A DNA stretch of 26,661 nt, from positions 1 to 26,661 of the forward strand of contig NW_021835638.1 of the NCBI RefSeq assembly GCF_006345805.1, given 5' to 3'. This document shows, one piece after another, positions 1 through 26,661 of this stretch (the first letter of the stretch is position 1; each line of letters starts with the position of its first letter). Origin of the DNA: Octopus sinensis (lineage: Eukaryota). Under the pieces are notes generated by a model, which ran no database searches, was not told the DNA's origin, and was given only the letters and a program-made list of their open reading frames with translations. Position numbers and translations under genes: made by a program.

Positions 1-29
1 GTCCACAGCACCCTCCTCCTTCCCCCTCA

Positions 30-455
30 GCCCCACCTGGATCTTTCCTTGCTCTAGATCCCCCGCTGCAACACTTGCCCTTCATCACCAACACCACCGC
101 TGTCACCGGCTCCAACCTGCATACTGTACGCATTAGGCACTCCTTTACGTGCACCTCGTCTGGCCTTATTTACTGCATTAAATGCAACCTATGCGGGATG
201 CTGTATGTAGGACAGACGGACGCCGGTTGTCCGAGACCGTTTCACTGAACACTTTGAGGGACGTTCGCCTACACTCTTTTTCTCCCGTCGCACGCCCACT
301 TCCGCTCGGCCGGCCATTCCTAGATGACATCTCAGTGTTTGGTCTCGCCCCCACAATGGTCGCCCACTTTCCAGGCTCCACTTGGAGCAACGCTACATCT
401 TCACCCTACAAAACTACCACCCACCACCACACGGACTTAACACAACCCCCTCCTC
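30..455 (+). pseudogene. Penelope-like retroelement C-terminal Cys linker + GIY-YIG endonuclease fragment (frameshifted; Neptune-like)
   Basis: Manual translation across frameshifts gives PGSFPC..RCNTCP..ITNTTAVTGSNLHTVRIRHSFTCTSSGLIYCIKCNLCGMLYVGQT-RRLS..FTEH.RDVR...SPVAR-HFRSAGH..DDISVFGL...RLHLEQRYIFTLQ...HGLN. This has the IY..C..C...YVGQT, R..EH and E...I....GLN motifs of PLE GIY-YIG domains. It is not represented in the ORF track. Confidence 0.88.
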
Positions 456-489
456 TTGAGATCCGTTTTTTTGGGTTTTTTTTTCCGGA

Positions 490-3400
490 TACCACCACCC
501 CCACACACCCACCACCACCTCTCCCACACGCCTGTTCACACACACACATACGTAGACCCATCTACGTACATACATTCACACATTTAATCACACACACTTA
601 TAGACATACATGCACACACTAACATACAAACCACACATGCACATAACACACACAATACTACATACACACACATCATACTTACACACACACACAACAGACA
701 TACATCACACATAACATAACACACATACATACGCACATACATACACACACTCACACACACACACCGCACGTACATACTTCACACACACACATGCACACAT
801 ACATGTAGGCACACACATACATACATACCTACACATGCACACCCTTACACTGAATGCACACACACCATACACCTTTTTGCATCCAAAGCCCCCCCTCTTT
901 TCTGCTTTCCGGTTTTGGCTGATGGATCCTCGGTTCCCGCGCAGCGGGGCGTCGAGGGGCCTTTGCGCTCGCGCGCCTTGGCGCGCGCTGGGGGCTTGGT
1001 CGGCCCCTTGGGCTTGCGTTGTACTGCTTGTGCGTTGTGTGCGTGAGCGCGCTTCGTGTGTGTGGGTTTGCTTCGGATGTGCGCGTGCGTATGTATGCAT
1101 ACATACCCACACACTCGCATGCATCCTACCCACATACATACACGCACACCTACTCACACACACACTACACACACATACCCGACACACACACACATACATA
1201 CATACACACACATACTACTTCAGGACATACACACACACAGACATACACCCATACACTCACACTCACACGCATACACACACACATACACCACGCACACGTA
1301 CACATACACACACACACACACCTACACAGCATACCCTCACTCAGACACCCACACATCTACCTACACACAACACAAAAACAGACACAGACACACACCCATA
1401 CATACATAATCTACACACACACGCCTACACACATACATACACACTTACATAAACACCACACACTACACATGCACACACATACGCACACATACATATACTT
1501 ATACACATGCACACACACACATACATACACCCATACACATACACACACCATACCTACATACTCCTATACGCACATACATACACACAGACATACACACATA
1601 CACACTCACACAAACATACCACACACACTCACCTGCACGCGCACACACATGCATGACAAACACCCATACACTCACACTCACATACGCACACACCAACAAA
1701 ACACGCACACGCACACACAAACCTACACTCCCCACACAAATACACACGCACCTGCATACACACACGCACGCATACACACGCACACACACGCATACACACA
1801 TACATTACACACGTAGTACCACACCACCTACATACACATGCATACAAACACACACACACAAACATGCACGGACACACCCAGACATACATACATACACCTA
1901 TATACACACGCCCACACACCTACATACACACACATATACACACGCCCACACACCTACATACACACATACATACACACACATACACGGACACACCCATACA
2001 TACTTACATACATACACCTATACACACACGCCTACACACCTACATACACACAATGAATACACACACACACATGTACGCACATACACACACATATACGCAC
2101 ATACATATATACCCAACACACATGCACACACACACACATACGCACATGCATGCATGCATGCACACGTGCACACCTACACGCATACACACACACACACGCA
2201 CGTACACATACATACATACACACACTCATACATACACCCATACACATACATGCATCCTACACACACATACATACACACACTACACGGACACACCCATACA
2301 TACTTACATACATACACCTATACACACACGCCTACACACCTACATACACACACATGCATACACACACACACATGTACGCACATACACACACATATACGCA
2401 CATACATATATACCCACACACATGCACACACACACACATACGCACATGCATGCATGCATGCATACGTGCACACCTACACGCATACACACACACACACGCA
2501 CGTACACATACATACATACACACACTCATATCATACACCCATACACATACATGCATCCTACACCACACATACTACACACTCACACATACATACACACACA
2601 CACACTCACTCACACACCTGTATATACGCGCACACACATGCACATACACACACTTCCCCACACCCACACGTACATACATACACACTCATACACATACACA
2701 CACACACACACACACGGACATACATCTATGCACACACATATATACACACATACTCACATACATTCATCGGACACACTGCCACCAGACATACACACAGACC
2801 AACTCACACATCCACACACATACATACTTACGCACATACTCGCAGGCGCGCGCACACACGCGCTTGCGCCGGTTCGCGCACGCATACGCGCCGCATGCAC
2901 CTCGCTCTTGGACCCGACGAGACCTCCCGCGCGTTCCTGGGACCGTCGCTTGTCGTTGGGTTTTCCCACGCCCGTCTCCGCGGGACCACTCTTCCATCTT
3001 CCCCTCAGCTGGAGTCCTTTTTCCTTAACCCCCCCTTTTTGTTACACACACGCGCACACATATACACACATTGCTTAAATATATACATTACTCTCACACA
3101 CATTCAATCTACTCGCCATTAATACTACCACGACACTGGACACACACACACACTACTACTCAACACACGCTGGCACGCTACATACGCCCCCACCCCTTCC
3201 CCTCCCTCCCTTCCTCCTTCCTTCTTTTTCTTACTACTGACCTTTGTCTGCTATGCCGACCACTGTCTCGCCCTACCTCACACGCCTACACACAGACGCA
3301 CACACTAACACATACATATATTTTTTGTTTTTTTTATCTCGCCTCACACACACACATACACACACGCACACGCACACACTCACACATACACACACATCTG
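490..3400 (+). repeat. Degenerate CA/CATA-rich low-complexity tract, lying between the PLE endonuclease and the hammerhead motif
   Basis: About 2.9 kb of irregular (CA)n/(CATA)n. All His/Thr-rich and Val/Cys-rich ORFs here are translations of this tract. Confidence 0.9.
1981..2560 (+). repeat. ~300-bp tandem duplication within the CA-rich tract
   Basis: TACACGGACACACCCATACATACTTACATACATACACCTATACACACACGCCTACACACC starts at both 1981 and 2281, and similarity continues for ~280 bp. A partial third copy starts near 1866. Confidence 0.9.
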
Positions 3401-3567
3401 TTGCGTTACCAACCTTGTCTCCACTCTTTTGTCTTTAAAAACCCACTTTGCTCTTGTTATCGTAAACTTCCGCCTTCACCATGTGTAACTCGTAAACACC
3501 AGTCGTTTTTTTCTCTATCCCTGTTGCCCGCTTTGGGATCTTTCTTTCCTCTCTCTTCCTTCTTTAT

Positions 3568-3602
3568 GTTTCCGACGAAGAGCTCCGCTCGAAACATCAT
3601 AC
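3568..3602 (+). ncRNA. Minimal type I hammerhead ribozyme motif (PLE pseudo-LTR type), partly decayed
   Basis: GTTT-CCGACGA-A-GAGC(TCC)GCTC-GAAAC-ATC-ATAC. Core C(C)GANGA, perfect 4-bp stem II, GAAA, stem I GTTT/ATAC with one mismatch. Same strand as the upstream GIY-YIG fragment. Confidence 0.75.
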
Positions 3603-3691
3603 CCTCCTGCTTCCATTTCCTGAGCGCCTATTAATAATAATACTGTAATTGTTCCATTGTTGTTTTTTTGTTTTCCCGTTTGGATTAAAAT

Positions 3692-3736
<45 letters not shown>

Positions 3737-3769
3737 ATTTGACTGCATTATTATGTAGATGAAGAGTAA

Positions 3770-3925
3770 TATGTCGAGCAATATGCCCGTCGTTATGTTC
3801 TGAGTTCAAATTCCGCCGAATCCGATGTCGACAGAATGAATACCAGTTGAGCACTAAGGGAGATGTAATTGTCTCGCCTCTTCCCCTAAAATTACAGGCC
3901 TTGTGCCTATAATAGAAAGGATTTT
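3770..3925 (+). mobile_element. tRNA-derived SINE family A, degenerate
   Basis: GTTCTGAGTTCAAATTCCGCCGA (B-box region) and 3' GGCCTTGTGCCTATAATAGAAAGGATT, shared with other copies in the window. Confidence 0.75.
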
Positions 3926-4184
3926 TATTATACACATAAAAGGATGCATATAAGTAGATGCTTATATATGCATCCATAGATATTAACATCTATGCACTCA
4001 TACACACACATACGCATACGTACATACATTGTCTCATTTATGCATGCGTAATACATATATAAATTCAGGCGTATACACAGTGGTATATAATGAAAAGTTA
4101 CACTATTCTGATATACATACTGTGCTTGTGTTTCATGTGTCTATATAATATTATATACACAATGAGATGTCCGGTTCACAAATG

Positions 4185-4496
4185 TGACATATATACATTC
4201 ATTCATACATACATACATACATACAGACATACATACATACATACATACATACAGACATACATACATGTATATGTATATACATACATACATATATGTATAT
4301 GTATATACATACATATATGTATATACATGTATGTATGTATGTATGTATGTATGTATGCATGTATGTATATGTGTCTGTGGGTACGCGCTCATGGATGTAT
4401 ATGTGCATTAGTAATTATACATATGGCAAAATATATATACATACATGTTATATCTTTTAAACCACTATTCATTATTATTGAAATTTGAGGCCATAT

Positions 4497-4564
<68 letters not shown>

Positions 4565-4614
4565 TGAGAGAGAGAAAACGAAATAGATTGATAGATAGAT
4601 AGATAGATAGATAG

Positions 4615-4661
<47 letters not shown>

Positions 4662-4760
4662 GTGGATAGATAGGTAGATAGATATATATATATATAGATA
4701 GATAGATAGATAGATGAGACATAGATACGTACACACATATGTATGTATGTGTATGAGTGC
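4185..4760. repeat. Compound microsatellite (CATA)n/(TATG)n/(TA)n/(GATA)n
   Basis: Directly visible. Confidence 0.95.
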
Positions 4761-5014
4761 AAGTATATGTATTGTATATATTTCATATATTAGGTTACAC
4801 AGTAATAAATGTATATACACGTCGCACGAAACTGAGTAAATATTTATACTTGGGTGCATGTATGAAAATATGTGTGAAAATATGTTTATGATATATATTT
4901 ATATGAATATCAATGTTTGTTTTTAGGTCAAGTTATAATAAAAGCAGTTTTACACAAAACTGAAGAATTATTCAATACTGTTTAAAGAGTACACGTTTAC
5001 AAGAAAATAGTTAA

Positions 5015-5057
5015 CAGTGACCTCGAAGTTTCGACCTGTTAGCCATTCATCGGAGTG
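5015..5057 (-). ncRNA. Minimal type I hammerhead ribozyme motif, decayed
   Basis: Reverse complement reads CACT-CCGATGA-AT-GGCT(AACA)GGTC-GAAAC-TTCGAG-GTC-ACTG. Near-palindromic stem III ACTTCGAGGT and a GUC triplet. Confidence 0.65.
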
Positions 5058-5223
5058 CAGCACACTTGGTTTTACTTTGGTTTTATATTGTCGCTAATGA
5101 GTTGTTTTCTCTTTCTGGGTTATGTGGAACAATGTGTAAAGGTAATTAAGTTTAGTGCATGTACGTCTGGAGAATATATAGTACTAGAGACTACATAAAG
5201 TCAAGATGGACACAAATGTTTTT

Positions 5224-5265
5224 CAGCCTGGTGAGGGCTCATAGGCCGAAACTGTGAAGTCTCTG
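5224..5265 (+). ncRNA. Minimal type I hammerhead ribozyme motif, decayed; inverted homologue of 5015-5057
   Basis: CAGC-CTGGTGA-G-GGCT(CATA)GGCC-GAAAC-TGTGAA-GTC-TCTG. Core has A6>G. Downstream CTGTTA...TTTTCTTGTAAA is shared with the minus-strand copy. Confidence 0.65.
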
Positions 5266-5305
5266 TTACACCTTTTCTTGTAAAACTAATATATGTATAA
5301 TATGT

Positions 5306-5520
5306 GAGGTGGTGAGCTTGCAGAATCGTTTGCAGGCCGAGCAAAATGCTTAGCAGTGCTTCGTTCGTCTTTACGTTCTGAGTTCTAATTCCGCCGAGCT
5401 CCACTTAGCCATTCATATTTACGGAGTCGATAAAATAACTGTTGATCACTGGGGTCGATGTAAGCAACTTGCTTACTCTTCTGAACTTTCTGCGCTTGTG
5501 CCAAATTCGAACCATGAACC
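5306..5520 (+). mobile_element. tRNA-derived SINE family A, near full length
   Basis: Head GAGGTGGTGAGCTTGCAGAATCGTT, TACGTTCTGAGTTCTAATTCCGCCGAG, CACTGGGGTCGATGTAA, tail CTTGTGCCAAATTCGAA. Confidence 0.85.
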
Positions 5521-5522
5521 TA

Positions 5523-5553
<31 letters not shown>

Positions 5554-6159
5554 ATATATAATATATATATATTATATATATATATATAGCGTAGGCAGCT
5601 AGACGCAATATAAAGCTCAAAAGAAAAAAAATCCTGTTGTCATTAATTGTGACTGAGGGTGCTGGAAATAAGAGTTAAAACCCTTAGAACTACAAGGAAG
5701 CACATTTTCAAATATTGACAGGGGAAATAACCACCCTATGAAGTTTTTCCTTTATATATCATTCAACCACGGTAGTGGTTGAATATATTCTTTAGTCGAT
5801 CGCAGCAGCTTCCAAGTTTCACCACTAATTTAGTTCTCAACTAAATTGCGAGCTGTTGACAGCTTTAAAGAGGACACCTCCTCAGTTACACTTTGGCATA
5901 AATAGTTTGAGATTCGGTTCAGTTGAAAAAAAGTTACATCAAATTATGTGAAGTCTAAGGTGGGCAGTAAAGCATCTATTCATCTTCAATTAACATAATT
6001 TTTTTTATTTTAAAATCAAAGCATACTTTTCTTAGGCTTAAATGATAGAAAAATGCATGAGGAATCCAGTATCGTTAGTTACATTGAACAAAAATTAGTA
6101 GAAAAAGTTATGAGGTTAAATTTCATGAAATTTATTGTCAGTAAGTGAGGAAGTAAGAA

Positions 6160-6220
6160 GTAACGCTATCTTTTCGTTCTGAGTTCAAATTCCACCGAGG
6201 TCGACTTTACCTTCCGTGCA
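6160..6220 (+). mobile_element. SINE family A fragment
   Basis: CGTTCTGAGTTCAAATTCCACCGAGGTCGACTTTACCTT. Confidence 0.75.
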
Positions 6221-7154
6221 TTTTATTTAATAAAGTTATTTTTAATATGCTGTTGAATTAGGGTAAGTTTTACTTTTATTATTAATTTTCTCTTTCAGCT
6301 TTAATTAACTTGCTTTCTACCTTTTTTTGCTTTTCCTTTTTAGTTGCTTTCCTTTTCTTTTTAGTTAATTATTTAATCAGGCTAGTTCATTAATGTGTTT
6401 TATGCTTCAGATATGTGCATCTAAATTTATTGGGACAGGAATATAGTAATTTTTGGCTGTGTCTCAGACCTGAAGGCATGTAGTAAGGCTGTCCAGAAAA
6501 AGCATTGGTTAAAAGTGCCTATATTCTAAATTTAATTTTTAAGTTTCAAATTTAATTAAAAGGGATTTTTCATAAATCAAGTTTATATTAATGGGATGTA
6601 GGCAATTTTAACTTGTGTGTATCTGATATGCTTTAATAATTACCGTTGTATTGAATAATTATTAATATATCTAGATTAGCGGCAGTCAGTGCTGTTATTA
6701 CCAACTCACAATCCAGGTTACTTAAAATGAGCCAAGTAACTGATGGTTTTGGGGTCTTGTTGTTTGTAACTTTTGATGAGCCATGGTGCAACCAACAAGA
6801 TGGTAAAATTCCCTGTCATTAATTTCTTGTGGATGAGTACTATCAAATAATTCAATCATAACATATATTTAAATTAAACATGAAAAAAATTGAAATATCA
6901 TCATTACTTACATAGAAAAATTAAAATATTATCTTTCAGTATTTTATGAGTTAAAATCTTAACTTATTCCTTGACACATTATTAATTATCTTATAGCAGC
7001 AATGCCTAGAAAAATCATGGATTACATGGAAAAATGCGAGCATGAAAAGTAATATTCTTAAGATTATAAACCTGGAAAAGTACAGTACAAGTTATTACTC
7101 CTGGAAAAGTATAGGACAAGCTATTACTTCTAGTAAAGTAAAGAATAAGAAACA

Positions 7155-7345
7155 CTTAGCAGAATCGTTAGCACATCGGTTAAGATGCTTCGCGGCATTT
7201 CTTCTGGCTTTACGATCTGAGTTCAAATTCTAGTGAGGTCGAACTCGCTTTTCATCTTTGCGGGGTTGCTAAAAATATGTCGTGCATTGGGTGTCGACTA
7301 CCCACCTACCTCTAAAATGTCAGTCCTTTTATAGAAAGAATTATG
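7155..7345 (+). mobile_element. SINE family A, degenerate
   Basis: GCAGAATCGTTAGCAC...CTGAGTTCAAATTCTAGTGAGGTCGAACTCGCTTTTCATCTTTGCGGGGT. Confidence 0.8.
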
Positions 7346-7430
7346 ATTAATTTATATGAAGAAATGAGTTGTATTGTTTCTGCATTTTTTTTCTTCTGTT
7401 AGATGTGTTTCATTAAGATGTAAGATGCTT

Positions 7431-7630
7431 AGGCGGCAAGCTTCAGAATCTTTAGCACAAGCATAATTTCTTTCTACTCTTTACGTTCTAAGTTCAAATT
7501 CCGCCGAGGTCGTCTCTGTCTGTCCTCCTTTCAGGATCGATAAATTAAGTACTAGCTGAGCACTAAGGTCGATGTAGTTGACTAATACCTTATCACCAAA
7601 ACTGCCAACTTTTCCCAAAATTTGAAACTA
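7431..7630 (+). mobile_element. SINE family A
   Basis: AGGCGGCAAGCTTCAGAATC...GTTCAAATTCCGCCGAGGTCG...CCTTTCAGGATCGATAAATTAAGTACTAG...CCAAAATTTGAAAC. Confidence 0.82.
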
Positions 7631-8751
7631 GTTAGTTAGTTAATTTTTTGGCTCAAAAAGCAAAAAGCAAGGCCATGTAGGGGGACATGGAGTTATGTAC
7701 AGAGTGGTGTTCATCTAAAGAGTTCAGGCCACTTGTGGTCAAGGGAGACTTTGAACCAAGCGGTCGTCGGCATCTTCACTACTATGATGTAAAACGCTAG
7801 CATATATTTACTGAACATTTGTAAAGAAATGACTTTCGAAAAGTTTAAGACAGCTTAGACCAGTCGTTTTAGACCCCATTTGATTCTTATTTTACACAGA
7901 TAGACCCTCATATCCATTCAATATTTTAAAAGCCCTATTATATTTTTATAATTAAATATTGTTAGGAATTGTATTAAAAAATTGTTTAAAATATTTTGTG
8001 AATTGCAGATGTATAACCAGTTTATTGTACATACGAACAGCAAAATCTTATGCTGACCCCTACCTTCCCACAACCAGGGCCATATGGACCCCGTTTGGGG
8101 GCCATTGGCTAAGACCAATGGAATATTTTTATTTACAAGATGAAATTTGATTATCAGATCTGTGTGTGTGCTTTAATAGCAGCATCTAGGGATGCAAGTT
8201 CTTATTATATAAGTGCTGATTTTATTATAACCTTGAGAAAAATCGAGTCAGATATTTTTCCATAATGAAATCACAATACTACAAAGATTTCTGCGGTGCT
8301 TTATGATTTTGTTATCGCAGCACATCTTTATTAATTTGAAACGTTTCGGTAAATTCCCACGCTTCCTCCTTTTTATCGCGCCTCTTCATCGCAATGTATA
8401 CATATCTATTTCCTTTCTTTCATTTTCGGATATTTTCCTATTACAAAAGAGCTGGTTATTAACATAAAACAAAACTCTGCCATTGAAATTTAGATAAAAA
8501 TGAAAGAATTACGTATTGAATTTCAGAAGCGTTTTCTATATTTTCACCGTTCTATCTTCAAACTGAATATAAGTTAGATTGAATCCGGGTTATTATTTTT
8601 TTACAGTTTAGTCAGAGAAAGAAGAGAAGCTTCTGTGACGAGTTTTAGGACATTTGAGATTGATGGGAGGCAGGGAAGAATTTATTCTCAGAAGCGGAAG
8701 CTGATCCGATTTCTCGCAAAAAGGTAGGCTTTGTACACAATGATGGTTTCT

Positions 8752-9166
8752 TATTTCTTTATTGCCCACAAGGGGCTAAACATAGAGGGGACAAACAAGG
8801 ACAGACAGAGGGATTAGATAGATTACATCGACCCCAGTGTGTAACTGGTACTTAACTTATCGACCTCGAAAGGATGACAAGCAAAGTCGACCTCGGCGGA
8901 ATTTGAACTCAGAACGTAACGGCAGACGAAATACCTATTTCTTTACTACTCACAAGGGGCTAAACACAGAGAGGACAAACAAGGACAGGCAGACAGATTA
9001 AGTCGATTATATCGACGCCAGTGCGTAACTGGTACTTATTTAATCGACCCCGAAAGGATGAAAGGCAAAGTCGACCTCGGCGGAATTTGAACTCAGAACG
9101 TAGCGGCAGACGAAATACGGCGAAGCATTTCGCCTGGCGTGCTAACGTTTCTGCCAGCTCACCGCC
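8752..9166 (-). mobile_element. Young dimeric tRNA-derived SINE family A (Meta/MESC-like central domain) with ~23-bp target-site duplication
   Basis: Head GGCGGTGAGCTGGCAGAAACGTTAGC, B-box GAGTTCAAATTC and core GACTTTGCCTTTCATCCTTTCGGGGTCGATTAAATAAGTACCAG. The body occurs twice (junction ~8935). Flanked by CTTTGTACACAATGAT(G/A)GTTTCT at 8729-8751 and 9166-9188. The core-domain name is from memory. Confidence 0.9.
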
Positions 9167-9239
9167 TTTGTACACAATGATAGTTTCTATCTAATTGTGC
9201 CTTATCAGTCTCACTGAAGCAGAAAACCATATATGTTTT

Positions 9240-9290
<51 letters not shown>

Positions 9291-9454
9291 CTCTGTCTGT
9301 CTCTCTCTCTCCCCTCTCCCCCCTCTCTCTATATATATAGCAATCAATATCAGTCACCGTTATTGCTGTCTCAGTTTTCAGATTCTTATATGCGTGTGTC
9401 TTTCCTTACTAACGATCAGCCATTTTGTATTTTGTATTCCTATTGTATGTGTCT

Positions 9455-10656
9455 TTATCTGCGCATGCGTATACCCCTATGTGTGTCTATGTTTAGTAAG
9501 TGCGCGCGTCTGTGTGGGGGGAGTGCCTGTATTATACACGTTCATTTAATTTGTTTTTATTTTGTTCATGTGTTTATACCTACTTATTATTTCTTTCTCT
9601 TTTTTTTTCTTTTTTTCTATCCTTACATTTTTTTATATTTAATTTAATTTAATTTCGTTAACGTATATAGTTATCTAATTCCATTTGTTTATCTGTGTAT
9701 TGTATCATATTTTGTTCATATTGTTATCAGTTTATGGGGATCTTATTCTGTTATATGCTGTGGTGTGTTGGGGGTGTGTGCTATTTCCTATTCAGGCTAA
9801 AATTTTGTCCACACGTCGAACAGACACAACGCTCAGACAAATTACAGAAGCTACACACATAATAGAAGATAAACGTAGCCTGAATAGGAAACTGGAATGG
9901 AACACTAGCACACACCCCTAACACACCACACCATATGACAGAATAAGATCCCAATAAACTGATAACAATATGAACAAAATATAATACAATACACAGATAA
10001 ACAAATGGAATTAAATAACTATATACATTAACAAAATTAAATTAAATACAAAAAAGATGATAGGATAGAAAAAAGAAAAAAGAAAGAAAAAATAATAAGT
10101 TGGTATAAACACACGAACAAAATAAATAAAAAAACAAATTAAACGAACGCAGGAGTGGCTGTGTGGTTAGTAGCTTGCTTACCAACCACATGGTTCCGGG
10201 TTCATTCCCACTGCGTGGCACCTTGGGCAAGTGTCTTCTACTATAGCCTCAGGCCGACCAAAGCCTTGTGGGTGGACTTGGTAGACGGAAACTGGAAGAA
10301 GCCCGTCGTATATATGTATATATATATGTATGTATATGTTTGTGTGTCTGTGTTTGTCCCCCCACCATTGCTTGACAACCGATGGTGGTGTGTTTACGTC
10401 CCGTAACCTAGTGGTTCAGCAAAAGAGACTGATAGAATAAGTTCTAGGCTTACAAAGAATAAGTCCTGGGGTCGATTTACTCGACTAGAAGGCGGTGCTC
10501 CAGCATGGCCGCAGTAAAATGATTGAAACAAGTAAAAGAGTAAAAGGGAGTAAAGAGAGAACGTGTATAAACAGGGGATACAGATAATACAAGCAACCCC
10601 CGCACACGCACTTACTAAACATAGACACACATAGGGGTATACGCATGCGTAAATAA
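9455..10656. mobile_element. Fold-back Penelope-like remnant: inverted arms ~9455-9799 and ~9876-10656 around a GIY-YIG C-terminus
   Basis: The arms are reverse complements (e.g. ACGCATGCGTATACCCCTATGTGTGTCTATGTTTAGTAAGTGCG; TTCCTATTCAGGCTA / TAGCCTGAATAGGAA). Spacer plus start of the right arm encode KILST..TDTTLRQITEATHIIEDKRSLNRKLEWN, matching the R.I.EA..I.....LN end of PLE endonucleases. Confidence 0.8.
10149..10558 (+). mobile_element. tRNA-derived SINE family B, full length, inserted in the right arm of the fold-back
   Basis: GCAGGAGTGGCTGTGTGGT head, GGTTCATTCCC B-box, CCTTGGGCAAGTGTCTT, internal (TA/TG)n, (AGTAAAAG)-type tail. GAACG occurs on both sides (possible TSD). Second copy at ~23555-24000. 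Confidence 0.9.
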
Positions 10657-10660
10657 TAAA

Positions 10661-11680
10661 GTGTAGGGCCCACTTCTCTTTATTATTTACATCAACGACA
10701 TAGTAGATGTCATCAAACATTCTACATTGAAAATCTTTGCGGGTGATTCCAAACACCAGAAAGCCATAAACGGCATGAGAGACCGAACATGCCTTCAGTC
10801 ATATCTCTTTGCTATTGTCCAATGGGCGGAAAAAAACAATATGCTTTTAAATGAAGATAAGTTTGATTTGATCCACTTGGAAAAGAGGAAACTCTGAAAA
10901 TACTATATGCTCTTCCCTCGGGCGACTCCCTATAGTCATCCAACAACACCAAAGATCTTGGAGTAATTGCTGATAACAATCTAAGCTGAAGTTCCCGCGT
11001 AAACAGATGTGCTCCTGGGTTCTGAGAACTTTCCGGTCTAGAGGTGCCTACACCATCATCCTTTTCTACTCTACTTTTGCTAAACCCCACCTTGAATACT
11101 ATTGCCCACTATGGTCTCCCATACGAAGCAACTCATTATGAAAGTAGAAGTACTTCAGAGGTCAATCACAAGAAAGGTAGACGGCATGAGAAGAATTGAT
11201 TATTGGGTTCGACTAAAAAACTCAATCTCTACTCTCTCCAACGCCGCCAGAAGCGCTACATCATTTTTGTAGTGGAAAATATTCCATCAATATTGCACAA
11301 ATGATGTTGGAACCACTTTTTAACCCCATCCAAGGCTTGGCTCCCATGCAATCCGCCCACTACAAAAATCGAACTCGGTACATATAGCAACATTACGTCA
11401 CAATTACTTTACCTCAACCGGTCAAGCCCTCTTTATTACCATACTAAAATATGTCAAAACGGATACGGATCCCATAAAATTCAAATGTTCACAGGACAAA
11501 TTTCTTCAAAAAATCCCGGACCAACTTCCTACACCCGGATATGTCTCCAACAATAATAATTCTTTGCTAGAGTGGACCATGATGGCCCATATATGACTAA
11601 AAGACTTCACCAGGAGATGCTATTAGGTTAGACATGGCCTGAGCCTATACTGGCCGAAACCTATCAAAGTTATAAAAGTT
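10661..11680 (+). mobile_element. 5'-truncated CR1/L2-group LINE: decayed reverse-transcriptase C-terminal half, 3' UTR and short tandem tail
   Basis: Manual translation across frameshifts: GPLLFIIYINDIVDVIKHSTLKIFAGDSK (FADD mutated)...WAEKNNMLLNEDKF...KDLGVIADNNLS*...PHLEYYCPLWSPY...LNLYSLQRR...DKFLQKIPDQLPTPGYVSNNNNSLLEW, stop at 11594-11596. Tail TATCAAAGTTATAAAAGTT. Confidence 0.9.
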
Positions 11681-11761
11681 ACATGTGAGGTGGTCATGAA
11701 AAGCAATATTTACACTCGTTAGATGGAGTACTCTTTTTTGATGAACTTACACATACTGACC

Positions 11762-11991
11762 AATATATATATATATATATATATGTATATTTGCATTTAT
11801 GTAGGAATATATTTATGTAAATGTATACACACACACACACACACACATATATATATGTATATATACACACTTTTATACATGAATGTATGTAAATATGTAT
11901 GTATGTATATATGTATATATATATATACATATATACATGCATACATGCATACATACATACATACATACATACAACATACATACATACATAC

Positions 11992-12078
<87 letters not shown>

Positions 12079-12092
12079 GTATATGTATATAT
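11762..12092. repeat. Compound (TA)n/(CA)n/(CATA)n microsatellite
   Basis: Directly visible. Confidence 0.95.
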
Positions 12093-12093
12093 A

Positions 12094-13405
12094 CTGGGGC
12101 TGGACAAAATAATGGAAACATTAAAATTTCAAACAAATTTATTTTAATACGGGGCAGGACCGCCTTGGAAGTAATTGCAACTTGAATTCTACGAGGTATG
12201 GACTCGTACAAAGTTTGAATTGTTTTCAAACGAATTTTTGTCCATTCTTCAGCTAGAACAGTCTCCAGTTTTTGTAGTGATGATGGTGGAGGATATCGAC
12301 TCCCTACTTGTTTTTTTTTAAATCGACCATAAATGTTCAATACTACTGAGACCTGGGGACTGTGATGGTCAGGTAAAATGTTCAACTTCACTAGTAACAA
12401 ATTTAGCTGTGTGAATTGGTGAATTTTCATCCTCAAAAATTGCGTTTCCCTCCGAAAACAGTTCCGCAACCATAGCATGAATTTGATCAGATAAAATGCT
12501 TAAATAGTCTTCGCTATTAATTCTGCCATGAAGGGAAACCGCTGGGCCGGCGGATTTCCAAGATATAGTCCCCCAGATCATCACACATCTTCCACCAGGT
12601 TTCAGAGTTGGAAGAAGGCAGTCTGGGTCAAATGCTTCCTTTGGCTGTCTCCACATGTTTATTTGGCCGGTGGTCGGAAATAAGGTAAAGGATGACTCGT
12701 CCGGGAAAATAACATTCTTCCACTGCTTTAGGGACCAATTCTGTAGCTTTTTACTCCATTCTTAACGCTTTGCAACGTTTGATTTTGAAAGCAGTGGTTT
12801 TCTGATTGCAGCATTCCCGTGAAATCCGGCTTTGTGCAGCTCCCAGCGAACAGTTTTTGTGCAAAGTGGGTTCTCAAAGTGGTTATTAAGCTATGCAGTA
12901 ATTTTGGGAGCTGTACTTATGTGATCCTTTCTAACAATTCGTGTAAGAGTCGGAAGAAGGCAGTTTGGGTCGAATGCTCCTTTTGACTGTCTCCACATGT
13001 TTATTTGGCCGGTGGTTCCTATCTGAAAGTTTTGGTTTTCTTCCGGGGTTTTGTTTCGACGAGGAGGATTTTCTCTCTTTCTCAAAGGCTGTCATTACTT
13101 TCGAGACAGTACTTCTTGATACACCAAACATTTCGACTGTTTTCGTTACGTTAACATCTGCCATATGAGCATCAACAATTTGACCGCTTTGAAAGTCCGA
13201 TAGATCAGTCATTTTAATGAATTTTAATTACTTTTTTTTAATGATATCTGAAAAGAAACAGCAATTTTAGCAAAACATATTAAGCAACACTAATAATAAA
13301 TCAAAAAAACATAAAAATAAACAAGCTTTTGACGGTTTAATAGATATTTCAAAATTATGATGCTATGATGATGCTAGGTATTTCCATTATTTTGTCCAAC
13401 CCCTG
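12094..13405 (-). mobile_element. Tc1/mariner (Tc1-like) DNA transposon, full length, inactive
   Basis: TIRs CTGGGGCTGGACAAAATAATGGAAACA (left) and reverse complement CAGGGGTTGGACAAAATAATGGAAATA (right). TA on both sides; sits between (TA)n tracts. Confidence 0.95.
12148..13212 (-). pseudogene. Tc1-family DD34E-type transposase pseudogene
   Basis: MTDLSDFQSGQIV...FGVSRSTVSKV...GRKPKLS (paired-like HTH/GRPR-like), WKNVIFPDESSF, GGRCVMIWG, FEDENSPIHTA, PQSPGLSSIEHLW, LYESIPRRIQVAI. Contains stops and frameshifts. Confidence 0.93.
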
Positions 13406-13478
<73 letters not shown>

Positions 13479-13664
13479 AAATATTAGGGAATAAATCCAA
13501 ACTTACAGGGAAAAATCAGATTTAGGATTAAATCCAATTTTATAGTATAAATATATTATATTATATATATATAAACACATACATTTATATAAATATATTC
13601 ATATATAAATGCACACACACATATATATATATGCTCTCACACACATACCCACCGAGACATGCTT

Positions 13665-13786
13665 ATGTATGTATGTATGTATGTATGTATGTATGTATGT
13701 ATGTATGTATGTATGTATGTATGTATGTATGTGTATGTATGTATGTATGTATGCATGTATGTATGTATGCATGTATGCATGTATGT
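13665..13786. repeat. (TATG)n microsatellite
   Basis: Directly visible. Confidence 0.95.
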
Positions 13787-14114
13787 ACTTTTCGTTGTAG
13801 ACCTTTCGTCTGAGGTGTACGGCAGCGCACAAGTTTGACCAACTAATTTCATTTTATTTTTTTTTTCTACACTCAGTCGATGATTCAGCAGTTGGTGAGT
13901 CATGGACACACTGAAAGCAGGGATCGATTCTGGACCTGTTTGTTAATCCCTGCCTCCGCCCTCGTCGCCATAATGCCCCACTTCTTTCTTTTTTTTTTTT
14001 TCAATAACAACAGGCACATCAATTATTGCTGTTTTGTTCCCCGAAACAACAACAAACAAAATATGAAATAAAAACTAGATAATTGTTCCTACTACCCCTC
14101 CCCACCCTCCGATT

Positions 14115-14206
14115 ACTCGACCACCACTAACGTCACTACCATCACCACCAACCCACCACCTGCATCACAACCAACACTAGCACCACCTGCACTACCACCA
14201 CCTCCG

Positions 14207-14247
<41 letters not shown>

Positions 14248-14433
14248 GTAATAATTATACTTCCATTTTGGCATGATAGCGATAATAATGACTATTTTAT
14301 TGTAACACGAACACAATGCAAAATCAACATTAAATTACTATACAAAATGATCTATCAATCTGTCTGTCTGTCTGTCTGTAATCCGTCCATCTGTCTGTCT
14401 GCCTGTCTCTCTCTCTCCCACTCCCTATGTCCC

Positions 14434-14508
<75 letters not shown>

Positions 14509-14533
14509 GTCTATCTATCTATCTATCTATCTG

Positions 14534-14602
<69 letters not shown>

Positions 14603-14605
14603 ATG
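14115..14605. repeat. (CAC)n/(TAC)n, (TCTG)n and long (CTAT)n microsatellites
   Basis: Directly visible. Confidence 0.92.
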
Positions 14606-14853
14606 TACCTATATATGAATGTATGAGTATATACGTATGTCTATATTTACATCTAAACATACACGTATATATATATATATCATAAGTACATACTTTACAT
14701 GCATATTTGTACACACATATACACACTCATATATATATATATATACAAAAACACACTCACATAAGTATATATATATATGATGGCTTCTTTCAGTTTCCGT
14801 CTACCATATTGAATGCAGAAGCGAGCTACTGCCTTCTCCAGCAGACGAGGTGT

Positions 14854-14903
14854 CCAGTACTGAAGAGAGGCAGAAATAGTCCGAAACCAGGCTGGTCTGC
14901 TAG
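14854..14903 (+). ncRNA. Type I hammerhead ribozyme motif
   Basis: CCAGTA-CTGAAGA-GAGGCAGAAATAGTCC-GAA-ACCAG(G)CTGGT-C-TGCTAG. Canonical CUGANGA and GAAA, palindromic stem III, GUC triplet, stem I CCAGTA/TGCTAG (5 of 6 pairs including one G-U). Stem II is imperfect. Confidence 0.7.
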
Positions 14904-14917
14904 TCCCGTCCAGTATA

Positions 14918-16160
14918 TATATACATGCAGGAAGTAAATAGACTTTCAAAATCTCTCACTTAATACGCAAAGCGAACAATTGAAATGTAATCGATCGGTA
15001 GGACTACATACTTTAGTATTTTGTTTGCAGTTTTTAATTCAGAAACTCTTTTTGGCATTGAACTGATGAGCTTTTTGATTGTCTCTTGTGAAATTTCTGC
15101 CCACTTTTCACGCAACAATCGAAATTATTCATCTTCAGATTTAGGTTTCTGTCGATTTTTTCGTATAGCTCTATCTAGTATACTCCAAAGATTTTCAATT
15201 GGGTTCATGTCAGGAGATTGGCTCGGCCAAGGAAGCTTTCTGATCTCATTTTCAGTCAACCATTGTTGATTCCTTTTCGCTGTGTGGCATGGAACCCCAT
15301 TTTCCATGAATAAAAACTCATTTTTCGTTATCGTGTGAATACATCGGAAGTAGTCCTTGCTTCAGTATATCGATGTACTTTTCAGAGTTTATGATTCCAA
15401 CACATTCGATCAGCTCAGAACGACCATTGCTGGTGACAGCTCCCCATACCATTACAGAGATACTGCCATGTTTCACAGTTGGTTGGAGTCGTTTCAAATC
15501 AAATTCTTGGTTGGGAAGCCCCCAGACCCAAATACGTCCACTGTCTGAAAATAATGCAAATCTGGATACATCTGAGAAAATTACGCCATCCCAAAATGAG
15601 CTAGATTTTTCTGACATCTCCTTAGCCCATTTCTTTCTTTTCGTGATATTAATTGGTTGAAGGAGAGGTTTTCTTCTAGCTGCTCGTCCATAAAACACAA
15701 GCTTATGCAGATATGTAACACACGTTCTTGGACTAACTTCTAGCTGTTTTGCAATGTCAGAAGCCTTGGAATGGGGTTCGTTTTCCACAATTCTCTTCAA
15801 ACAGTGAAGCTTCCTTTCCGAGGGCTCAGGTTGGCTGGGACGAGAATCTGTTGATTCTTTTCCTTGGCTTTTGAATTGCACTATAATTCTATTAAAAGTA
15901 GTAAGAATTTGAAGATTTTCGGCAATTTTTCACTGGCTAAGACCAGCTTCAGATTGCCCAATAATACGATCTCTTTGAAGATCTGACAGTTCTGGTGACT
16001 TTTATGTGCGTGGCATGGTTACTCTTCGCAAATGTTTAACATAATGGCACCTGGAATGAAAATGAATAATTACATTGTAAATTCTACACCACTGAAAATA
16101 TATTAAGACGCTTAGATCAGAAATTTTGAAAATTGAAGGTGTCTATTTACTTCATGCATG

Positions 16161-16166
<6 letters not shown>
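14918..16166 (-). mobile_element. Second, distinct Tc1-like transposon, inactive
   Basis: TIR ACATGCAGGAAGTAAATAGAC (left, ~14923-14943) versus reverse complement ACATGCATGAAGTAAATAGAC (right, ~16141-16161). TA-repeat flanks. The outer left TIR bases are eroded. Confidence 0.9.
15005..16016 (-). pseudogene. Tc1-family DD34E-type transposase pseudogene
   Basis: MPRT*KSPELSDLQRDRIIG..., [59 protein letters not shown]. Confidence 0.93.
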
Positions 16167-16217
<51 letters not shown>

Positions 16218-16519
16218 TACGTCATATCTAAACAAACTTGGCTGGTTGCCGGCAAATTTTTTTGCTCTTAAAAGGTTTTTATCCTTTATATATACTGTTC
16301 AGTATTTACGTGTTGAAAAATATATCATTCTACTTGTTCTAATATGTATATATATATATATAATGCGGCAATGAACACCAAAATGTATCCCAAAGTGCAA
16401 AATAGTTCATCGTGCATTGAGTTTCAGCAGAAACATACGTAGGTGTAGAAATGGAAAAAGGTGATTAAATTAACAACAGAATAAAACTAGGTACATAATC
16501 TCTGTTCTCTTTAATTATT

Positions 16520-16736
<217 letters not shown>

Positions 16737-16820
16737 AAGGGTGGAAAGGAACACACGAGTTGATATATATGAAAAAACAAGTCAAAAATAGAAAATGCTA
16801 AGATAATTTTATAGTGAATC

Positions 16821-16864
16821 TTTCAGTACCGGTTTCGGTCATTTTGAGACCTTTTCAACTGTAA
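16821..16864 (-). ncRNA. Minimal type I hammerhead motif, U3-A8 core variant (left arm)
   Basis: Exact reverse complement of 17685-17728. Confidence 0.75.
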
Positions 16865-17684
16865 CGATTAAATAATTAAATTTAGAAAGATTAGAAGAAA
16901 AGTTTTTTTAAAAGAATATTTCTATAGTAGTGTTCAGATGTAAGTGGCATTCTGCCTTTCTCTGACTCCTTTGTTTGCACTTGTGTGTTCGAGGTCGTTG
17001 TGAGTTCTTGGTAGGGTAGGTGAAGAAGAAGGCTGATGTGGAGAGGGGGTGGGGAAATCTGGGAATGCCTTGATGGTCGTATTTTGAATAGTCAGTGGCG
17101 GACAACAGTCGCAGTTCAATTCAGGAATTGTTTATGGAATTTGCGTAGGCGTTATATTGAAAGACATTAGTGACAAGGTTAAGGGGTAGAAGGTGGAGAA
17201 GTAGAAGAAGAAGAAGAAGATGACGATGTTGATGATGAAGAAGAAGAAGAAGAAGAAGGAGAAGGAGAAGATGATGGTGATGATGGTGGTGATGATGATG
17301 ACGACGATGATGATGATAATGATGATGATGAAGAAGAAGAGGAAGAAGAAGAAAAAAACAGAGAAGGGAGAATATGAATGGGTGAAAGTATAGCTGTGAT
17401 GGGGCTGATTAGTAATGGATTCTATGGAATGTAATATTTGTGTGTGTCCGCCACTGACCATTCAAAATACGACCATCAAGGCATTCCCAGATTTCCCCAC
17501 CCCCTCTCCACATCAGCCTTCTTCTTCACCTACCCTACCAAGAACTCACAACGACCTCGAACACACAAGTGCAAACAAAGGAGTCAGAGAAAGGCAGAAT
17601 GCCACTTACATCTGAACACTACTATAAAAATATTCTTTTAAAAAAACTTTTCTTCTAATTTTTCTAAATTTAATTATTTAATCG

Positions 17685-17728
17685 TTACAGTTGAAAAGGT
17701 CTCAAAATGACCGAAACCGGTACTGAAA
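17685..17728 (+). ncRNA. Minimal type I hammerhead motif, U3-A8 core variant (right arm)
   Basis: TTACAG-TTGAAAA-GGTC(TCAAAAT)GACC-GAA-ACCGGT-A-CTGAAA. Perfect stem II, palindromic stem III ACCGGT, GUA triplet, stem I CAG/CTG. Confidence 0.75.
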
Positions 17729-17774
17729 GATTCACTATAAAATTATCTTAGCATTTTCTATTTTCGACTTGTTT

Positions 17775-17816
<42 letters not shown>

Positions 17817-18414
17817 CATGGGTTTATAGATACAACTACGTTCCAAAGGATGATAAGCAGATAATCGTGTTGACAGGTACAACTAGAAACAAATAGATCT
17901 GTATTCAAAGCTACAATAAGATTCCCATAGAGGAGTAGAAGTTCTGGGGTCATAACTACAAAAGCATGTGAGTGCACAGACACAATAAGGTCCTAAGAGA
18001 TAATTCGAAGATCTGAGCTCATAGATTATCATAAGGTTCCCTAAAATAAATAAAACACATGAATTCGTGTAGATAGCACGATCCTTATAGGTAATTAGAA
18101 GATATAGGTTGATGTACATGATAGGGTTATCTAAAGATAAATGATAGATCAGGGGCTTTGATGATAGCGGTAGCGACGGTGTGATGGCGGCGGTGGAGAT
18201 TGTTATTCTGTGCAGTGAGAAAATCGAATTAGATACGGTAAAGGGGTTAATCCTACACGCTATCTTAGGAACCAAATCTTCTGCACTAATCATTTAGAAC
18301 TACAATTTTCTGCAGGCCAAATTAACCCCAATAATTATATACCCAAATTAGAAAATCTCACGTCAGCTTTCTTTTCTATTGTTTCCCCTTTTCTTTTGTT
18401 CTAAAGTTCCATAT

Positions 18415-18477
18415 TTCCTTCCTTCCTTCCTTCTTTCCTTCCTTCCTTCCTTCCTTCCTTCCTTCCTTCCTTCCTTC

Positions 18478-18535
<58 letters not shown>
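18415..18535. repeat. (CCTT)n-(CTTT)n microsatellite
   Basis: Directly visible. Confidence 0.95.
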
Positions 18536-18536
<1 letters not shown>

Positions 18537-18624
18537 ACACATATATTACAAAAGCGGTTTTTTTTATTGCCACAAAGACACGTAACGAACAACATGAAAT
18601 GGCATCAACAATAAATATTAATAA

Positions 18625-18799
18625 TGGTTTCAAATTTTGGCGCAAGGCCAGCAATTTCAGAGGAAGGGGTATGTCGGTTACATCGGCCCCAGTGCCCAGC
18701 TAGTACTTTACTTATCGTCCCAGAAAGGATGAAAGGCAAAGTCAACCTCGGCGGATTTTGAACTCGAAACTTAAGGACGGACGAAATGCCGCTAAGCAT
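18625..18799 (-). mobile_element. SINE family A, 5'-truncated
   Basis: GAAAGGATGAAAGGCAAAGTCAACCTCGGCGGATTTTGAACTC...GACGGACGAAATGCCGCTAAGCAT on the + strand. Confidence 0.85.
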
Positions 18800-19960
18800 G
18801 CTGACAGAAGGCATATGGTTTCCAAATGGTGAAATGATGAAGGCAATTCAACCTCAATCCAGCTATATATACTTGGGAATACATGAGGTGAATGGAATTA
18901 AACACAACAACATGAAGGAAAAGACAAAAAGACAGTACCTGCTGCAAGTGAGAAAGAATTTCGGCAATAAACTCGCGGTTGTTCGGTATGGCGCTGGAAT
19001 CCCGAAGTGGACAGATGAGGAGCTAAAGGAGGTGAACAGGAAGTCAAGAAAGCTCCTAACGATGCATGAGAAAAAAAGGAAAAGAGAAAAAAGGAAAATA
19101 AAGGAAGAAGTACAAAAAGGACACGAAGAAGAATTACTCAGGAAGGGACTACAAAATCAATTCTATGCAGCCACAACAGAAATTGCTGAAGAACACAGGT
19201 AGGATTGGCTGATGAAAAGAACCCTAAAAAAAATAGACTGAAAGCACTATACTGGCAGCGCAAGACCAAGCTTTGGCCACGGATTCAAGGGTCAACCTTA
19301 GGAATGAACAAGTATCTCCGCTGTGCCGCATCTGTAATAGAGTGGATGAAACCATTGCCCATGCCATTAGACTTACTCAGAATAACTACAAGTTGTGGCG
19401 ACACGATCAAGTAGCGAAAGTGCTACATTGGAAACTGTGCGAAAAATGGGGGCTAGAGAGAGGCAAGACGTGGTATGAGCTCAAACCTCAGAGAGTCTCG
19501 GAGTCGGAGACTAGCAAAATCCCCTGGGATTTCCCAATCCAAACAGATGCGGTGTTAAAGCATAACAGACCGGACCTAGTGATGGTGGACAAGGTGCACC
19601 ACATATGCTATATAGTTGATTTTGCATGCCACTTTGACCCACGAATAGTCAAGAAGGAAGGCGAAAAAAAGGAAAAGATAAATACAACTCTCTTAAGTTC
19701 GAAATAGCCTGTCTATGGAAAATGATGATGATGAAGATTGTACCAATTATTGCTGGGTGCTTGAGAAGAGTATCAGGAAGCATCAACAGGAATATAAAGG
19801 AATATAAATAGAACTGTTACAAAAGGCTTGTCTCCTTGGCACGTCGAGAATAATCAGGAAAGTATTAGATAGCTGCACCGTAGGCTGCAGGTAGTAAGCC
19901 CGCTACGCATGAATGACACCAGGAGTTCCAACAAAATCTGTGATAAAAAGAAATACTAAT
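18800..19960 (+). mobile_element. R4/Dong-clade non-LTR retrotransposon 3' fragment (RT thumb, zinc knuckle, restriction-like endonuclease), decayed
   Basis: SYIYLGI, VVRYGAGI.KWT.EEL..VNRKSRKLLTMH, CRICNRVDETIAH, RHDQVAKVLHWKLC, WDFPIQTD...HNRPDLVMVDK...IVDFAC, ELLQKACLLGTSRIIRKVL. Confidence 0.9.
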
Positions 19961-19989
19961 ATCAAGCACAAAATTTATCACTCAACAGA

Positions 19990-20645
19990 AATAGATAAGT
20001 GAAGAATTTGCAATGAAACTGGTAAGACAGTGTGGCATATTTTAAGCGAATGCTGCAAATTGTCCTAGAATTGATAATAGAAGGAATAACAACGTCGTCA
20101 GAATGATTCCACTGGGAACTATTTAACAAGTTTGGATTGAGAAGAGCGAGAAAATGGTATGAACTTGAGCCAAAGGGTGTGGTGGAAGAAATCAGAGTTA
20201 AGATCCTTTGAGACTCCATGATTCAATGCGATGATAGAATAGAACGTCGAAGATAAGATATTATATTGGTAGACAAGGAAGAAAATGGCATTGCTGATAA
20301 TAGATACCACTTGCTCTGGTGACAGCGGAATTGTCGAAAAAGAAAGATTAAAATTAACGCGTTATGAATATCTGAAGAAAGAAACCAAAAATGTTGGTCA
20401 ACGAAAAGGGTGTACTGGTGCCTAGGAACGGTGAATAAAAATATTTAAAAACTGTCAAGAATGATAGGAATAAAAGTGAAAATAGAACATATCCAGAAAG
20501 CAGTAGTACTGGCAGAGCAAGGGGTCTCTGCAACAATTTCGGACTTGAAATGAAAGTGCCACCTTAGTTGATGGAAAGTGAACAACTCGTACAGTAATAA
20601 GCTGAGTATGATATATATAAAAATAATAATAATAATAATAATAAT
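19990..20645 (+). mobile_element. Second, older R4/Dong-type endonuclease fragment with (TAA)n tail
   Basis: Translation across stops: NNVVRMIPLG../WELFNKFGLRRARKWYELEPKGVVEEIRVKIL*DSMIQCDDRIERRR*DIILVDKE...IEHIQKAVVLA. Confidence 0.75.
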
Positions 20646-20654
20646 CATTATCTT

Positions 20655-20785
20655 TCCTGCTATAGGCACAAGGCCTGCAATTTTGGGTGACAAGGTTAGT
20701 CGATTACGTCGACCACAATGCTCACCTGATATTCTTTTTTTATCGATCCCGAAAGGATGAAAAGTAAAGTTTACCTCGGCAGCAA
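20655..20785 (-). mobile_element. SINE family A 3' part
   Basis: GGCACAAGGCCTGCAATTTT...TATCGATCCCGAAAGGATGAAAAGTAAAGTTTACCTCGGC. Confidence 0.8.
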
Positions 20786-20844
20786 TTATTTTTGCAGGGG
20801 CACAAAGCAAAATATTTGAGAATCTGATATGGATAATTTATTAT

Positions 20845-20880
<36 letters not shown>

Positions 20881-20907
20881 TTAATAATAATAATAATGAT
20901 AATAGTA

Positions 20908-21005
20908 AATTTGCGTGTAATCTGGGAATGAATACAATGAGCTTCTCTGTCCTAGGTGTACGGAAAACACTCGGCGAGAAACGGAAGAAAATCTGAAGAA
21001 AGAAG
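20908..21005 (+). mobile_element. Short 3'-terminal fragment of a (TAA)n-associated LINE family (Dong-like 3' UTR)
   Basis: AATTTGCGTGTAATCTGGGAATGAATACAATGAGCTTCTCTGTCCTAGGTGTACGGAAAACACTCGGCGAGAAACGGAAGAAA. Close copy at 26380-26475 and diverged copy at ~22030-22090 (-). Confidence 0.7.
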
Positions 21006-21019
21006 AAAAAAAAAAGATA

Positions 21020-21285
21020 ATAATGGATCCTACAGTTCTTGTTGGGTCCTTGGGGGTAATATCGAGGCATCAAGAAGAATATCAAGGAAATCGGAATAGA
21101 GTACTCAATAGAGCTGTTACAAAAGGTTTGCCCGCTTGACACGGCCAGAATAGTCAGGAAAGTATTAGATAGTTGCGAAGAACAGATAGTATGGTACCGT
21201 AGGCTGCAGACAGCATGCTCGCTAAGCATGCAAAACTCCGGGAGTTTCAACTAAACCTGAGTTAAAAGAACAATAATATAATAAT
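21020..21285 (+). mobile_element. R4/Dong 3' end, same subfamily as 18800-19960
   Basis: VGSLGVIS...IKEIGIEYSIELLQKVCPLDTARIVRKVLDS and 3' UTR ACCGTAGGCTGCAG...GGAGTTTCAAC, matching 19810-19935. Confidence 0.85.
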
Positions 21286-21641
21286 TTCCAACATGGGCAC
21301 AAAGCATCATATCGGAGGATCAATCCCAGCACTTGACTGGTAATGTTAATAATAAAATTTTCTGTTGTGTTTTTGTAATTATCGCTGTTATTATTTCTAC
21401 AGAAATGAAATTCAGGGCCAATCTTTTATTTTTAGTGATTTAAGGACCAGATAAATGAGGATGGGGGTCTAAGGGGTGGGAATGCCATGAACGGGAGAAA
21501 TAGGGATTTTATCTGTTGCTTGAACAGTAAAACCCTTTAATTACGAGATAATCTTGTTAATCTAGGGAATGAATGCAGTTTCACCACTCATCCCTCTTAA
21601 TTATTGCTATCCTCATCACAGTATAAAAGAAGCATAAACCT

Positions 21642-21656
21642 CCATCATCATCATCA

Positions 21657-21701
<45 letters not shown>

Positions 21702-21750
21702 TATCATCATCATCATCGTCATCGTCGTCGTCATCATTGTCGTCGTCGTT
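21642..21750. repeat. (CAT)n/(CGT)n microsatellite
   Basis: Directly visible. Confidence 0.95.
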
Positions 21751-21968
21751 ATGTCTCCATCTGCTCGTTAAATCACTGTAAAAGAACAGTTCAGTTAGGA
21801 CCCGATTAGGGTTTCTATAACAATAACAAAATTCATAATTAACTCTACTTTTCATTCTTTCAGGGTCGCTAAAATAATGTACAGTCTAGAACTGGGCGAA
21901 AATGACTAGACTCTGCCGATTTTCCCTTCATTAAACCTTATCTACGATAGAACCCCTCCTCCTCCTCC

Positions 21969-21969
<1 letters not shown>

Positions 21970-22026
<57 letters not shown>

Positions 22027-22740
22027 TATTTCTATTTCTTGCCGAGTGTCTTCCCGACACCTAGAACAAAGAAACTCACTGTATACATTGGCAGGCCATT
22101 GAAATAAGCACATCAGAATTATGCATTTACAAAGTAAAATTATGTGATAGAAACAAATGGGCAAAGAAAGAAATTAAAAAATAGATAAAAAAAAAGGAAA
22201 AAATTAAAAAATGGAAAAGATTAAAAAGAAAACGAAGAAAAAAGCGGAAGAATGGAAACAAACTTCTCAATACGTGTGACGTACCTTTTAAACATGAACC
22301 TAATAAATAAATCAGTTACACGTGTTCTGTGTGCTTCTGCAAGCCAATCTTCTCTATCCACTCCTTGAGCCACTTCTTCGTCATTCTTAAGGATCCAATG
22401 ACAATTGTTACGACCTCACTTTTTTCTACAGCCTCATACTCTACTTATCTTTCTCTTCAGGTTCTGGTATACATCTTCCCTGTTGATTTCTTTTTCTTTT
22501 ATTCTTGCATGAAATGGAAAGGTCACATCAGTTATGTAGTAAGTCTTTTCCCTCTTCTCAAACGTCAAGATAACTGGTCTTTTATGCTCTAGGACACGAT
22601 CCGTTTGGATAGGAAAGTCTCATAGAAGTTTAACCTTACGATTCTACCTCACTTTATCAGGTGCATGTTGAAAGCACCCGTGACTTCAAGAAAGTCCATA
22701 TTTCTTACATATTTCCCAATGGATGACCTTTGAGACAGCA
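21970..22740 (-). mobile_element. R4/Dong-type LINE 3' fragment with 3' UTR and (TAA)n tail
   Basis: Minus-strand translation across frameshifts: VSKVIHWEICKKYGL...KVKLL*DFPIQTDRVLEHKRPVI...TDVTFPFHARIKEKE...VVTIVIGSL...GSCLKGTSHVLRSL. Ends in the (TTA)n tract at 21970-22022. Confidence 0.85.
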
Positions 22741-23554
22741 ATTTTTTAGTTCAGGTGGGCATTACGACTTTGATGGTTGATAACTGCCATGTTTTGGGGC
22801 AAGAATTTAATTCGGCGAAAGAGCGTTTTACTTGTATATCTTGGGTTCGTAAGAAACATTGTTTCAGAAAATCACTGCTTAGCGCTCCCAGCTTATAATT
22901 TATTTACGGTTAGCGACCGACTAGCGTACGACGTACGGCGATGGGGATAACATGAGAGAGATTGCCTCTCTTATCAGCTCGCAGCCCCACCGCGCGGTTT
23001 CTGTTGTGACTGAAGAGAAGATAACCACACCGAAATATTTGCATTTCAAAGTCTGGATAGGTGGTGCTGCGAGCTGATTTCGGTGCATGTACACCATTTG
23101 TTTACAACAAAAAATTTTCTCCATGACAAAACACAGGAAATAGCTTGTTTACGAAGTTCGAATGTACCACCAGCATATTCGAACTGGTTACAACATTGCA
23201 TGCATACACAGCACTGCTTAGCGCTCCCACCTCATAATTAATAATAAGTGAAAAAAAGAAGAAGAAAAGAGAGTGTTCCTAAAGTATATAGTTAATACAG
23301 CAGAAAACGAAATGTGCATCAACATTTCTCTTAACAACAAAAAAGATCTTAACTATAAAATTTAAATTACTGTGCAAGACGTTATAGAGAAAAGCTTCAT
23401 ACACTCCAGGTAAAGATCTTCCTTTAGGGAAGAACGAAGGATCTCGAACGGTTGTACATGCTTTACTTTCTTCTCTGAAGACAAACTTCTTGTCTGAATC
23501 GTTGAAAACTTTCCCTTACAACGAAATAACAAATTTTGATATACTTTTACGTCG

Positions 23555-23756
23555 ATTCTTTTACTTGTTTCAGTCATTTGACTGTGGCCGTGCTGGATCA
23601 CCGCCTTTAGTCGAGAAAATCGACCCGAGGATTTATTCCTTGTAAGCCTAGTACTTATTCTAACGGTCTCTATTGCCGAACCGCTAAGTTACGGGGACGT
23701 AAACACACCAGCATCGGTTGTCAAGTGATGTTAGGGGTACAAACACAGATACACAA

Positions 23757-23838
<82 letters not shown>

Positions 23839-24000
23839 TACGATAGGCTTCTTTCAGTTTCCGTCTATCAAATCCACTCACGAGGCTTTGCTCGGCCCGA
23901 GGCTATGGTAGAAGACACTTGCCCAAGGTGCCATGCAGTGGGACTGAACCTAGAACCATGTGGTTGGTAAGCAAGTTACTTACCACACAACCACTCCTGT
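23555..24000 (-). mobile_element. tRNA-derived SINE family B, full length
   Basis: Reverse-complement homologue of 10149-10558, with a longer internal (TA)n(TG)n. Confidence 0.92.
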
Positions 24001-24286
24001 GGCAGACCTGTCTCTGACTTTTTTTTCTTTTAAAGTCATAGCTACACACACTCACACACACACGCGCGCAAACACACAAAAGCACGCATACACACATGTA
24101 TGTGTATACATATATAAACATGTTACAATCTGAAGAACAATAGCAACTCGAAGCTTCAGAAACACCGTCAAACTTCTTGTAAAACAAAGTTTAATAAGCA
24201 TGTACTCTACACAAAAGCAGTATCGAGCAATTCTTCAATTTACTATTAACTTCTTTGTATATATAACTTGACTTACAAACATTAAG

Positions 24287-24363
<77 letters not shown>

Positions 24364-24612
24364 AATCTGTACATACATACACAAACGCAAACATATGCAC
24401 ATACATACACACATACATACAACATATATACATACATACATGCATTCATACATGCATACATACATACATACATACATACATTAATACATACGTACATGCA
24501 TTCATACATACATACATACAAACATACATACATACATACATACATACAAACATACATACATACATACATGCATTCATGCATACATACATACATACATACA
24601 TACATACATACA

Positions 24613-24645
<33 letters not shown>

Positions 24646-25402
24646 CGTATACATATGAGATATATACTTATTGATTATGACACAATATATATATCCTTTT
24701 TTGTTATTGCTTTTTATTATGTCTAGATTTTATTGTTTACATATTTCATGATACATGTTAATAAATAGTCTAAGCCTCACGCATGTTCAGAAGAGTGCAT
24801 ATATGTTTGACTATGCATATATACATACATACAATCATACATACATGCATGCATACATACAATCATACATACATGCAATCATACATACATACATACAATC
24901 ATACAATCATACATACATACATACATGCATACATACATACAAAAATACATACAATCATACATACATACATGCATACATACATGCATACATACATACATAC
25001 ATACATACATACATACACACATACATGCATGCATTCATACATACATACATACATACATACATACATACATACATACATACATCATACATACATGCATACA
25101 TACATACGTACATATGTATATGCATGTATATTTATATACAGATATGTTGGTATACAAATATACATACACACACAAACATATGTAAGGGTGTATGCAGATG
25201 TGTATCAATAGTTGTATGTCAATATGTGTGTGCGTGTGAGAATAAATGTGGAGTGTCAAACTGACGCGGAGAGGTATGATTCATCAAACGGTGATTGATA
25301 TCGATATACAGAATAATAGAGGGATATTGATTTCTGTCGCTCTCATTATACGTATGTATGTGTGTATATGTGTATGTGTGTGTGTGTGCGTGTATGTATG
25401 TA

Positions 25403-25443
<41 letters not shown>

Positions 25444-25590
25444 AATATATGTATATATGTATGTGTATATATCTATCTATCTATATATATATATGTATGT
25501 GTATGCACATACATACATACATACAGATATAATATATGTATATATATATATATATATAATATTATTATATGTATGTATGTGCACATACAT
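24287..25590. repeat. Compound (CTAT)n/(CATA)n/(TA)n microsatellite field with short unique interruptions
   Basis: Directly visible. Confidence 0.9.
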
Positions 25591-25716
25591 ACACACACCG
25601 GATGACAGGTACGGAAGGATGAATGAATAAAATAATGAGGCATTTCTTTTACTTTTAATGGACTTAGAAAATATAGAAATTTGTTGTATATTGGAAATAA
25701 TAATGGTAATGACGAC

Positions 25717-25758
<42 letters not shown>

Positions 25759-25761
25759 AGT

Positions 25762-25930
25762 AATCCTTTCACATATAGGGACAAGACCTGAAATGTTGTT
25801 GGGAGGGGCCTTGTCAATTATATTGACGCAAGTACTCGACTGATGCTTATTTTATCGACCCACGACGGATGAAAGGCAAAGTCGACCACGGTGAATTTTG
25901 AACTCAGGATGTAAAGACGGACGAAATGCA
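25762..25930 (-). mobile_element. SINE family A, 5'-truncated
   Basis: TTATCGACCCACGACGGATGAAAGGCAAAGTCGACCACGGTGAATTTTGAACTCAG. Confidence 0.85.
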
Positions 25931-25984
25931 AACGGTATTTTAGCAACAACACAACAACAACAACAAAATAAAAATATTATTAAC

Positions 25985-26190
25985 GGCTTTAAATTTTAGC
26001 ACAAGGCCAGTAAATTAGAGGGGAGGGGCTAAGTCGATTACATCAGCCCCCAGCGTTCGACAGGTACTTATTTTATCGATCATGGCGGAGTTTAATCGAT
26101 ATAGTTGATCACGGCGGAATTTGAACTCAGAGCATAAAGACGGACGAAATGCCGTTAGCACTTTGCTCGTTGTGCTGACGATTCTGCAAA
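25985..26190 (-). mobile_element. SINE family A
   Basis: GCACAAGGCCAG...AAGTCGATTACATC...GGCGGAATTTGAACTCAGAGCATAAAGACGGACGAAATGCC...GCTGACGATTCTGC. Confidence 0.85.
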
Positions 26191-26379
26191 TATTTGTTTC
26201 TCCTTTAAGCACAAGGCCATCGAGTTTGATGGTAACGATTCTACCAGCCCGCTGTCGGTAACACCACCACCACCACCACCACCAACACCACCACCAACAC
26301 CACCACCGCCACCGCCACCACCACCACCACCACCACCATCAAAAACAACATTAATTTTTAAATACATATTTTATCTGTG

Positions 26380-26491
26380 AATTTGCGTGTGTAATCTGGG
26401 AATGCATACAATAAGCTTCTCTGCCCTAGGTCTATGGAAAACACTCGGCGAGAAACGGAAGAAAATTTGAAGAAAGAAGGAAAAAACATAA

Positions 26492-26540
<49 letters not shown>
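26380..26540 (+). mobile_element. Dong-like LINE 3'-terminal fragment with (TAA)n tail
   Basis: Close copy of 20908-21005, followed by (AAT)n. Confidence 0.75.
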
Positions 26541-26541
<1 letters not shown>

Positions 26542-26661
26542 TAAAAAAGAAAAGTTGAGGGATATGACTTACAAACATTAAGCTTTCTATCTATCTATCT
26601 ATCATCTATCTATCTGTACATTCATACATACATACATACATACATACATGCATACATACAT

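What the first reader, a model, noticed from the sequence alone, without database searches (positions are those of the whole stretch)
16771..17778. Young non-coding fold-back element with two outward-facing hammerhead ribozymes carrying a compensatory U3-A8 core
Seen: two 334-bp inverted arms with about four differences, TA repeats at both ends and no coding remnant. Each arm ends in TTACAG-TTGAAAA-GGTC(N7)GACC-GAA-ACCGGT-A-CTGAAA. Established: the hammerhead core is C3UGANG8A, positions 3 and 8 base-pair in the active fold, and minimal type I hammerheads with palindromic stem III mark Penelope-like pseudo-LTRs and are thought to cleave as dimers. Here both positions are changed (U3, A8), preserving the pair, so a CUGANGA search would miss the motif. 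Inference: this is a recently active, possibly non-autonomous, ribozyme-bearing PLE derivative. A transcript from either strand would carry one sense hammerhead near its 3' end and could also fold into a ~330-bp dsRNA hairpin (Dicer/ADAR substrate) that sequesters the ribozyme.
Basis: partly seen in the sequence, partly recalled or inferred. Interest (0 to 1): 0.8.

Follow-up and report, generated by a model that had tools for sequence, protein, structure and literature searches.

The report
Head-to-head Penelope retrotransposon double insertion
This is two truncated copies of a common Penelope-like retrotransposon joined head to head in a TA repeat, each carrying an already described hammerhead variant that is likely inactive here; it is ordinary in kind, but its family gives clues to how such elements are likely copied.

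Summary
The inverted arms (4 differences) and both U3-A8 hammerhead motifs are real, but this is not a separate non-coding element. It is two 5'-truncated 3' ends of a Neptune-like Penelope (PLE) family joined head to head at a 3-nt microhomology inside (TA)n. The 'spacer' is the left copy's 3' UTR, and the left copy runs past the TA into the PLE 'tail'. The genome holds 1749 motif matches (1742 with U3; none C3-G8) and full units encoding RT plus GIY-YIG. An older subfamily keeps the core and swaps one stem II pair, so the motif is under selection. U3-A8 cores, opposite-strand pairs, inverted copies and tails are in print (2013-2021). Family-level additions: 26 of 26 simple pairs carry the tail at exactly one end; one genomic copy has 21 sense-strand A>G changes that erase the ribozyme, likely an ADAR-edited RNA that retrotransposed; ORF1 overlaps the RT frame at a conserved -1 slippery site. 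Cleavage and transcription of this locus are untested.

The parts
16730..17447 (-). Long 5'-truncated copy of the PLE 3' end (about 718 nt): 3' UTR, hammerhead, internal TA run and tail
   Evidence: Aligns continuously to the 3' end of natural full unit L115 and to L021-L040
16730..16762 (-). PLE 'tail' (about 33 nt beyond the internal TA run), present only at this end
   Evidence: Matches the pLTR-to-ORF1 junction of tandem copies
16763..16770 (-). Internal TA run of the element; marks the short 3' end used by the other copy
   Evidence: Present inside 16 of 16 pLTR-ORF1 junctions found (one search shows 13 of them)
16824..16861 (-). Minimal type I hammerhead motif, U3 at 16858, predicted cut after 16827
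   Evidence: Descriptor scan
17105..17444 (-). The 'spacer': upstream 3' UTR of the left copy, with a (TCT/TCA)n tract
   Evidence: Matches family copies in reverse, directly 5' of the arm
17445..17447 (.). TGT microhomology joining the two 5'-truncated ends
   Evidence: family sequence diverges at 17445 and 17447 in loose ends of four runs
17445..17786 (+). Short 5'-truncated copy (342 nt) ending at the internal TA run, no tail
17688..17725 (+). Minimal type I hammerhead motif: stem I CAG/CTG, core 17691-17697 (U3, A8), stem II 17698-17701/17709-17712, GAA, palindrome 17716-17721, A17 at 17722
16524..16729 (.). Left part of the (TA)n/(TATG)n target microsatellite
17779..17815 (.). Right part of the (TA)n target, followed by single-copy DNA
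   Evidence: 17816-18400 has 1 match in G000

Best explanation
The feature is two 5'-truncated 3' ends of a Neptune-like Penelope retrotransposon family joined head to head in a TA microsatellite, likely made in one event in which both nicked target strands primed reverse transcription, and its two hammerheads are likely inactive passengers at this site. Shown: identity, boundaries, junction, family size, RT and GIY-YIG frames in full units. Inferred: the endonuclease nicks both strands of (TA)n; each 3' end anneals to one of two TA-like patches 33-41 nt apart at the RNA's 3' end (hence one tailed and one short end); both cDNAs stop early and are joined by microhomology. The ribozyme belongs to the pLTR of the master, 137 nt upstream of ORF1, where it is conserved and predicted to work only as a dimer or with protein help. 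Here the two motifs lie on opposite strands, and any read-through RNA is predicted to form a 340-bp duplex open to ADAR.
For: Family with 2494 candidates, 42 scored matches, 41 of them full length at 96-100%; 1749 motif matches. RVT_1 above cut-off and C-terminal GIY-YIG just under it. Among the first 100 matches, 22 neighbour pairs under 10 kb are tail-out, 3 tandem, 1 convergent. Truncation points vary from 36 to 3956 nt. Junctions of 26 pairs: 11 microhomology, 5 blunt, 10 insert or complex. Tail at exactly one end in 25 of 26 by classifier and the 26th by eye (p about 4e-7 for 25 of 26), and in 4 of 5 longer insertions. No pair mixes subfamilies A and B among those classified, and arms differ by a median of 3 against medians of 5-12 (one outlier 40) to other copies. 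Older subfamily, 30 copies found with flanking DNA only: 0 of 28 core, stem I and palindrome columns differ against 45 of 185 flank columns (Fisher p 0.001), stem II outer pair G-C to A-U. Six outside relatives at 44-48% protein identity have C3-G8, four with the same ACCGGT. Published architecture matches; two RT start sites and extension of both strands shown in vitro for a Poseidon PLE.
Against: No listed contig was seen bridging this locus's own junction; the tables were cut. The window is a whole unplaced contig. Cleavage was not tested, and the monomer fold is no more stable than shuffles (z -0.44). Transcription of this locus is not shown; RNA status of the runs is a guess. In the in vitro study RT start sites were not homologous to the cut DNA and did not differ between strands, unlike the annealing inferred here. 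In 5 of 29 pairs arm-to-arm difference was not lower than typical (fraction 0.48 or more). Clade placement rests on motifs read by eye, not on a tree.
Confidence: 0.9

Rival explanations
1. A distinct non-autonomous fold-back element with fixed 334-bp arms whose ribozymes have a role at this locus.
For: No coding sequence in the insert, near-identical arms; a fold-back locus could still be a template in trans.
Against: Arm and loop lengths differ at every locus examined; the spacer is 3' UTR; both motifs are predicted to be sequestered.
Confidence: 0.05
2. Same identity, other route: the inversion arises by cDNA snap-back or self-priming, on an antisense template, or from two separate RNAs, not by two primings on one sense RNA.
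For: Self-priming on an antisense template was proposed for rotifer PLEs (PMC3846280). 6 of 26 pairs truncate within 35 nt of each other (shuffled mean 1.2, p 0.0004), as near-perfect palindromes would. This locus (tailed arm longer) fits snap-back.
Against: In 12 of 25 classified pairs the longer arm has the short end and the shorter arm the tail, which copying the first cDNA cannot give. Two free RNAs predict about half asymmetric pairs. The one edited copy carries A>G on the sense strand.
Confidence: 0.3
3. The motif no longer cleaves and is conserved for another job, such as a splice acceptor, promoter or protein-binding site in the pLTR.
For: TTACAG after a pyrimidine/AT tract abuts U3 in both subfamilies, like the intron end in D. 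virilis. 16 of 16 copies reaching ORF1 extend 39 nt or more upstream of the cut site. A copy with an erased core still inserted. HHR mutants did not change insertion in vitro.
Against: The changes that did occur keep ribozyme pairing: 3-8 double change against outside relatives and a two-sided stem II change. No spliced joint was seen at that site in four runs (weak, contigs only).
Confidence: 0.2
4. An assembly or chimeric-read artefact.
For: Unplaced contig; junction not independently bridged.
Against: Flanks are not mirrored, ends are asymmetric, each arm has two private changes where the other arm matches L115, and the layout recurs with other junctions. The right flank is in four runs.
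Confidence: 0.02

Closest known systems
Neptune-clade Penelope-like elements (EN+ PLEs; Craig et al. 2021, PMC8557442)
   Same: RT then C-terminal GIY-YIG with a CX4CxxC linker; partial tandems forming pLTRs; inverted 5'-truncated copies; 30-40 bp tail at one end; (TA)n target; hammerhead in the pLTR.
   Different: An upstream 411-aa ORF1 overlaps the RT frame at a -1 slippery site, whereas canonical EN+ PLEs are described with a single ORF (the Fig. 1 legend allows an optional frameshifted ORF1 without naming the clade in text I could read). Core is U3-A8.
Minimal hammerheads of metazoan PLEs, including the Schistosoma mansoni Cercyon U3-A8 variant (Cervera and de la Pena 2014, PMC4209133)
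   Same: Type I minimal motif, palindromic stem III, U3-A8 covariation, motif pairs 100-700 bp apart on opposite strands.
   Different: Short 4-bp stem II with no extra nucleotide before it, ACCGGT palindrome, very homogeneous family, different PLE clade and host.
Poseidon PAc of Anolis (Frangieh et al. 2024, PMC11167929)
   Same: Two RT start sites that bound the tail, both target strands extended, AT-rich target, uncleaved RNA as template.
   Different: Here both start sites end in TA-like sequence matching the target, and the genomic pairs use one site each; the hammerhead lies upstream of the ATG, not across it.
Non-LTR retrozymes / MITE-like fold-back elements
   Same: Non-coding, hammerhead-bearing or inverted-repeat appearance.
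   Different: No fixed unit length or tandem monomer; the pieces are 3' ends of a 4.3-4.4 kb coding unit.

Membership tests
EN+ Penelope-like element | RT and C-terminal GIY-YIG in one reading frame in full units | tested here: met
   L115 784-aa frame: RVT_1 33.8 bits (cut-off 29.6), GIY-YIG 21.1 (cut-off 22.6); 22.8 in L023
EN+ Penelope-like element | Partial tandem forming a pLTR upstream of the ORF | tested here: met
   16 of 16 copies with the ORF1 start have the motif 137 nt upstream
EN+ Penelope-like element | Inverted 5'-truncated copies and an optional 30-40 bp tail | tested here: met
EN+ Penelope-like element | Hammerhead motif in the pLTR | tested here: met
EN+ Penelope-like element | Intron in the pLTR / 5' UTR (some families) | tested here: inconclusive
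   Acceptor-like TTACAG before U3; no matching joint in 4 runs of contigs
Neptune clade | CX2-5CxxC linker with about 25 residues to the next Cys (about 7 in Nematis), CCHH-type EN | tested here: met
   CX4CxxC, 24 residues, conserved in alignment A1; compared by eye with Fig. S2 of PMC8557442
Neptune clade | RT phylogeny groups with named Neptune elements | not tested
Minimal type I hammerhead | Core with 3-8 Watson-Crick pair, stem II, GAAA, palindromic stem III, NUH site | tested here: met
   U3-A8, GGTC/GACC, ACCGGT, GUA; conserved with covariation
Minimal type I hammerhead | Self-cleavage as dimer | not testable with these tools
   Cofold shows intermolecular pairing through the palindrome and stem I; no activity data
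Non-autonomous retrozyme or MITE-like fold-back | Fixed non-coding unit repeated with the same internal structure | tested here: not met
   Arm lengths 36-3956 nt and different junctions over 26 loci

The most novel reading that the evidence does not exclude
Head-to-head PLE insertions are made by twin priming on one sense RNA, each nicked (TA)n strand taking one of two TA-like start sites; the resulting fold-back loci feed ADAR, and hyper-edited RNA with an erased hammerhead still retrotransposes. That would be in vivo evidence that sense RNA is the template and that cleavage is dispensable for insertion, in a Neptune subgroup that makes its RT by a conserved, stimulator-free -1 frameshift.
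Probability: 0.4. Interest if true: 0.65.

Novelty: new member of a known kind. Interest (0 to 1): 0.4.

Why it matters
The locus is one of many. The family is useful because the origin of PLE inverted ends, the template strand and the role of the hammerhead are open questions. About 1750 young copies allow three direct tests: the strict one-tail rule, the strand of editing marks in retrocopies, and a natural U3-A8 versus C3-G8 comparison. A conserved -1 site between ORF1 and RT would add a recoding case in PLEs. Annotation pipelines that search only CUGANGA miss over 2000 motifs in this genome.

Tried and rejected
Rfam on the whole window: the 150 rows shown were microsatellite-driven miRNA/snoRNA matches. 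C3-G8 form of the family: 0 matches. Empty allele: right flank is single-copy; run contigs did not resolve it. Expression: no RNA holder listed on record; four guessed-RNA runs cover the arm but give no strand, ends or locus. The edited loose end in run X13 first looked like RNA editing, but the same string is in the genome, so it is not evidence of RNA-level editing; a second edited-looking loose end had no exact genomic match, only L309 with 3 A>G in the pattern, 6 in 360 nt and many 1-nt gaps, left as ambiguous. A second pattern for edited copies found only L306 again and one single change; among 223 non-redundant segments only L306 had a pure A>G cluster, and it was found by an aimed pattern, so this is no frequency. 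No mirror search for T>C clusters was run genome-wide. The first subfamily comparison was circular because the pattern fixed the core; it was redone from flanking DNA, where 13 of 30 copies matched a strict motif expression and 17 had scattered decay. Selenocysteine reading of a TGA in L030 rejected: other copies have Cys there. No stable structure after the slippery site in 7 of 8 loci. ORF1: no Pfam family, Atlas hits under 0.8. The DNA alignment had two badly chosen rows and was not used for counts. Earlier findings: nothing returned. Luense 2017 and Przybilski 2007 were not held.

Full report
Observation. The arms are at 16763-17104 and 17445-17786 and differ at 4 positions. Each holds CAG-TTGAAAA-GGTC(N7)GACC-GAA-ACCGGT-A-CTG, the only 2 hits of a type I hammerhead descriptor in the window. 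The window is a whole unplaced contig of a 2.72-Gb genome, G000. That the repeats look octopus-like is my recollection and comes from no call.

What it is. The arm is the 3' end of a repeat family: 2494 candidates, 42 scored matches; a relaxed motif pattern gives 1749 matches against 0 for the control. [quoted passage not shown] S2 of PMC8557442 (by eye). Full units are 4.3-4.4 kb, and 16 of 16 copies with the ORF1 start have the motif 137 nt upstream in a pLTR. Against natural unit L115 the window resolves into a minus-strand copy of about 718 nt (about 16730-17447) and a plus-strand copy of 342 nt (17445-17786), joined at TGT. The 'spacer' is thus 3' UTR, and the left 'TA end' is internal: the copy goes on for 33 nt of tail. 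Each arm has two private transitions, about 0.6%, so the insertion is young. Flanks are not mirrored and the right flank is single-copy and present in four runs; no listed contig bridged the junction, so that check is open.

The layout is the family's habit. Among the first 100 of 1749 matches, 44 sit in 22 tail-out pairs, against 3 tandem and 1 convergent. Of 30 pairs first examined I dropped 3 with an end running into ORF1 and 1 duplicate. In the remaining 26, which include this locus, arms span 36-3956 nt; 11 junctions show microhomology, 5 are blunt, 10 have inserts or are complex. The tail is at exactly one end in 25 of 26 by classifier and in the last by eye, and in 4 of 5 longer insertions. 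In 12 pairs the short-ended arm is longer, in 7 the tailed arm, in 6 they are within 35 nt (p 0.0004). Arms of a pair are usually closer to each other than to other copies, with 5 exceptions of 29.

The ribozyme. U3 is in 1742 of 1749 matches, A8 in all 100 listed, and C3-G8 in none. An older subfamily (540 matches) was sampled without using the motif (30 copies): 0 of 28 core, stem I and palindrome columns differ from the window against 45 of 185 flank columns (p 0.001), and the outer stem II pair is A-U instead of G-C. Six of 13 outside relatives examined had a clear motif, all C3-G8 (a seventh hit was implausible). U3-A8 also appears in three distant PLE loci. So the change is compensatory and recurrent. 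Activity is untested; that a U3-A8 swap keeps partial activity is recalled, since the papers were not held. At this locus the two motifs are on opposite strands and cannot pair as a dimer in one transcript; a read-through RNA is predicted to pair all 38 motif positions with the other arm. Every 3' end lies 57-95 nt beyond the cut site, and 16 of 16 5' ends lie upstream of it, so templates were uncut or religated circles.

Editing. A loose end in run X13 read the motif with 11 of 12 A as G. The same string is in the genome: L306 is an unpaired copy of about 140 nt in (TA)n with 21 A>G, one 1-nt gap and no other substitution against L105, all on the sense strand (A>G is 370 of 3134 background changes). 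The likely reading is an ADAR-edited sense RNA that was reverse transcribed. This is one copy, and its donor locus is unknown. Heavy editing of Penelope transcripts is reported in lizard (PMC5625713).

Frameshift. In L115, ORF1 (411 aa) overlaps the 784-aa RT frame in -1 at T TTT TTA, with no Met before the first RT motif; 13 of 13 full units have the site. Seven distinct outside loci of the 25 in which the motif was found show an in-phase TTTTTTA/G with the ORF1 stop 12-19 codons later, plus L183; the rest, mostly distant, do not. ORF1 is homologous between L115 and L172 (31% over 239 aa, E 4e-33). No stimulatory structure was found. Frameshifting is inferred.

Mechanism. Likely the endonuclease nicks both strands of (TA)n, each end anneals to one of two TA-like patches at the RNA 3' end, both cDNAs stop early and are joined. 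One shared RNA would explain the one-tail rule; an asymmetric dimer on two RNAs would too. Snap-back alone cannot explain the 12 pairs whose shorter arm has the tail.

Comparison with print. U3-A8 and opposite-strand pairs: PMC4209133 (parts 1-2 of 4 read). Inverted copies, tail at one end, (TA)n: PMC8557442 (passages, supplement search and one supplement part) and PMC3846280 (passages). Two start sites, both strands, HHR dispensable in vitro: PMC11167929 (parts 1-2 of 4). Passages only: PMC6765202, PMC3884650, PMC5625713, PMC6515669, bioRxiv 2026.07.22.740005 (29) and 2025.05.22.655539 (63, two non-overlapping ORFs in a killifish Neptune). PMC5009743 has no mention of PLEs in the 300,000 characters held (60). 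Searches for a Neptune frameshift and for retrotransposed edited copies showed no such report in their listings; subscription papers, Repbase, figures and bioRxiv supplements were not visible, and the Fig. 1 legend of PMC8557442 mentions an optional frameshifted ORF1, so novelty is not established.

Verdict. A real, young, ordinary PLE head-to-head insertion: new member of a known kind. Interest 0.4, carried by the family-level observations rather than the locus.

Noticed in passing
L306:1450-1593 (G000:C12, about 76890446-76890589): Genomic copy of the family's 3' end with 21 sense-strand A>G changes and an erased hammerhead core; likely a retrotransposed ADAR-edited RNA.
   Followed up: yes
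L115:3155-3218; L172, L173, L174, L175, L182, L183, L185, L217: ORF1 overlaps the RT frame in -1 at a conserved U-rich heptamer with the ORF1 stop 12-19 codons later; ORF1 has no Pfam family.
   Followed up: yes
L143-L171 (most of 110 matches); unit shown in L157:1440-1980: A second, C3-G8 hammerhead family in G000 in 352-360 bp tandems and tail-out pairs, retrozyme-like.
   Followed up: partly
L252-L305: Older sister subfamily (540 motif matches) with a shorter loop II and A-U outer stem II pair; ends often run into (CA)n as well as (TA)n.
   Followed up: yes
window:17660-17690: Pyrimidine/AT tract ending TTACAG directly before U3 looks like a 3' splice acceptor, kept in both subfamilies; no spliced joint seen.
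   Followed up: partly
L189, L208, L247: U3-A8 hammerhead cores in distant PLE loci from metagenome contigs; L220 and L221 show G3-C8 and A3-U8 candidates.
   Followed up: no
L141 (G000:C1:20693100-20695200): Two near-identical 300-nt palindromic pairs side by side.
   Followed up: no
L309: Copy with a small A>G cluster and many 1-nt gaps; ambiguous second edited copy or assembly error.
   Followed up: partly
window:9540-10148: Another AT-rich inverted repeat (arms 9591-9783 and 9906-10098, 84%), older and unidentified.
   Followed up: no
window:8752-9118, 5307-5438, 10150-10356, 23793-23999: SINE-like repeats, one as a 184-bp tandem, and two inverted pairs; the SINE label is recalled.
   Followed up: no
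window:15318-15929 (-), 12369-13227 (-), 18762-19707 (+): Tc1/Tc3-like transposase remnants and a non-LTR remnant with a weak zf-RVT match.
   Followed up: partly
P0029, P0073, P0075, P0078, P0079, P0093: Close PLE proteins carry bacterial symbiont names in NCBI, likely host DNA in symbiont assemblies.
   Followed up: no
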